From Promethearchaeota archaeon (lineage in GTDB: Archaea; Asgardarchaeota; Lokiarchaeia; Sigyniarchaeales; SOKP01), in NCBI GenBank assembly GCA_029838195.1, contig JALGVJ010000004.1, positions 32,001 to 96,000 of the forward strand: DNA of 64,000 bases. Direction: 5' to 3'. Every line of letters begins with the position of its first letter. Position 1 is the first letter of the stretch. Shown one piece after another: positions 1 to 64,000 of this stretch. Both the position numbers and the translations under genes were made by a program. The notes below the pieces were generated by a model that searched no databases, was not told the DNA's origin, and saw nothing but the letters and a program-made list of their open reading frames with translations.

Positions 1-241
1 AAGAGAACCGGCTCCAATTAAGACTATCTTTTCTTGTCTTGTCAATTTTGATTCACATATTCTTGAAATTTTATTAAATGAAAATAATTTCTACTAATTA
101 AAATTTCATGATTTTTTATTTGATTTTTTATTTTCTCCTTAACTTATAAAGAAATAACATTATAATAAGTCACCATGTAGAATTCCATCAGAATTTAAAA
201 AAGCCTAAAAATAAAAAAATAATGAGTGGTTAATTAAAATT

Positions 242-1708
242 TCAAGAAGTTGAAGCTGTTTTTCCTTTAATTCTAATAAAGAATACAAAAGCCACGATAA
301 TACAAAACGAGATAAACGGAAACATTATAATATATCGATAATCTCCCATAGAAATTAACATAGATAATATAGCTCCAAATAAGATGGGGGCAGTAGTGTA
401 TGCTGCTTGATTAAAAGTATAATAAATCCCTGTATACATTCCTTGTTTTCCCTCGGGCGCTAATTCCCACAAGAAGGCAAAGCTATTTACGATGAAGCCC
501 ATCCATGGAATGGAAATTAACATGAGCATGATAATGATGAGAAAGGGTTGATAATCATGATAAATATTTGGAACTACGATAAATGACATGACTAATAGCA
601 TGACGATCATCCAGCCAAGATAAATTTTAATTGCATTTTTCCGTCCTATTCTTTTATTTTGCCCTAATAACCCTACGAAATAAGCGCTTGCGATCATGGG
701 ACCTGAATATGCAAGAAACAAGGTGCTTGCTTGCGATTCGGCAATTTTTTTGGCTTCCGCAAGGTCTCCGGTTTGTTGAAATGCAGTTTGAAACAAGCCT
801 AGATATTCAATTGCGAAGCTGGAGAAAAAGGACTCCACGGATGCGAATGCTAAATACATGAACACCACGGTGGCTAAAAAATAAGCAAAATCACGATGCC
901 CTTTAATGATTTTTCCGGCATCTCTGTACGATTTTAATCTGCCTTTTGCGTTTTCGGTACTCCCCGCCATCTCTTCTTCTAATTCAAGGACTTTAAAGGT
1001 AGTTTTATCAATTTCTAATTTTTTATTTACAAATCCAATAAATTTATCGCCCGTGGGGGTTTCTTTAATATAAATTAATTGTAATGCCAAAAGTACTAAC
1101 ATCACTAAAGCGATGATGAGAAATCCCAAGGCGTCAATCCATTGAACAGTGATGTTTGGAATAAATCCAATGATGATGGGAATAATGAACCCTATTAAGC
1201 CCCCCATATTGGCGATGAATTGTTGGATCGCACTGGCCTTGGAATACATCTGTTCTGAAGTATAATCGGGTAAAATTGCAATGGAGGCAGAACGATAAAT
1301 AGACATGGCCAAATCAAATAAAAATACGATTAAAATTAATCCTGCTAACACCTGCATCCAAGGAATTAAAATAAAAAAGAAGGCAGAACTTATAGTTCCT
1401 ATAGCGATAAAAGGCATACGCCTGCCAAATCGACTGGTCGTTCGATCGCTCAAATCTCCAAAGACGGGTTGTAAAAGCATTGCTATGATATTATCCAGGG
1501 CCATAACGAATCCTTTTATCAAATCCTTATAGGGATTAGCTCCTAATACATCATTCAGTAATAAAGGTACTTTAAAATTAAAAAAGCTCCATGCTAAAAG
1601 CACCGTCATAAAAGAAAATGAGAAGAAAATGGTTCTTTTCACGTTTATCTCATCAGCTTTCGTGGGTTTCATGCGAGGTTCAAACGGCAAAAAATCTTTT
1701 GAACTCAT
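242..1708 (-). CDS. MFS transporter, GPH/sucrose-maltose (SLC45/MalT-like) family
   Basis: About 12 hydrophobic segments; GDLSDRTTSRFGRRMPFI is the GPH-type loop 2-3 motif. Confidence 0.85.
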   Translation of the reverse strand: MSSKDFLPFEPRMKPTKADEINVKRTIFFSFSFMTVLLAWSFFNFKVPLLLNDVLGANPYKDLIKGFVMALDNIIAMLLQPVFGDLSDRTTSRFGRRMPFIAIGTISSAFFFILIPWMQVLAGLILIVFLFDLAMSIYRSASIAILPDYTSEQMYSKASAIQQFIANMGGLIGFIIPIIIGFIPNITVQWIDALGFLIIALVMLVLLALQLIYIKETPTGDKFIGFVNKKLEIDKTTFKVLELEEEMAGSTENAKGRLKSYRDAGKIIKGHRDFAYFLATVVFMYLAFASVESFFSSFAIEYLGLFQTAFQQTGDLAEAKKIAESQASTLFLAYSGPMIASAYFVGLLGQNKRIGRKNAIKIYLGWMIVMLLVMSFIVVPNIYHDYQPFLIIIMLMLISIPWMGFIVNSFAFLWELAPEGKQGMYTGIYYTFNQAAYTTAPILFGAILSMLISMGDYRYIIMFPFISFCIIVAFVFFIRIKGKTASTS

Positions 1709-2067
1709 GGAATCATCCTTTTTTTTTATTTAAGAGTGTTTTAATTTTTATATTCATAATTCATTCAATATAAACTTAAATGATTTATATTGTTAGGAAA
1801 AAGTAAGATCTTTTTTACATTATAAAATAACTTCTTTTTCCAATTGAATTTCTAAGATAAGCCTAAATGATAAAATCTTTCCTATTTTACAAATAAATTA
1901 GAAACTTTAAAATGGAGTTGTATTTACATATCAACATTTTTAATATAATCATGTTTTTCTAAAAATATAATAAGAAAGGAGTGTGAATTTTATTCTAATA
2001 TGTATTATACATATTAAGAATAATACGCCGAATACTTGGAAAAATAAGATATTCACGAGTTTAACAC

Positions 2068-3555
2068 ATGTTTTATCAAAATAAAGTTTTGGATAAATTG
2101 AGAAGAGGCTACACGCCCACGGAATTTGGAAAACCAGCAATTACATCCATATACAATGAGGTTTTTAAACCGTTAGTGAAAAGAAGAGAATTAGAGTTCT
2201 TTATAAATTTATATGGTACAAACGAGAACGTGTTAAAAGCATGGAGCTTTTTAGGAATTTACGAAATTTTAAAAGAAAATCCCCATATCAAGGAAGATTT
2301 AAAACCGCCTCTTCAAGAAATAATAAAACAATTATTAGTGGACGAATCCTTGATCACTTATCAAGGGGGTAACACGAAAATTGAAATACCTTTAAGAGAA
2401 CATCATGTTAGCAGAATTTGTGAATTGAAAAGGGATTTAACATTCCTCCCGGTATTTGAATACGTTTCTCATTCAATAAAAAAAAAAGATGATGTTATCG
2501 GAGAATTACTCGAAAAGGTATTGTCAAAAACGGGGGATCCTCGAATTGAAGATTTAATTTTCCAATTGGCCCACAAAATAAGTGTTCATGATACAAAATT
2601 TAAATCCCATATCATTAAAGCTCTCATAAATTTACAAGAAACCACGGGAATCAATGATAAAGAACAGGTGAGACAAATCTTACTATCTTACTTGGAGAAT
2701 ATTAATGAGATTAATGAAAGCATCCTCTCTAAGTCAAATGCCTTGGACCAATCTTCAATGATTTCCCAATTAAATAAATATCGATTATTACATGAAAAGA
2801 TTTTAAAAGCTGCCGCAATTTTAGATTTAAATTTTGAACGTGAAACTCTTGAATATTTAGAAAATTTGAAATATCCCTTTCCCTCCTTGTCAGAAATTGC
2901 TGAAAAATATAAAAATAATGAAAAATTCAGAGAAATCCTTTTGAAAAAATTGGAAAGTACTTCTAACCCTAATTTGATCAAGGATCTTCTCCTCTCCATC
3001 CTCGCCTTGAAAAATATCATTCCTAATTGGAAAGAACTCGTCATGAAAAATTTAGAAAATTATCAACTTAATGATGGCGAGCTAATCGTTAAATTAGAAG
3101 AAGAGAATCTCTATGATGAAGACATGGTAACCGCCTTTCTAAAAGAGGGGGAAGAATGGCAGCTGGAATTTATAAGAGAATTTCTCCTTTATTTTCCGGA
3201 AAAATTAGATGAATGGAAAAAATTCAGAGACCAATTTGTTTTAATTTTAAAATCCCTTCCTTCTCTTGAGCAAGATTTAAAAGAGAAAGAAGAGCTCTTA
3301 AAAAAAAAAGAAATCATTTTTAAAATCTTAATTGAATTAGGTCCTAAGGACATGATCGAACCTTGCTTGGAAAATTTTAAAAATTTAAAAGATGAGCATC
3401 TAAGGAAAATGTGTCTGTTTATCATGACGAAATACGGGGAACAACCTTTACTTTTAGACTTAAAAACCTTCTTAAAAACTGATAACGATGCAAACGTGAT
3501 ATTTAAAAAATTTTGGAAAGAATTAGAACGAAGGGATGGGCAATTTTATTATTAG
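2068..3555 (+). CDS. Hypothetical alpha-helical (HEAT/ARM-like) protein
   Basis: 495-aa ORF rich in L/E/K with amphipathic helix pairs and no catalytic motifs. Confidence 0.6.
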   Translation: MFYQNKVLDKLRRGYTPTEFGKPAITSIYNEVFKPLVKRRELEFFINLYGTNENVLKAWSFLGIYEILKENPHIKEDLKPPLQEIIKQLLVDESLITYQGGNTKIEIPLREHHVSRICELKRDLTFLPVFEYVSHSIKKKDDVIGELLEKVLSKTGDPRIEDLIFQLAHKISVHDTKFKSHIIKALINLQETTGINDKEQVRQILLSYLENINEINESILSKSNALDQSSMISQLNKYRLLHEKILKAAAILDLNFERETLEYLENLKYPFPSLSEIAEKYKNNEKFREILLKKLESTSNPNLIKDLLLSILALKNIIPNWKELVMKNLENYQLNDGELIVKLEEENLYDEDMVTAFLKEGEEWQLEFIREFLLYFPEKLDEWKKFRDQFVLILKSLPSLEQDLKEKEELLKKKEIIFKILIELGPKDMIEPCLENFKNLKDEHLRKMCLFIMTKYGEQPLLLDLKTFLKTDNDANVIFKKFWKELERRDGQFYY

Positions 3556-3769
3556 AACTTCCTCATAAATATAAGGCTCCATTTAAAAATCGTCAAGAAG
3601 AACATGGTTTTTAAGCAAATAAATGAATGATCTCTAAACTTGCTCCTCCATGATAAAAAATATATGTCATCCTAAAGGTTTCTTGAAGCTAAAGTTACCT
3701 CTAATCGAAAACAAGTTGGATTTTTTCTAAAAATGAAAAAAAATATAAAATCGTTAAAAAATTTAAAAA

Positions 3770-5749
3770 TTAATCAAATTTAATATCCATTTTCTTTCTT
3801 TCCTCCAATAGAACATTTACTATGGAAGGATCTGCCAATGTTGTCGTGTTGCCAATATCGGTCCCTGAAGCAATTGCCTTGAGAATTCGCCTCATGATCT
3901 TACCGCTGCGCGTTTTTGGCAAATCATCAGCAAATTGAATCACATCAGGTTGAAATACCGGCCCGATCTCCTTGCGCACGTGTTGGATGATATCTTTTTT
4001 TAGCTCTTCTGATTTCTCTACCCCTTGAATTAATGTAACGAATGCCCAAATGGCATTTCCCTTTATTTTATGAGGAAAGGGCGCAACCGCAGCTTCCGCA
4101 ACTTTTGGATGCGAAACAATAGCAGATTCCACCTCCATTGTCCCAATTCGATGCCCCGATACTTTTATGACATCATCTAATCGCCCTAAAATCCAATAAT
4201 AGCCATCAGCATCTCTTCGCGCACCATCTCCCGTGTAATATGTACCCGGATAACGGCTTAAATACGTGGAAATAAATCGCTCCGTATCTCCCCATACATC
4301 TCTTAACATGCCAGGCCATGGTTTTTGGATACAGAGATATCCTCCTTCATTGGGTTCTGTAACTTCTTCACCTTCCATATCATAAATTACCGGTTTAATA
4401 CCAAAGAATGGAAAGCAACATGATCCTGGTTTTGTAGGGGTCGCAGTTGCTATTGGTGTCATGATAAACCCTCCGGTTTCGGTCTGCCAATACGTATCAA
4501 TAATGGGGCAACGCTCTTTACCAATTACCCTAAAATACCATGTCCACGCTTCAGGATTAATGGGTTCTCCCACAGTGCCTAAGACTTTTAAGCTACTTAG
4601 GTCATGCTTTTTTGCCGGTTCGTCTCCGTATCTCATTAATGCTCTAATGGCGGTCGGTGCGGTGTAGAAATGCGTGACTTTATGTCTTTCGACTATATCC
4701 CAGAACCTGTCTACATCAGGATAAGATGGGACGCCTTCGAACATCAAAGAGGTGGCTCCATTTGCCAATGGGCCATAAACAATATATGAATGTCCCGTTA
4801 TCCACCCAATATCAGCAGTACAAAACCAAACATCTCCTTCATGGTAATTAAAAACCACTCTATGAGTATAAGAGGTATATAATAGATATCCCGCAGTCGT
4901 GTGTTTAACTCCCTTGGGCTTGCCCGTCGTTCCCGAGGTATATAAAATAAATAACGTATCTTCGGAATCCATTTCTTCGCATTCGCATTCATCGCTCACA
5001 TCCTTGATGAGGTCATCATACCAAATATCTTTAGAAGTATGAGGAATCTCTCTTCCCGAGCGTTTTACAATTATCACGTGCTCAATTGTGGGTACATCTT
5101 CAATGATCTTTACTACATCAGCCATTTTGGGATAAAATTTACCCGCTCTTACAGTTTCATCGCTCGTAAATAATAAACGGGAGTCGGAATCATAAATTCT
5201 ATCTTTTACAGCCTCTTTAGAAAAGCCCCCAAAAACGATGGAATGGATGACACCAATTCTTGCACACGCTAGCATGATTATGGCAAGTTCGGCGATCATG
5301 GGAAGCCAGATCGTCACGCGATCTCCCTTTTTTAAACCTAATTTTTTCATTCCGTTTGCTACTTTTGATACTTCTCTTTTCAGGTCATTATACGTGAATG
5401 TTCGGACTTGTCCGGGCTCATCAGCCTCCCAAATTAATGCAATTTTATCTCCTTTTCCAGCTTCAACGTGTCTATCGATGCAATTATAGCAGACATTCAA
5501 TTTTCCTCCCATGAACCATTTTCCCGGGAAGAGATCGGTTTTTTCCCAGACTTTTTCAAAAGGCTTGAACCAACTCAAAGATTTTGCTTGTTCTCCCCAA
5601 AACCCTTCCATGTCTTCAATGCTTTTTTCATACAATTTTTTGTATTCATCCGGGGTGATTCCCGTTTTTGCAAATTCGGGGTTTATTTTAACGGGGTCAA
5701 ATATGCGGTCTTCAGTTAAGATACTTTCCATTTTTTCTTCTTTTGACAT
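3770..5749 (-). CDS. acs: Acetyl-CoA synthetase (AMP-forming)
   Basis: YTSGTTGKPKG, DTYWQTETGG, GRLDDVIKVSGHRIG and LPKTRSGKIMRR motifs. Confidence 0.97.
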   Translation of the reverse strand: MSKEEKMESILTEDRIFDPVKINPEFAKTGITPDEYKKLYEKSIEDMEGFWGEQAKSLSWFKPFEKVWEKTDLFPGKWFMGGKLNVCYNCIDRHVEAGKGDKIALIWEADEPGQVRTFTYNDLKREVSKVANGMKKLGLKKGDRVTIWLPMIAELAIIMLACARIGVIHSIVFGGFSKEAVKDRIYDSDSRLLFTSDETVRAGKFYPKMADVVKIIEDVPTIEHVIIVKRSGREIPHTSKDIWYDDLIKDVSDECECEEMDSEDTLFILYTSGTTGKPKGVKHTTAGYLLYTSYTHRVVFNYHEGDVWFCTADIGWITGHSYIVYGPLANGATSLMFEGVPSYPDVDRFWDIVERHKVTHFYTAPTAIRALMRYGDEPAKKHDLSSLKVLGTVGEPINPEAWTWYFRVIGKERCPIIDTYWQTETGGFIMTPIATATPTKPGSCCFPFFGIKPVIYDMEGEEVTEPNEGGYLCIQKPWPGMLRDVWGDTERFISTYLSRYPGTYYTGDGARRDADGYYWILGRLDDVIKVSGHRIGTMEVESAIVSHPKVAEAAVAPFPHKIKGNAIWAFVTLIQGVEKSEELKKDIIQHVRKEIGPVFQPDVIQFADDLPKTRSGKIMRRILKAIASGTDIGNTTTLADPSIVNVLLEERKKMDIKFD

Positions 5750-5802
5750 GCATTCTCACGATTTTTTTTTTTTTTTCTTTTGTATAAGATGTGCTTATCA
5801 TA

Positions 5803-5820
5803 TTGTATATAAATGGTTAA
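5803..5820 (-). promoter_or_regulatory. Putative TATA box of acs
   Basis: Minus strand reads AACCATTTATATACAA about 57 nt upstream of the acs ATG. Confidence 0.4.
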
Positions 5821-6042
5821 GTGGTACAAACACCTTAAAATTTCTTTTCTAATCAAAGGTCTTGCTTTTTCATGAGCAATTCCTCTCTTAAAAAGATTAA
5901 GAACAAATGATTTTTAAAGATTATATTTTTAAATTATTATTTCTTCAAATTTTCCATTTATACCCTCAAAATTTTAACGTATAAATATTCTAAAGGTATA
6001 AATTTTATTAGTACAAAAAATTATTCTTTTAGTGGGTTTGAG

Positions 6043-7959
6043 ATGGAACACGTGGATTTATTGGATATGGAATGGAGAAAAAAATGGAAGGATAAAGAAT
6101 TAACACCAGAAGAAGCCATACATAAAATAGCCCCGGGAAATCGAGTATTCATCCATACAGGCTGCTCAGAGCCTCAAGCATTGACAAATGAACTGATAAA
6201 ACAAGCAGAAGCCCTTTATGATATTGAAATCATTCATTTCTTAACGATTTGGCCAAAAAAATATTTTAAAGAAAATAGTTCCGAGGACCTATTTCGGCAC
6301 AATGCTCTTTTTATTGGAGACACGCTTCGAGAAGCAATTAATAAAGGAATGGCGGATTACACCCCCATTCATGCCAGCCAAATCGCAAATCTCTTCATTT
6401 CGGGAAGACGTTATATAGATGTTGCCCTCCTTCAAGTATCTCCCCCTGATCGATATGGTTTTTGTTCTTTTGGAATAAACGTCGATATTTCCAAGCCCAT
6501 TGCCCAATCCGCATACATGACTATTGCTGAAATTAATCCTCAAGTGCCACGCACGTTAGGAAATAGTTTTATCCACATGAAGGAAGTAGATTATTATGTC
6601 TATAATGATGCACCGTTATTTGAATATGTTTTTAAAGATGAGGAGCCTCCTGACGTAATAGAAAAAATAGGACGAAATGTGGCTTATTTAGTGCCTAATA
6701 AATCCACCATCCACGTGGGATTCGGAAACCTTCCTAATGCTTGTTTAAAATATTTAGAAGGTAAAAAAGATCTTGGCATGCACAGTCATTTCATTACGGA
6801 TAATATCATTCCTTTAATTGAAAAAACCGTATTAACATGTAGGAAAAAAAATTTTCACCCCGAAAAAATTATTGCGAGTTTTTGCTTGGGTAGTAAAAAA
6901 TTATATGATTTTGTCAATAACAATCCTTATATCGAATTCTATCCCTCTGATTATGTTTGCAATCCTAAATATATAAGCATGAATAAAAACATGGTTTCTA
7001 TAGTTCAAGGGCTTCAAGTAGATTTAACGGGACAAGTAAATGCGTCCAGCAAGGGATATAATTTTTATTCCGGTATAGGGGATACGGTTGATTTCATAAG
7101 AGGAGCTGCCTATTCTAAAGGAGGAAGACCTATTATCATCCTTCCATCTACTACGAATAAGGGAAAGGAGTCATCCATCGTGTCTCATTTAGATGAGGGC
7201 GCTGGCGTGGTTCTGACTCGTGCCGACGTGCATTATGTTGTCACGGAATGGGGAATAGCGTATCTCCACGGTAGAACGATACGTGATCGCGTGATTGAAT
7301 TGATTTGTATTGCCCATCCTAAATTCCGGCAGCAATTATTAGAAGAAGCGAAAGAACTAAATTATATTTATAAAGATCAAATGCTTTCTTGCGATGTGAA
7401 AGGAAATATTTGTTTGTACCCAAAACATTATGAAACTGTTTTTAAAACTAAAAATAATGTAGAAGTTTTCATTAGACCCGTGAAAACTACCGATGAGTCC
7501 TTATTACGGGAATTATATTATTCTCTGGATGAAAAAGACAGGTACTTGCGATTTTTTGAAGTTAAAAAGGAATTTCGACATTCAAGAACGCAAAAAGAAG
7601 TAAATATCGATTATGAGAACATCTTCTCTTTAGGAGCCTTTGTTGGAGATATTTCTGATCCGGAAATGATTGGAAATGCTTCTTATCACTATAATCCCAA
7701 TAATAACATGGCGGAATTTGATTTTATAGTGAAGCGGGAATGGCGAGGCATGGGGATAGGCTCTTATCTCTATCATTATTTGATCATGATTGCGAAGGAA
7801 AAAGGAATTCGTGGATTCTATGGAAATATTCACATCCAAAATAAAAGAACGGTAAATATCATCAAAAAGGGAGGCTATACAAAAATTACACCTCCGGAAT
7901 TTGGGGAAAAAGAGCTATTTTATCAAGTGTTTTTCACTAAGGAAAATTCCATGGATTAA
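6043..7959 (+). CDS. Acetyl-CoA hydrolase/4-hydroxybutyrate CoA-transferase-like domain fused to a C-terminal Pat-type GNAT acetyltransferase
   Basis: QVSPPDRYGFCSFG, VDFIRGA and VHYVVTEWGIAYL in the N-terminal part; RYLRFF, AEF and WRGMGIG in the GNAT part. Confidence 0.9.
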   Translation: MEHVDLLDMEWRKKWKDKELTPEEAIHKIAPGNRVFIHTGCSEPQALTNELIKQAEALYDIEIIHFLTIWPKKYFKENSSEDLFRHNALFIGDTLREAINKGMADYTPIHASQIANLFISGRRYIDVALLQVSPPDRYGFCSFGINVDISKPIAQSAYMTIAEINPQVPRTLGNSFIHMKEVDYYVYNDAPLFEYVFKDEEPPDVIEKIGRNVAYLVPNKSTIHVGFGNLPNACLKYLEGKKDLGMHSHFITDNIIPLIEKTVLTCRKKNFHPEKIIASFCLGSKKLYDFVNNNPYIEFYPSDYVCNPKYISMNKNMVSIVQGLQVDLTGQVNASSKGYNFYSGIGDTVDFIRGAAYSKGGRPIIILPSTTNKGKESSIVSHLDEGAGVVLTRADVHYVVTEWGIAYLHGRTIRDRVIELICIAHPKFRQQLLEEAKELNYIYKDQMLSCDVKGNICLYPKHYETVFKTKNNVEVFIRPVKTTDESLLRELYYSLDEKDRYLRFFEVKKEFRHSRTQKEVNIDYENIFSLGAFVGDISDPEMIGNASYHYNPNNNMAEFDFIVKREWRGMGIGSYLYHYLIMIAKEKGIRGFYGNIHIQNKRTVNIIKKGGYTKITPPEFGEKELFYQVFFTKENSMD

Positions 7960-8072
7960 CCCTATTTTCGAGGAGGTTTACTTATTTTAAAAAAATTAAG
8001 GTTTTATATTTTCTAACCTTTCTTTTTTTAAGGAATTTTAACGTTTACCGCACGCCAATTTTATCTTTTACC

Positions 8073-8864
8073 ATGAAATTTAAACATACGGATTTTCACG
8101 TGCATACCAAATGGAGTCATGATATTGCTAAGAACGGGCCTGATTTCAATGATTATGCAAAATTAGCTGAAGAATTGAATTTAAACGTCTGTTTTTTAGA
8201 CCACTACGAATTATATCATGTGAAGCATGATAAAACTTATCCCTTTTACGGCGGAGAAGAAATATTAAATAAGTACCTAAAAGAAGTAAGCCAGGTCAAA
8301 GAAAATCATAATAATGTGCTAAGTGGCCTTGAGGTAGATTATTATGTAGACATGGAGGAAGAAATCGGAGAGTTTTTAGATCTTCATGAAAAAGATTTTG
8401 ATTTTATCGCAGGAGCGTTCCATGAAACGGATCATTGGTTTCCTTTCACGACACGCTCCAAACTAAAGGAACTCTTGAAAAAAAAGAAGCAAGAAGATAT
8501 CATTAATGAGTTTTTAGAGATAACTCGGAAAATGATTGATTCAAATTTATTTAAAAATATCTGTCACGTGGATGGCGTTTTTAGGTATCTTAATGATAAT
8601 GATATAAAATTAGATCGCTCCATTGAAATGAATGATGAGTTTTTCATCGCCATCGGAAAAAAATGCGCTAAAAAGGGTATAAAATTAGAATTTAATCTCT
8701 CGGGAGTTCGATATCCCATACAGAGGCCTTTTCCCTCACGAGACTTGGCATTAAAACTTAAACAAGAGGGGGTTCGATTTTTTATTGGTTCTGATTCACA
8801 TTCCCTTGAACATTTCATGTATCACGCGGCGCAAATTAAAGAAATGACCGATGTTTTAAAATAA
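8073..8864 (+). CDS. PHP-family phosphatase (histidinol-phosphatase-like)
   Basis: DFHVHT, LDH, GLEVD, CHVD and GSDSH metal-binding motifs. Confidence 0.85.
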   Translation: MKFKHTDFHVHTKWSHDIAKNGPDFNDYAKLAEELNLNVCFLDHYELYHVKHDKTYPFYGGEEILNKYLKEVSQVKENHNNVLSGLEVDYYVDMEEEIGEFLDLHEKDFDFIAGAFHETDHWFPFTTRSKLKELLKKKKQEDIINEFLEITRKMIDSNLFKNICHVDGVFRYLNDNDIKLDRSIEMNDEFFIAIGKKCAKKGIKLEFNLSGVRYPIQRPFPSRDLALKLKQEGVRFFIGSDSHSLEHFMYHAAQIKEMTDVLK

Positions 8865-8904
8865 AATGTAATGAATCTCAAATCTCGAAGCATTACCCAT
8901 ACCC

Positions 8905-9606
8905 ATGAAAAATATTAAAAGAATAATCGATTGGGATAAGAAAATGATGGTTAAATTTAACGGAAAAGGAGGTACGCTTGGAATCTACATGTTCAAGTTC
9001 TTTTCCTTTTTCGGGAGAGAAACAATATGGTTTCTAACCATCGCATTTTTCATTTTTGTGTGGTATGACCCTCGTATCTTCTTGCATGTTGGCTCTTCTT
9101 TTTTAAATGGGTTATTTTTAGTACTCCCTATCAAGCGCTACGTTAATAGAGCCCGTCCTTTCGAAGAAAATCCGGCCATCAAGATACTTGAAATCCGCCC
9201 TACTTCTAGAAGCTTCCCCTCGTGGCATGCGTATAACGTATTCTCGCAAGGATTAACGCTGGGGTATTTAATAAATTCTCCACTTTTAGCAAGTTTGTTC
9301 TTATTGGGTGCTTTCATAGTGTCTTTTTCTCGAATAGTTTTAGGTGCTCATTATCCTTCAGATGTCATTACCGGAGCCCTATTAGGGTTTATTGGATTCT
9401 TCTTGACAATATATTTTTTCGCTCCCTTGTTTTCACGATTAATTAATGTAGTAGAATCAATGTTTCCTCATGAAATACAAAAACAGCAATTAAACTCCCG
9501 GATATTTAATAATCCGTTCTATTCATTCTCGTGCATCCTTATATTCTCTGTCATTATCTTATCATATTTTAACAAGAAAATCATGAACAAGCTATTTAAA
9601 AGATAA
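8905..9606 (+). CDS. PAP2-family membrane phosphatase
   Basis: KRYVNRARP, SFPSWH and SRIVLGAHYPSDV motifs. Confidence 0.9.
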   Translation: MKNIKRIIDWDKKMMVKFNGKGGTLGIYMFKFFSFFGRETIWFLTIAFFIFVWYDPRIFLHVGSSFLNGLFLVLPIKRYVNRARPFEENPAIKILEIRPTSRSFPSWHAYNVFSQGLTLGYLINSPLLASLFLLGAFIVSFSRIVLGAHYPSDVITGALLGFIGFFLTIYFFAPLFSRLINVVESMFPHEIQKQQLNSRIFNNPFYSFSCILIFSVIILSYFNKKIMNKLFKR

Positions 9607-9672
9607 TAAAGATTGTCGATCTCTAACGATTTTACCTCAGGAAAAATGAAAGTTAATAAATTGAGACCTCAA

Positions 9673-10905
9673 TCAGAGATTTAATTTCCTTTTCTTCTCA
9701 AATAAGTCTTTTAGCTCGTTTAATACTTGTGCACGAACATTTTCTTCTCTCTTCTCTTCAGAAATTTTTGGAGCTTCAATTTCTAAGGGCATGTCTTTAA
9801 TGGCCAAGGTAGAGATTGCTCCACTTTCAATTGCTTTGAGCCGATGTTCTAGCATTTCCAATTGATTTGAGAGGCTCTCTGATAATTTAATTATCATATT
9901 AATTGTTTGCTCTAAAATTTTCCCAAGACCATCAATTTTCCTCGTGAGCGGATCTGACAAGGAATAATTCACATTCAGGACTTCCTTTATCATTTTTGAA
10001 AAAGAAGGCTCGATAAAGATGAGAGAATAAATTGAGGTACAATACACTTCGTGATTAAAACTCCTCCCTTCCTTGTTTAATACCTCTGATAAACGTTCTT
10101 TTAAAAATTCTATGTTCAATAAAATCTCGGGGCTTGCTTTTATTTCGGGGTCATATTTATGGATGAAAATCAGAATGTACGGGTTCTCTTCCAGCATTGT
10201 CAAAACGTTCAAAACTTCCTCCAAATATTTAATCGATTCCTCAAATTTCTCCGAATCTTGGACGTCAATCACGTACACCAATAAATCAATATCCATGAAA
10301 TAGAGCTCCGGGTCTTTAAGATATCCCTCCCGATACTGTCGCTGACCCCCCATATCCCATATAATGAGCTCAAGATTTTCCGTTTTTATTTTTTTCCTTT
10401 CTACACCCTTAGTAGGTTTTAAGGATGCTAAATCTGCGATGCCCAATTTGCCCCCTAATTTTGATATAATTGCCGTTTTTCCTGCTTCACATAAGCCTGC
10501 GATGAGGATTTTTTGCTTCTTGGTTTCCATACTTTGAGGCTCTTTTTCTATTTCCACTAAAAGGGAGCTGATAGTTATGGCTTTTTTTATATTAAATTCA
10601 AGAGCGTGGTTTGTTTCCCTCAATAACGCGATTTTTTCTTTCAAGTTTGATTTTTTTTTAGAACTTAACTTCGGATTTGAATACAATTCACTAAAGGGAT
10701 TATTCTTATTCAACCGGGATGCTTCTCCAATGGTGGATACTTTTAATACCTCCTTCATTACTTTTACTTCATTATTTCCTAAAAACTTGAATGAATCAAT
10801 GGGGAACTCTAAAATTTCCTTGATCGAGTTAATATCTTTTTTTAAATAAGAAGGATCGATGAATTTTAAAAATATTTTCATCCCTCTTTGGACTTCGAGA
10901 CTCAT
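9673..10905 (-). CDS. Rag/Arf-like small GTPase with N-terminal HhH-like domain and C-terminal helical extension
   Basis: G1 GLCEAGKT, G2 PTKG, G3 WDMGGQ, G4 HKYD, G5 TSI; start placed at ATG 10905 (10881 is an alternative). Confidence 0.85.
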   Translation of the reverse strand: MSLEVQRGMKIFLKFIDPSYLKKDINSIKEILEFPIDSFKFLGNNEVKVMKEVLKVSTIGEASRLNKNNPFSELYSNPKLSSKKKSNLKEKIALLRETNHALEFNIKKAITISSLLVEIEKEPQSMETKKQKILIAGLCEAGKTAIISKLGGKLGIADLASLKPTKGVERKKIKTENLELIIWDMGGQRQYREGYLKDPELYFMDIDLLVYVIDVQDSEKFEESIKYLEEVLNVLTMLEENPYILIFIHKYDPEIKASPEILLNIEFLKERLSEVLNKEGRSFNHEVYCTSIYSLIFIEPSFSKMIKEVLNVNYSLSDPLTRKIDGLGKILEQTINMIIKLSESLSNQLEMLEHRLKAIESGAISTLAIKDMPLEIEAPKISEEKREENVRAQVLNELKDLFEKKRKLNL

Positions 10906-11155
10906 TATACACCAAACTATAATAATTATGAACATTATTAAATTTTTTCTCATTTTTTTCTCATTCCATGAAACATCATCATGCAACCCCTTCCAAAATA
11001 TTTAAAAATCCTAAATATGCCTAAAAATCTTATAAATATCCTTGTTTCTATCAAAAATATACAATTGCATGGTAAGGTTCGAATATGTATCTTTAGATCT
11101 CCCTCCTTAATCCAACATGTTTCCCCTTTTTCTCATCAAAAAAAAATCCCATTAT

Positions 11156-11172
11156 GAAGAACATTTATATAA
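11156..11172 (+). promoter_or_regulatory. Putative BRE/TATA promoter of tfb
   Basis: GAAGAACATTTATATAA about 70 nt upstream of the ATG. Confidence 0.45.
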
Positions 11173-11241
11173 GTGTTCCCATATAGATCTAAAATATAGA
11201 AAAAAATTTATTCCAATATAATTAATTGCTTATTAGGGCAC

Positions 11242-12180
11242 ATGCCATCTTCCGATCTTAATGATGATGAATTCCTTGACTCGAATGGCAATCCATGTTG
11301 CGACGCTCCTAAAATTAGTAAAGAGGATGGCTTCTATACTTGTTTAAATTGCGGATTTGTATATTCCCGCATTTTGGACAATAGCCCTTCAAGAGCATTT
11401 ACCCAAGAAGAAATACAAAAACGGAAAAGCAATGAGCGTGTCTATTCTCCCATAGGGCCGCGCACCGTTATTAAAGCCACCAGAGACGCCCGCGGCACCT
11501 TACTTAGCCCAAAACATAAATCCAAATTTAATAGATTGGCAAAAATCCACCGCTCTCTTACCACCAGTTATGAAAGAAACTTGTGGATTGCCCTCCCTAA
11601 TTTACAGCGCCTACAAAAGAAATTAGGCCTTCCCGAAACCGTGGCAGAAGATGCCCTTCGCATTTATACCCAATCCGTGAAAAAAAAATTAACCATGGGA
11701 AGAAGTATCGATACGCTACTCGCCGCCGCCATTTTTTGCGCTCTGAGAATCCATGGCATCCCCCGTACGATCGAAGAAATTACTAACGCCGCCCAAATTC
11801 CTAAAAAAAAGGTCATCAAAAGTTACCGCCTCATCCTCTATGACATCCTCCCCCACATGCATCTTAAAGTTCAACATTTCGACGCTCAACGATACGTCGA
11901 TAAATTCAATGATGATTTGAAATTGTCCATGAAATGCAGGAACCTCGCCGTGAAAATCATTCAGACCGCCAAGGAACAAGGATTTAATTCTGCAGGTAAA
12001 GATCCTAAGGGCATTGCTGCTGCGGCTATCTACATCGCAAGTAAAATGTGTTCTGAAATAAGAACGCAAAAAGAAATCTCATGCCTCGCTCAAGTCACAG
12101 AGGTAACACTTCGAATGAGGGTTAAGGATCTTGCTGCTAGGCTCGAAAAGTCCTCTCTCTTGAAAGATATTCAGAAGTGA
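11242..12180 (+). CDS. tfb: Transcription initiation factor IIB (TFB)
   Basis: N-terminal Zn ribbon (CC...CLNCG), ERNL, two cyclin repeats with GRS and GKDPKGIAAAAIY, terminal VTEVTLR. Confidence 0.95.
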   Translation: MPSSDLNDDEFLDSNGNPCCDAPKISKEDGFYTCLNCGFVYSRILDNSPSRAFTQEEIQKRKSNERVYSPIGPRTVIKATRDARGTLLSPKHKSKFNRLAKIHRSLTTSYERNLWIALPNLQRLQKKLGLPETVAEDALRIYTQSVKKKLTMGRSIDTLLAAAIFCALRIHGIPRTIEEITNAAQIPKKKVIKSYRLILYDILPHMHLKVQHFDAQRYVDKFNDDLKLSMKCRNLAVKIIQTAKEQGFNSAGKDPKGIAAAAIYIASKMCSEIRTQKEISCLAQVTEVTLRMRVKDLAARLEKSSLLKDIQK

Positions 12181-12687
12181 GCGATTCTCCTCCTTGATCT
12201 AACTTTTTTTCTGCCTTCTTTTATGAGTAAGAGATCCCCATGCCTTTTTCCTAGAGGCAATTCTCGTTGAGCTTCCTTTATAAATAAAGCAATCCGTTGG
12301 AGTGGCTCGAGACCCCCCGAAAAAATTAAGATCGAGGAAATAGGTGATTACCTTGAATGCGCTTGATAATCATGCGAGTCAAGCTAATTTAAGGAAAAAT
12401 TAACGAGTTTAGAGGAAGTGAGAGGGTAAAAATAATAAAAGAATTTCATTTAGAAGATTGAAACAATACATCGATTAATTTTAGTTTTTTATTTTTCCTA
12501 AGAATCGAAAGGACTAAAGTTTCTTGTAAAAATTGAAAGGTGAAGGTTTTTTGGATAATCACGTGATTAGGTCATGATAAATAAGGTTCTTGAGGATGTT
12601 TGAACAATTTATAATGATTTAATTTTAATAAAACAAGAATCAAATGAAATTTTAGAACATGGGCAGAATTCATAGATTATTGGAGAG

Positions 12688-15600
12688 TTAAGGGAGGTTT
12701 TGCAGTAGGATTTTTTCTTCGTCTAGGAGGGGTAATGCATTCAAGAATTTTTCAATTTGGCGGTGGAATTTGGTGATATGGTTGATTTTGGTTGTTATTA
12801 AGATGGAGAGGAGGGTCATATAAAAAGAATTTTCGATGATGGAGCGAGTTGAGCCGAGGTCTTGAAGGTATCGCTCGATATTTTTTTTTATAGTGGTTGC
12901 GGGGGTATTTATGGCGAAGAGAGAAAGTCCGTAGAGGGACAACAGGAGAGGGGAGGTTTGGTAATCATTTTTTTCCAAGTGTTTTATAGTGAGTTTTTCG
13001 TATTCTTCAGGGATTAAATTGAATGAGTGATTTGTATAGAGAGATAAGAGTTTTTGATAGATTCTTTTTTTGAGTGCTTTTCTCTTCCTGATTAACTGTT
13101 CAAATTCTTGTTTAGAGGTGTTAAATTTTAAATTGAGTTTTTCGAGCATTTGTTCAAGTTTAGTATTTAATTCGGGAGGAATTTGTTGAACTTCATATTC
13201 TTTTTTCCGTACGGGTGTATCTTCGAATGGTGTTGATTCAATGGTGGAAAAGAGTTGATTTAGAAGATTTTTTTCGGCTACAAAGAGATACCAATTTTGG
13301 AGCCAGGAATTGATGATTAATTTCGAGAGCCGGGAATTTTCATGGTCGAGGGCATTGAGGAAATGAGTTAATAATTGGTATTCAGGCGTTGAGATAAGAT
13401 CATTTTGGAATCTTTTTGCCATCTCATTTAGGACAGTTCTTGCGGAGTTTTTAGATTTATCCAAGGTAAGTATGAGAATGCCGAGCGTTAAAGCAAGGAG
13501 AGCTTGCTTATTTAGCTTTTTATTAAATAATACAGCAGAAGATTGTAGATAAGCCGTGGAGGCTTTATCGAGGTCATTTTCTTCAAGGGCATTTATGGCT
13601 TCTTCCCAATATTTTTTTTTCATTAATCTTCTTTTTGCTTCTTCGCTTTCATCCATTTTGAGGGATGGAATCAGGGCGTTTATTTCTTCCAAGATTTTTG
13701 ATTCATCGATGGTGGAGGTTAATTTTTCTTCCAGAATTACTTTTTCTTTTTCCCATCCCATGAGCTCACGGAACAATTCCGTTTCTTGGGGGAATAGAGG
13801 GAGGTATTGGAATAGTTCTAAAATATCTTGCTGAAGGGTCTCCTCTTTTAGTTCCATGGCGGTGGAGAGGAATCTGACGAGTTTTACGGGAAATGTTTCG
13901 GTGAATATCTTTTGATTCTTGGTGTGAGTTTCTAGGGTTGGTTTTATTAGGTGTGGGTTCTTCTCGTGAAGGTAGAGCAAGGCAAGGATAGCAAGAGATA
14001 CTCCTGCGAGGTTATATTTTTGAACGCCGATTAATTTTTTCAAGCTTTCTTCATACAGCTTTATTGCTTCGGGATATTGTTTTTGTTCGAGATTGTTAAG
14101 GGCTTGTTCGAAAAAAGCTCTTTTATATCCTAGCCGCTGTTTCATTTCTATTTCTTTATTTTGCCGGATATCTTGCAATTCTTGTCGCATGGAACCGATG
14201 CTTGCTATCAAAGTCTCTCGTTTCAAGGATTGTTCCATTTCTTTCGAGAGATGGGCTTCATATTTTTGGATTTTCTTGAATAGTTCAGATTTAATGGCAG
14301 AATCATCGATCTTATCGACGTATTCTTGCGCAGCAGAGATATCGCCGAGTTTGATATATTTTTCAGCGATTTTTTCGTGGATCTCATTAAAATTAAACAA
14401 TTCAGAACTCAAGTAAGTTTCCACGACCTCATTGGCTTTTCTTAATAGGGGTAAGATTTTATTTAGGAGTTCTTCCTCATCGTCAGTTTCTTGAGTTAAG
14501 AGAACAAGCATCTGATTTTTCAAGTATTTCACGTAAAAGCTTGATAGATTCTTTGATTCTTCGTATAAGGATAGATCTCGTAAAATGTTATTGAATTCTT
14601 GGAAAATTTTATTCATTTTAAAATAAACTATATTTGGAGCTTGAGTTTTTAGAGACTCGAGTAATAAATGAAAATTTTGGGTTAATAATTCTTTTTTGAG
14701 CTCGGCATCTAATTTATCATAAAATTTGAAATAAAATTTGAAAAATAGTGAGATGAGATTTCCTTTTGCGACAATGGACATTAAAAATTGAGCTAATTGA
14801 ATGATGAGTGATTTAGGTTTATCAATTTTGAGAAGAAAATCGATTTGGTTCTGGATGAGATGGTAAGCTTCAAGGAAATCCCCTTGTTTAATCTGTTGGT
14901 TTGCTCTTTCGATTATTTTTGTATTGTATTGTTCAATCAAGGAATTTTCATGGGTGATAAAATCTTGAAGGATGGCAATTCTTTCTTTCAATTTTGCTTG
15001 TTTTTGTTCCCTCCTTAATTTTTCACTCTCTTCTTCTTTTTTAGATGCTAAGTCTGCTAATTGTTTTTGTAACTCAAAAGAATTTATTTTATTAATTAAA
15101 GTGGAAGCTAATTCAAAACGGGAATTTTTTACGGCAAGATGTACGATTTTTTCAAGCATGAGATCGAGATTGACTTTCTCGATTTTATAAGTTGTCCATA
15201 AACGTTCTAATTCTTCTAAGAGGGTTTTTGAAGCCGAAAGATTTCCGGATTCAATTTCTTTTTCTAAAAGTTGTATTAAAAGTTGTTTGTGAAGGTTAAC
15301 AAATTCTTTTAAACTTTCAAATAATCCCTCTTGTTGATATTTCTTAATTGCGATTTCCAATTGAGTTTTAGCCAAATATAATTCATTAGAAGAGCGTAAA
15401 GAAGAAATAATGCTAAGAATTAATCCATCCATTTCAATTAAAAAGGATCTTCCCACGGCATGAGGAAGACGTTCTAAGAGAGCAAATGCATTTTCAAACT
15501 CATGGGCATGAATCCAGGATTTCATGGCTAATTTAAAAGCGCGAAAAATAATTTCATTTTCCATTAATTCTAGGGAGGCTATTTGTCCTGCTTGGGTGAA

Positions 15601-16416
15601 TTGTAAGGCAGAAGCTTCATATTTTCCCTTTTGGAATAATTTCTCTCCTTTTTCAATTTGAGATTCAATATATCTTTTTTTGTATTCACTTGCTTTTTTA
15701 TCATTAATACCCTCCAAGATCTTGCTAGCTTCTAAAAATAAATTAGAAAGGGCAAACAGATGAGCACATTTTTCAGAGATCACGTATAACTCATCTTTTT
15801 GATAAATATCTGCGATCATGGCAGCTTTTTTTAACGCTCGTGCGGCTTGGGAATAATTTTTTTCTCGATAAAATTTGTTAGCATCTCTCAAGAAAAACGG
15901 GAATCGCAACCAAGCATTTTCAATATTCAAGGGGGTCTCTCCATTTATCATTGCCAAGCAAGAGCATTGAAGAGCTTGGTAAAATTCATGTGGGGGTAAA
16001 TTAACGAAAGCTTCCATTTCAGGATAATTCAACCAAATAGCTTGGAGCAAATCAAGAGAATTAAAGGGAAGGACTCCATTATCATCATAGAAAATGATGA
16101 TGGTAGGAATTTCTCTCTTCATTGCTCTAATGATGGATATATTCATTTGAAATAGTTCTAATTCTTCTTCGTTGGTTGGATTAACGAAATAGAAGATTCC
16201 ATCAGAAATGGAAATGAGCATGTCATAATCTACATTAATGGGATCAGTTATGATATCTATATCAACTTCACACGTATCTTCTAGGATTTGGACCTCTTCG
16301 TGCCATTCCCAATACATGTTCAAGATTTCTGCTCTCTTTTCTCCATAGATAAGGGAAAAATAATTTATCAATTGGTCTGGATTTCCAAGAACTAAGATTT
16401 TAAACATGTAACGCAA
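12688..16416 (-). CDS. Large protein: degenerate small-GTPase-like N-terminal domain followed by a TPR/SNAP-like alpha-solenoid
   Basis: FKILVLG strand without GxxxxGK; DGIFYFVN and PTIII strands; repeated A/L-patterned helices; GAAGGTGA SD upstream of the TTG. Confidence 0.75.
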   Translation of the reverse strand: MRYMFKILVLGNPDQLINYFSLIYGEKRAEILNMYWEWHEEVQILEDTCEVDIDIITDPINVDYDMLISISDGIFYFVNPTNEEELELFQMNISIIRAMKREIPTIIIFYDDNGVLPFNSLDLLQAIWLNYPEMEAFVNLPPHEFYQALQCSCLAMINGETPLNIENAWLRFPFFLRDANKFYREKNYSQAARALKKAAMIADIYQKDELYVISEKCAHLFALSNLFLEASKILEGINDKKASEYKKRYIESQIEKGEKLFQKGKYEASALQFTQAGQIASLELMENEIIFRAFKLAMKSWIHAHEFENAFALLERLPHAVGRSFLIEMDGLILSIISSLRSSNELYLAKTQLEIAIKKYQQEGLFESLKEFVNLHKQLLIQLLEKEIESGNLSASKTLLEELERLWTTYKIEKVNLDLMLEKIVHLAVKNSRFELASTLINKINSFELQKQLADLASKKEEESEKLRREQKQAKLKERIAILQDFITHENSLIEQYNTKIIERANQQIKQGDFLEAYHLIQNQIDFLLKIDKPKSLIIQLAQFLMSIVAKGNLISLFFKFYFKFYDKLDAELKKELLTQNFHLLLESLKTQAPNIVYFKMNKIFQEFNNILRDLSLYEESKNLSSFYVKYLKNQMLVLLTQETDDEEELLNKILPLLRKANEVVETYLSSELFNFNEIHEKIAEKYIKLGDISAAQEYVDKIDDSAIKSELFKKIQKYEAHLSKEMEQSLKRETLIASIGSMRQELQDIRQNKEIEMKQRLGYKRAFFEQALNNLEQKQYPEAIKLYEESLKKLIGVQKYNLAGVSLAILALLYLHEKNPHLIKPTLETHTKNQKIFTETFPVKLVRFLSTAMELKEETLQQDILELFQYLPLFPQETELFRELMGWEKEKVILEEKLTSTIDESKILEEINALIPSLKMDESEEAKRRLMKKKYWEEAINALEENDLDKASTAYLQSSAVLFNKKLNKQALLALTLGILILTLDKSKNSARTVLNEMAKRFQNDLISTPEYQLLTHFLNALDHENSRLSKLIINSWLQNWYLFVAEKNLLNQLFSTIESTPFEDTPVRKKEYEVQQIPPELNTKLEQMLEKLNLKFNTSKQEFEQLIRKRKALKKRIYQKLLSLYTNHSFNLIPEEYEKLTIKHLEKNDYQTSPLLLSLYGLSLFAINTPATTIKKNIERYLQDLGSTRSIIENSFYMTLLSILITTKINHITKFHRQIEKFLNALPLLDEEKILLQNLP

Positions 16417-16536
16417 AAATGCTCACCTTCAAGTACCCATGAAAAACTTTTTAAATTCTCCTTTCGACATTTATTTTTAATTTAAAACATTATAATATTT
16501 TAATTGTATTAATAAGATCGTTTTATAATGATTTAA

Positions 16537-17217
16537 ATGGATTGCATTGAGGAAAATTGCGTTGAGAGAAATGCTCGATTGATTGAAGAGAGAATGATAG
16601 AGCAGATGGAACAATCCCTTGCGATAGGTAGGAAGTTAATCGATTCTGAATTAAATGCGGGAATTTTTGATTTTATTGTCAAGCCCATTGTTAAAACGTT
16701 TTATGATTATTGGAGTGAAAATGATGCACGGGAAGGTACCTTAGAACAAATTAAAGTCACTTTGGAATGCGGAAAGCTTTTATTACGTAATGGACTTTCT
16801 GAGGAAAATTTCAATAGCGTGATTGAGGAATATTTTCCGAAGTATTTGGCAGGAGACCAAACTTCCCGGCAGTGCAAGAAAAACCATAAAAATTACAAAA
16901 AATTAAAAGAAATCACGAAAAAAACATTTATTTCCCAAGTAAAAGAAGTCATCCCTCTTTTAAAAGTAGATCAGAAAGAAGGAGTGGAATCTTATGATGA
17001 TTTATGCAGGATCGCTTTAAAGACAAAAGAGAATGCTCATGAGAAATTAAGTCAACAATTTGAATTTACAGAAGAAGCCATTCAAATCGTAGAAAGAGAC
17101 ATGTCCATTTTGAAAATTCCCACGGGAAAAAAAATCATTTGTAAATCGTTGCGAAAAGGTTTTGAGCATACTAAAAAGGAATTAATGAAAGAAGTAGAAC
17201 GAATTTTTAATCAATAA
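16537..17217 (+). CDS. Hypothetical helical protein
   Basis: 226-aa ORF with normal coding composition and no recognised motif. Confidence 0.75.
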   Translation: MDCIEENCVERNARLIEERMIEQMEQSLAIGRKLIDSELNAGIFDFIVKPIVKTFYDYWSENDAREGTLEQIKVTLECGKLLLRNGLSEENFNSVIEEYFPKYLAGDQTSRQCKKNHKNYKKLKEITKKTFISQVKEVIPLLKVDQKEGVESYDDLCRIALKTKENAHEKLSQQFEFTEEAIQIVERDMSILKIPTGKKIICKSLRKGFEHTKKELMKEVERIFNQ

Positions 17218-17254
17218 ATTTATTATTCCTTGGTCATGAGTTAATTACATTACC

Positions 17255-18337
17255 ATGAGACACGTTCAATCTAAATCCAATGATGTATCCCCACGTGCGA
17301 TTTTTTTAAATCTGTTTACCATTTCCTTTATTATCATGGTCTACGTATCCTTATCTAATTTATTTGGCTCTTCTTCCACCTATTTCATTGAAACGCCGAA
17401 CGCACCACTGCTATTTGGAATATCCCTCATGATCTTTGCTTTTTTTTCTAATCTCGCCGGCCCTTATAGAAGCCTCATTGCCGGGGTTTTAGGAGAATTA
17501 TTATATCAATTTGCTTATTTAAACGTGATTCATGTAGAATGGTGCATTCTCATGGGCATATTTGGATTTATTTGTGGATTAAATGAATATAAACCTTTAA
17601 AATATCTTAAATTAAAGAATATTGTGGTCATGATACTTGTATTTTTCTTGGCTTCTCTGGGAGGCGCTTTAATTCTATTCCTTTTTAATCTTTTTTTGCC
17701 AGAAGGAGGAAGCTCGCCCGGCTCATCAATTTTTGACTCAACAGGGTATTTTATTCTTCATGGATTCATTTCTACAGTATTAGTATCCTTACCACTTTTA
17801 ATAGTCTATGATTTCTTTTTATCAAGGAAAGAACGCATTATTTATAATGAATTATTGACTCATCACTTGCCTTCTCAAAGTGATCATGCTTTCTATTTAC
17901 AATTTGGGAGAACTTATATTTTTTTTTGCTCTAGATGTTCAGGAGTCATTATTGGAGGATTATTTTCTATTTTCATTACCACGTTATTGGAAAATGGATT
18001 TAATATCATGATGAGTCCTGATTTCGCCGTGCTTGTTTGCATGCTACTCCCCATCCCTGGAATGATTGATTGGGGCACGCAAAGATTATTATACCGCACG
18101 AGCAATACGAGATTAAGACTCCTAACCGGATTCATTTTAGGTATTGCTTTGCATTTCATGTCATTTACAGCTAAATACGCATTATTCATGTTATTCTTAC
18201 TCATCTTTTATTTCAGTTTATTAGGAATATTAATTTATTTTGGACATAAAAGAGAATTAAAATTATCCCAAGAAAAAGAAGATAAAGAAGGTTTAAATAA
18301 TTCACCATCATTTGATAAAAATTTGATGGACCCATGA
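17255..18337 (+). CDS. ECF S-component-like membrane domain fused to a DUF2085-like membrane domain
   Basis: LAGPYRSLIAGVLGELL (S-component-like); HH...FFCSRCSG and DWGTQ...RTSNTRLRLLTG (DUF2085-like). Confidence 0.65.
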   Translation: MRHVQSKSNDVSPRAIFLNLFTISFIIMVYVSLSNLFGSSSTYFIETPNAPLLFGISLMIFAFFSNLAGPYRSLIAGVLGELLYQFAYLNVIHVEWCILMGIFGFICGLNEYKPLKYLKLKNIVVMILVFFLASLGGALILFLFNLFLPEGGSSPGSSIFDSTGYFILHGFISTVLVSLPLLIVYDFFLSRKERIIYNELLTHHLPSQSDHAFYLQFGRTYIFFCSRCSGVIIGGLFSIFITTLLENGFNIMMSPDFAVLVCMLLPIPGMIDWGTQRLLYRTSNTRLRLLTGFILGIALHFMSFTAKYALFMLFLLIFYFSLLGILIYFGHKRELKLSQEKEDKEGLNNSPSFDKNLMDP

Positions 18338-18813
18338 ATTTGATTTTTATTCACGGATTAGAAAGTTCGGGAAAAGGATTTAAGGGGAGATTTTTCCAAG
18401 AACAATTACCCGGTATTTTAACGCCGGACTTTACGGGATCTTTAAAACAGCGAATGGAACAGCTTCATTTTATTTTAGAAAAAAAAACTTCATGGGTAAT
18501 TATTGGTTCTAGTTTTGGAGGATTAATGGCTACATTATATACTTTTCATTATCCTCAAAAAGTTTTTAAACTAATTTTATTAGCACCACTTCTCACGGTT
18601 CCTGAATTAGAGCCGAGTAAATTATCTTCCATTGATACTCCTGTTATTTTATATCATGGAAAAAAAGATGAGATTATCCCTTGGAAAAAAACCTTCACGC
18701 GTGCAAAACAGCTTTTTAATAATTTAACATGCAATCTCGTTGAAGATGACCATCTCCTTCATGCAACGATAAAAAATATCGATTGGAAGCAATTAATTTA
18801 TCAAGGATCGTGA
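18334..18813 (+). CDS. YqiA-like alpha/beta hydrolase (esterase)
   Basis: FIHG, GSSFGG nucleophile elbow, HGKKDEII and DDH; 4-nt overlap with the upstream gene. Confidence 0.9.
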   Translation: MNLIFIHGLESSGKGFKGRFFQEQLPGILTPDFTGSLKQRMEQLHFILEKKTSWVIIGSSFGGLMATLYTFHYPQKVFKLILLAPLLTVPELEPSKLSSIDTPVILYHGKKDEIIPWKKTFTRAKQLFNNLTCNLVEDDHLLHATIKNIDWKQLIYQGS

Positions 18814-18940
18814 AAAATGCTTGAATTAATTTAAATTGATTATTAGTCAGAAATCAAGGAAAAAAGAAATGACGAAAATTCCTTTTCCCAGGCTAAATTT
18901 AGGATTTTTAAATAAAATTCATGATTAATGGACTCCACTT

Positions 18941-19020
18941 GTTTTATTAGTCATGAATAGTTTTTTCATTAGAGAGTACTACAATAAAATAGAAATACGG
19001 TTTTATTAGTAATGGAATAC
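18941..19020 (+). repeat. Degenerate direct repeat upstream of the Zn-ribbon/wHTH pair
   Basis: GTTTTATTAGTCATGAATAG (18941) and GTTTTATTAGTAATGGAATAC (19000), 59 bp apart; core TATTAGT also at 18841. Confidence 0.45.
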
Positions 19021-19216
19021 ATGGTTCATTGTGTAAGGAAAGAACTGATAAGATATTGATCGCTTAAAGAAGGTTATCAAAATAAGAAATAAGAAAAAAA
19101 TATTAATGCACGGATTACAAGCACTGGTTTTTTTGAAAAACAAAAAGGTTAAAAAGGTTTATAATGAAAAATACAAATCAATTTAAATTATTTTAAATAT
19201 ATTAAAGTGAGAATTA

Positions 19217-20752
19217 ATGGGAACAAAGGAAAACCCAAAAATTTACATTTGTTCGGAATGCGGCTATGAATTTCCCCTCGAATTGTCAAAATTAATAGAA
19301 AAAAACATCCAAGTCTATTGTGAGCAATGTGGAGCCCCTTTTGATTTAGAAGGAAAGACTTTTAGAGAATTGCCACGGGGATACTGGGAAGAAGAAAAGC
19401 GGGAAAGAATAAAAAGAAAGAGGGGGGAAAGTTTAGATAAAACAATTCAAGTCTTAAATAATATTTCTTTTATCCCCATCGTTATTTTTTCAATTATTGC
19501 TGTACTTTCTTCAATACAATTAATTCTAGCCCAACCCGAACAGTGGCTCTTGCTATTTTTATCTCGCATGATGGTGGGAGCCACAGGTTTGTTAATTTTT
19601 TATTATGATGCTCAATTTATTCATCCTAGGGTTAAAGATAAGATTTATACGGGAATCATTACCGATGCTTTCATTTTAGGGATATTGGGATGCGTGATCT
19701 ATGGAACGGGGGTAATCCTACTTATTAAGGGCGTATTCATTCTCATTAAAGTCGTCTCCGATGAGGAAGTAAGGAAAAAAGGGGTATTTGATTTTGGATT
19801 ACGATTAAAAAATTCACTTAATAACATTTCTGCTAAAGGCGGATTCTTGATAATTTTATTAGGATGGCACGATTTTTTATCAAATGCCTCTCGAATACCC
19901 GCGAAACCGTTGCTGCCCTTGTTTTGGGCATATTTATCCCTCACTATCATTTCCTCAGTGATTTTAATCCTTGATTGGAGCTTGTTAAGCAAAATAAGAA
20001 AGAAGAGCCAATTTAATTTCATGGATGCATTTGGACTAATGGTCCTGGGAATTTTAGCATGTTCATTTTACGGAGCAGGCGTCTTGATTTTATTGAAAAC
20101 AGCTGTTATTTTTGGATTGAGTTTTGGTACGCCGCCGCCACTTCCAAAAGAATCTAAAATTCCAGCAGTTTCGCCACCTCCTAAAGAAGCAATGGTGCCA
20201 GAAATAGAATATAGGAGGAGAGAAATCGAAGAGCCCGTGATAAAAGAACACCCCGTAGAACCCATCACTAAAAAAGAATCGTTTCCCCCTAAAGATGTAA
20301 GTCCTACCCTTCCCTCTCAAAAGGAGCCGATATTAGAAGCAAGAATCGAACAGAAAGAAATCCAGCGAGAATTAGATTATCAATTGAAGCTACATGAGTC
20401 TCTTTTACCCATTAAAAATGAAAAGGATAAAAATTTAATAAAAAAGTATTTCACGAAAATATTTACGGTTGTTTCAAAAGATATAAGAAAAAGAATGAAT
20501 GAATTAGATATTTCGAAAAAAGAGAAAAAAGAGCTCCTCCGAGAACTTGCATTTTTAACTCGTGAACAACAGATAAAATATTTGGAGGAGCTTTCTAATT
20601 TATACAGGGAAATTCCCGGCAAGTTAATCAACCGAATAAGAAAGCTTCCTAATTTGAAACCAGAATATCATGAACAAATAATAGAACAATTAAAATACAT
20701 GGATGAGGAAGAGCAAATAAATTTCATAAATTATCTAGAAAAAAAAGCGTAA
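19217..20752 (+). CDS. Zn-ribbon polytopic membrane protein with Pro-rich linker and C-terminal helical domain
   Basis: CSECG...CEQCG; duplicated TM bundle; PPPLPKES...PPPKE linker. Confidence 0.75.
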   Translation: MGTKENPKIYICSECGYEFPLELSKLIEKNIQVYCEQCGAPFDLEGKTFRELPRGYWEEEKRERIKRKRGESLDKTIQVLNNISFIPIVIFSIIAVLSSIQLILAQPEQWLLLFLSRMMVGATGLLIFYYDAQFIHPRVKDKIYTGIITDAFILGILGCVIYGTGVILLIKGVFILIKVVSDEEVRKKGVFDFGLRLKNSLNNISAKGGFLIILLGWHDFLSNASRIPAKPLLPLFWAYLSLTIISSVILILDWSLLSKIRKKSQFNFMDAFGLMVLGILACSFYGAGVLILLKTAVIFGLSFGTPPPLPKESKIPAVSPPPKEAMVPEIEYRRREIEEPVIKEHPVEPITKKESFPPKDVSPTLPSQKEPILEARIEQKEIQRELDYQLKLHESLLPIKNEKDKNLIKKYFTKIFTVVSKDIRKRMNELDISKKEKKELLRELAFLTREQQIKYLEELSNLYREIPGKLINRIRKLPNLKPEYHEQIIEQLKYMDEEEQINFINYLEKKA

Positions 20753-20783
20753 TAAATCAAACGTAAGAAAAGTTCAAGAAAAC

Positions 20784-21710
20784 ATGTCGCTTGAGAAAAA
20801 ACGAAATTCAAAAGCGGAAAAACAAAAACAGAAATTAGAAGACTCCACGTATCGTCAAGAAGATTTCAAGCCATTAGCGGAACGAATCCAAGTTACGCTA
20901 GAAGAGCCAAAAAAAGAAGAAATCATTGAAATAAAAGAAATTCCGAAAGAATTAGTAGACACGTTATCCGAAATTGAAAAAGATGTGTTAGAAATTGCGA
21001 AAGATATTTTAAAACTCAAGCGATATGATGCTGAATTTGATGAAATTAAGTCAAAAACTCAAATCCAGCGGTTTCCCATTATTGAAAAATTATATGCGAC
21101 ATGCATTTCAAAATTAGCTTATAATAAGGGATATGGAAAGGAAGAGATTTTCCTTGCCATTCGCAGCTTGGAAGAAAAACATTGGATCGTTACGAATGAA
21201 CGGAGAACCAAGTTAGAAGTATTAAACAATGAAAAATTAATGAACATTTTAAATTTCATAAAAAAACACCCGGGGATTCACGCTCGAGATGAGCGAATCG
21301 AGAAAGAATTGAATATTACTCGGACACCTTTCTTGAAACATGTCATGACCTTAGAGAATTTCAAATTAATCCGTTCAAAAAAAATCGGCAAAACCTTACA
21401 TTATTTCTTGGAGGAGATTCCCGATGATTTGGATAAATATCGGGTCATTTTCATAAATCCCCTTATACCAAAAATCATTAAAGAATTATTTAAAGACGAG
21501 ACAATATCCATTTCCACGCTTGCTTCAAATTTGGATGTCTATGCCGGCACCGTCCAATATCATTTAAAAAAGCTCAAGGAACTTAACATCGTGCGATCGC
21601 ATAAAAAGGAGGATGGAACCAAGTATTATTTAGTGAATATTGAGCTTTTAAAAAAATATAATGAAATTTTTGAAGAGCCAAATTTTTCCTCGTTGTTAAA
21701 AGGGCTTTAA
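20784..21710 (+). CDS. Multi-winged-helix transcriptional regulator (ArsR/HTH-like)
   Basis: ILNFIKKHPGIH...HVMTLENFKLI and ISTLASNLDVYAGTVQYHLKKLKELNIV wHTH motifs. Confidence 0.85.
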   Translation: MSLEKKRNSKAEKQKQKLEDSTYRQEDFKPLAERIQVTLEEPKKEEIIEIKEIPKELVDTLSEIEKDVLEIAKDILKLKRYDAEFDEIKSKTQIQRFPIIEKLYATCISKLAYNKGYGKEEIFLAIRSLEEKHWIVTNERRTKLEVLNNEKLMNILNFIKKHPGIHARDERIEKELNITRTPFLKHVMTLENFKLIRSKKIGKTLHYFLEEIPDDLDKYRVIFINPLIPKIIKELFKDETISISTLASNLDVYAGTVQYHLKKLKELNIVRSHKKEDGTKYYLVNIELLKKYNEIFEEPNFSSLLKGL

Positions 21711-21786
21711 TTCCCATGAGCGAACAATTTAATTTCATTCGCGTGTAATAAAAGCCAGAAAGAAAGAATAAAAAATTTAACTCTTT

Positions 21787-22617
21787 TCATTGTAAGAGTT
21801 TCTGGATTCTTGGTAACGCATCCAGGAGAATTTCCATGGTTCTTTTAAGACCGTTTTCTAGTTCAGGATGAATAGTATTCGTTTTAAATAAATCATGTTG
21901 AGGATGCCCCGGTAAATCTGATACGGCTAAAATGGACGCTACATTTAGATTAAATAATTTTCCCAGTAAGAATAGAATAGAAGATTCCATATCAATCGCT
22001 TGAATCTTGATCGATTTTAGCGCAGATAGTACCTCTGTTGTTTCGCAAAATAAAGCATCAATTGTATATAGATTTGCTTCTTTCACGTATCGCTCATGCT
22101 TGGATTTCCCCGCTTGTAGGAGGAGGTTTTTTAATTGATCATCAGGTTCAAATATCGGTAAAGTATTTATCCCCGAATAAAAAGTAAAAATTTCATTTAA
22201 TGGGTTTGAAATGAAAGAAAAGGTATCCTGTTTTTGTTTATATACGTTCAAATAATAGAGACAAGTACCATCTCCACCGCAGGCGGATTTAGGAATTATT
22301 GTATCTCCCACGCTAATTTCCTCATTGTGGACATTTAATCCTCCGCAATAATCTATTCGAATAACTATTTTTGCATTGGTGCGTTTCAAACATTCCATCG
22401 TGATGGCCATGTTTGGACATCCTACAAAAGAACGGATGACACTCACGGGAACCCCATTTAACGTCCCGTTAAAAATTCTTCCATGAGATGTTTTATTTTT
22501 TAACTTAAGGAGAAATTGTTTCATTACAGATTTTATGGCAGGTAAAATAACAATATCCCTTACATGCGAAGGGGCGGCTTCAAGAAAAATTCTTACTATT
22601 TTTTCATCCACGCTCAT
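21787..22617 (-). CDS. Purine/uridine nucleoside phosphorylase family protein (divergent)
   Basis: FNGTLNGVPVSV, VGCPN, TIDALFCET, AIDMESS and LAVSD motifs. Confidence 0.8.
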   Translation of the reverse strand: MSVDEKIVRIFLEAAPSHVRDIVILPAIKSVMKQFLLKLKNKTSHGRIFNGTLNGVPVSVIRSFVGCPNMAITMECLKRTNAKIVIRIDYCGGLNVHNEEISVGDTIIPKSACGGDGTCLYYLNVYKQKQDTFSFISNPLNEIFTFYSGINTLPIFEPDDQLKNLLLQAGKSKHERYVKEANLYTIDALFCETTEVLSALKSIKIQAIDMESSILFLLGKLFNLNVASILAVSDLPGHPQHDLFKTNTIHPELENGLKRTMEILLDALPRIQKLLQ

Positions 22618-22817
22618 GAATTTTAATCCAAAATTTAATAATTCTGCTTTTATTCGGTTTAACATGGTATTTAATTGCGATTATAAAATATAAGTGTATA
22701 AATAAATATTAGCGAACTTATATTTATTAATAGCAGATTTATTATATTTTGTTGTAATCTAATATTATATACTCTTGCGAGATAGTAGTTAATAAAAGAA
22801 ACTAAAGAGCGGTATTC

Positions 22818-24104
22818 ATGAGTAATCGTTATATCATTGATAACAAAATTACGAATGAGTTTGTTGAGGCATATACAAAAACCAATTATCGAATTGTAGG
22901 ACCCAATAAACACAGTGCCATTAAGCCATGCCACTGGTTAGAACAAAAGTTATTAACGGGTAGAGCAAATAGAAATTGTTATAAAGGCATATTTGGAATA
23001 GAAAGTCATAAATGCTTGCAAAACACCCCCGCCTTACCGTTTTGCAATCATCAATGCGTATTTTGCTGGAGAGATGTCGAAAAGGGGAATTTAGGCAGCA
23101 TGTTCTTAGTTGAGTCTGATGAGCCTAAGGCTCTCATTGATGAAATGTTATCTCATCATCGAGATATCATCAAAAATCATCTTCCTTTACGGCGATATTT
23201 AGAAAATTATGAAATCATGATTGATCTCCTTTATTACATGCTCCACCATGAGGGATGCCATGATCCTAATTCGCTCTCCAGAAACATACATGTTTCAAAA
23301 AATAAAGTAGAACGTGCCCTTAATTTATTGAAAAACCAAAAATTCATTCACCCCATTGAAAATTCCAGCAATCGATTTGAAATAGATAAAGAAATCAGGG
23401 GTTGTATTACTTCCCGAGAAGAAATAGAATTATTAATTAATAGGGAATTAACTACACCGGACGAGATAATGGCCGTTCATGCTGAGGCATTAACTCCAAA
23501 TCATGCGGCAATTTCCTTGGATGGGGAACCCTTGCTTTATCCCATGATCTCGGAATATGTGGATGAATTTAAGGAAAGAAATTTCACGACCTTTATTGTG
23601 ACAAATGGCACTCTTCCCGAAATTTTAGAACAGTTAAATCCCTTACCTACTCAATTATACATCACTTTACCAGCCCCTAATGAGAAAATTTACAAAAAAA
23701 TTTGCCGCCCTATGATTAAGGATGGTTGGAAAAAAATAAAAGAATCTTTAAGTTTGATTCCAAGCCTTTCTTGTAGAACGGTCATCAGATTAACTGCCGT
23801 AAAAAATTTAAACATTGATTCTGCATATTTAAAAAATTATGTATCTATCGTTAAGGAAGCAAATCCCAACTTTTTTGAGATTAAAGGATTTACGCTACAA
23901 GCTAAGGCATTAAAGATTTCTGAACGATTAAAGAAAGCAGAATCCGTCCAATATTATTTTCCCGAATATTCCTTCCTAGAAGAGTTTTCTGAAAAATTCC
24001 AAGAATTAAGCGGTTTTCCTTTAATTTACAAGAATGAATCGAGTCGGGATTTTCTATTCACAGTAAATTGGGATGAGGATAAAAGTCCAAAAATTAAAAA
24101 ATGA
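22818..24104 (+). CDS. taw1: 4-demethylwyosine synthase Taw1/TYW1 (radical SAM) with an internal insertion
   Basis: HSAIKPCHW, CYK, SHKCLQ, CNHQCVFCWR, HAAISLDGEP, FIVTNGT and PTQLYITL motifs. Confidence 0.92.
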   Translation: MSNRYIIDNKITNEFVEAYTKTNYRIVGPNKHSAIKPCHWLEQKLLTGRANRNCYKGIFGIESHKCLQNTPALPFCNHQCVFCWRDVEKGNLGSMFLVESDEPKALIDEMLSHHRDIIKNHLPLRRYLENYEIMIDLLYYMLHHEGCHDPNSLSRNIHVSKNKVERALNLLKNQKFIHPIENSSNRFEIDKEIRGCITSREEIELLINRELTTPDEIMAVHAEALTPNHAAISLDGEPLLYPMISEYVDEFKERNFTTFIVTNGTLPEILEQLNPLPTQLYITLPAPNEKIYKKICRPMIKDGWKKIKESLSLIPSLSCRTVIRLTAVKNLNIDSAYLKNYVSIVKEANPNFFEIKGFTLQAKALKISERLKKAESVQYYFPEYSFLEEFSEKFQELSGFPLIYKNESSRDFLFTVNWDEDKSPKIKK

Positions 24105-24346
24105 ATTTAAATTTAGAAATTTTCTCAAACAAGAGCGTTTTGATACTCATTTTATTTTTCAATTAATTTCCTAATAATGTTTAGATATTTATTATTTGGC
24201 CAATTTAATTCAATATAATCTGTAGATTTTTAAGCCATGGTGGTGGTTTTGAAAATAGAAGAAATATGTGGCTGGTTTAATAAATAATTTCAATCTTTTA
24301 GAAATTAGGAATCTTAAAATAGGATAAAAAATTACATTGCACGATC

Positions 24347-24955
24347 ATGTTCATTATTTGCTTAGATCTTGAAGGCGTGTTTACTCCCGAAATTTGGATT
24401 GAAGTTTCCTTGAAAACTAAAATAGAAGAATTGAAGATCACCACTCGAGACGAACCCGATTATGATAAACTCATGAAAAAGAGATTAAAAATACTGAAGG
24501 AACACGGAATTTCACTAAAAAAGATTCAAGAGATCATTTCTGAAATGGAGTTATTACCGGGAGCAAAGGAATTTCTGGATTGGTTGAGATCGAAAACTCA
24601 AATAATTATTGTGAGCGATAGTTTCATAGAATTTGCCATGCCTTTTATGAAAAAATTAGGATATCCTACCTTGTTTTGCCATGATCTAGAAACGGATGGT
24701 AATGGCATGATCTCGAATTATCGCTTACGCCTTGATGACATGAAAAGAAAAACGGTGCTTGCATTAAAAAAGTTAAATTATGAGGTTATTGCCATTGGAG
24801 ATTCTTATAATGATATGGGAATGATAAAAGAAGCAGATCATGGTATTTTATTTAAACCGCCTGAAAATGTTGTAAAAGAATTTCCTCAATTTCCGGTTAC
24901 TCATGAATATTCGGAATTAATAGAGATCCTCTCAAACCATTTAAATTTAAAATAG
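24347..24955 (+). CDS. thrH: Phosphoserine phosphatase/homoserine phosphotransferase (HAD)
   Basis: CLDLEGVFTPEIW, TTRDEPDYDKLM, PTLFCH and GDSYND motifs. Confidence 0.92.
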   Translation: MFIICLDLEGVFTPEIWIEVSLKTKIEELKITTRDEPDYDKLMKKRLKILKEHGISLKKIQEIISEMELLPGAKEFLDWLRSKTQIIIVSDSFIEFAMPFMKKLGYPTLFCHDLETDGNGMISNYRLRLDDMKRKTVLALKKLNYEVIAIGDSYNDMGMIKEADHGILFKPPENVVKEFPQFPVTHEYSELIEILSNHLNLK

Positions 24956-25023
24956 AAAGGCAGAGTAAGCTTAAAAAAATCCTTTTATTAAACTACTTTT
25001 TTTATCAAAATTGAGAAACGAGT

Positions 25024-25911
25024 TCAAATCTTTAATTTTTCTAATTTTACTTGTCTTGAACTAAGCAGAAGCGTACTAATTATGATTGCCAACAATCCTA
25101 AAACTAAATATATCACGGATAAAATAGTTGGCGGAGATAATTTAAAAACTAAAAAATAGGTGATTGCGGGAACTACTTGTCCAGGCACTCCTATTAATGG
25201 AGAAAGAAGATTCGCCTGACCCTGTTGATAAGCTTTCTGAGCAAAAATTATTCCAAAGGCAGTAGATAAAATTATAACACAAAGAGCAGGTAAAAACAAT
25301 AATAATTCTCCGAATAATATAGCATTTGAAAATAAATGGGTGAGAAAAGTAATTAAAGGGGCAATCCAGACGGAATTTAAAGAATAGCTTAATCCTGATT
25401 CCATTGCAAAAACAACGCCTTTACCCTTTAAGACATGTCTTGAAACTAGTTGAATCGATAATAAACTAAACACTATTATTATAGTAAAAATCATTAACCT
25501 TATCAAAAAACCTTGATCCAAGATATCATATGATGCCATATCAATAGAGAGTCCACTCAGACTAAAGATTATAATCCCTATCCCCATGAGAAAAATACCA
25601 AGTAATTCCATCCATCGCAATCTTTCCTTGAGAATTCTTGTGGAGCCTATTACTAAAACGATTAATCCCGCACTCATTAAACCCGGAACAAGTGTGGGTC
25701 CGATAAGTACTTGAGCTATCATGTATAATATTGCTCCACCAATCACGAGTTGTAATAGGAGCCCGAATACCCAAGTGGGATTTTTTATCAAGCTTTTTAA
25801 GAATTCTGGATCTTCCACATGATCATTTATAACTTTTTTTTGAAAAAGTACACCTAAGTTATTAACGGCCCCGCTGGTGATGGCTAAAATTATACCAAGC
25901 GTATAGCTCAT
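25024..25911 (-). CDS. DMT-superfamily membrane protein (NIPA/EamA-like)
   Basis: About 9 TM segments; GVLFQKK, LIKNPTWVFG, ILKERL and QKAYQQG motifs. Confidence 0.75.
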   Translation of the reverse strand: MSYTLGIILAITSGAVNNLGVLFQKKVINDHVEDPEFLKSLIKNPTWVFGLLLQLVIGGAILYMIAQVLIGPTLVPGLMSAGLIVLVIGSTRILKERLRWMELLGIFLMGIGIIIFSLSGLSIDMASYDILDQGFLIRLMIFTIIIVFSLLSIQLVSRHVLKGKGVVFAMESGLSYSLNSVWIAPLITFLTHLFSNAILFGELLLFLPALCVIILSTAFGIIFAQKAYQQGQANLLSPLIGVPGQVVPAITYFLVFKLSPPTILSVIYLVLGLLAIIISTLLLSSRQVKLEKLKI

Positions 25912-26025
25912 TTTAATAATCCTCTTGAGGACGTTTATTAATTGAATAAAAAAGTTTTTTGATTGGTCCCCGTATATTTTTTAAAATTTATAAACATGAT
26001 GATACTTCAATTATTTTTCTTTCTT

Positions 26026-26259
26026 TTAATAAATAAAGATTCGCATGATGAGATAAAAAAGATATAAGGCTCCAAGTGCTGCGAATAAGAGTTTAAGCCA
26101 TGGAAACGTCCATTTCTTTTTTTCTTGAGTATTTCTTGGATTTTTAAATATTTCTGGGGATATAATTGCCTCACAAGCTTGGCATTTATAAAGAGAGTTT
26201 TCAGCAATATATTGAATTTTCGCTCCGCAAATTAAACAATATTTCGATTTTTTTTTCAT
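26026..26259 (-). CDS. Small Zn-ribbon protein with C-terminal membrane anchor
   Basis: CLICG...CQAC followed by a hydrophobic C-terminal helix. Confidence 0.65.
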   Translation of the reverse strand: MKKKSKYCLICGAKIQYIAENSLYKCQACEAIISPEIFKNPRNTQEKKKWTFPWLKLLFAALGALYLFYLIMRIFIY

Positions 26260-26566
26260 TTTTTTACCATTGAACGTGTTTATTCCTATAATTTTTAAAG
26301 ATAAAAGTAATTATCTTTTTTGATTTTCAATAAGTTGTTGAAACCTGCTTTTTTAATTCTTCCTTATTAAATCATTCATTCACGCATTTAACCATGATGT
26401 TCAATGCTTATAAGAAAATATGAAATCAATTAAATTAAACGCTTGAAAGTGGATTACATGTTTAATCTTCAAGGAAGTCCTTTCAAGCACGTGAAATTTT
26501 ATATGAGAGATCATTAAAGGAAGGAAAAGAAAAATAATAAATTATTATTAAGGCTAATATATTATC

Positions 26567-28600
26567 GTGAAAGGAATAAAAAGGAAAAAAAATCATGAAC
26601 TTTTCCGTTCTATCGCACTATCTTCTATTATTCTTAGCATTTTAAATTTAATCATCGTGGGAAGCATGGGAGGTGTTCCGAGCTTGCTTCCGAGATGCAC
26701 TACCCTTTTCTATCATTTCAATATTGATTATCGTTTGGGACTTGAAGAAGTGGAAGATAGAATCATTCGAGAACCTTATCATGAGTTATTAAAACTCTAT
26801 GACAGGCATCCGAATTGGAAATTTACCATTGAATGTCAAGCGGAAATGATGTTTAAAATTTACACCAATCGAGATTATGAAGAGATTAAAGATCTCACGA
26901 ATAAATTATTGGAAAGGAATCAAATGGAATTAATGTGTGCTTTACAATTTAGCCAATTATTTTATGCATATCCTAATGATGTGTTTGAATTGAATTTAAA
27001 ATTAGCCAATGAAACGTTAGAGAGCTTGGGATTGCTTAACAAGAGGAGTAATTGCATCCTATTTCAAGAAGGACAATATGCGCCGGGATTGGTAACGGCT
27101 TTGAATTCTCCTCATGCTTTCAATATCGATACAGTCTTAGTTTCTGTACAACAAATAAGGGGGTTTAGAAACCCAAATCGGCTTCATGAGGATTATCCCG
27201 TATATGTTGTTCAAGATGAAAACTTGGGGAAATCAATAAACTTATTGCAATATGACTATTTTCCGAGAAAGGAAGCCGGGTATTTTCACACGTGGAATTA
27301 TCTATATGATGCTGAATTAGCATTTGAAGATGAACAAGCAGAAGAAGAGTTTACGGTCTCTCAAGATAAAGTGAAAGCTTTTGAAGAAGAAATGCTTCTT
27401 TTAGAGCAGCAAGGAAATGAATTTTTCACGTGTTCCGAATGGTTAGCTCACTGCGAGGATGTTGGAGCCGTTGGCTTGCTTGATTATTACATTCCTGAAT
27501 CTAATTGGAACACTGCAGATTATAATTCGAGTTATACGTGGTGTTCAAATAATAGGGGTTCCAGCGATGATGGAGAGGTGTTGGCTAATAATTATCGCTG
27601 TCGGCAGATAATTCGAGCCACCCACACGATTCATGAAAAATATAAAAATGTCATATCTATAAAAACTCAAAGAAGAATTGAAGCTTTATTTCTTGAAGCA
27701 GAAAGAGCATGGTTGCAAGCCACGTGTACGGATTCAACAGGATTAACGCCTCGATATTATGAGAGGCAAAAAGCTGAAGATAACATTTTATTTGCTCAAA
27801 AAAAATGCGCTCAAATCCTACGGATTTTAGGAAATAACGTGAACTTAATAAATAGGAGTCGCATTCAAGTAGACTTAAAAACAGGAGACATATATCGTGA
27901 GGAGAGAAACTTTATCTCCTTGTTCCAATTTGAGAAAGGAAACATTCCTTTATCAACGCTTCCTTTAAATATACAAGTCCTTGTTATAAATGAAAGCGCT
28001 TCAGATAATAATATTTTACAACCCTCAATTACCTTTCTGAAATATCAATCTCTGGATGCATTAACTTTAATTGAAACTTTTCATGTGTATAGAGTTGACG
28101 TGTTCATTCGTGGTTCTCATGATTGGGCGGATGATTCTATTAAAAAAATATCAATAAAAATTCAATTTAAGGAGGAAACAAAAAACTTCAATTCTATAAT
28201 GTATTCACCTTCTCTCAAGGAACATGAGGTCAAATCCCTTAATAGAGGAGATTATGACGCAAAACCCCTTTATATCTTTTTACCTTTAAGCAATGGACTC
28301 GTTTTTATTCCTTTCTCGGAGAATTCCAATGAAGGCATTGCATTAATTAAAGATATTTCAAAAAGACACGTTTCATGGCTATGGGAGAAGGATTATATAG
28401 AAATATTAGAAACGAATGGGCTTCATATGGATGCTCATCATCGATTTTACATTTTAGAAAACGTTACCATTCAGCGCGCCTTAAAATTTGCAAATAGAAT
28501 TAATTTGTATCCTCCTTGGATTGTTAGTAAAGATGTTTCTTTAATGCAAGGAAATGAAATATATCAAGCATATGAAAGCATGAAAAACAAAGAATATTAA
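26567..28600 (+). CDS. Membrane-anchored/secreted GH57/GH38-like (7-stranded barrel) hydrolase
   Basis: N-terminal TM segment; YHFNIDY, PYHELL, WKFTIE and QMELM; LFQEG nucleophile-like position; DAE; helical bundle ending WLQATCTDSTG. Confidence 0.6.
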   Translation: MKGIKRKKNHELFRSIALSSIILSILNLIIVGSMGGVPSLLPRCTTLFYHFNIDYRLGLEEVEDRIIREPYHELLKLYDRHPNWKFTIECQAEMMFKIYTNRDYEEIKDLTNKLLERNQMELMCALQFSQLFYAYPNDVFELNLKLANETLESLGLLNKRSNCILFQEGQYAPGLVTALNSPHAFNIDTVLVSVQQIRGFRNPNRLHEDYPVYVVQDENLGKSINLLQYDYFPRKEAGYFHTWNYLYDAELAFEDEQAEEEFTVSQDKVKAFEEEMLLLEQQGNEFFTCSEWLAHCEDVGAVGLLDYYIPESNWNTADYNSSYTWCSNNRGSSDDGEVLANNYRCRQIIRATHTIHEKYKNVISIKTQRRIEALFLEAERAWLQATCTDSTGLTPRYYERQKAEDNILFAQKKCAQILRILGNNVNLINRSRIQVDLKTGDIYREERNFISLFQFEKGNIPLSTLPLNIQVLVINESASDNNILQPSITFLKYQSLDALTLIETFHVYRVDVFIRGSHDWADDSIKKISIKIQFKEETKNFNSIMYSPSLKEHEVKSLNRGDYDAKPLYIFLPLSNGLVFIPFSENSNEGIALIKDISKRHVSWLWEKDYIEILETNGLHMDAHHRFYILENVTIQRALKFANRINLYPPWIVSKDVSLMQGNEIYQAYESMKNKEY

Positions 28601-28632
28601 AAAATAATTTAAAGGAGCATGAAATCAATCAC

Positions 28633-29442
28633 ATGAAATTTAAAAACCTCCGTGAGAAATTATTAGACAATAAAACTGAGAGGGATTATCTCAATTTTCT
28701 TGCTGCTGGTTTGTATCAAGTTCATGTAGGCATAATTTTAAATCAATTAATTAAAATTCTTAATAGTTTATCAATCATCATTTTTTATCCATTCATTACG
28801 GCTCAACTTTTAAATTTTCTCCTCTATTTCAGTTTTTTTCTCATGATTGTTGGATGTTTGGTTTTACTACTTCCTTTTTTAAAGAACTTCATTAAATCTC
28901 AAGGAAGGTCATTAACCATTTTGAAGGGAGTGACTAAAATACTCGCAATTATAACTTTTATCTCATTCCCTATTGGAACCTTTTTAGCAGTGTATTTATG
29001 GAACGATATAAAAAGACCCCGAAGAGAAAAAAACCAAGATAATAATTATCTATTGGATGAGGAAGGAAAACTATTATTTATTTTTCAACTAACTTGTGGG
29101 ATTCTCCTCTCTTCTTTTGGCATAATTCTCATGGTTGCCATCAACTTAGTTATTTTAGAGGAAATTGCTTTCTTGTATCCTTACATAACCTATGACATCA
29201 TAGCATTTTTAATCATTATTACGTGGTCAAGTCTAATTCTCGGGATTCTACTTCTTTTTTTTGCTACGTGGATGAAAAAAAATCGAATCATTAACCGTGA
29301 AGAACTTAAAAAACGAGGGGCAAAATGGGTTTGTAAATTATATTTATTAACACTTATCTTTCTCTTGTTTCTCTATCCCGTGGGTACTTTTTTTGGATTG
29401 ACAATTCTGATTTATAATTCCCCGAAAGATAAGACAAAGTAG
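28633..29442 (+). CDS. Membrane protein with internal duplication
   Basis: Two halves ending ISFPIGTFLAVYL and FLYPVGTFFGLTI. Confidence 0.7.
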   Translation: MKFKNLREKLLDNKTERDYLNFLAAGLYQVHVGIILNQLIKILNSLSIIIFYPFITAQLLNFLLYFSFFLMIVGCLVLLLPFLKNFIKSQGRSLTILKGVTKILAIITFISFPIGTFLAVYLWNDIKRPRREKNQDNNYLLDEEGKLLFIFQLTCGILLSSFGIILMVAINLVILEEIAFLYPYITYDIIAFLIIITWSSLILGILLLFFATWMKKNRIINREELKKRGAKWVCKLYLLTLIFLLFLYPVGTFFGLTILIYNSPKDKTK

Positions 29443-29465
29443 AGGGAAGATTTTAGGATTTATCT

Positions 29466-30104
29466 TTATATTTTTCTTCTCTTCCAACATTCTTCGATCA
29501 TCCATTTAAGCTTTCTAATATTGATTTTCTTTAATGCCGAGAATTCCAAATAGGGAACGACTCCTTTTTTTTCGAAATCATGGTCATTCAAGTGAATTAA
29601 TTGAATGCCATGCTCTCTGGCTTGCTCGATAAAAAAATTAAGTACACGTACGGAATCTCTTTTAGAAAGTTTATCAATTTTATTAAAAAGGATTAAATGA
29701 GGGATGTGAAATTCAGAGATAAAATTAATCAGTTCAAAACTCAATGGGATGGTATCTTTCCTCATTAAATTATACTTTACCAATTCATCCTCGATTCTCA
29801 GTACATTTATCACGATGAGTGCGAGAAAATATTTTGCATGATGCTTCTCCACGTGAACTACGATTTGTCTCTTTACATGTTCTTCTCTTCTTTTACTCGA
29901 CGATTTCATGTAGCCGAATCCTGGTAAATCAACAATTTGATATTTCAAGCCAGGTTGTGTAATTGGGCGTATTAATAAAGTGCTACCAGGCTTTTTTCCC
30001 GCTTTTCCCTTAAATTTACTCGGATGAGGTAATAATAATCTCGTTATGGAGCTTTTACCCACGTTAGAATTTCCAATAATGAGAAGAGAAGGTTTTTCTT
30101 TCAT
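29466..30104 (-). CDS. engB: EngB/YihA family GTPase
   Basis: GNSNVGKSS, KPGST, VDLPGFG, NKID and FSA motifs. Confidence 0.88.
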   Translation of the reverse strand: MKEKPSLLIIGNSNVGKSSITRLLLPHPSKFKGKAGKKPGSTLLIRPITQPGLKYQIVDLPGFGYMKSSSKRREEHVKRQIVVHVEKHHAKYFLALIVINVLRIEDELVKYNLMRKDTIPLSFELINFISEFHIPHLILFNKIDKLSKRDSVRVLNFFIEQAREHGIQLIHLNDHDFEKKGVVPYLEFSALKKINIRKLKWMIEECWKRRKI

Positions 30105-30161
30105 GATACTTAATAAGATTCTAATACTTTATTCTTTTTTTCTCATCCTAATAATACAAGT

Positions 30162-31001
30162 CTAAATAAAATCAGAGAAATCCTCTTGCAAAAATTCCTT
30201 GAACATCTTTTTTTTCTCATCTTCTTTTATAACCGGTCTTGTATCAATCGGTTCTCCAACCTTTTTTAAAATGTCTTTTAAAAGTTCCACGTCCACATTA
30301 ATTTTAAATTTGCCTCCCAACATGTATCGTATTACCCGTACGCCATTAATCTCTAATTTCAAGAGATGACCCAAACCAAAATAAAATTTATGCGATTCAA
30401 TGGGATCAATAGGACTTTTACTTACTTTTTCTTTCAACATTTCATACAATAACTCCTTACTCGCCACGTGATCTTCTACATTAAAAGTCAAGTAATAAAG
30501 CGCATGATAATAAATCTTGTTTCTTTTATTTTTTAAATATTTCAAGAATTGTTCTGGTGTCCATTCTTCTTTTTCTACGCTTTTTTTCCTTTTTATGAGC
30601 TCATCTTCAATTTTCTTTTCGATGAGAGTTTTTGCACCATTTTTGATGCTTACGCTCTTTTCTGCCGTTTCGTTCTCCATCATTTCTCCATATTTTACCA
30701 ATTCAATTGCTTCTTTCATTTCTCTTAACTCATCTAGATCCATTTTTCCCAAATCAGAAAAATCTGCTATTAAATCGGTTTGATATCCCCTTTTGGCTTC
30801 TTGATCCCGTTTAATTGCATCTATTCCATCATTTCGGGGCTTTCCATTCATTTTTTTGACTTGTTCTATTGCTTCTTGTATTTCCTGAATTTCTTCGATG
30901 TCCAATTCTTCCAGATCAGAGAAGTCCGTTTTAAGTTGCTCCATCTCGTTGATATATTTTTTATAATCGCTTTCTTCATGATCTTCTTCATCTTCATTCA
31001 T
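30162..31001 (-). CDS. Hypothetical protein with duplicated acidic motif and C-terminal winged-helix-like domain
   Basis: DFSDLEELDIEEIQEIQEAIEQVK and DFSDLGKMDLDELREMKEAIELVK repeats. Confidence 0.7.
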   Translation of the reverse strand: MNEDEEDHEESDYKKYINEMEQLKTDFSDLEELDIEEIQEIQEAIEQVKKMNGKPRNDGIDAIKRDQEAKRGYQTDLIADFSDLGKMDLDELREMKEAIELVKYGEMMENETAEKSVSIKNGAKTLIEKKIEDELIKRKKSVEKEEWTPEQFLKYLKNKRNKIYYHALYYLTFNVEDHVASKELLYEMLKEKVSKSPIDPIESHKFYFGLGHLLKLEINGVRVIRYMLGGKFKINVDVELLKDILKKVGEPIDTRPVIKEDEKKKMFKEFLQEDFSDFI

Positions 31002-31187
31002 GTTATTATCACCTTGTGAATCCTTTCTTATGGTTTATTTTTTAAGTGAAGTGCTTTCAAAAAACAAATTAATCTTGTTCTCTTCTATATTTATCATGAA
31101 GCTCTTAATAATTAAAATTAAGCACATCTAACTAAAATGAGGAAATAAAGAATTATTTAAATTAGAACAGAAAAAAATGACAAGAAT

Positions 31188-33440
31188 TCAAGTCCTCTTG
31201 TATATGAATCGTTCCCAACTCGATTTGTTGGGGAGTTCCTCCTTCATGCCCTTTCTCTTGCGTATTTCAAATATTAGATCCTTTTCAATATTAGCAGGAA
31301 CTTTTTCAAATCCTTTAAATTCATAACCGAAGAATGCTCTACCTTGCGTGGTGCCTCTAATTTCATCTGCAATTCCAATCAATTCAGCAGCAGGAAGCTC
31401 TCCTTTTACTCTAACAAATTCTCCTTCAGGAATCACGTCAATAACTTGCCCTCGATGTTTATTTATGGTTGAAATAACACCACTTTCAGTACCTTGGGGA
31501 GTTTTAACATCTATAATTTGTATGGGTTCATATAAATGAGGATCTGCATCAAGCATCGCTAAAGAAAGAGCGGAATACGTCATACTGGCAGTTTGAGCAA
31601 ATTGCGTGTGGCGAGGATCTTCGTGAATTGTTAAATCCGTGAACACGGCTTTTATTCCCATGGCTGGTTCCCGTGCTAAAATGCACTCTTCCGTCCAACT
31701 TCGAAAGGCACTCACCAAATCGTTCTTAATTCGATCGAATCGTTGTAATCCGGAAGCTCCATTAACCAAGGCATTTCCTTTATACACGTCAACGATTCTT
31801 CTAGCTTCTTTCATATCCCATCCCGCTTCTTTATTAAGAATTTGGGCACGTTCTTTTTCATTCATCAAATCCGTGATCTTTCCCGTTTCAATTAATTTTT
31901 CTGCAACGGGATCAAGGGGTTCTACGTATAAGAGAATACGATTATGCGCATTAGAAGATTTTGTATAAAATTCTCGGCTTTTCTTGGTAACTTTTTCCCG
32001 ATAGACGATAATTGGCTCTCCAACATCAATAGGCACTTGATTGTTTATCCTCTTGGTTAGAATTTCGATCTGGAGGGGATCAATCCCACTTAAAATGTAT
32101 TCTTTTGATTCTTTATTTAGTCTAAATTCCGCAGTAGGATCTGCTTGAAGCCATTTTGAAACCACTTCTCCTAATTTAGCTAAATCTTGAGGATCCTTTG
32201 GTTTTATGCTTCTTGACACGACTGCTTCACAAGCATATTGAATCTTTTCAAAAGAAGGAATTAAACTTGCCTCTTCCTTATCTTTTGGAACAGCATTTGC
32301 AGCGATGAAGGTCTCACCTGAAGGACAAATAAAACCATATAATGCAAACAAGTTTCCCGCCGGAATTTGAGGAATATCGAGGATATCCGTAATCTCCATT
32401 ACACCCAAGCGTTTAATGCGTTTTTTAACTCTTTGGTTTACCAAGTATAAAACTTCGGATAAATCTAAGGTCCCTGAAAACACCCTGCCAATAAGCGTTG
32501 GACGATACCCTTGTTTGGGATCCAAAAAGATTTTCGTGATCATCCCATAAAGAGGCCCATTTGGATCACATTTTACGAGAGCTTGTCCTAATTCGGAATT
32601 TAAATCGCCCCCCCAAATCTTAGGTATTCGATATTTAGCCGCTTTAATGGGATCGGGTAAGTGATCTACCACCATTCTTAAAATGGGTTCATCAAGGGGC
32701 AAATTCTCTCGTAACCAGAGTATATCTCCTTCATTATATTTCTCAAATACGGTTATCGGAGTAATTCCTTTCTCTTTCAAGATTTCATACGTAAATCCCC
32801 AACCATGCTTTGCTGAACCGATAGCTACACTATTTTGAGCGAAATCAATGCTCCAATTTGAACCTTTTGGACGAACTTTCTTTATTAAATCATTCACTTG
32901 CTTGGTAATCTCATCAATTCGAGCATAGGTCTTCTGAGGAGTTAATTTTAATTCACTAATTAACCGATCCACTTTATTAATAAAGAGTACCGGTTTACAA
33001 TATTCTTCTCCTACAGCAAGGCGTATGTTAGTTTCAGTTTGTGTCATTACACCTTCGAGGGCATCAACTAAAATGATTGCACCATCACTCCCTCGTAAGG
33101 CACGAGACACTTCTCCTGTAAATGAAATGTGCCCCGGCGTGTCATTTATTTGTAAAATATAAGGCTCTTTATCATCAGGTTTGCGTGGATCGGTAAAGGA
33201 AAGGAGAACGACCGAGGTAAATATCGTGATTCCTCTTTCTTGTTCTTCCTCGTCACTATCTGTCATTTGTAGTTGTCCGGCATCCTCTTCGCGCATTAGA
33301 CCCGCCCTTCTCAGCAGATAGTCACTTGCGGTTGTTTTCCCGTGATCTATGTGCGCTACAATTGAGAAAATACGCTTTTTTTCATAACTGCCCTTGGTGA
33401 CTAATCGAGAAATCTCATCAGCGTTTTTTACTTTGACCAT
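31188..33440 (-). CDS. fusA: Translation elongation factor 2 family protein (aEF-2 or its aEF-2p paralog)
   Basis: AHIDHGKTT, ERGITI, DTPGH and NKVD; domain IV HEDPRHTQ; domain V RGTTQGRA. Confidence 0.92.
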   Translation of the reverse strand: MVKVKNADEISRLVTKGSYEKKRIFSIVAHIDHGKTTASDYLLRRAGLMREEDAGQLQMTDSDEEEQERGITIFTSVVLLSFTDPRKPDDKEPYILQINDTPGHISFTGEVSRALRGSDGAIILVDALEGVMTQTETNIRLAVGEEYCKPVLFINKVDRLISELKLTPQKTYARIDEITKQVNDLIKKVRPKGSNWSIDFAQNSVAIGSAKHGWGFTYEILKEKGITPITVFEKYNEGDILWLRENLPLDEPILRMVVDHLPDPIKAAKYRIPKIWGGDLNSELGQALVKCDPNGPLYGMITKIFLDPKQGYRPTLIGRVFSGTLDLSEVLYLVNQRVKKRIKRLGVMEITDILDIPQIPAGNLFALYGFICPSGETFIAANAVPKDKEEASLIPSFEKIQYACEAVVSRSIKPKDPQDLAKLGEVVSKWLQADPTAEFRLNKESKEYILSGIDPLQIEILTKRINNQVPIDVGEPIIVYREKVTKKSREFYTKSSNAHNRILLYVEPLDPVAEKLIETGKITDLMNEKERAQILNKEAGWDMKEARRIVDVYKGNALVNGASGLQRFDRIKNDLVSAFRSWTEECILAREPAMGIKAVFTDLTIHEDPRHTQFAQTASMTYSALSLAMLDADPHLYEPIQIIDVKTPQGTESGVISTINKHRGQVIDVIPEGEFVRVKGELPAAELIGIADEIRGTTQGRAFFGYEFKGFEKVPANIEKDLIFEIRKRKGMKEELPNKSSWERFIYKRT

Positions 33441-34219
33441 TGTTAATTTTCACTTAAAAAAATTCTGATTTTCATAAATCCAAGTTATAATTGAGGGAAA
33501 AAATGATGAAAAAAATAAAAATTTTATGAATATAAGGCATAAAACGCTTTTATTTTGAAGATTTTAAAAATCTTCTCAAATTAGGACAATGGTTTCTAAG
33601 TTTTCAGGAAAATGAGTAAAGTTTTTCCATCTAGATTAGGAGAGATTTTTATGTTGGATGATTTATTCAAAATTTTAATAATTTTTCGAAGCATGAACAT
33701 CGTGTAAAGAGTATAAAAGAGAAGAAAGACATTAATAATGAGAAATATTTGAGCAGAAATACTAACGATAAAATAATGAAAAGTTTCTAAGGGAATATTA
33801 AAAATACGTGCTAAATTTATCCAAAATTGAAAAAACTTGATTGTTGTAGAGAAAGAAAGAAAAAGTTCAATTTAACATTTAATGAAAATCCACCCGATTA
33901 ATCATTAAAGATTCCAAGTTTTAAGAAAATATTTCGAAATAATTTTCATTTTTTCTAAAGAAAATTTTAAAATGGGATGATTTATAGCAATTTCATGAAA
34001 TTTTTTACATTTAAGCTTCACTCGGGAAATAAAATTAGGAATGCATTAAATTTATCAAAAAAGATAAGATAAAAAGACGATAAAAGAAATTATCATGAGG
34101 AAAACATTTGGTTTAAAGGGAGGGATTTTTTTAAGAAATGATGTAAGAAAAAATAAAGTTTATTGAGAAAAAGAAGCATTAGAAAAAAAAATAGTCCATG
34201 ATGATAATTTTTAACTCAA

Positions 34220-34855
34220 TTAAGAGGCAGAGAGGAGATTTTTAATGTGTTTAACACCGTCGACAGCATCGGGGGCAAAATCATCCGCACCAAGCTTTTT
34301 AGCAAGTTCCATGTTTAAGGGGGCTCCTCCTACTATCAATTTCACTTTATCTCTTAACCCCGCTTCCTTAAAAGCTTTATCCACTTCCGTAATTTGTGGA
34401 ACAGTCATGGTTAAAAGCGAGCTCAAACCAATGATTTTTGCTCCAGTTTTCTTAGCTGTTTCGACGAAATCTTTAGGATCAACGTCCATACCCAGATCAA
34501 TCACCTCGTACCCCGAACTTAAAAGAAGAGTCCCCAATAGATTTTTCCCAATATCATGATTGTCCCCCTTTACCGTCCCAATAATGATTTTCTCTTTTTG
34601 TTTGGATTGGTCGCTCTCGGCAATAGCGGGTTTTAGGACATTAAATGCTTCTTTCATGGTCTCTCCCGCTAAGACGAGTTCGGCAAGGTAATAGATGTCT
34701 TGTTCATAGCGGCGGCCAACTTCATCCATGCCTTTTGTTAGGGCGTTGAGGATATCGAAGGGATCCTTACCTTCATCCAAGGCTTCTTTTACTGCATTTA
34801 CTATTTCATCTACTTCTAGTTCTATAACCAATTCTGTAATTTTTTCAAAATCCAT
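34220..34855 (-). CDS. Corrinoid (B12-binding) methyltransferase cognate protein, MtaC/MtbC-like
   Basis: GTVKGDNHDIGKN (DxHxxG), SSLLT and VGGAP motifs. Confidence 0.92.
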   Translation of the reverse strand: MDFEKITELVIELEVDEIVNAVKEALDEGKDPFDILNALTKGMDEVGRRYEQDIYYLAELVLAGETMKEAFNVLKPAIAESDQSKQKEKIIIGTVKGDNHDIGKNLLGTLLLSSGYEVIDLGMDVDPKDFVETAKKTGAKIIGLSSLLTMTVPQITEVDKAFKEAGLRDKVKLIVGGAPLNMELAKKLGADDFAPDAVDGVKHIKNLLSAS

Positions 34856-34969
34856 GTATTATTCACAAACGTTTTATCATTTAAGGTAGATTTAGTTTTT
34901 AAAATATTTAAAGATTAAAAATATTGAGTAATTCATGATCCTTTTCGGGTCCAATTTAGTTCAAGGGGA

Positions 34970-36424
34970 TCAAGAGCAGAAAGGCAATATCATGTTTTTT
35001 AACACGTAAAGAGCTTGCATTCCGGAGTCTGTTTTCACGTTAAAAGCATTTGATAAATTCACGAGTTTTAAATGAGAGGGGAGGTTTTTCTTTACGTGAT
35101 CTTGAAGAAAAGAAAGGAATTGATGATGGGTACGGACGGTTTCAACCCAAAGAAAGCCATTTTTAATCACGTGATTAGGGTTTACTTCTTTAAATTTTTT
35201 GGCGTGTTTTTTAGCCTTAAGAGGCGGTCCTCTCCTGAGGTATGATTTGGAAATTTCGGGATCTTCGCAATAAAGCGCTAAATTGTATTCCTCGCAGTCT
35301 ATAATAAAATATACTTCAAATTCAATCTTACCAAATTTTTTCGCATGAGAAAATTCTTTTTCTCCGTGAATTTTTATGCTTTCTCCTAAAGAATAAAGCT
35401 TGTCTCGAGCAACGGTGTAGTGGAGATTTTCTTTTCCTTTTTTAAATTCGATGATAAAAAGATGGGAGAGAAGGTCTTTATCTTTGGTTAAATCAATTGG
35501 TGGAATGGGAGTAATTTCAAAAAATTTCTTATCTGGTTGGTTTAAAAAAGCATGAATTCGATGATTGCAATAATTATAAGCCTTTTCTGAAATGGCAGAG
35601 GCGACATTTCTATTACTATCAATAGGATCAATTATAAAGAGCCAATCATTTTGAAAATGCCGGATTTGTTTTAATTGTTCTAAAGTGCGATTATTTTTAT
35701 CAAGGGGATATTCTTTAAGAGTCTCAAAATTCTGAAACACGGTAAGCAGCGTTTTATAGAAATAAATTAATAATTCAGCACTATATCCTATGAAGCCTAT
35801 TCTTCCAACAGGGCTTTTATCCCCATAACTGTGACACGCCTTAAAAAATTGCTTTAAAAGTCGAACCTCATTTTTTTGTTGAGTGTTCAATTCTTTTTGA
35901 ATAAAACGACCATGCCAAGGAGTACGATCCACAGCAGTAATGGGACCATATTTATTGATATATTCTAAAGGTAAATCAAAATACAATACGATGTCGATTT
36001 TCACTTTTTTTTCCTTATTAATATAGTCCACGGTGACATATGGGTGTTCTGCGTATAATAATCGAGCATTCTGAAATTCGGGAAGGTTTAGAGAAGGGAG
36101 GAGCCAATCATTGCATAGTCTGAGAAATTCTTTTTTAAATTCTTGTTTTTTTTTACTCTTGCTTAATCCCTTGTATTTTAATTCATAGTTTTCATAATTT
36201 AATCCGATAAAAAAATCAATATCAAAATCATCACGTAATTGGGTTTGTTTAATTCCTGTGGAACCTTGAGGTTCCATCCGAGTATACTGAATATTTAATT
36301 CATCGGCTTTTTTAATTAAAAGAGTGGTTAATAAATTGACGATATCTGAGATGAGTCGTAATTCCTTGGAAGTGGGCTTGATTTCTTCCAAGACATCATT
36401 AAATATTTGCTCAATTGTACTCAT
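34970..36424 (-). CDS. cca: Archaeal class I CCA-adding enzyme
   Basis: QGS...DFDIDFF, YAEHPYV, AVDRTPWH, EVRLLKQF, GFIGYSAELL, IDPIDSNRNVASA and GPP motifs. Confidence 0.93.
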   Translation of the reverse strand: MSTIEQIFNDVLEEIKPTSKELRLISDIVNLLTTLLIKKADELNIQYTRMEPQGSTGIKQTQLRDDFDIDFFIGLNYENYELKYKGLSKSKKKQEFKKEFLRLCNDWLLPSLNLPEFQNARLLYAEHPYVTVDYINKEKKVKIDIVLYFDLPLEYINKYGPITAVDRTPWHGRFIQKELNTQQKNEVRLLKQFFKACHSYGDKSPVGRIGFIGYSAELLIYFYKTLLTVFQNFETLKEYPLDKNNRTLEQLKQIRHFQNDWLFIIDPIDSNRNVASAISEKAYNYCNHRIHAFLNQPDKKFFEITPIPPIDLTKDKDLLSHLFIIEFKKGKENLHYTVARDKLYSLGESIKIHGEKEFSHAKKFGKIEFEVYFIIDCEEYNLALYCEDPEISKSYLRRGPPLKAKKHAKKFKEVNPNHVIKNGFLWVETVRTHHQFLSFLQDHVKKNLPSHLKLVNLSNAFNVKTDSGMQALYVLKNMILPFCS

Positions 36425-36469
36425 TTTTCTAATTTAATAATTTTAATGAAATGGGATGAGAAAAACGAT

Positions 36470-38275
36470 TCACATGCCCCACCAAGGATGTTGGGTTTCT
36501 CTCATCAACTTGATAAATTCTTGAAGGGCTTCTTTTTGGTCAGAAGTTAATTCATTCAAGAATTTGGAGATCAATTGTCTCACGTGAGATTCGGGCACAT
36601 TTACGAATAAGATTTCGTCCTTATCGATATCTCTTCCTATTTCAATTCCTCGGATGGAGATAGCCACCTCAGAGTTCGCATCTGCTTTATCAAGACTCTG
36701 CCCTTTATCTTGTATTTGATGCACGCGCCCGACTTTTTTACCCTTACTCGTGATTAAAGGTACTTTTGGTCTTAAAGTACCTGCTTCTATGCTCACGCCA
36801 AATACAGCCGGATTAGAATGCCGGAAAATGAATTCTGGAAGCATTTTAAGCTTGGCAGGCAATATTAGTTCTCCTAATTCTTTTGCAGTATCTTCTGCTT
36901 TTCTCGTTTCTCTATATTCTATATAATCTTCAAGCAAGCGATAAATCACGTCATTAGTAAAAATGCGCACGTTATCTAAATTAGCCTGCTCTCGAGCTTC
37001 AGGTAGAATGGGAACATTGAATCCTAAAATCACGGCTGAATAGGGATCAAATTGTTTCACGAGATTGGCATTAATCACATCTTCCTTTTTTATTGGCCCA
37101 ACATCCGCAATACTGATTTTGACGCCATTTTGAATGAAATGATTTTCTAATGCTTCTAATGAGCCTAAGGTGTCTGCTTTTAATACTACTCCTGCTTTTT
37201 CTGTTTTGATGCGAATGGCTTGAACCTCCGATTCAATTACTCTATAAACCTCTTCTTCTTCCGCAGAATCGGATATTCCCATGAAGGGAGAGCCTGCAAC
37301 AACATCTTCAATATTCGGTGAGAGGATTTTTACTCCTGCCGCTGCAGAAACCATATCTTGAGAATCGAACTTTTGTCGAGGATCCCGTATCTCATCCAAG
37401 GGTTTAGGAGTCAATAATGCCCGTACTTTTGATTTTACGGGGCCATTCAAGCCTCCTACGATAAAGTCGTCACCTTTTTTCAAAATTCCATCATAGATTA
37501 ACACGTCCATAGTTTTTCCGTATCCTTTCTCTTTCTTAACTTCTAGCACAACTCCTCTTGCGGGGCCTTCTGAAAATTTAAGATTTTCCTTTAGATATTG
37601 TTGGGTTAATCCTAAAAGAATCATGAGCAAGGTAGAGATGCCTTCTCCCGTAACGGCACTTGTCGGGACAATGGCTACTTTCTTTGTAAAATCTTTTATT
37701 TTATCATATCTATCACAGCCTTTAAACCCTTCTTCTAAGAAATCTCCAATTATTTGATAAATTTTTTCATCCAAGTATTCTCTCACGTGAGGCTTTTGTT
37801 TATTATAAGTATCCAAGAAGTCAGCATCTCTAATCGATTTCCACCCCGTAATTCGATCGATTTTATTGGCCGCGATGACGAAAGGAGTTCTTCTTTCCCT
37901 TAAAATTCGCACGGACTCCCAGGTAATGGGCATAGTACCTGCAGTGACATCCACGACTAAAATGGCAATATCTGCTACTGCCCCACCCCGTTTTCTAAGA
38001 TTCATGAAGGCTGCATGACCCGGGGTGTCGACGATGAGAATGCCCGGCACGAAGAATTTTTTTTCTGCAAATTCAGGTTTCGATTTTCTTAAAAATTCAA
38101 CGATGGCTTGGGTAGGAAAATAGGAAGCACCGATGTGTTGGGTGATTCCAGCAGCCTCTCTTTTTTGAACAACCGTGCCTCGAATATAATCCAAGAGCGA
38201 GGTCTTTCCATGATCAATATGGCCCAAAATGCAAGCAATGGGTGCTCTAGTGATTTTTTTTTCTTGCGCTGTCAT
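36470..38275 (-). CDS. infB: Translation initiation factor aIF5B/IF-2
   Basis: GHIDHGKTSLLD, GITQHIGA, DTPGH, NKID and KADTLGSLEAL motifs. Confidence 0.96.
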   Translation of the reverse strand: MTAQEKKITRAPIACILGHIDHGKTSLLDYIRGTVVQKREAAGITQHIGASYFPTQAIVEFLRKSKPEFAEKKFFVPGILIVDTPGHAAFMNLRKRGGAVADIAILVVDVTAGTMPITWESVRILRERRTPFVIAANKIDRITGWKSIRDADFLDTYNKQKPHVREYLDEKIYQIIGDFLEEGFKGCDRYDKIKDFTKKVAIVPTSAVTGEGISTLLMILLGLTQQYLKENLKFSEGPARGVVLEVKKEKGYGKTMDVLIYDGILKKGDDFIVGGLNGPVKSKVRALLTPKPLDEIRDPRQKFDSQDMVSAAAGVKILSPNIEDVVAGSPFMGISDSAEEEEVYRVIESEVQAIRIKTEKAGVVLKADTLGSLEALENHFIQNGVKISIADVGPIKKEDVINANLVKQFDPYSAVILGFNVPILPEAREQANLDNVRIFTNDVIYRLLEDYIEYRETRKAEDTAKELGELILPAKLKMLPEFIFRHSNPAVFGVSIEAGTLRPKVPLITSKGKKVGRVHQIQDKGQSLDKADANSEVAISIRGIEIGRDIDKDEILFVNVPESHVRQLISKFLNELTSDQKEALQEFIKLMRETQHPWWGM

Positions 38276-38567
38276 TAAAATCGTCCGCCAACTCACGATA
38301 TACACATGATTTTATTTATTCATGATAAACAAAATTCAAGGTAAGATTAGAATTTTTCCATGAAGCAATGGTTTTACTGGAAAAAAAATGAGACCGTGAT
38401 TTTATTGAATTGAGAGGTAAAGGTATTTTTTTAAAGTATCTGGAGTCATGTAGAAATTTTAATTAATCTTGTTGTTTTCAAGCTTCCCCGAGCACTTTAA
38501 TGAGAAAGATAATTAATTATGGTATGCGTATGTTGGACGTTACATAATTCCTTTCATGAGATAATTT

Positions 38568-41468
38568 TTAATTACATTTCCTTTCCAAATATTTTTTTAA
38601 AAATTGGCCCGTGTAGGAATTTTTGTTTTTAATAATTTCTTCAGGCGTGCCTTCTGCAACGATTTTTCCACCATCTTCGCCCCCTTCTGGTCCCAAGTCA
38701 ATGATATAATCTGCGGATTTTATGATTTCCATGTTATGCTCTATGATTATAACCGTATTTCCTTTATCAACAAGACGTTGCAAAACTTTTAATAGAATTT
38801 GAATATCGTAAACGCTTAGTCCGGTGGTTGGTTCATCCAGAATGTATAATGTATTGCCCGTGCTTTTTTTCCGAAGCTCTCGGGCAATTTTTAATCGCTG
38901 TGATTCACCTCCACTTAATGTGGTTGATGATTGCCCCAGTTCTAAATAGCCTAATCCCACATCGATTACCGTTTTGATGGTATTAGTGAGATTAGGAAAG
39001 TTTTCAAAAAACTTAAGCGCACCGTCAAATGTCAGGGAAAGCACGTCTGAAATGTTTTTATCTTTATACTTGATTTCTAACGTTTCTCGATTATATCGAT
39101 GCCCTTTACACAAATCACATTTAATATAGACATCGGGCAAGAAATACATTTCTTTGAGAATATATCCCGTTCCGTGACATTTCTTGCATTGCCCCGATTT
39201 GTTATTAAATGAAAATCGTCCTTTTTTATATCCTCTTTCTCTAGCTTCTGGCAATGAAGCGAAAATTTCTCGGACGTAATCAAAGGCTTTTGAATAGGTG
39301 GCGGGTACTGATCTTGGAGTTTTTCCTATAGGAGACTGATCAATATTAATCACTTTATCGATTAAATTGGCTCCCATGATTTCATCAAATTCTCCCTCTT
39401 GAAGCGGCTTGCTTCTCACGTTCACGAGGTTATGTAATCCTTTATAAAGACAATCAATGATCAAGCTTGTTTTTCCCGCTCCTGAAACTCCCGTGACGCA
39501 CGTCAATACTCCCAGGGGAATTTTGACATCGATATTTTTTAAATTGTTTTCTCTTGCTCCTTTAATCAGGATATAATTGGGTTCTCCTTTCTCTTGAAAC
39601 TTTACTTCTCTTCTTTTTTTTGGTAATTGAATGCTCGCTGTTCCTGACAGATACTTGCCCGTTAGAGAATCCGCCTTTAAGATGGTGTCCAAAGGGCCTT
39701 GAGCCACAACTTGGCCCCCGTGTTCTCCTGCCCGAGGGCCCAAATCGATGATATGATCTGCATTTCGAATGATGTCTTCATCATGTTCCACCACAACGAC
39801 CGTGTTCCCGAGATCCCTTAGCTTTTTTAGCATTCTGATGAGCCTATCAATATCTCGAGCATGAAGTCCCACGCTAGGTTCATCTAATACATACAAGACA
39901 CCTACTAAACTGGAGCCGAGTTGCGTGGCAAGCCTAATTCTTTCAGCTTCTCCAACGGAGAGCGTATCTGCCCTTCTACTTAATGAGATATAATCCAATC
40001 CCACGTTATTTAAAAAGGATAACCGGGCATTAATTTCCTTCAACACTTCTTTAACAATGGCTTGCTCGGTTTCACTTAATTTTAAGTTCTTAAAGAAATT
40101 GATAGCTTCTTTAACCGATAAATCACTTAACTGGGCGATATTCAACCCATTAATCGTGACAGCTCTGCTTTCCTCTCTTAACCTACTTCCCTTACATTCA
40201 GGACATTCTACTTGGTTCATGAAACTTTCATAAATGATTCGTGCTCGTTCAGAGGAGGTTTCCATATAACGACGATGTAACATGGGAAGAATTCCCTCGA
40301 AAGGTTTTTTAAATTTATAAGAAGATTGAAAAGAGGTTTCAGTCCACCTTGAATTATAATCTCCATTACTTTTAAGATTAAATTCTATGGCTTCTTTACC
40401 CGTTCCAAATAAAATTTTTTTTAATTTTTCTTCATCCAGCTTTTTGATGGGTGTACGTTCCAAATCTATATCATAATGCCTAGCTACTTGTTTAATCATT
40501 TGCCAGCTATATCCATCCAAGGACCCAAATCCCGGAATGTTTCGAATGCCACTCTCTTGTAAGGGTACATCTAAACTAGGCCCTAAAATGAGTTTATAAT
40601 CAAACTCCATTACCATGCCTAAACCGCTGCAATATCGACAGCTACCATGGGGGATGTTAAACGAAAACATCTTATGGTCCAATGGTGGGATAGAAATTTG
40701 ACAATCAACGCATGCTAAATGTTCGGAATAGAGAACTTCTCCTTCTTCAAGGATCTCAATGATAATGATTCCATTTCCTAATTCTAACGCCGTTTCAATA
40801 GAGTCTGCCAATCTGGTTTTAATACCCTCTTTCATGACCAAGCGATCGACAATGATATTAATGTCATGCTTAACATTCTTGTCCATGGGTATTTCTTCAT
40901 CGAGTGTATATTGAATACCATCTACTTCTACTCTCACATATCCTTTCTTTTTCAAGTCCATGAGCAAGTCTCGATATTCTCCTTTTCTATTACGAATAAT
41001 AGGGGCTTTAATCAAAAATTTCTTATTTTCTTGCATGTTGGATAATACTTGTTCGATTATTTGCTGCGGAGTCTGAGGTTTTATTTCTTTTCCACATTTA
41101 GGACAATGCGGAATTCCTACATTCGCATATAACAAACGATAATAATCATATATTTCCGTGACGGTTCCTACCGTGCTTCTCGGATTTTTTGATAAGGGTT
41201 TTTGTTCAATGGCAATAGCCGGTGATAATCCTTCTATGCTATCGACATCCGGTTTATCCATTTCTCCCAAGAATTGGCGTGCATAGCTCGATAAAGATTC
41301 AAGAAATCGTCGCTGTCCTTCTGCATATAAGGTATCCATTGCTAAACTGGATTTACCGCTACCACTGATGCCCGTTATGACAACTAATTTATTTCTTGGG
41401 ATTTCTACATTAATATTTTTTAGATTGTTTTGACGAGCTCCCCTTATAATAATGGCATTATCACTCAT
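38568..41468 (-). CDS. uvrA: Excinuclease ABC subunit A
   Basis: GARQNNLKN, GISGSGKSSL, Zn fingers, GVSGAGKT, LSGGE and DEPT motifs. Confidence 0.97.
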   Translation of the reverse strand: MSDNAIIIRGARQNNLKNINVEIPRNKLVVITGISGSGKSSLAMDTLYAEGQRRFLESLSSYARQFLGEMDKPDVDSIEGLSPAIAIEQKPLSKNPRSTVGTVTEIYDYYRLLYANVGIPHCPKCGKEIKPQTPQQIIEQVLSNMQENKKFLIKAPIIRNRKGEYRDLLMDLKKKGYVRVEVDGIQYTLDEEIPMDKNVKHDINIIVDRLVMKEGIKTRLADSIETALELGNGIIIIEILEEGEVLYSEHLACVDCQISIPPLDHKMFSFNIPHGSCRYCSGLGMVMEFDYKLILGPSLDVPLQESGIRNIPGFGSLDGYSWQMIKQVARHYDIDLERTPIKKLDEEKLKKILFGTGKEAIEFNLKSNGDYNSRWTETSFQSSYKFKKPFEGILPMLHRRYMETSSERARIIYESFMNQVECPECKGSRLREESRAVTINGLNIAQLSDLSVKEAINFFKNLKLSETEQAIVKEVLKEINARLSFLNNVGLDYISLSRRADTLSVGEAERIRLATQLGSSLVGVLYVLDEPSVGLHARDIDRLIRMLKKLRDLGNTVVVVEHDEDIIRNADHIIDLGPRAGEHGGQVVAQGPLDTILKADSLTGKYLSGTASIQLPKKRREVKFQEKGEPNYILIKGARENNLKNIDVKIPLGVLTCVTGVSGAGKTSLIIDCLYKGLHNLVNVRSKPLQEGEFDEIMGANLIDKVINIDQSPIGKTPRSVPATYSKAFDYVREIFASLPEARERGYKKGRFSFNNKSGQCKKCHGTGYILKEMYFLPDVYIKCDLCKGHRYNRETLEIKYKDKNISDVLSLTFDGALKFFENFPNLTNTIKTVIDVGLGYLELGQSSTTLSGGESQRLKIARELRKKSTGNTLYILDEPTTGLSVYDIQILLKVLQRLVDKGNTVIIIEHNMEIIKSADYIIDLGPEGGEDGGKIVAEGTPEEIIKNKNSYTGQFLKKYLERKCN

Positions 41469-41492
41469 GATTTAGCGTACAATAAGATTTTT

Positions 41493-43505
41493 CTAATTAG
41501 AATACACTTTTTCTTTTATTTGATATTTCTCTTTCAATTCTTTGATTTTATCTCTCAAATAAGCTGCATCTTCGAAGCGAAGCTCATTTGCTGCCAGTAA
41601 CATTTTAGTTTCTAAATATTGAATCATCACATCAATATCTTCCATTTGTTCCAAAGTTTCATCTACAACTTTCTTTAATCGCTTGATTTCTCGTTCTTTA
41701 TATTCTTTTTCTTCTGAAAGTGATTGTAATATGTTTTTCTTAATAGTTTTGGGGGTAATTCCATGAGTCTTGTTATATAATAATTGTTTTGCACGACGTC
41801 GATTAGTCTCATTAATCGCATCTTGCATGGCTTGCGTGATTTTATTAGCATATAAAATTGCCCTTCCATTAACGTTTCGTGAAGCTCTTCCTATGGTTTG
41901 AATTAGAGATCTCGTATCTCTTAAAAATCCTAATTTATCCGCATCTAAAATGGCAACCAATTCTACTTCGGGCAAATCTAATCCTTCTCTAAGCAAGTTT
42001 ATTCCGACAATAGCATCAAAAGTACCATCTCGTAATTTTCTTAAAATATCAAAGCGTTCAACCGTATCTACTTCTGAATGCAAGTAAGCTATTTTTATAC
42101 CTAATTCAGAATAATATTCCGAGATATCCTCTGCCATTCTTTTTGTCAGCGTGGTAATTAAAATCCTTCCTCCCCGATTAATGACACCCCGCAGTTCATT
42201 AAGCAAATCATCAATTTGATTATCAGCCGGGCGCACTTCTACTTCGGGATCTACCAAGCCCGTGGGTCTGATAATTTGTTCAGCAGAAATTCCTCCGCTT
42301 TTCTTTAATTCATATTCACCGGGAGTGGCAGACATGAAAATAATATATTTAATTTTTTGTTCCCATTCTTCAAATTTTAAAGGCCTATTATCAAAAGCAC
42401 TGGGTAGTCGCCATCCATACTCAACAAGATTTTTTTTTCGAGAGATATCTCCTTCAATCATGCCGTGAATTTGGGGGATGGTAATGTGGGACTCATCCAC
42501 AACAATTAGAAAATCTTCCGGGAAATAATCGATCAAGCACATGGGTGGCGTGCCAGGAGGCCTTCCATCCAAGTGTCTAGAATAATTTTCTATTCCCTTA
42601 CAATACCCCATTTCCCGCATCATTTCTAAATCAAATTTAACCCTTTTTTCAATCCTCTGAGCCTCCGCATATTTTTTTTCTGCTTTAAACTTGGCTATTT
42701 GTTGTTCTAATTCTTTTTCGATTGATTCTAATGCTTTTTGCTTATTTTCATCCGGGATGATAAAATGAGTTGCTGGAAAGATGCGACAATTGGGCATGGA
42801 TTTAATGATATCATTACTGACGGGGTGAATTTCATGAATAGATTCAATCTCATCTCCAAAAAGAGAGATTCGTATTGCCGTGTCCAAGTAAGCGGGGAAA
42901 ACATCCACGATATCTCCTTTGACTCTTACTTGGCCTCGTTTAAATTCAACAGCACTTCTCTCATAATTCATCTTAATGAGTTTTTCTAAAATTTCTGAAC
43001 GTTTTATTTGTTGTCCCACTTCCAAGCTTATTGCAACATTGGTCCACACTTCGGGATTACCGATTCCATAAATACATGATACGGTCGCTACGATGATGAC
43101 ATCTTTTCTTGTTCTGATGGCATGAGTAGCTGCTAAGCGTAACTTTTCAATCTCCTCATTTACGCTAAAATCTTTTTCTATGTACATCCCTGTAGCGGGT
43201 AGATACGCTTCTGGTTGATAATAATCATAGTATGAAACGAAATAATGCACGGCATTATCTGGAAATAATTCTTTAAGTTCATTATATAATTGGGCAGCTA
43301 AAGTTTTATTAGGAGCCATTACTAACGTGGGTTTTTGGATTTCCTGAATGATATTCGCAATTGAAAACGTCTTGCCTGTTCCCGTCGCGCCAAGCAATGT
43401 TTGAAATCTTTTTCCTTTCATTATATTTTCTGCTAACGTTTTGATTGCTTCAGGTTGATCTCCCTTAGGAGAATAATCGGATTTTAATTTAAATTCAGAA
43501 GGCAT
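41493..43505 (-). CDS. uvrB: Excinuclease ABC subunit B
   Basis: GATGTGKTF, FVSYYDYYQPEAY, DESH, GINLLREGLD and a C-terminal UVR domain. Confidence 0.97.
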   Translation of the reverse strand: MPSEFKLKSDYSPKGDQPEAIKTLAENIMKGKRFQTLLGATGTGKTFSIANIIQEIQKPTLVMAPNKTLAAQLYNELKELFPDNAVHYFVSYYDYYQPEAYLPATGMYIEKDFSVNEEIEKLRLAATHAIRTRKDVIIVATVSCIYGIGNPEVWTNVAISLEVGQQIKRSEILEKLIKMNYERSAVEFKRGQVRVKGDIVDVFPAYLDTAIRISLFGDEIESIHEIHPVSNDIIKSMPNCRIFPATHFIIPDENKQKALESIEKELEQQIAKFKAEKKYAEAQRIEKRVKFDLEMMREMGYCKGIENYSRHLDGRPPGTPPMCLIDYFPEDFLIVVDESHITIPQIHGMIEGDISRKKNLVEYGWRLPSAFDNRPLKFEEWEQKIKYIIFMSATPGEYELKKSGGISAEQIIRPTGLVDPEVEVRPADNQIDDLLNELRGVINRGGRILITTLTKRMAEDISEYYSELGIKIAYLHSEVDTVERFDILRKLRDGTFDAIVGINLLREGLDLPEVELVAILDADKLGFLRDTRSLIQTIGRASRNVNGRAILYANKITQAMQDAINETNRRRAKQLLYNKTHGITPKTIKKNILQSLSEEKEYKEREIKRLKKVVDETLEQMEDIDVMIQYLETKMLLAANELRFEDAAYLRDKIKELKEKYQIKEKVYSN

Positions 43506-43804
43506 GATATTTTTGAGGAACTAATTTTATTTTTATTTGGAACTCTAAACAACATCTAATTAATAGAAAATTATTAGTCAATAGTAATGATTTTTCATTA
43601 ATGATTTTTATTCTTATTTATTAAAACGAGGAAAATAAGGTTTAGGGAAAAATCAAACAAGAGAGATTACTATAATTAAGGGGAAATTTAATTAGAAATT
43701 ACATCATTCGAGCAAATCTGAGTATTTTAGAGGGGTGTTTCTCTTTTTATTTAAATATCGTTTTCATGAAAAAATGAGAAATTTTTATTGAATAATGATC
43801 ACAT

Positions 43805-46800
43805 TTAAGAGACCGTTTCTACATGAGCATCTTCAGCGCCTTCTGCCGTTCTTACCAAAATTTCAATCTTATTTCCAGATACAAAGGACCCTGCATTAGA
43901 TAGAGCCGTAGTCAAGGTCGTGGAGCCTCCCAATCCCTCAATGGTTTCTCCATTACTGAAGGTAAATTTAGACAAGGAAATTTGAGTACCATTAATAAAA
44001 ACGGATTCAATGGACACGTCTAACCTTGCAATATTCTCCACGTTTATTATCAAATCTCCACCTTCCGTTGCTGAGGTCCCCTCATCATTTATTCTAATGG
44101 CATGGAAGCGAGCGTCTACAGTAGCCTCTATGATTGTTTCATGAGAAGTGGCCGTCGCTGATATTTTAAGATTAATCTTATTAGATTCATTTATTTTTAG
44201 AGCAGGAATTGAAAAAGAGATGTAGGCGCATTCTTGGGGGGATAATACCTCATCTCCATGAAGAAATTCGACATCCTTGGGAATGGCTCGCGTGATGGTA
44301 TTATTAATAGTAAGTTGAGTGAGCGTGATGGCTGTATTTCCGGTATTTTTAATAACTACTTGCCCCGTTTCATTTGCTCTCACATGGGAAATGGTAATGT
44401 TATTAAATGTTTCAACTATTCTCACGCTAGGTTGTTTTTTCATGACATGAACGTATCCGACATCAGAAGCTTTAGTTTCTCCATTGAAACTCCCTGTAAT
44501 GGTAATCTTTATCTTATCATTAAGTTGAAACACATCTTTTTGCTTCGTTTCCATGATGATGGTATCGCTCTGTCCTGGAGTTAAAACAAAATCACCATAA
44601 ATCTTCGTCCAAGAATCGGGCTTGGTAAGAAGAATGGAATCGATTCCAAAAACGGTTTCTCCCGTGTTTTTTACTTCAATCTCGAGTCTGGTCTTGCCAT
44701 TATCTTGAAGAACCGCATGAGTAGAGCTTTCATTCAGTTGTATCGTATCTCTTAAAGTATCATTACCGATAGCCGTCGCTTCTGGAGAAGCGATGCGCTC
44801 TTCATTTAAAATACTTAATTCATAATTAGGATAATTTGAACTAAGGAGTAATTCATCTGAAATTCCATTTAAAGTAATAATTCCAATACTATTGGCAGTT
44901 CCAAGAGGAAAAAACGAAACTGAAGCATTCGGAAGATAGATCGAAACTTTTTCTCCCGGCGCTAAGACTTGAGACCCTTCTAAATATTCAATTTTACTGG
45001 TATTAAATCGATTTTCCGGAGTATTATTATTAATATAAAAGGTATCTAAAACCTCAATAGAACCACCATCATTCTCTACTTCTAAATAGACGTTAGCGAA
45101 AGTTTCATTAATTTGCTCCACCCGGCTATTTTCTTTATTAATTTTAATAGAACCGGGTTCAACACCTTCTACGAAAAAGTATTTTGTATAATTACTAAAG
45201 ATATATTTTTTATTTTCTAAAGCTTCCGCTTCAGCAGTTACATTGTAAAATACGGTATCTTTTAATCGAAACTCATTTAATCCCGTATCCACGAAGATTG
45301 TAGTTTTTTGTCCCGCAGGGATTAACGTGTTATTATTTAATTGGCTTGTAGTAAAGTTGTATTTAATATTATTAATATATACGTTATCAATATTTAAATC
45401 TCGTGTTCCCGTATTATGAAGAATAAATGTTCCATACCCACTATTATATATTTTTGGATTTTCAATGGAAAAACTTGATTCTAAAGCAGTATAATCAATT
45501 TTATACAATTTAACTAATCCATTTCGCGAAAAATACTCCTTATTAAAGACCTTAAAATCATATAAGCCATTAGGCGGAATGTGAGACGCATATGTATTTC
45601 CATTATCATCTTTTTGATTATTAATGTAATTAGCATAATACCCTTTTAAGGTGTTGGAACTATATAAATTGGGATTCGTGGGCTCTTCATATGTTAACAA
45701 TTTAAATAATTGAGATTGGAACCAATAATCTTCATATTTTCCCGTAGAACTGTTAATGTACTTGCTTTCATCAAAAACGGCATCTTGTTCCCAATTATCC
45801 TCTTCCCATCCTTTATCTTTATAAATTTCATAATTATCATTACAAATTCTAACCATCCACTGCCATTTTCCTTCATCTCCGGCAAAACCTGATATGAAAA
45901 ATCCAAAGTATACTAGTACATAATCAGCTTTCAATCTTTTAAAAGCCTTTGCACTATATATTTCATTTGTTTGCATCATTCCCATACCAGTAAGACCAAT
46001 TCTAGTTGAATTTACGGTCGCATTATCATTTACAGAGGTTACATTCCCTATTGGCGTGACCCAATAACCATAATCCCACCAACACGCAACCACATCATCT
46101 CCATCAAGATTATTTTCCATCCATGTCAAGGTTTCTTCCCAATCGTGAAATTGTCCATTAACAATCATCTGAGTGTACGAAAGTTGATTAATGGAAATAT
46201 TCGTCCCGTGCAAGATTTGGGCAAACACTAAAAATCCTATTATGAAATACACCGTGAAAATTTCGGATTCTCCTAATGCTCTTTTTATTTGCCTCCGTCT
46301 TTTTCTACTAATTCCGAATTTTCTTTCACCATATAAGCTTCCATAAAGTTTTAAAACATTAACTAATCCATAAGCCCCCATTAGGGAAGCTGCTGGCGCA
46401 AATAATAAGATGATTCTTATCATGCTTCCGGTAAGATAAAATAATGTTAAAAGAAAAATGATTAAAAATACATCCGATACATCCGATCGCTTAAAACAGA
46501 AAAATAATCCAAGTGGAAGAATAATCATGGGAATTAAGGTATTATAGTAAAATACACTCCACGCACTAGGCGCGTGCTCAGCAACCGAAGCTACTAAACT
46601 TAGATCTTCTCTTATTAATGGACTTAATATGCTTTTCAGTCGTGGTCCAAAACCAAGAGGAATTAAATCGGGTTTAACCCAAACAATGATTGCTAAAATC
46701 AAGACTGCTGGTATTAATCCCCACTTTATGCCATTTAAAAATCCGGCATAAAATCTCGGATATTTGCTCTTCGATTTATAGAGAAAATGATAAAAAATCA

Positions 46801-47656
46801 TTATTATAGTGAAGAGGAACACCCCTAGATTTTTATAATCAGAAAATAATTCATTATAATTATACAAAACAAACAAGGAATTGACAAGAAAGCCCATGCC
46901 TTCCACGCCAGCATAGGCGATTAATAGATTTTCATCATATTTTTTAATTAAGATTAAAACAAACGTGATTAAAGGAATCATTAAATATACATATGAATAA
47001 CCCCCCCAGCTTAATCCTAAATAACCTAAGAATAATCCTCCAATCATAGAATAGGTAATTTTCCCGGTTTTTACTGCTTTAATGAAGAATAAGAAAGTCA
47101 TTAATGTAGCAAACACGCCAATCGTCTCATTGTCGAAAAAACCAGCCATGGTACGTTGCATATGTCCCACATTAAAAGCTAAGAAAAACGCAGCGAATAA
47201 CCCACATCCGCGATTTAATATCTCTTTTCCTAAAAAATACATTACAAGAACGGTGACACCTCCCATGAAAGCGGGAAAAAAATAGCATACTTCATAAATG
47301 CTGATGGATAATCCGAAAAAATTCAAAATCTTATAAATAATGACCACGGTAAAAGTTAATCCTGGTCGGAGTGTCCCTCTATCGAAGCCTTCGGGATACC
47401 AGCTCTTGCTATCATGCCAATTAAAATATTCATAAAGTGAATGTTCAGAAAGATATTTAGCATTATAATATTGGATCCAAGGGTCAAAAGCTTTAATAAG
47501 ATAAGGTCCTCTAAGAATGGGAGTTAACCTAATCATTATAGCGAGAAGTACAGTTAAAAAAAGAGCGATAAATAAGAGAATATTTTCTCTTCGAACGTTT
47601 AATTTCGCTCTTGCGATGTCAGTTAAATTTTGAATGCTCTCGCTAATTTTAGACAT
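43805..47656 (-). CDS. aglB: Oligosaccharyltransferase AglB/STT3 with long C-terminal extracellular extension
   Basis: FDPW, GFFDNE, SVAEH, WWDYG, DNAT and DEGKWQWMVRI motifs; about 13 TM segments. Confidence 0.93.
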   Translation of the reverse strand: MSKISESIQNLTDIARAKLNVRRENILLFIALFLTVLLAIMIRLTPILRGPYLIKAFDPWIQYYNAKYLSEHSLYEYFNWHDSKSWYPEGFDRGTLRPGLTFTVVIIYKILNFFGLSISIYEVCYFFPAFMGGVTVLVMYFLGKEILNRGCGLFAAFFLAFNVGHMQRTMAGFFDNETIGVFATLMTFLFFIKAVKTGKITYSMIGGLFLGYLGLSWGGYSYVYLMIPLITFVLILIKKYDENLLIAYAGVEGMGFLVNSLFVLYNYNELFSDYKNLGVFLFTIIMIFYHFLYKSKSKYPRFYAGFLNGIKWGLIPAVLILAIIVWVKPDLIPLGFGPRLKSILSPLIREDLSLVASVAEHAPSAWSVFYYNTLIPMIILPLGLFFCFKRSDVSDVFLIIFLLTLFYLTGSMIRIILLFAPAASLMGAYGLVNVLKLYGSLYGERKFGISRKRRRQIKRALGESEIFTVYFIIGFLVFAQILHGTNISINQLSYTQMIVNGQFHDWEETLTWMENNLDGDDVVACWWDYGYWVTPIGNVTSVNDNATVNSTRIGLTGMGMMQTNEIYSAKAFKRLKADYVLVYFGFFISGFAGDEGKWQWMVRICNDNYEIYKDKGWEEDNWEQDAVFDESKYINSSTGKYEDYWFQSQLFKLLTYEEPTNPNLYSSNTLKGYYANYINNQKDDNGNTYASHIPPNGLYDFKVFNKEYFSRNGLVKLYKIDYTALESSFSIENPKIYNSGYGTFILHNTGTRDLNIDNVYINNIKYNFTTSQLNNNTLIPAGQKTTIFVDTGLNEFRLKDTVFYNVTAEAEALENKKYIFSNYTKYFFVEGVEPGSIKINKENSRVEQINETFANVYLEVENDGGSIEVLDTFYINNNTPENRFNTSKIEYLEGSQVLAPGEKVSIYLPNASVSFFPLGTANSIGIITLNGISDELLLSSNYPNYELSILNEERIASPEATAIGNDTLRDTIQLNESSTHAVLQDNGKTRLEIEVKNTGETVFGIDSILLTKPDSWTKIYGDFVLTPGQSDTIIMETKQKDVFQLNDKIKITITGSFNGETKASDVGYVHVMKKQPSVRIVETFNNITISHVRANETGQVVIKNTGNTAITLTQLTINNTITRAIPKDVEFLHGDEVLSPQECAYISFSIPALKINESNKINLKISATATSHETIIEATVDARFHAIRINDEGTSATEGGDLIINVENIARLDVSIESVFINGTQISLSKFTFSNGETIEGLGGSTTLTTALSNAGSFVSGNKIEILVRTAEGAEDAHVETVS

Positions 47657-47837
47657 GTTTAATGGTAAAAATTCCGATTTGATTAAACTCTGCTTGTTGA
47701 ATATTAAAAATTTACTTATCTTTAAAAGATTTTTCTTAATCTTAAAGAAACGGGTAGGTATTTTAGAAATATGTTGAGAATGCTTAAGAATATTAGTGGA
47801 TTTTCATTATTCTCACTTACAAGAAAATTATGAAATA

Positions 47838-48689
47838 ATGAATGAAAAGAAATACTTGATACGATTCTATTACATTGGAAAAAAGAAATATTACGGAACG
47901 CAGAGGCAATCCCCTGACATTTTAACTATAGAACAATGCTTGATTGAAGCATTGATTAAAAGAAATTACATGCAGGAGCCAAGAAGTGCTAAGTTTGAGC
48001 TTGCAAGTCGAACGGATAGGGGGGTTTCAGCACGCGCTGCTTGTTTTTCCTTTTTTTCGATGAGAACACCAATATTAATGGAACTAAACTCCATTCTTCC
48101 TCCTTCTATAGGACTCTACTCTTTCTGTGAAGTTCCAAAAAATTTTTCTTCCCGCCATGATGCAATAATGAGACATTACAAGTATATCGTACCCATCCCC
48201 CTTTCCATTTTCAAAAAAGAAAAGGAGTTAAATTTAGATATGATGAGACAGGCTTGTAACGCCTTAAAGGGACGTCATAATTTTGTTAATTTTCATAAAT
48301 GGGGGAAGGAAAAAGTGAATACCGTTAGAGACCTTGAGGTTGCTAGCATGGAGGTAATTAGTGATTTTATAGTATTCGATTTTAAAAGTCAAGGATTTCT
48401 CAGACAACAAGTAAGGCGCATGGTAAAAAAAATCTTGGAAGTAGGAATGGGTTTGATAAAATTTGATGATTTTTTAGAATTATTTAACCCTGAAAAGGGC
48501 ATTTCTTACCAACCTGCCGATCCTGTAGGACTCATTTTATGGGATATTTTATATAATCCCGATATTAAATTCCGGCAAGATCCAAAATCGTTAAAGAGAA
48601 TGAAACGTTATTTTCAAACCCATTATTTAAAGTACCGACATAGAGCATTACTCTTTAGCCTCTTGGAGCAAGGCAATGCGAGAAAATAA
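47838..48689 (+). CDS. truA: tRNA pseudouridine(38-40) synthase
   Basis: YYGTQRQ, ASRTDRGVSA, RHYKY, GRHNF and GFLRQQVRRMV motifs. Confidence 0.92.
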   Translation: MNEKKYLIRFYYIGKKKYYGTQRQSPDILTIEQCLIEALIKRNYMQEPRSAKFELASRTDRGVSARAACFSFFSMRTPILMELNSILPPSIGLYSFCEVPKNFSSRHDAIMRHYKYIVPIPLSIFKKEKELNLDMMRQACNALKGRHNFVNFHKWGKEKVNTVRDLEVASMEVISDFIVFDFKSQGFLRQQVRRMVKKILEVGMGLIKFDDFLELFNPEKGISYQPADPVGLILWDILYNPDIKFRQDPKSLKRMKRYFQTHYLKYRHRALLFSLLEQGNARK

Positions 48690-49616
48690 TGCTTGTAGTT
48701 GAATCTCTTCTGTAGCGCCTTGGCTCAACCGATATTCAAATTCAGCCAAAATTTTAATTAATTCTAATTTTTGTTTTTCAGGTATTTCTAAATCATAGAT
48801 TTCTTGATGAATGTTTTTTATAATACTTCGACCTGAAAGGCCGTATTCCTTAATTAAATCATCCAACAATTTTAAGACTAGTGGTAAGTGTCCCTCCAGA
48901 GCGGTTTCTAAAATTTTTTTAATTTTATCAGAGGGTACCTCTCCAGCAACGCGAAATATAAGATCAGCATCTATTTTTTTCGAGAGCGTTCCACAAGATT
49001 GTAAATAGTTAATTGCCCGTCTACAATCTCCTCCCGACACATCCACTAAGGCATTTAATCCATCTTCCGTGATCTGAAGTTTTTCATTTTTTGCGACAAA
49101 TTTCACTCTTTTTTTAATATCTTCTTTACTTAACAAAGAAAATCTGAACACCACGCATCTAGATTGAATGGGAGGGATAATTTTATTGGAATAATTACAT
49201 ATCAATATCATTCTACAATTCTTCGTGTACTTTTCCATAGTTCGTCTCAAGGCTTGTTGGGCAGGTGCCGTCATGTTATCTGCCTCATCTAGAATCAAGA
49301 TTTTAAATGGAATGTCATGAGGGGGTTTGGATTTAGCAAAATCTTTAATAATTGTTCTGATAACATCAATACCGCGAGCATCACTCGCATTTAACTCGAT
49401 GTGAGTGTTATTAGGACTCATGTTCTTACCATACAATTCTCTCACGATTGCCAAGGCAGAGGTGGTTTTTCCCGTTCCAGCGGGTCCCGCAAAAATCAAA
49501 TGGGGCATTGATTGATCTTTTACAAACTGTTTTAATCGCTTGATGATTCCTTTTTGATTAATTATATCATCTAATATACGTGGTCGGTATTTTTCCACCC
49601 AAGGATATGCTGACAT
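48648..49616 (-). CDS. rfcS: Replication factor C small subunit
   Basis: PWVEKYRP, GPAGTGKTT, ELNASDARGID, LDEAD and SRC motifs; no intein. Confidence 0.96.
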   Translation of the reverse strand: MSAYPWVEKYRPRILDDIINQKGIIKRLKQFVKDQSMPHLIFAGPAGTGKTTSALAIVRELYGKNMSPNNTHIELNASDARGIDVIRTIIKDFAKSKPPHDIPFKILILDEADNMTAPAQQALRRTMEKYTKNCRMILICNYSNKIIPPIQSRCVVFRFSLLSKEDIKKRVKFVAKNEKLQITEDGLNALVDVSGGDCRRAINYLQSCGTLSKKIDADLIFRVAGEVPSDKIKKILETALEGHLPLVLKLLDDLIKEYGLSGRSIIKNIHQEIYDLEIPEKQKLELIKILAEFEYRLSQGATEEIQLQALFSRIALLQEAKE

Positions 49617-49875
49617 GTTAAAATGAACAAAATTATCTATTTTTATTAATGGATAAGAAGGAATCGAAATAAATTTTATTAACAATAGATATGATGGTTT
49701 TAGATAAACCAATCTAAAAGGAATTTTTTTCCATTTTTATCATCCAAGGAGCGTTTAATTTTATTAACAAGGATATTTGAAATTTAATGAAAAGAAATAA
49801 GAGGAATGAATGAATTTTCATTTTTAATACAATTTAAAGATTACATAGTAATTAATTAAAACGAAGAGAAATCAC

Positions 49876-51177
49876 ATGGAGAGTAAAATAACAAGAATAA
49901 AATCTCGATGGATATTGGATTCACGAGGTAATCCTACGGTAGAAACGGAAATATGGGCAAATAAAATGATGGCACGAGCAGCCGTTCCTTCAGGAGCATC
50001 TACGGGGGAGAATGAAGCTTTAGAATTAAGAGATGGTGGGGATGCTTTCCTTGGAAAGCATGTATCTAAAGCTGTTGCTAACGTGAATACGGTCATTGCG
50101 AAAAAATTAATTGGGTTAGATGTTTTTAATCAAGAGGAACTTGATAAAACCATGCTTGAATTAGATGGCACGGAAAATAAAAGCAAGTTAGGAGCTAATG
50201 CGATATTATCCGTTTCCATGGCAGTTGCTAAATTAGCAGCTAAAGTGGCTGAAAAGCCCCTCTTTCAATATCTTTATGAATTAATTCACGGGAAAACTGC
50301 GAACAAGTATTTATTGCCTATGCCTTTTTCAAATATTCTTAATGGGGGTGAACATGCGGGAAATAATCTTTCCATTCAAGAATTCATGATTATACCCGTG
50401 GGTGCAAAATCATTTTCTCAAGCCCTTAAAATGATCGTGGAAGTTTATCAAACTCTCAAGCAATTGTTGACTAAGAATTATGGAAAGCCTTCAGCTAACG
50501 TGGGAGATGAGGGAGGATTTGCTCCCAATTTTTCTAAAACTAGAGAGGCTTTGGACATCATCTTGGAAGCTATAGAGAAAGCCGGGTATTTAGAAGGTAC
50601 AGATTTTGTATTGGGCTTAGATGCTGCTGCGAGCGAATTCTATAAAGAAAACATGTATCAAATTGATGGGAGAAACTTGAACGAGGATGAGTTGCTCCAA
50701 TATTATCTTGACTTGCTCCATGATTATCCCATAAATTCCATTGAAGATCCCTTTGAAGAAAATGCCTTTCGTGCGTTTGCTAAATTAACTTCTAAGCTCG
50801 ACAAGTCCATTCAAATCGTTTGCGACGATCTTACGGTTACTAATATCAAATTATTAGAGAAAGCTATAAAGGAAAATGCGGGAAATACCTTGCTTTTAAA
50901 AGTTAATCAGATAGGCTCTTTAACAGAAGCAATTAAAGCTGCTAAATTAGCTTTTGAAAATCGATTTAATGTCATGGTATCCCATCGTTCAGGAGAAACA
51001 GAAGATATTTTCATAGCAGATTTAGCCGTAGGATTATGCTCTGGCCAAATAAAAACAGGAGCTCCTGCAAGAACGGATAGGACATGTAAATATAACCAGC
51101 TCTTACGTATTGAAGATTATTTAGGCGAGAATGCTCAATTTCCGGACTATTTTGATTCGTGGAAAAAGTTTCAATAA
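49876..51177 (+). CDS. eno: Enolase
   Basis: DSRGNPTVE, VPSGASTG, GDEGG, LLKVNQIG, SHRSGET and IKTGAP motifs. Confidence 0.98.
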   Translation: MESKITRIKSRWILDSRGNPTVETEIWANKMMARAAVPSGASTGENEALELRDGGDAFLGKHVSKAVANVNTVIAKKLIGLDVFNQEELDKTMLELDGTENKSKLGANAILSVSMAVAKLAAKVAEKPLFQYLYELIHGKTANKYLLPMPFSNILNGGEHAGNNLSIQEFMIIPVGAKSFSQALKMIVEVYQTLKQLLTKNYGKPSANVGDEGGFAPNFSKTREALDIILEAIEKAGYLEGTDFVLGLDAAASEFYKENMYQIDGRNLNEDELLQYYLDLLHDYPINSIEDPFEENAFRAFAKLTSKLDKSIQIVCDDLTVTNIKLLEKAIKENAGNTLLLKVNQIGSLTEAIKAAKLAFENRFNVMVSHRSGETEDIFIADLAVGLCSGQIKTGAPARTDRTCKYNQLLRIEDYLGENAQFPDYFDSWKKFQ

Positions 51178-51264
51178 CCCGCTCTATTCATTTTTAAGTG
51201 ATAATTTTTCTCTCTTAAAATAATAAAAACCAAAATTTTAAACTTTAAGGAATAAAACTCCATT

Positions 51265-51918
51265 TCAAGAACTTTTAATAAATCGATATACATTTACATT
51301 TATTTTTTTGCTTTTTAGTTCATGAAAATTATATGTTTTTTCTATAATTAAAGTATGAGGAAAGTAATAATCGATCTTCCATCCTAATTTTTCAACATGG
51401 CGTTTAATAAAGGCGTGATTTTTTTCTCCTGCTAAATGCATGGAATATACCACGTAGGAAAAAGAAAATGCTTGTTGTAAGAAAATTCTATCCGCATGTC
51501 GTTTTTTTACACCAAAAGGAGGATTCATGATGGTACAAATTTGAAGGTTTTCATTAATTTTTCCCATTCTCAAGGGAAAAAATTCTATATCCGCACATAT
51601 AACGTGAATGGGCGTTATAGGTTTTAATTTTAGTAGATTCATTCTTAAAACATAAAGAGCACTGGGGTCGATATCCATGCTAAAAATGCACGAGGGATGT
51701 AGAAAAATACTGGCAAGAGTTAACCGTCCAGTACCTGCCCCCAGATCAAAAACAACCTTGTTGGTAATATCATTAAATTCTACACCAGCAAAAAAAATAA
51801 GATCCACTGCACTGGTAGCATCAATGCAGTATTGTTCAAATTTAACGTTAGGTTGGTTAAAACTGTATAATTCTTGAATTAACTCAATAATTTCTTTTTT
51901 TTTCGTCTCAACCACCAC
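51265..51918 (-). CDS. METTL5-like N6-adenine RNA methyltransferase
   Basis: FEQY, DLGAGTG and MNPPFG motifs. Confidence 0.88.
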   Translation of the reverse strand: MVVETKKKEIIELIQELYSFNQPNVKFEQYCIDATSAVDLIFFAGVEFNDITNKVVFDLGAGTGRLTLASIFLHPSCIFSMDIDPSALYVLRMNLLKLKPITPIHVICADIEFFPLRMGKINENLQICTIMNPPFGVKKRHADRIFLQQAFSFSYVVYSMHLAGEKNHAFIKRHVEKLGWKIDYYFPHTLIIEKTYNFHELKSKKINVNVYRFIKSS

Positions 51919-52019
51919 GCTTGCGCTGTAAATTATAAAGTCTCATCCAAAAATTTATTTACCTTGAAAAATATATTTTCTATAAGATTGAGAAAGTTTA
52001 AAACCTTGTGTACATCAAA

Positions 52020-52619
52020 ATGAACGAAAATTCGAAGAAAAAAAACCAGATCGCCATTACTGGGGAAAAGCTCGGTGTTGTAGAGGAATTCTTACCCGAT
52101 AAATATTCAACATATGTGAAAGATGGAGAAATTCGTGCCTCAAAAACGGGCATGATACAACTTAATAGAAAAAAATGTAAAATCGAGATTGAAACCCATC
52201 AAAGCGACCACAGGAAAAGCGTGCGAGAAGGCGATGTTGTTTTTGGCACGGTCGCTTTTATAAGAAAATATTCTATTGGAGTAATTTTTTATACAATTAA
52301 CGGAAAATTATTACTTAATTCTCCCTACATGGGCAACATCCACGTTTCCCAAATTTCTCACAAGTATGTAGATAACATTTCTGAAGCGTTCCAGCTCACG
52401 GATATAATTAGGGCTAAAGTAGTGGCTAAAGAAGGCACTGAGTTTTCCCTCAGCACGATTGGAAAAGAATTTGGCGTGGTCCACGCAGATTGCATCATTT
52501 GTGGAGATGCTTTGGAAAAAATTGATTATAATAAATTGCGATGTCCGCGATGTGGACACGTGGAAACTCGAAAATTAGCGGATGATTATCGAAACGTACA
52601 TCACGCCTTACGATTTTAA
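52020..52619 (+). CDS. csl4: Exosome complex RNA-binding protein Csl4
   Basis: GEKLGVVEEF, S1 domain (IHVSQIS, DIIRAKV), Zn ribbon CIIC...CPRCG and ETRK. Confidence 0.92.
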   Translation: MNENSKKKNQIAITGEKLGVVEEFLPDKYSTYVKDGEIRASKTGMIQLNRKKCKIEIETHQSDHRKSVREGDVVFGTVAFIRKYSIGVIFYTINGKLLLNSPYMGNIHVSQISHKYVDNISEAFQLTDIIRAKVVAKEGTEFSLSTIGKEFGVVHADCIICGDALEKIDYNKLRCPRCGHVETRKLADDYRNVHHALRF

Positions 52620-52711
52620 ATTCTTAAAAATTCATTAACTATTAAATTATTATTATAAATCCCCTTGGTTCTTTTTTATATTCATGTAAATTATTGAAAA
52701 TAAAACGTATT

Positions 52712-52942
52712 ATGAAAAAAACGGGCAAAAAAATATTAAATTATTATAATCATAGTCATTCTCTCGAAAATATAATCAAATTCCTTGAAAGTATCCAAAA
52801 AAAGGTAAATTTCTTGGATCTAAACGTGTTGGTAGAGAGAAACGTTATTAGAGTGACGCTATATGGCCCTCGCGATTTACAATCTTTAGCCATAGAAAAA
52901 TTAAATGAGCTTGCTAACATGTTGTTAAAAAACCCCCCTTAA
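52712..52942 (+). CDS. Small protein resembling the N-terminal domain of DUF2067
   Basis: KFLESI...NVIRVTLYGPR...AIEKLNEL pattern; lies between csl4 and rpo11, where DUF2067 sits in other archaea. Confidence 0.55.
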   Translation: MKKTGKKILNYYNHSHSLENIIKFLESIQKKVNFLDLNVLVERNVIRVTLYGPRDLQSLAIEKLNELANMLLKNPP

Positions 52943-53024
52943 TTTGCATGCTTTAGAAGGAACCATAAAAAATTTATTGAAAATAGTATTAATTTACATA
53001 ATTCCATTATCAATTCCACTTATC

Positions 53025-53525
53025 ATGGCAAAGAAAAAGAAAAAGGACTTGAATGAAGATCTCGAAAACGATCTCGAATTTAGCGCAGATGTCCCGATCG
53101 AAAGCGTGTATCCTAGCATTAAAGAACAACCCTCCGAAAAAGAAGCAGCAAAAGCAGAAAAAGACGATGCCACCATCGAAACAATTCCCGAGGTAGAATT
53201 AGAAGGAGCGCTAGAGGAAGAAGGACCGGAAAAACCAAAATATAAATATTTAGATCTTCACCTCTTAAAAGATCCCGAATTTAATAACTATGAATTAACT
53301 ATTGAAGGGCAATCTCACGGATTCTGCAACTTATTGGTAAAACACTTGTTACAAACCGAAGGCGTTATTTCCGCCGCCTATAAATCTACCGAACTCGAAC
53401 CCTCTAAAGTATTCATCCAAATTCGGGATAATTTTGATATTAAAACCATTCTTCAAAAAAGCATCGGATCTTTTCGAGAAGAAGTTACTAGTGCCCAAAA
53501 ATTATTCGAACAACTTCTCAGGTAA
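53025..53525 (+). CDS. rpoL: RNA polymerase subunit Rpo11 (L) with acidic N-terminal extension
   Basis: IEGQSHGFCNLLVKHLL...VISAAY; follows csl4. Confidence 0.8.
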   Translation: MAKKKKKDLNEDLENDLEFSADVPIESVYPSIKEQPSEKEAAKAEKDDATIETIPEVELEGALEEEGPEKPKYKYLDLHLLKDPEFNNYELTIEGQSHGFCNLLVKHLLQTEGVISAAYKSTELEPSKVFIQIRDNFDIKTILQKSIGSFREEVTSAQKLFEQLLR

Positions 53526-53583
53526 TTATATCTTCTCTCTATTTTTACCAATTTTAACGTGTTTCATAAAATACCGCACTCCC

Positions 53584-54036
53584 ATGTCATACAAATTCTT
53601 GCTTCAAGACCTTCAAGAAACCCCAATATCAATTGGAACGGATAAAGGCCTCGCCAAAATTGGAGATGCCCTTGTAAATCTCTCTTATTCCATTGCTAAA
53701 TCCATCATCATGTCTAAAAATAATGATACTAATAAAATCATCCGAACGGGTACTAAAGTCAGCAAAGAAATCCTCTCCAATGCGTTAAAACAAGCAGGCT
53801 TGAAATATTTTGCCAAAAAAAGAGCGGATGCTCATGACATGGCAAACACCGTAGAAGCAATTCTCGCTTATCTATGGTTGAAAAACGCCATTTCCTTGGA
53901 CGAGATCGTCTCTTTCTTGTCAGAACACTTGAAAGGTAATTTGTCAAATAGAAAGGATGAAATCGCCATTGCCATTCAAGCCTTCAAAAATCTCCTCCTC
54001 CACGTCAAATCTTCACTACCCACAAATACCCCGTGA
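53584..54036 (+). CDS. Archaeal RNase III-domain (mini-III-like) protein
   Basis: DKGLAKIGDALVNLSYS and ANTVEAILAYLWL motifs. Confidence 0.8.
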   Translation: MSYKFLLQDLQETPISIGTDKGLAKIGDALVNLSYSIAKSIIMSKNNDTNKIIRTGTKVSKEILSNALKQAGLKYFAKKRADAHDMANTVEAILAYLWLKNAISLDEIVSFLSEHLKGNLSNRKDEIAIAIQAFKNLLLHVKSSLPTNTP

Positions 54037-54051
54037 AAAAGGCACCTCCCA

Positions 54052-54612
54052 ATGAAAGATCATCCCATCACCATCGGCATTGATGATTCCCCATTCCACT
54101 TTGATGATGCCTCCAGAAAAACCTCCCTCATTGCCGTGGTCTGCCAAGGTACTCGATTAATGAACGTATTGAAAGCTTACATAACAATTGACGGAAATGA
54201 CTCCACCTCAACCATCATACACCTCGTTAAACAAGCAGAAAAACACGTCCAGTACATCCTCCTCGATACAATCACCTTCGGAGGATTTAATATTTGCGAC
54301 CTTGCCACTATTTACCACGAAACCCATAAACCCGTCATTGCCGTGAGTGAAAAAAAAATTGACTTGGACGGCGTGAAAATGGCTCTCCTTAAGAAATTCC
54401 CCAGCACCTACCATGAAAAATTATATAAAATTATCAACGCTGGAAACCTTTTTGAAATAACTATTAAAACGGCAGGAGGGCCATCCACGATCTACCTCCA
54501 CTTAAAAGGAATCTCCTTAAAAGAAACAAAATCTTTATTAGAAAAAATTTGTATCGACTCTAAGCTCCCGGAATGCATTCGCATGGCTCACATCATCGGA
54601 AGAGCCTTGTAA
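54052..54612 (+). CDS. DUF99 family (endonuclease V-like) protein
   Basis: IGIDD, IDGNDST, LLDTITFGGFN and KLPECIRMAH motifs. Confidence 0.9.
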   Translation: MKDHPITIGIDDSPFHFDDASRKTSLIAVVCQGTRLMNVLKAYITIDGNDSTSTIIHLVKQAEKHVQYILLDTITFGGFNICDLATIYHETHKPVIAVSEKKIDLDGVKMALLKKFPSTYHEKLYKIINAGNLFEITIKTAGGPSTIYLHLKGISLKETKSLLEKICIDSKLPECIRMAHIIGRAL

Positions 54613-54701
54613 AATCTTTTGACGCATTATGAGACCAAGTCTACTTCCCATCTTCCACCTTTAACTTCCTGAAGATGTACTTCCCTTGATTCCCCCTTAA
54701 T

Positions 54702-55205
54702 TTAATTAGAAATCTCCGCCTCTAAGATGGACTTTATCTTATCCCTCATCTCTCGCCGAATCGCCGACATTCCATAGGTTTTTATCCCCAATCTAGCTTG
54801 TACCTCATCCACGCTCATCGCCCCTTCCAAATCTTGCTTGTTTGCAATCGCAATCACCCGTGAACCCAATTTTCTCGAATATCTCTGGCAAATCTCCCGT
54901 GTTTTCTCCACATTACCCTCCGTAGAATCACATACCAATACCGTCAAGCCTACGCCCCTTAAAAAATCTTCCCATAAAAATTTAAACCGCTCCTGACCCG
55001 ACATATCCCAAATAGCACACTTTACCCCATTTAATACCGAATCCTCGATCTCCACGCCAATCGTCGGAGATTTCACGCTTTCTTTCCCAAGTAATAAGCC
55101 AACTAAGGTAGATTTACCTACCCGACTCTCTCCTATGAACGCAATTTTGCTCTTTCCTAACCCCATCCCTTCTTTCTCCCCACTTGCTCCTTCATTTTTC
55201 ATCAT
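54702..55205 (-). CDS. Arf/Rab-like small GTPase
   Basis: GESRVGKST, PTIG, WDMSGQERF, NKQD and SA motifs. Confidence 0.92.
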   Translation of the reverse strand: MMKNEGASGEKEGMGLGKSKIAFIGESRVGKSTLVGLLLGKESVKSPTIGVEIEDSVLNGVKCAIWDMSGQERFKFLWEDFLRGVGLTVLVCDSTEGNVEKTREICQRYSRKLGSRVIAIANKQDLEGAMSVDEVQARLGIKTYGMSAIRREMRDKIKSILEAEISN

Positions 55206-55710
55206 TTATAATAAATCGAATGACTATCAAAAAAGTAAATAATATCCGTGTATTACTCTTCGCTTTATCATTTATTTCCCCCATTTTCTATCAACTCACA
55301 TTTCCTCGTATCCTCCACGGTCTGCTCTCCTCTCAACCAATCTTACACCTATTCTCTCCATGATTTCACCCAAACTTGAACTACTCCTAAAATAGAAAAA
55401 TAAATGATTCAATTAATACATTAATTAATTTAATTAATAGATCTATTAAAAAAAATAAATGAATGAAAAAATAACACACTTAGCCATAAAACTTTCCAAA
55501 AAAGTTAATCCAATAAGAAAATTACCATGCCTCCACAAATCTGTATTCTTCTTTCAAAAACCCTAAACCTCATACCCTCTCAAGAGCATGAATTCCCTTG
55601 GTTCAAGCCTAAAAAAAGAAAAATAAAAATAGAAAAATGATAAAAATGAATCTCCTTAATCGTAAGAATAATAGAAAGAAAAAATTTTTATTATTACATG
55701 AGGCTGCCAA

Positions 55711-57015
55711 TTAACCCGTAACAATATCCTTTACAATACCCACGGCTACAGTCCTCCCCATATCCCGAATTGCAAAACGTCCCATCTCTGGAATCTCCTC
55801 ATATTTCTCAATGCAAAGCTTCTTGATCGGTTTGAACTTCACGATAGCTGACTCGTTCTTCTTAAGAAACTTTGGATTATCCTCAATAACGGCTCCCGTC
55901 TTTTGATCAAGTTTTTTCATCAGCTCCACGAATTTCGCCGCCACCTGTGCCGTATGAGCATGTATCACCGGCGTATACCCTTGTGCAATCGCCGTAGGAT
56001 GCCAAATCACGATGATCTGGCCCACCCACTCACCATTCGGTGTGATTACCGTGGGCGGATTGTCCGGATGACCAATGCAATCTCCACGCCCCACATCCTT
56101 CATCTGTAATCCACGAATGCTAATGCCGATATTGTCTCCGGGTATCGCCTCAGGAATCTCCTCATGATGCATCTCGATAGACCTTACCTCTCCTTGAAAC
56201 TCCGTTGGCATTATGATAACTTTATCTCCCTTTTTCAATACACCTGTCTCCACCCTGCCTACCGGAACTACACCCGTACCCTTGATCTTATACGCATCTT
56301 GAATGGGCAACCGCAACGGCTTGTCAATCGGCTTCTCCGGCACCTCAAACTTGTCTATCGCCTCGATTAACGTCGGTCCATCATACCACGGCATCTTATC
56401 CGATTTAGTCGTCAGATTTTCCCCTTTCAATCCGCTAACGGGAACGAAATGAATTTTCTTTATCGGAAATCCTATGTTCCGCAAGAGTTGCGAAACTGCC
56501 TCCTTGCACTCGTTAAATCGATCCTCACTATACTCATATGCATCCGCCTTGTTGATCGCCACCACTAATTGCTTCACCCCTAATGTCTGAGCTAAATACG
56601 CATGCTCCCTCGTCTGCCCGTTTGCTGCTATTCCCACTTCCATTTCTCCTTTTTTTCCAGAAACGACAAGCACCGCAGCGTCCGCCTGGCTTGCGCCCGT
56701 TATCATGTTCTTAACAAAATCGGCATGCCCGGGAGCATCGATAATGGTAAAGTACTTGCTCGGAGTTTCGAATTTTCGGAAAGCAAGATCGATGGTAATG
56801 CCTCTTTGGCGCTCCTCTTTTAGTCTATCGAATACATATGCGTAGGACCACGAATCTCTATCGTATTCTTTTGCGATTTTTTCGAGCTCTCTTGCTTCTC
56901 TTTCCGATACAGCGCCAGTTTGTATGAGAAGAGCGCCCATCATTGTTGATTTGCCGTGGTCGATGTGTCCGATGATGACGAGGTTAAGATGGGGTTTTTC
57001 TGTTTTAGACGACAT
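55711..57015 (-). CDS. tuf: Translation elongation factor 1-alpha
   Basis: GHIDHGKST, RGITID, DAPGH, NKAD and GRFAIRDMG motifs. Confidence 0.98.
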   Translation of the reverse strand: MSSKTEKPHLNLVIIGHIDHGKSTMMGALLIQTGAVSEREARELEKIAKEYDRDSWSYAYVFDRLKEERQRGITIDLAFRKFETPSKYFTIIDAPGHADFVKNMITGASQADAAVLVVSGKKGEMEVGIAANGQTREHAYLAQTLGVKQLVVAINKADAYEYSEDRFNECKEAVSQLLRNIGFPIKKIHFVPVSGLKGENLTTKSDKMPWYDGPTLIEAIDKFEVPEKPIDKPLRLPIQDAYKIKGTGVVPVGRVETGVLKKGDKVIIMPTEFQGEVRSIEMHHEEIPEAIPGDNIGISIRGLQMKDVGRGDCIGHPDNPPTVITPNGEWVGQIIVIWHPTAIAQGYTPVIHAHTAQVAAKFVELMKKLDQKTGAVIEDNPKFLKKNESAIVKFKPIKKLCIEKYEEIPEMGRFAIRDMGRTVAVGIVKDIVTG

Positions 57016-57111
57016 TTATCTTCCACTAAATTTGTAATTTTAATTGATATAGATAAAATTTGATTCAGAATGTTAAAAATATACAGTTGATATTGTAATT
57101 AAATGATAAGG

Positions 57112-57128
57112 AATATAAATTTTTTTCG
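57112..57128 (-). promoter_or_regulatory. BRE plus TATA promoter of EF-1alpha
   Basis: Minus strand reads CGAAAAAAATTTATATT about 97 nt upstream of the ATG. Confidence 0.5.
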
Positions 57129-57387
57129 ATATTTTTTTAAATTTTTAGGTTGAGAGAGGGGAGGAGAATAGATTTCGGATTTTTTTGAGTTTCTAAGGTC
57201 CGAGAAAGTGATGTTTATGAAAATCATGAGAGATTTTTAAGGTTTTTTGAATTTGAATTCAAAATTGGATATTAAATTATTATTGACATCTTTTAAAAAA
57301 TGATCAATTTTAATCGCGTGCTGATGTAAAAAATAGGAATTTTGCTTCCATGATGTATGTATTGAACACGTTCATTTATTAATAAAT

Positions 57388-57807
57388 TTAAGAAATTTGC
57401 GAATTTCCTTTCAGATCTTCCAGGAATTCTTTTTTATTCTTTTTAAGGAGCGAAAAGATATCGTTAATTTCTCGAGTGAAAGAGATAATTTCGTGATTGT
57501 TTAACATGAAACGAGGAGGAATTTTTTTGAAAAGGAATTCCCGAAAAACGGAATCGAAGTCATATATATTGACCCTTGTTTCTCGAAAGAAATCCAGTAG
57601 GTGATGGAGGTACAATGCTTTGACATGGATATATTGGGATGAGAACTTTTTTTCCTTGTCTTTCTTGTAAAAATATTTTAATTGTCTGAGGGGAGTAGGG
57701 TCGTTTTCATTATAATAAAATTTCAAAGAACTTAAATTTTCATGTAAAAAAGATGATAAAAGTAAAAAGAGATACGATCTTAAATATATTAAATAGAATA
57801 ACTTCAT
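57388..57807 (-). CDS. Possible hypothetical protein
   Basis: About 139 open codons filling the tuf-aIF2alpha gap; no motif; start uncertain. Confidence 0.35.
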   Translation of the reverse strand: MKLFYLIYLRSYLFLLLSSFLHENLSSLKFYYNENDPTPLRQLKYFYKKDKEKKFSSQYIHVKALYLHHLLDFFRETRVNIYDFDSVFREFLFKKIPPRFMLNNHEIISFTREINDIFSLLKKNKKEFLEDLKGNSQIS

Positions 57808-57843
57808 GTTAATTATTTTGATGGTGATAGGAGAGGAATCATC

Positions 57844-58659
57844 ATGGTACGGTCTCGGACGAAGTTTCCATCGGAAGGGGAGTTTGTAGTAGCGCGAGTG
57901 AGAGAGATTCAAGATCAACACGTATACGTGGATTTGTTGGATTATGAGGGATTAGACCATGAAAAAACGGCACGAGGAATGGTCCACATCTCAGAGATAA
58001 GCTCTAGATGGGTGAAAAACATTCGAAATTATCTTCGAGAGGGGCAACGAGTGGTCTTACGTGTTTTACGAGTAGATCCCGTGAAAGGTCACGTGGATTT
58101 ATCTTATCGGCGAACGAATTCTGCCCAGCGAGAAAATCGCATGAAAGAATGGAAATATGCGATTAAATATGAGAATTTATTACAATTTTTAGCAGAAGAG
58201 ACAAACATTACGCTAGATGAAGCCTATGACATGATTGGATGGCCTGTATTAGACATGTATAACACGTATCAAGAAGCCATTGAAGAGTTAAAGGAGAATG
58301 GAGAGGAAATCCTTAGTAAATTGAAAATTCCACCTGATATCAAGGAGAAATTTTTAAAAATCGTGGATGAAAATATTAGTATTTCTACTGTGAGCGTGAA
58401 AGGCAGGATAAGGCTTACGATTCGAACGGGAGATGGGATTGAGAAATTAAAAAACATTTTATTAGAAGCAATGAAAGTGATTGACAATCCAAAACCAACG
58501 AGGAATTTAAAGTTAATTTATTTAGGTGCTCCTTATTATAAAATAGAAGTGATTTCAAAAGATTATTTAGATGCGGAAAACATTTTATCGGAAGTTTTAG
58601 ATACCATAGAATCCAAGGTGAAAGAAGTGGATGGTGTATTTGAGTTCATTCGTGATTAA
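57844..58659 (+). CDS. eif2a: Translation initiation factor aIF2 alpha
   Basis: FPSEGEFVV, VHISEISSRWVKNIR, KGHVDLS and GAPYY motifs. Confidence 0.95.
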   Translation: MVRSRTKFPSEGEFVVARVREIQDQHVYVDLLDYEGLDHEKTARGMVHISEISSRWVKNIRNYLREGQRVVLRVLRVDPVKGHVDLSYRRTNSAQRENRMKEWKYAIKYENLLQFLAEETNITLDEAYDMIGWPVLDMYNTYQEAIEELKENGEEILSKLKIPPDIKEKFLKIVDENISISTVSVKGRIRLTIRTGDGIEKLKNILLEAMKVIDNPKPTRNLKLIYLGAPYYKIEVISKDYLDAENILSEVLDTIESKVKEVDGVFEFIRD

Positions 58660-58697
58660 CTACACCATTTATAAAAAATAAGGATAAAGGGGACAAA

Positions 58698-58907
58698 ATG
58701 GTAAAATATCTCATGAAATGCCCGAATTGTGGAGAATATAGATTATACAACCCCGAGATGAGATGTAAGAAATGTGGAAGCGTTTTAATCAATCCACGTC
58801 CGGCGAAATTTTCTTTAATTGATAAATACGGCAAGCATCGATTGCAATATTTTAAAGAGAAATATCCACGCCCCGCTTTGGAGGAACAACCATCAAAAGC
58901 TAGTTAA
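58698..58907 (+). CDS. nop10: H/ACA RNP protein Nop10
   Basis: KCPNCGEY...CKKCG...PAKFSLIDKYGKHR; follows aIF2alpha. Confidence 0.92.
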   Translation: MVKYLMKCPNCGEYRLYNPEMRCKKCGSVLINPRPAKFSLIDKYGKHRLQYFKEKYPRPALEEQPSKAS

Positions 58908-58933
58908 TCCTTTCTTTTGTTGAACTTGCCTTC

Positions 58934-59707
58934 TCATTCCTTGATAAGAGGTTCTGCGAACTTTTCTGAAATTAATATTTTCGCATTTTTAAAAGGCAAG
59001 CATGCGATATCTTCTTTTTCAAAAGGTCCATAGTTTAATAGATCAATTCCTACTAATGCAGGAGTTTCTTTTAAAAATCTCACGATCATATATTCCTGTT
59101 TTTCCTCTTGTTCTAATTTTTGAGAAGGAAATTTAGAAAGGACGCCTTCTTTGATGATCTCTACATTTGGGGTGGAAGTAGAAGGGGCTAAATGGGAAGG
59201 CGGAAGACTAGATGGAGAAGAAGAGGGCCCAACTTGAGAATTCTTTTCAAGAAGCGTTTTTTCAGACAATTCTTCCTTCTCAATGCCTTTTTGAACGGTT
59301 TTAGAGGATACGAGCTGAGGAACAGGCATTTCTTGTACGATCTCGTGAAGCGAATGACGTAATACTTTTTCATATCCTTTTAGCGAACTCATGATGTTTT
59401 GATACAATAATTTTTCGGGTTCAATGAGAGCTTTTAAGTCAAGTTCTTGTAAAGAGAGAGCCGCATCTAAAATTTTTTGTTTTCTTAATTCAAGTAAATC
59501 ATCAAAAAGAAAATCGAAATTATTTTTAATTACTTCAAAAACATAAGATTTTATTTCATCCTCATGATTTAATTGAAAATTTTGAAGAAATGATTTACTA
59601 TTTTTGAAGCGTTTAAAATCTGCGTCCGTTAATGGGAATATGTTCTCATTTTCTAACTCTTTTAACCATCGCTCATACAAGCGCTCATATTCTGATTTGA
59701 TATTCAT
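58934..59707 (-). CDS. gins15: GINS15 (Gins51) subunit
   Basis: WLKE...LRKQKI A-domain, Ser/Pro linker, B-domain VRFLKETPALVGID..YGPFEKEDIACLP; downstream of priS. Confidence 0.88.
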   Translation of the reverse strand: MNIKSEYERLYERWLKELENENIFPLTDADFKRFKNSKSFLQNFQLNHEDEIKSYVFEVIKNNFDFLFDDLLELRKQKILDAALSLQELDLKALIEPEKLLYQNIMSSLKGYEKVLRHSLHEIVQEMPVPQLVSSKTVQKGIEKEELSEKTLLEKNSQVGPSSSPSSLPPSHLAPSTSTPNVEIIKEGVLSKFPSQKLEQEEKQEYMIVRFLKETPALVGIDLLNYGPFEKEDIACLPFKNAKILISEKFAEPLIKE

Positions 59708-59808
59708 GGATAAGGTTCAAGTTCAAGAATAATTTAAATCTAACCCGCAAGAAATTACGCCAACCATTATTAGTATAATGGAAGGTAAACTACTTAAACA
59801 TATTTGAA

Positions 59809-61086
59809 TTAAATGGTTATTGCCACCTCCTTACTGAGAAAGAATACGGCTACATGATTGGGAACTTCTATAATTGCATCTTTGGTGTAGGGTCCATAGG
59901 TTTCATTTTTCATGGTAATTATCGGAACTTTTGGGACTGTGATTTTTAATTTTTGAAGATTATCACTTTCAAATACGATTGGATCAAGGGTTTCATCATT
60001 TTCATTTAAAGGATCGAAGTCTTCTAATTGTTCGTGGGAAAGTTCTGAAACTTTAAAACCCGTTTTTCCGTGTAAGGAGCCCGGATAACGTATTAACCGA
60101 TGGATATCTATTGAAACGGGTTGATCAATCTCCACTGAGATTTCTTTTACTACTGCTTCTAAAAATTTTTTCCATCGACTCATTGTCATGTGTTCAATAT
60201 TCCATATATTAGTTTCATCCTTGTAGATGACAGATAAAAGGTGATTTCCATTTCGCATGAAAGCATCTGCTATATTAGCACTAAATCCTACTTTTCGTTT
60301 ATCCGTTAAAAAAGCTTTAATCTCAGAAGGAGATTTATTTAATAAATCTTCAATGAATTGCAAAATTTTTCTTGACCATCCAATATTGGATTTGGATAAT
60401 CCATAAATGACACCTCCTTTTTCATTTAACCCAAGTAATTCAAGAGTGAGATTTTCACCCGTAAGATAATCCACGATTTCTCGTCTTTTTTCACTGGATA
60501 ACATGCGCAATTTTTCATCTTCTAATTTCACGTGATAGCCCCGATGTCCTGAAAAAGCACATTTTATTCTGGATTCTTCAATTCCAAAATCAGGAACAAG
60601 AAAATGATTAATTACTTTGAACACTTCTTTTTTAGCCTCGTTAAGACATCGTTTACAGATCCACGTGAGGGTACTTAATTTAGGACTTCCGCATTTTTTA
60701 CATGTATTTACCATTCCCTTGCCTTTAGCACCGCAACTTTTACAATACCAAAGGTCATGATTTTCTTTACAAGGTGTATAAAAATGATCCACATCAATAT
60801 CTATTAAAAAATCACAGCCCTTGTATTCTTTTTGATTCATGTCTTGATTCTCTGGATAATTATATAAAGAACCGCTGGCATACACGTGTCTTGGGCTCTT
60901 TTCAATTAAAAAATTTTTTAATTCTTCTTCAGATTCAAATCCCACGTGCCTGATCATCATGGGCTTTTCCCACGGGATAAATCCAAATTCTCTCTGTTGT
61001 AATGAATTGATGGTTGGGAGTTCACTTTTCTTTTCTTGATAATAAGCCTTAAATAATCGTTGTAAAAATATTTTAGAAGATGTCAT
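59809..61086 (-). CDS. priS: DNA primase small (catalytic) subunit
   Basis: REFGF, IDIDVD, FSGHRGYH and IDQPVSIDIHRLIRYPGSLHGKTG motifs. Confidence 0.95.
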   Translation of the reverse strand: MTSSKIFLQRLFKAYYQEKKSELPTINSLQQREFGFIPWEKPMMIRHVGFESEEELKNFLIEKSPRHVYASGSLYNYPENQDMNQKEYKGCDFLIDIDVDHFYTPCKENHDLWYCKSCGAKGKGMVNTCKKCGSPKLSTLTWICKRCLNEAKKEVFKVINHFLVPDFGIEESRIKCAFSGHRGYHVKLEDEKLRMLSSEKRREIVDYLTGENLTLELLGLNEKGGVIYGLSKSNIGWSRKILQFIEDLLNKSPSEIKAFLTDKRKVGFSANIADAFMRNGNHLLSVIYKDETNIWNIEHMTMSRWKKFLEAVVKEISVEIDQPVSIDIHRLIRYPGSLHGKTGFKVSELSHEQLEDFDPLNENDETLDPIVFESDNLQKLKITVPKVPIITMKNETYGPYTKDAIIEVPNHVAVFFLSKEVAITI

Positions 61087-62261
61087 GACTTCTCTTTCTC
61101 ACCCGTTTGTTGGGGCCTCGATGAACGATAATTCTTTATTTGGACATAAAAAAGAGGATGTCGGATGGTTCTTTGTTCCTGATATGTTTTAGAATAATAT
61201 CCTTTCAAGCAGATGGGATCATCATAGTGCTTCGCTTTACACAAAGTCAATGATTTTAAAGTAGCACAAGAATGGGGTGTATATTGCTTTTTTTTAGCAA
61301 ATTGTACTTGATAAGTAGTAATATCTCTATTAAAATCAGGTAATTTAATAAAAAGATTTACAATGTTTTCTTCAGGAAAATTAAAGGAATTGAGAAAAAA
61401 TACTAAAAAGAGTCTCTCCACATGGGTAATATTTTGTCCTTCTTCTATTTTTTTTATTATCTCTTTAACACAAGGGGGAAACATCTCTACAAGGTTATTA
61501 TTTTTATCAAATTGAAGTTCAGTAAAATAATTTATGTCTTCTTTCTTTAATTCCCATCGATTTGAAATCTCATCATACAACTCCCTAAATTCATTAATTC
61601 TCAGCATTCCTTCCTTAAAAGTTTTGACATTTTCAACGTTTCTATTTTCGTAGGGAAATACTTTTTGGCGAACGTACTCTTGTATTAAACGTGCTAATCG
61701 TCTTTCTTGTAAGTAGACAAATCCTTCATGAAGTGCATTATTTATTAACTTTCCATTTGGATCTCTAAGAGAACTCGCGAGTTCTAAATAATCAATATAA
61801 TGAATTCTAAAATGAGTACTGAGTAGAAGAATCTGGTGTTTAGACGTAATTTTTTTATAAATCCAAGGGGGATCGTTGTATTCAATATTGATTTTCAAAT
61901 CCGAACAAATTTCATACAAATTATATTCATTTTCCTGGAGAAGAAGAGCATAATTTAATTTAGAGTATAAATTAGCAACCCGATGAGAGATCATGTTATC
62001 ATTTAAACAATAGAGCAAGATTTTTAAGGTTAAGTATAAATAGATGTTTAACTCATCAATCTTATATTCTGAAAAGGTTTCGCTATTATTAAACGCATTT
62101 TCGATTAACAGAATGATTCTTTTATATAATTCTTCTCCATTTTTCCCGGTTAACACGGTCGTGATAAATTCCTCTGTACTTAAAACTTGGAGATGAGGAT
62201 AATATAATTTTAAGGAAGGAAGCCATGGATACCGATATACCAATTCTCGTCTAATTTCCAT
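61083..62261 (-). CDS. priL: DNA primase large subunit (Fe-S)
   Basis: YPWL, FPPCV, HVERL, PDFN, YTPHSCATLK, four C-terminal Cys and HPL. Confidence 0.92.
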   Translation of the reverse strand: MEIRRELVYRYPWLPSLKLYYPHLQVLSTEEFITTVLTGKNGEELYKRIILLIENAFNNSETFSEYKIDELNIYLYLTLKILLYCLNDNMISHRVANLYSKLNYALLLQENEYNLYEICSDLKINIEYNDPPWIYKKITSKHQILLLSTHFRIHYIDYLELASSLRDPNGKLINNALHEGFVYLQERRLARLIQEYVRQKVFPYENRNVENVKTFKEGMLRINEFRELYDEISNRWELKKEDINYFTELQFDKNNNLVEMFPPCVKEIIKKIEEGQNITHVERLFLVFFLNSFNFPEENIVNLFIKLPDFNRDITTYQVQFAKKKQYTPHSCATLKSLTLCKAKHYDDPICLKGYYSKTYQEQRTIRHPLFYVQIKNYRSSRPQQTGEKEKS

Positions 62262-62374
62262 GGCTTTTTTAACACCTTCTTTTTGGATTTGAAAGGGTTA
62301 TTAACAAGTTAAAAGAGGAAATTTTAAAAAATTAAGACTCTATAAATTTTCTATTATTTGAGAAAAAACCGATT

Positions 62375-63172
62375 TTAGTACTCTTCCTCTTCTTCCCCGA
62401 ATTCTGCTTCTTCCACGCGAGGCGCCAAGAAATAAATGAGTTCTCCTCCTTCTAACAAATTAAATTTCATTTTTAAGGGATGATCCGTGCGTGTAGAAAT
62501 TTCTAATTTCTCAGTAATGGATGATAGATTTAAAATTGCTTTTAGAAAAGTAAGAGAATATGCTCCCTCGCTCATTTCTGAGATATTAGCATCGAGTAAA
62601 TCATCTAATGATAAGCTATATTCCATTTCCCCTATTTGCCCGGTAGAACTAAAGATCAAGCCTTCATCTTTTACTGCCTTTATATTAATGAGCTCTGAAT
62701 AGATTTCCGCATCTTTAATTGCTTCTACGAGATATTCCGGTGACATTACCCAACTTACTGGATATTCACTGTTAAGGATGTTATCAATGGGTAACTCTTC
62801 AAATTCCATATCCAAAACAGCCAAACTAAACGTGCGGGTCCTAGAAACACCTTCCTTTTGCATTTTAATAAGGATTTTTTGGTCTTTTTCCTTGAAATTT
62901 AATTCAATAGAATCATCCGGCGCACTTCTTTTTAATATCTTATTTAGATCATCTAAATTTAATCCAACTTTAGATTCCTGGCTACATTTAAATTCATCGA
63001 AATTCTCTTTCTGAATCGAGAGTTTTAAAAGACAAATCCGACTGGGATCCATTGCAGAAATAGAAAATTCAGCAGGTGTCACCTTGAATTCCGTCTCATC
63101 AATAATGTTAGCCAAGGTCTCAATAATAACTTTTAAAATCCGACTATTTTCTAATTTTAATGTAAATGAAAT
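62375..63172 (-). CDS. pcn: DNA polymerase sliding clamp PCNA (probable ATT start at 63172)
   Basis: AMDPSRI, GLNLDDLNKILKR, YSLTFL and YFLAPRVE; frame extends upstream as (M)SFTLKLENSRILKVIIETLANII. Confidence 0.93.
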   Translation of the reverse strand: MSFTLKLENSRILKVIIETLANIIDETEFKVTPAEFSISAMDPSRICLLKLSIQKENFDEFKCSQESKVGLNLDDLNKILKRSAPDDSIELNFKEKDQKILIKMQKEGVSRTRTFSLAVLDMEFEELPIDNILNSEYPVSWVMSPEYLVEAIKDAEIYSELINIKAVKDEGLIFSSTGQIGEMEYSLSLDDLLDANISEMSEGAYSLTFLKAILNLSSITEKLEISTRTDHPLKMKFNLLEGGELIYFLAPRVEEAEFGEEEEEY

Positions 63173-63369
63173 TTATAAGCACCTTGTTTCCTTTTTTTAT
63201 GATAAGATAGAGTTATTCACACTAATTAAAAAATTTAATATTAACCTTTTATTAAACAATAATAATATTAATACCCTTATTATTCTAATGTTCAACTTAA
63301 ACTTTTAATAGTTATTTTAAATTTCTATCCTAAATTATTTTTACCATGTTCCTTCTAAGGTGATTATAA

Positions 63370-63702
63370 ATGGAATCTCAACACGCTCGGCAAAGAACTA
63401 TCGAAGATATTATAAACAACGATATTTACATTCAAATCACGGGTTATGTAAAAGAATTACTCGAAAATAATCAAATCATTTTGAAGGATAATACAGGTAA
63501 GATTAAAATTGATCTCGGTGAAATTGAATTTCCCTACAAAAAGAACGATTTGATTAATGTCATTGGAGAATTAAACATTACCATGGCAGGGGAAAAAATC
63601 ATCCAAGCTAAAATAATTCAGGACATGAGGAATTTAAACTTCGAATATTATGAAAAACTTTATAAAATCAAGAAAGAATTCATTAAACCGGATTCTTATT
63701 GA
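63370..63702 (+). CDS. Single OB-fold protein, RPA14/RPA3-like
   Basis: IQITGYV...LKDNTGKI...INVIG OB strands plus C-terminal helix LNFEYYEKLYKI. Confidence 0.7.
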   Translation: MESQHARQRTIEDIINNDIYIQITGYVKELLENNQIILKDNTGKIKIDLGEIEFPYKKNDLINVIGELNITMAGEKIIQAKIIQDMRNLNFEYYEKLYKIKKEFIKPDSY

Positions 63703-63845
63703 ACTTACTTGAATCTTTAAAAATTCAAAATTTTTCACTTGAATTTTTGGGAGAGGAGTTTTTCACCTAAATTATGTGAAAAATACCTTTTTCTTTAATT
63801 AAATATTTTAACTAATTAAAAATCTAAAGAATTGGAGAAATATTC

Positions 63846-64000
63846 ATGATTCAATTTTGTCCTAAATGTGATGGCCTCCTCCGTAAACAAGTCATTAATG
63901 GAAAAGTTTATCTTGAATGTAAATGCGGTTATAAAATTGAAGCTAAAGAGGATAAGGAAAATTTAAAAAAACGTGTTCAGAGAAAAAAAGAATCCTTAGA
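63846..64000 (+). CDS. tfs: Transcription factor S / RpoM-like Zn-ribbon protein (5' part, runs off the window)
   Basis: Manual translation MIQFCPKCDGLLRKQVINGKVYLECKCGYKIEAKED... Confidence 0.75.
   Translation, partial: MIQFCPKCDGLLRKQVINGKVYLECKCGYKIEAKEDKENLKKRVQRKKESL

Follow-up and report, generated by a model that had tools for sequence, protein, structure and literature searches.

The window analysed here, 64,000 nucleotides of contig JALGVJ010000004.1, carries a tuf gene near 56.7 kb with genes on both strands around it and a replication gene cluster beyond its 5' end (Table 1). An abrupt inversion of strand composition falls inside tuf. Raw GC skew in 1-kb steps moves from -0.49 at 54.5–55.5 kb to +0.33 at 57–58 kb, and a likelihood change point on silent and intergenic sites of the plus strand falls at 56,689 (CI 56,620–56,731). 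G/C counts are 109/357 to its left and 185/81 to its right (Fisher p 9e-35, sites taken as independent).

Table 1. Features of the tuf locus and of the second centre in the window
Feature	Position	Strand	Comment
Left flank	52944..56689	.	C-rich on plus, minus strand (outward-reading) G-rich; fades by ~53 kb
RNA polymerase subunit L-like gene (rpoL)	52944..53525	+	outer left flank
Ribonuclease III-like gene	53584..54036	+	left flank
DUF99 / endonuclease dU gene	54052..54612	+	left flank
Arf-family small GTPase	54702..55202	-	left flank
tuf (archaeal EF-1alpha)	55711..57015	-	contains the switch
Switch point	56620..56731	.	best 56,689, ~110 codons into tuf
Right flank	56690..58700	.	G-rich on plus, weaker; fades by ~59 kb
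Conserved ORF, no Pfam match	57388..57921	-	true start probably downstream of 57921
aIF2-alpha (aIF2a) and Nop10	57844..58907	+	
GINS51, PriS, PriL, PCNA (minus), 110-aa OB-fold gene (plus)	58934..63702		outside skewed zone; conserved neighbourhood
Second centre (~12,295)	12181..12470	+	CRISPR-leader-like, after tfb, one repeat remnant

Genes of both orientations and intergenic DNA take part in the inversion. On the plus strand, third codon positions left of the switch are C-rich in plus-strand genes (rpoL, G17/C44; RNase III-like, G17/C46; DUF99, G16/C72) and in minus-strand genes (Arf GTPase, G15/C63; the 3' three quarters of tuf, G47/C135), as is the intergenic stretch 55203–55710 (G40/C105). 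The 5' end of tuf (G28/C11), intergenic 57016–57400 (G64/C26) and aIF2a (G65/C30) are G-rich. The initial annotation had reported this inversion and its independence of gene orientation, and both are confirmed. Its view that intergenic DNA is skewed holds for these two gaps, but 57.4–57.8 kb is partly a real minus-strand gene, an open reading frame (third positions G24/C46 on its coding strand) with 44–53% identity in seven tuf loci and 61% in L399. Two other studies yielded contigs that cross the switch with zero differences (X2, 56145–56835; X4, 56545–56750), so the inversion is not a mis-join. In a genome scan corrected for amino acid and codon usage, the site ranks second (z 13.2) and a site at 12.3 kb fourth (z 12.6). 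The right flank is the weaker: aIF2a (ln G/C 0.63) lies inside the range of 80 orthologues (0.30±0.35). In the left flank, DUF99 falls outside the values of its 46 orthologues and Arf outside those of its 53. Third positions of tuf flip near codon 110–125; the 5' ends of tuf lean towards C in relatives as well (-0.65±0.43), which may move the apparent centre into tuf. Searches of the switch region found no ORB and no distinctive repeat.

The inversion is not kept at orthologous tuf loci. Third positions of tuf codons 115–434 have G/C 117/39 (ln G/C 1.09) here, against -0.26±0.30 in 62 syntenic orthologues (maximum 0.33). Flank lnOR at the tuf locus is 1.79, and 22 relatives reach at most 0.83, except G016 with 1.65 on 10 inward sites. 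The gaps on either side of tuf differ by kilobases among relatives. Clusters of the GINS, primase and PCNA type are a conserved archaeal gene neighbourhood (PMC2643942), and GINS or PriS adjoins aIF2a in 80 of 80 relatives. The proposed tie between skew and replication cluster therefore fails, as the neighbourhood is generally conserved and the 62 tuf orthologues lack the flip. Absence from orthologous regions, which the initial annotation had named as grounds for refutation, is what we found at this locus.

At dozens of short centres, many of them in heavily transcribed loci, the outward strand carries an excess of G over about 3 kb to either side. We found about 25–50 sites of one polarity in the genome (50 against 7 reversed); a coding-only scan gave 30 against 4 reversed, with 2–11 in permutations, and chance may account for the weakest of the 50. 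tRNA genes coincide with 8 of the 50 centres (0.34 expected; tRNA calls are Rfam hits, Aragorn calls with long introns having been dropped because many were false). Other centres lie at 23S rRNA, CRISPR leaders, tuf and actin, and 35 of the 50 have nothing annotated within 800 bp. The 16S gene lies at a contig end. An unselected test of tRNA genes returned the same polarity in 23 of 25, with flanks skewed upstream and downstream, in all four side-by-orientation classes (-0.119, -0.071, +0.067 and +0.101 per codon). The position of the centre relative to the transcript varies, falling inside tuf and at the 3' end of actin. The expectation of many dispersed jumps of one polarity thus held genome-wide. 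Their placement at highly expressed genes held for tRNA, rRNA, leaders and tuf, but the main operon of ribosomal-protein genes is not a centre, nor are several ribosomal-protein genes elsewhere. SRP RNA lacks skew on its testable side, ordinary divergent promoters give no signal, and promoters in general do not behave as weak centres. The other jump that the initial annotation saw in the window has the same polarity, but it lies past tfb rather than in it, in sequence that resembles a CRISPR leader (73% over 158 nt, compared with the leader on C48).

The skew is short-ranged and built mainly from G. It decays with a length of 1.6–2.6 kb to zero beyond about 8 kb (baseline -0.02±0.04). On the outward strand G rises about 2.2-fold against A/T, with C at 0.85–1.1-fold, and silent GC forms a tent of the same kind, higher by about 0.09–0.10 per codon at centres. 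All eight four-fold codon families show the G gain, neighbouring bases have no strong influence on it, and amino-acid content shifts near centres as well; we therefore infer an added, strand-specific mutational flux. The mirror redistribution expected from fork direction alone (G up and C down equally) is not what we found, similarly in G070, and fork direction alone would fit only given an extra symmetric GC gain.

Other genomes share the pattern unevenly. tRNA-centred skew is strong in the distant genome G070, weak in 5 of 20 closer relatives and absent in 15, including G001 of the same genus. At tRNA genes of G070 the outward strand is G+T-rich, the textbook sign of a leading strand, with a strong A/T flip. 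We compared gene content across genomes: MutS occurs in 40 of 41, NucS in 1 of 41 (not G000), Cdc6 at 2–4 copies in 40 of 41, RNase HII in 15 of 15, Pol Y in 15 of 15, Pol B in 14 of 15 and RNase HI-type genes in 4 of 5. None of these seven correlates with skew, and amino-acid proxies of thermophily do not set G000 apart. The present genome has RNase HI- and HII-type genes, the latter with an insertion.

On balance, the compositional evidence favours short stretches of strand-biased DNA synthesis, primed at loci under stress from transcription and running outward, as the source of these footprints, and the centres probably mark repeated start or restart of DNA synthesis. The 56.7-kb flip would then belong to a set of short mutation footprints, each two-sided, that occur throughout the genome. 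Synthesis would be primed repeatedly at certain loci, many of them heavily transcribed (tRNA, rRNA, CRISPR leader, tuf, actin), and proceed outward both ways from the centre. Priming would probably use an R-loop or a RadA D-loop formed where transcription opens the duplex, makes forks stall or causes breaks. Because the initial 2–3 kb would be made in a strand-biased, less-corrected mode, the outward-reading strand would over time gain or keep G and, in G070, also lose A. The polarity matches that of a bidirectional origin; ordinary long-running forks are not the explanation, since the skew fades within about 3 kb and does not span origin to origin. Dispersed replication initiation is one tentative form of this synthesis; fork restart or break repair, an equally tentative form, fits just as well, and base composition does not separate the two. 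If restart were at work, the stronger flank should follow regional drift; rho was 0.01 in G000 (n=41), and the 11 of 15 against 2 of 7 in G070 is weak, partly circular and drawn at a boundary picked after the fact. Deamination during break resection was rejected on polarity, since its mechanism would deplete the inward strand of C.

Transcription itself could leave such a pattern if read-through and divergent antisense transcription exposed the outward, non-template strand or led to repair of the inward one for 2–3 kb each way. Stable-RNA and leader promoters are indeed favoured as centres, and the G+T-rich outward strand of G070 resembles mammalian transcription-associated asymmetry. Yet skew does not follow the direction of annotated genes: those transcribed towards a centre are skewed at least as much as those transcribed away. 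The coding strand of actin is C-rich throughout, as are the first 110 codons of tuf, and with plain divergent promoters silent and the ribosomal-protein operon flat, we consider this account unlikely. Somewhat less probable still is strand-biased gene conversion at recombination hot spots of a multi-copy chromosome, with heteroduplex repair favouring C on the inward strand. The raised silent GC, the variable gaps flanking tuf and a range that matches conversion tracts speak for it. Against it, the strand-specific repair bias that it requires is hypothetical and the strong A/T flip of G070 is left unexplained; Asgard ploidy is unreported, according to one review (PMC12993045).

A classical Orc1/Cdc6–ORB origin beside the GINS–primase–PCNA cluster, or a small number of origins of this type whose forks run far, would give the right polarity, and one centre of the 50 (C86:78159) is 0.7 kb away from a cdc6 gene. 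However, the genome has only two cdc6 genes, both on contigs other than that of tuf, and at the other cdc6 gene the side that could be tested has no flip. ORB-like motifs are not enriched at the 50 centres (1 against 0.5 and 1 against 2.1 expected, with ORB patterns that a divergent Asgard ORB could escape), which bears out the initial annotation's remark that the jumps lack visible ORBs. k-mers, all-versus-all blast and repeat searches found no motif common to centres beyond tRNA and CRISPR-leader sequence, and a bacterial promoter scan was uninformative (12 against 9.6 expected). Skew leaves no long replichore, the position is not conserved in the tuf orthologues, and the 56.7-kb switch lies in a coding gene. 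A classical origin is thus largely refuted at the tuf locus, and classical efficient origins are disfavoured as a general account, which we rate highly improbable. Least probable of all are single-gene codon bias, selection for polar motifs, chance or mis-assembly. Gene-level variation alone yields the few sites seen in permutations, and relatives share the C-leaning tuf 5' end, but the excess over reversed sites, the agreement of intergenic DNA with both orientations and the contigs spanning the switch oppose this reading. The codon-bias refutation that the initial annotation had foreseen fails for the strongest sites.

The centres resemble several known systems in part. Haloferax volcanii supports RadA-dependent origin-free replication (PMC5333045). 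Human CpG islands show a bidirectional strand asymmetry that has been interpreted as the work of origins together with gene conversion (Polak and Arndt 2009, PMC2817419), and share promoter-linked centres of raised GC, a sharp polarity flip and an A>G excess on the outward strand. Their asymmetry amounts to about 9% and stays constant across hundreds of kilobases (PMC2817419), whereas that of our centres is about two-fold and fades in 2–3 kb, in a gene-dense archaeal genome. Archaeal ORB/DUE origins bound by Orc1/Cdc6 (PMC5333045) have the same origin-type polarity, and one of our centres is near cdc6, but here sites number in the tens, with no ORB enrichment, no long replichores and an unconserved position at tuf. 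In yeast, tRNA genes stall forks, and error-prone restarted or break-induced replication is likewise tRNA-centred, two-sided and distance-limited; it ranges over 10–75 kb, and the available text describes no evolutionary scar in base composition (PMC6358216). Dispersed, sequence-independent priming yields the same outward geometry in origin-free Haloferax and in E. coli rnhA mutants. The latter reportedly undergo R-loop-primed stable DNA replication. Both are seen in mutants, for which no compositional footprint has been described, and the present genome, unlike rnhA mutants, has its RNase H genes.

Our literature search found no published description of this local skew pattern, and a 2026 review states that there are no data on how the Asgard cell cycle is organised (PMC12993045). 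The signal supplies specific coordinates for predicted start or restart of synthesis in several lineages, from a scan that is cheap and applicable to every archaeal genome. If the centres reflect initiation, they bear on the origin of eukaryotic multi-origin replication; if restart or repair, they are a sequence record of archaeal transcription–replication conflict. It is conceivable, though doubtful, that some Asgard archaea initiate replication at tens of dispersed, ORB-free, transcription-set sites with a strand-biased opening phase of 2–3 kb. Such sites could be mapped from the genome sequence alone and would give eukaryote-like, sequence-independent origins a precedent among prokaryotes. 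Chromosome-scale skew is reported to be absent in Lokiarchaeia (PMC11291895), and cumulative skew in Asgard genomes calls for caution: in G070 it is mostly the sum of lopsided local peaks.

The plus strand's switch from C-rich to G-rich inside tuf is real and exceeds chance. From ~53 kb, third codon positions and intergenic DNA are C-rich across plus-strand genes, minus-strand genes and spacers, and about 110 codons into tuf the strand turns G-rich (G/C 109/357 vs 185/81). Two other studies yielded contigs that span the switch, and these show no differences there. Third positions, spacers and these independent contigs bear out the initial annotation, which had claimed a flip inside tuf spanning both gene orientations. 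Genes were called with our own dicodon script (3,908 genes, with at least one real gene missed, between tuf and aIF2a).

The flip is independent of the neighboring replication genes. Its left flank is extreme against orthologues: ln G/C is 1.09 in tuf codons 115–434 (orthologues -0.26±0.30, n=62, maximum 0.33), -1.68 in DUF99 (-0.32±0.43, n=46) and 1.29 in Arf (0.31±0.31, n=53). On the right the contrast is smaller, with 0.63 in aIF2a (0.30±0.35, n=80) and -1.16 in the tuf 5' end (-0.65±0.43). The PCNA-PriS-Gins15 and aIF2a-Nop10 cluster is a general archaeal arrangement in the parts of PMC2643942 consulted. From enolase to PCNA the family keeps the same gene order but not the tuf flip, and the proposed tie to this cluster therefore fell away. 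In relatives that are otherwise syntenic (loci L032, L036, L037, L040-L043), the spacing on both sides of tuf differs by several kb, suggesting insertion-prone spacers.

Features in the window (source genome G000, contig C22) and elsewhere
Feature	Location	Strand	Observation
Window	G000:C22:32001-96000		Part of a 4.52-Mb assembly, 94 contigs, 33% GC
Leader-like site	window 12181-12470		Orphan CRISPR-leader-like sequence after tfb; one repeat remnant; 73% like leader of long array on contig C48
G-rich step	window ~33,500		Weaker, one-sided, where EF2 paralogue starts (z 4.8)
tuf flip	window 56,689 (CI 56,620-56,731)		C-rich to G-rich
Unannotated ORF	window 57388-57921	-	Conserved in relatives, likewise placed between tuf and aIF2a (44-61% identity); no Pfam match
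"RPA-like" gene	window 63370-63702	+	110-aa OB-fold protein; weak Ten1_2 and BOF matches
RNase HII gene	G000:C23:64590-65216	-	30-nt in-frame insertion with stop inside conserved DEAGR-G motif (L311-L314)
Long-range skew	G070:C1:1400001-1800000		Loci L379-L398; see text

Such flips recur throughout the genome. We scored sites by G minus C, each codon being compared with how the genome usually encodes its amino acid, and counted intergenic bases too. Flanks of 2 kb gave 50 two-sided C-to-G sites and 7 reversed ones, the two window sites ranking 2 and 4. Coding DNA alone gave 30 against 4, and 12 gene-order permutations gave 2–11 and 1–7; at least ~20 sites are thus genuine, and chance may account for the weakest of the 50. 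Permutation deserves more trust than the z-values, which assume independent codons and run too high. Out-versus-in log odds fall to zero with a decay length of 2.6±0.4 kb at these selected sites and 1.6±0.4 kb at tRNAs, and silent GC rises by ~0.09 per codon at centers.

Centers are heterogeneous, with tRNA genes prominent among them. A tRNA-like gene lies within 500 bp of 8 of 50 (0.34 expected); others fall at the 23S 5' end, tuf, the actin 3' end, one cdc6 neighbor and three stretches resembling CRISPR leaders, one of them the 12.3-kb site of the window, and 35 have none of these features. Searches of the centers turned up neither ORB-like sequences nor any other common motif. In a test with tRNAs chosen irrespective of skew, 150 of 340 candidates were scored against Rfam and 29 passed the cut-off; right minus left was positive in 23 of the 25 used, which form ~21 loci because some are clustered. 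Skew appeared in all four side-by-orientation classes, alike upstream and downstream of the tRNA. A simple strong-promoter rule is countered by the main ribosomal-protein operon, which is flat, and by ordinary intergenic regions, which carry no signal. Asymmetry driven by transcription, to be weighed against these same observations, is unlikely though conceivable.

At four-fold sites within 1 kb of centers, the strand reading outward has more G (0.31 vs 0.17 background), slightly less C (0.17 vs 0.20) and less A and T, a response seen in all eight four-fold families. At two-fold sites G/(G+A) climbs from 0.22 to 0.41, with C/(C+T) holding near 0.24. The whole spectrum recurs at tRNA flanks. 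Fork direction by itself would predict a mirror shift, which this spectrum matches only if a symmetric gain of GC is assumed on top. Strand-biased gene conversion, to be set beside the GC rise, is likewise unlikely but conceivable. A conventional origin beside the replication genes is very unlikely, the tuf flip being absent from relatives, and so is an artefact, with independent contigs concordant. Geometry, range, polarity and part of the centers' identity are established. New strands extending outward from one point would have this geometry, and short range with one-sided gain points to a special stretch of synthesis rather than ordinary long forks. We infer, with modest preference, that this synthesis would begin either by initiation from R- or D-loops or by restart or repair at conflict sites, which would leave the same footprint; the two share the odds about evenly.

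The trait is patchy across Asgard genomes, and its centers shift between lineages. tRNA-flank lnOR is 0.83 in the source genome and 0.31–0.49 in five of 20 relatives (G025, G032, G038, z 4.5–5.1; G009, G019, z 2.5; two contig-end loci dropped). In the other 15, many with only 2–5 loci, |z| is at most 2.1, and same-genus G001 is near zero. Outside the family but within the phylum, four genomes were compared, with two loci at contig ends left out and some overlap between clustered loci. The tRNA-flank signal was strong and positive in G070, null in G085, and leaned in reverse in G054 (z -6.3 at four-fold sites) and G048 (z -3.6 over all sites; loci of the two genomes, L319-L348 and L351-L377). 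Scans of 400 kb each found 10 two-sided sites against 2 reversed in G070, several on tRNA genes, none in G024 and one in G032. The G070 sites reach ~2.5 kb, are higher in GC and switch strongly from A on the left to T on the right. Long-range cumulative skew at 1.40–1.68 Mb in G070 comes mostly from lopsided local peaks; baseline skew away from them, 0.008 per codon, is not its main source. None of the repair and polymerase genes tested follows the trait.

The available parts of PMC11291895 report global skew in Freya and Atabeya and its absence in Loki, Heimdall and Odin; its Supplementary Fig. 5 may bear on prior description of such flips. Within the literature searched (mostly open-access papers without their supplements, including PMC12993045, PMC12680538, PMC9246712, PMC5333045, PMC6358216, PMC2817419 and bioRxiv 10.64898/2026.10.13.758758), we found no description of local tRNA-centered skew flips in archaea, and to that extent the feature is undescribed.

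The RNase HII insertion does not track skew. It recurs at the same position in G011, G018 and G020, and G004, G016, G086 and G089 have longer matches that each contain one stop. It folds as a hairpin in G000 and G011, with no clear bulge-helix-bulge motif, and is a candidate for a small intron interrupting a protein-coding gene.
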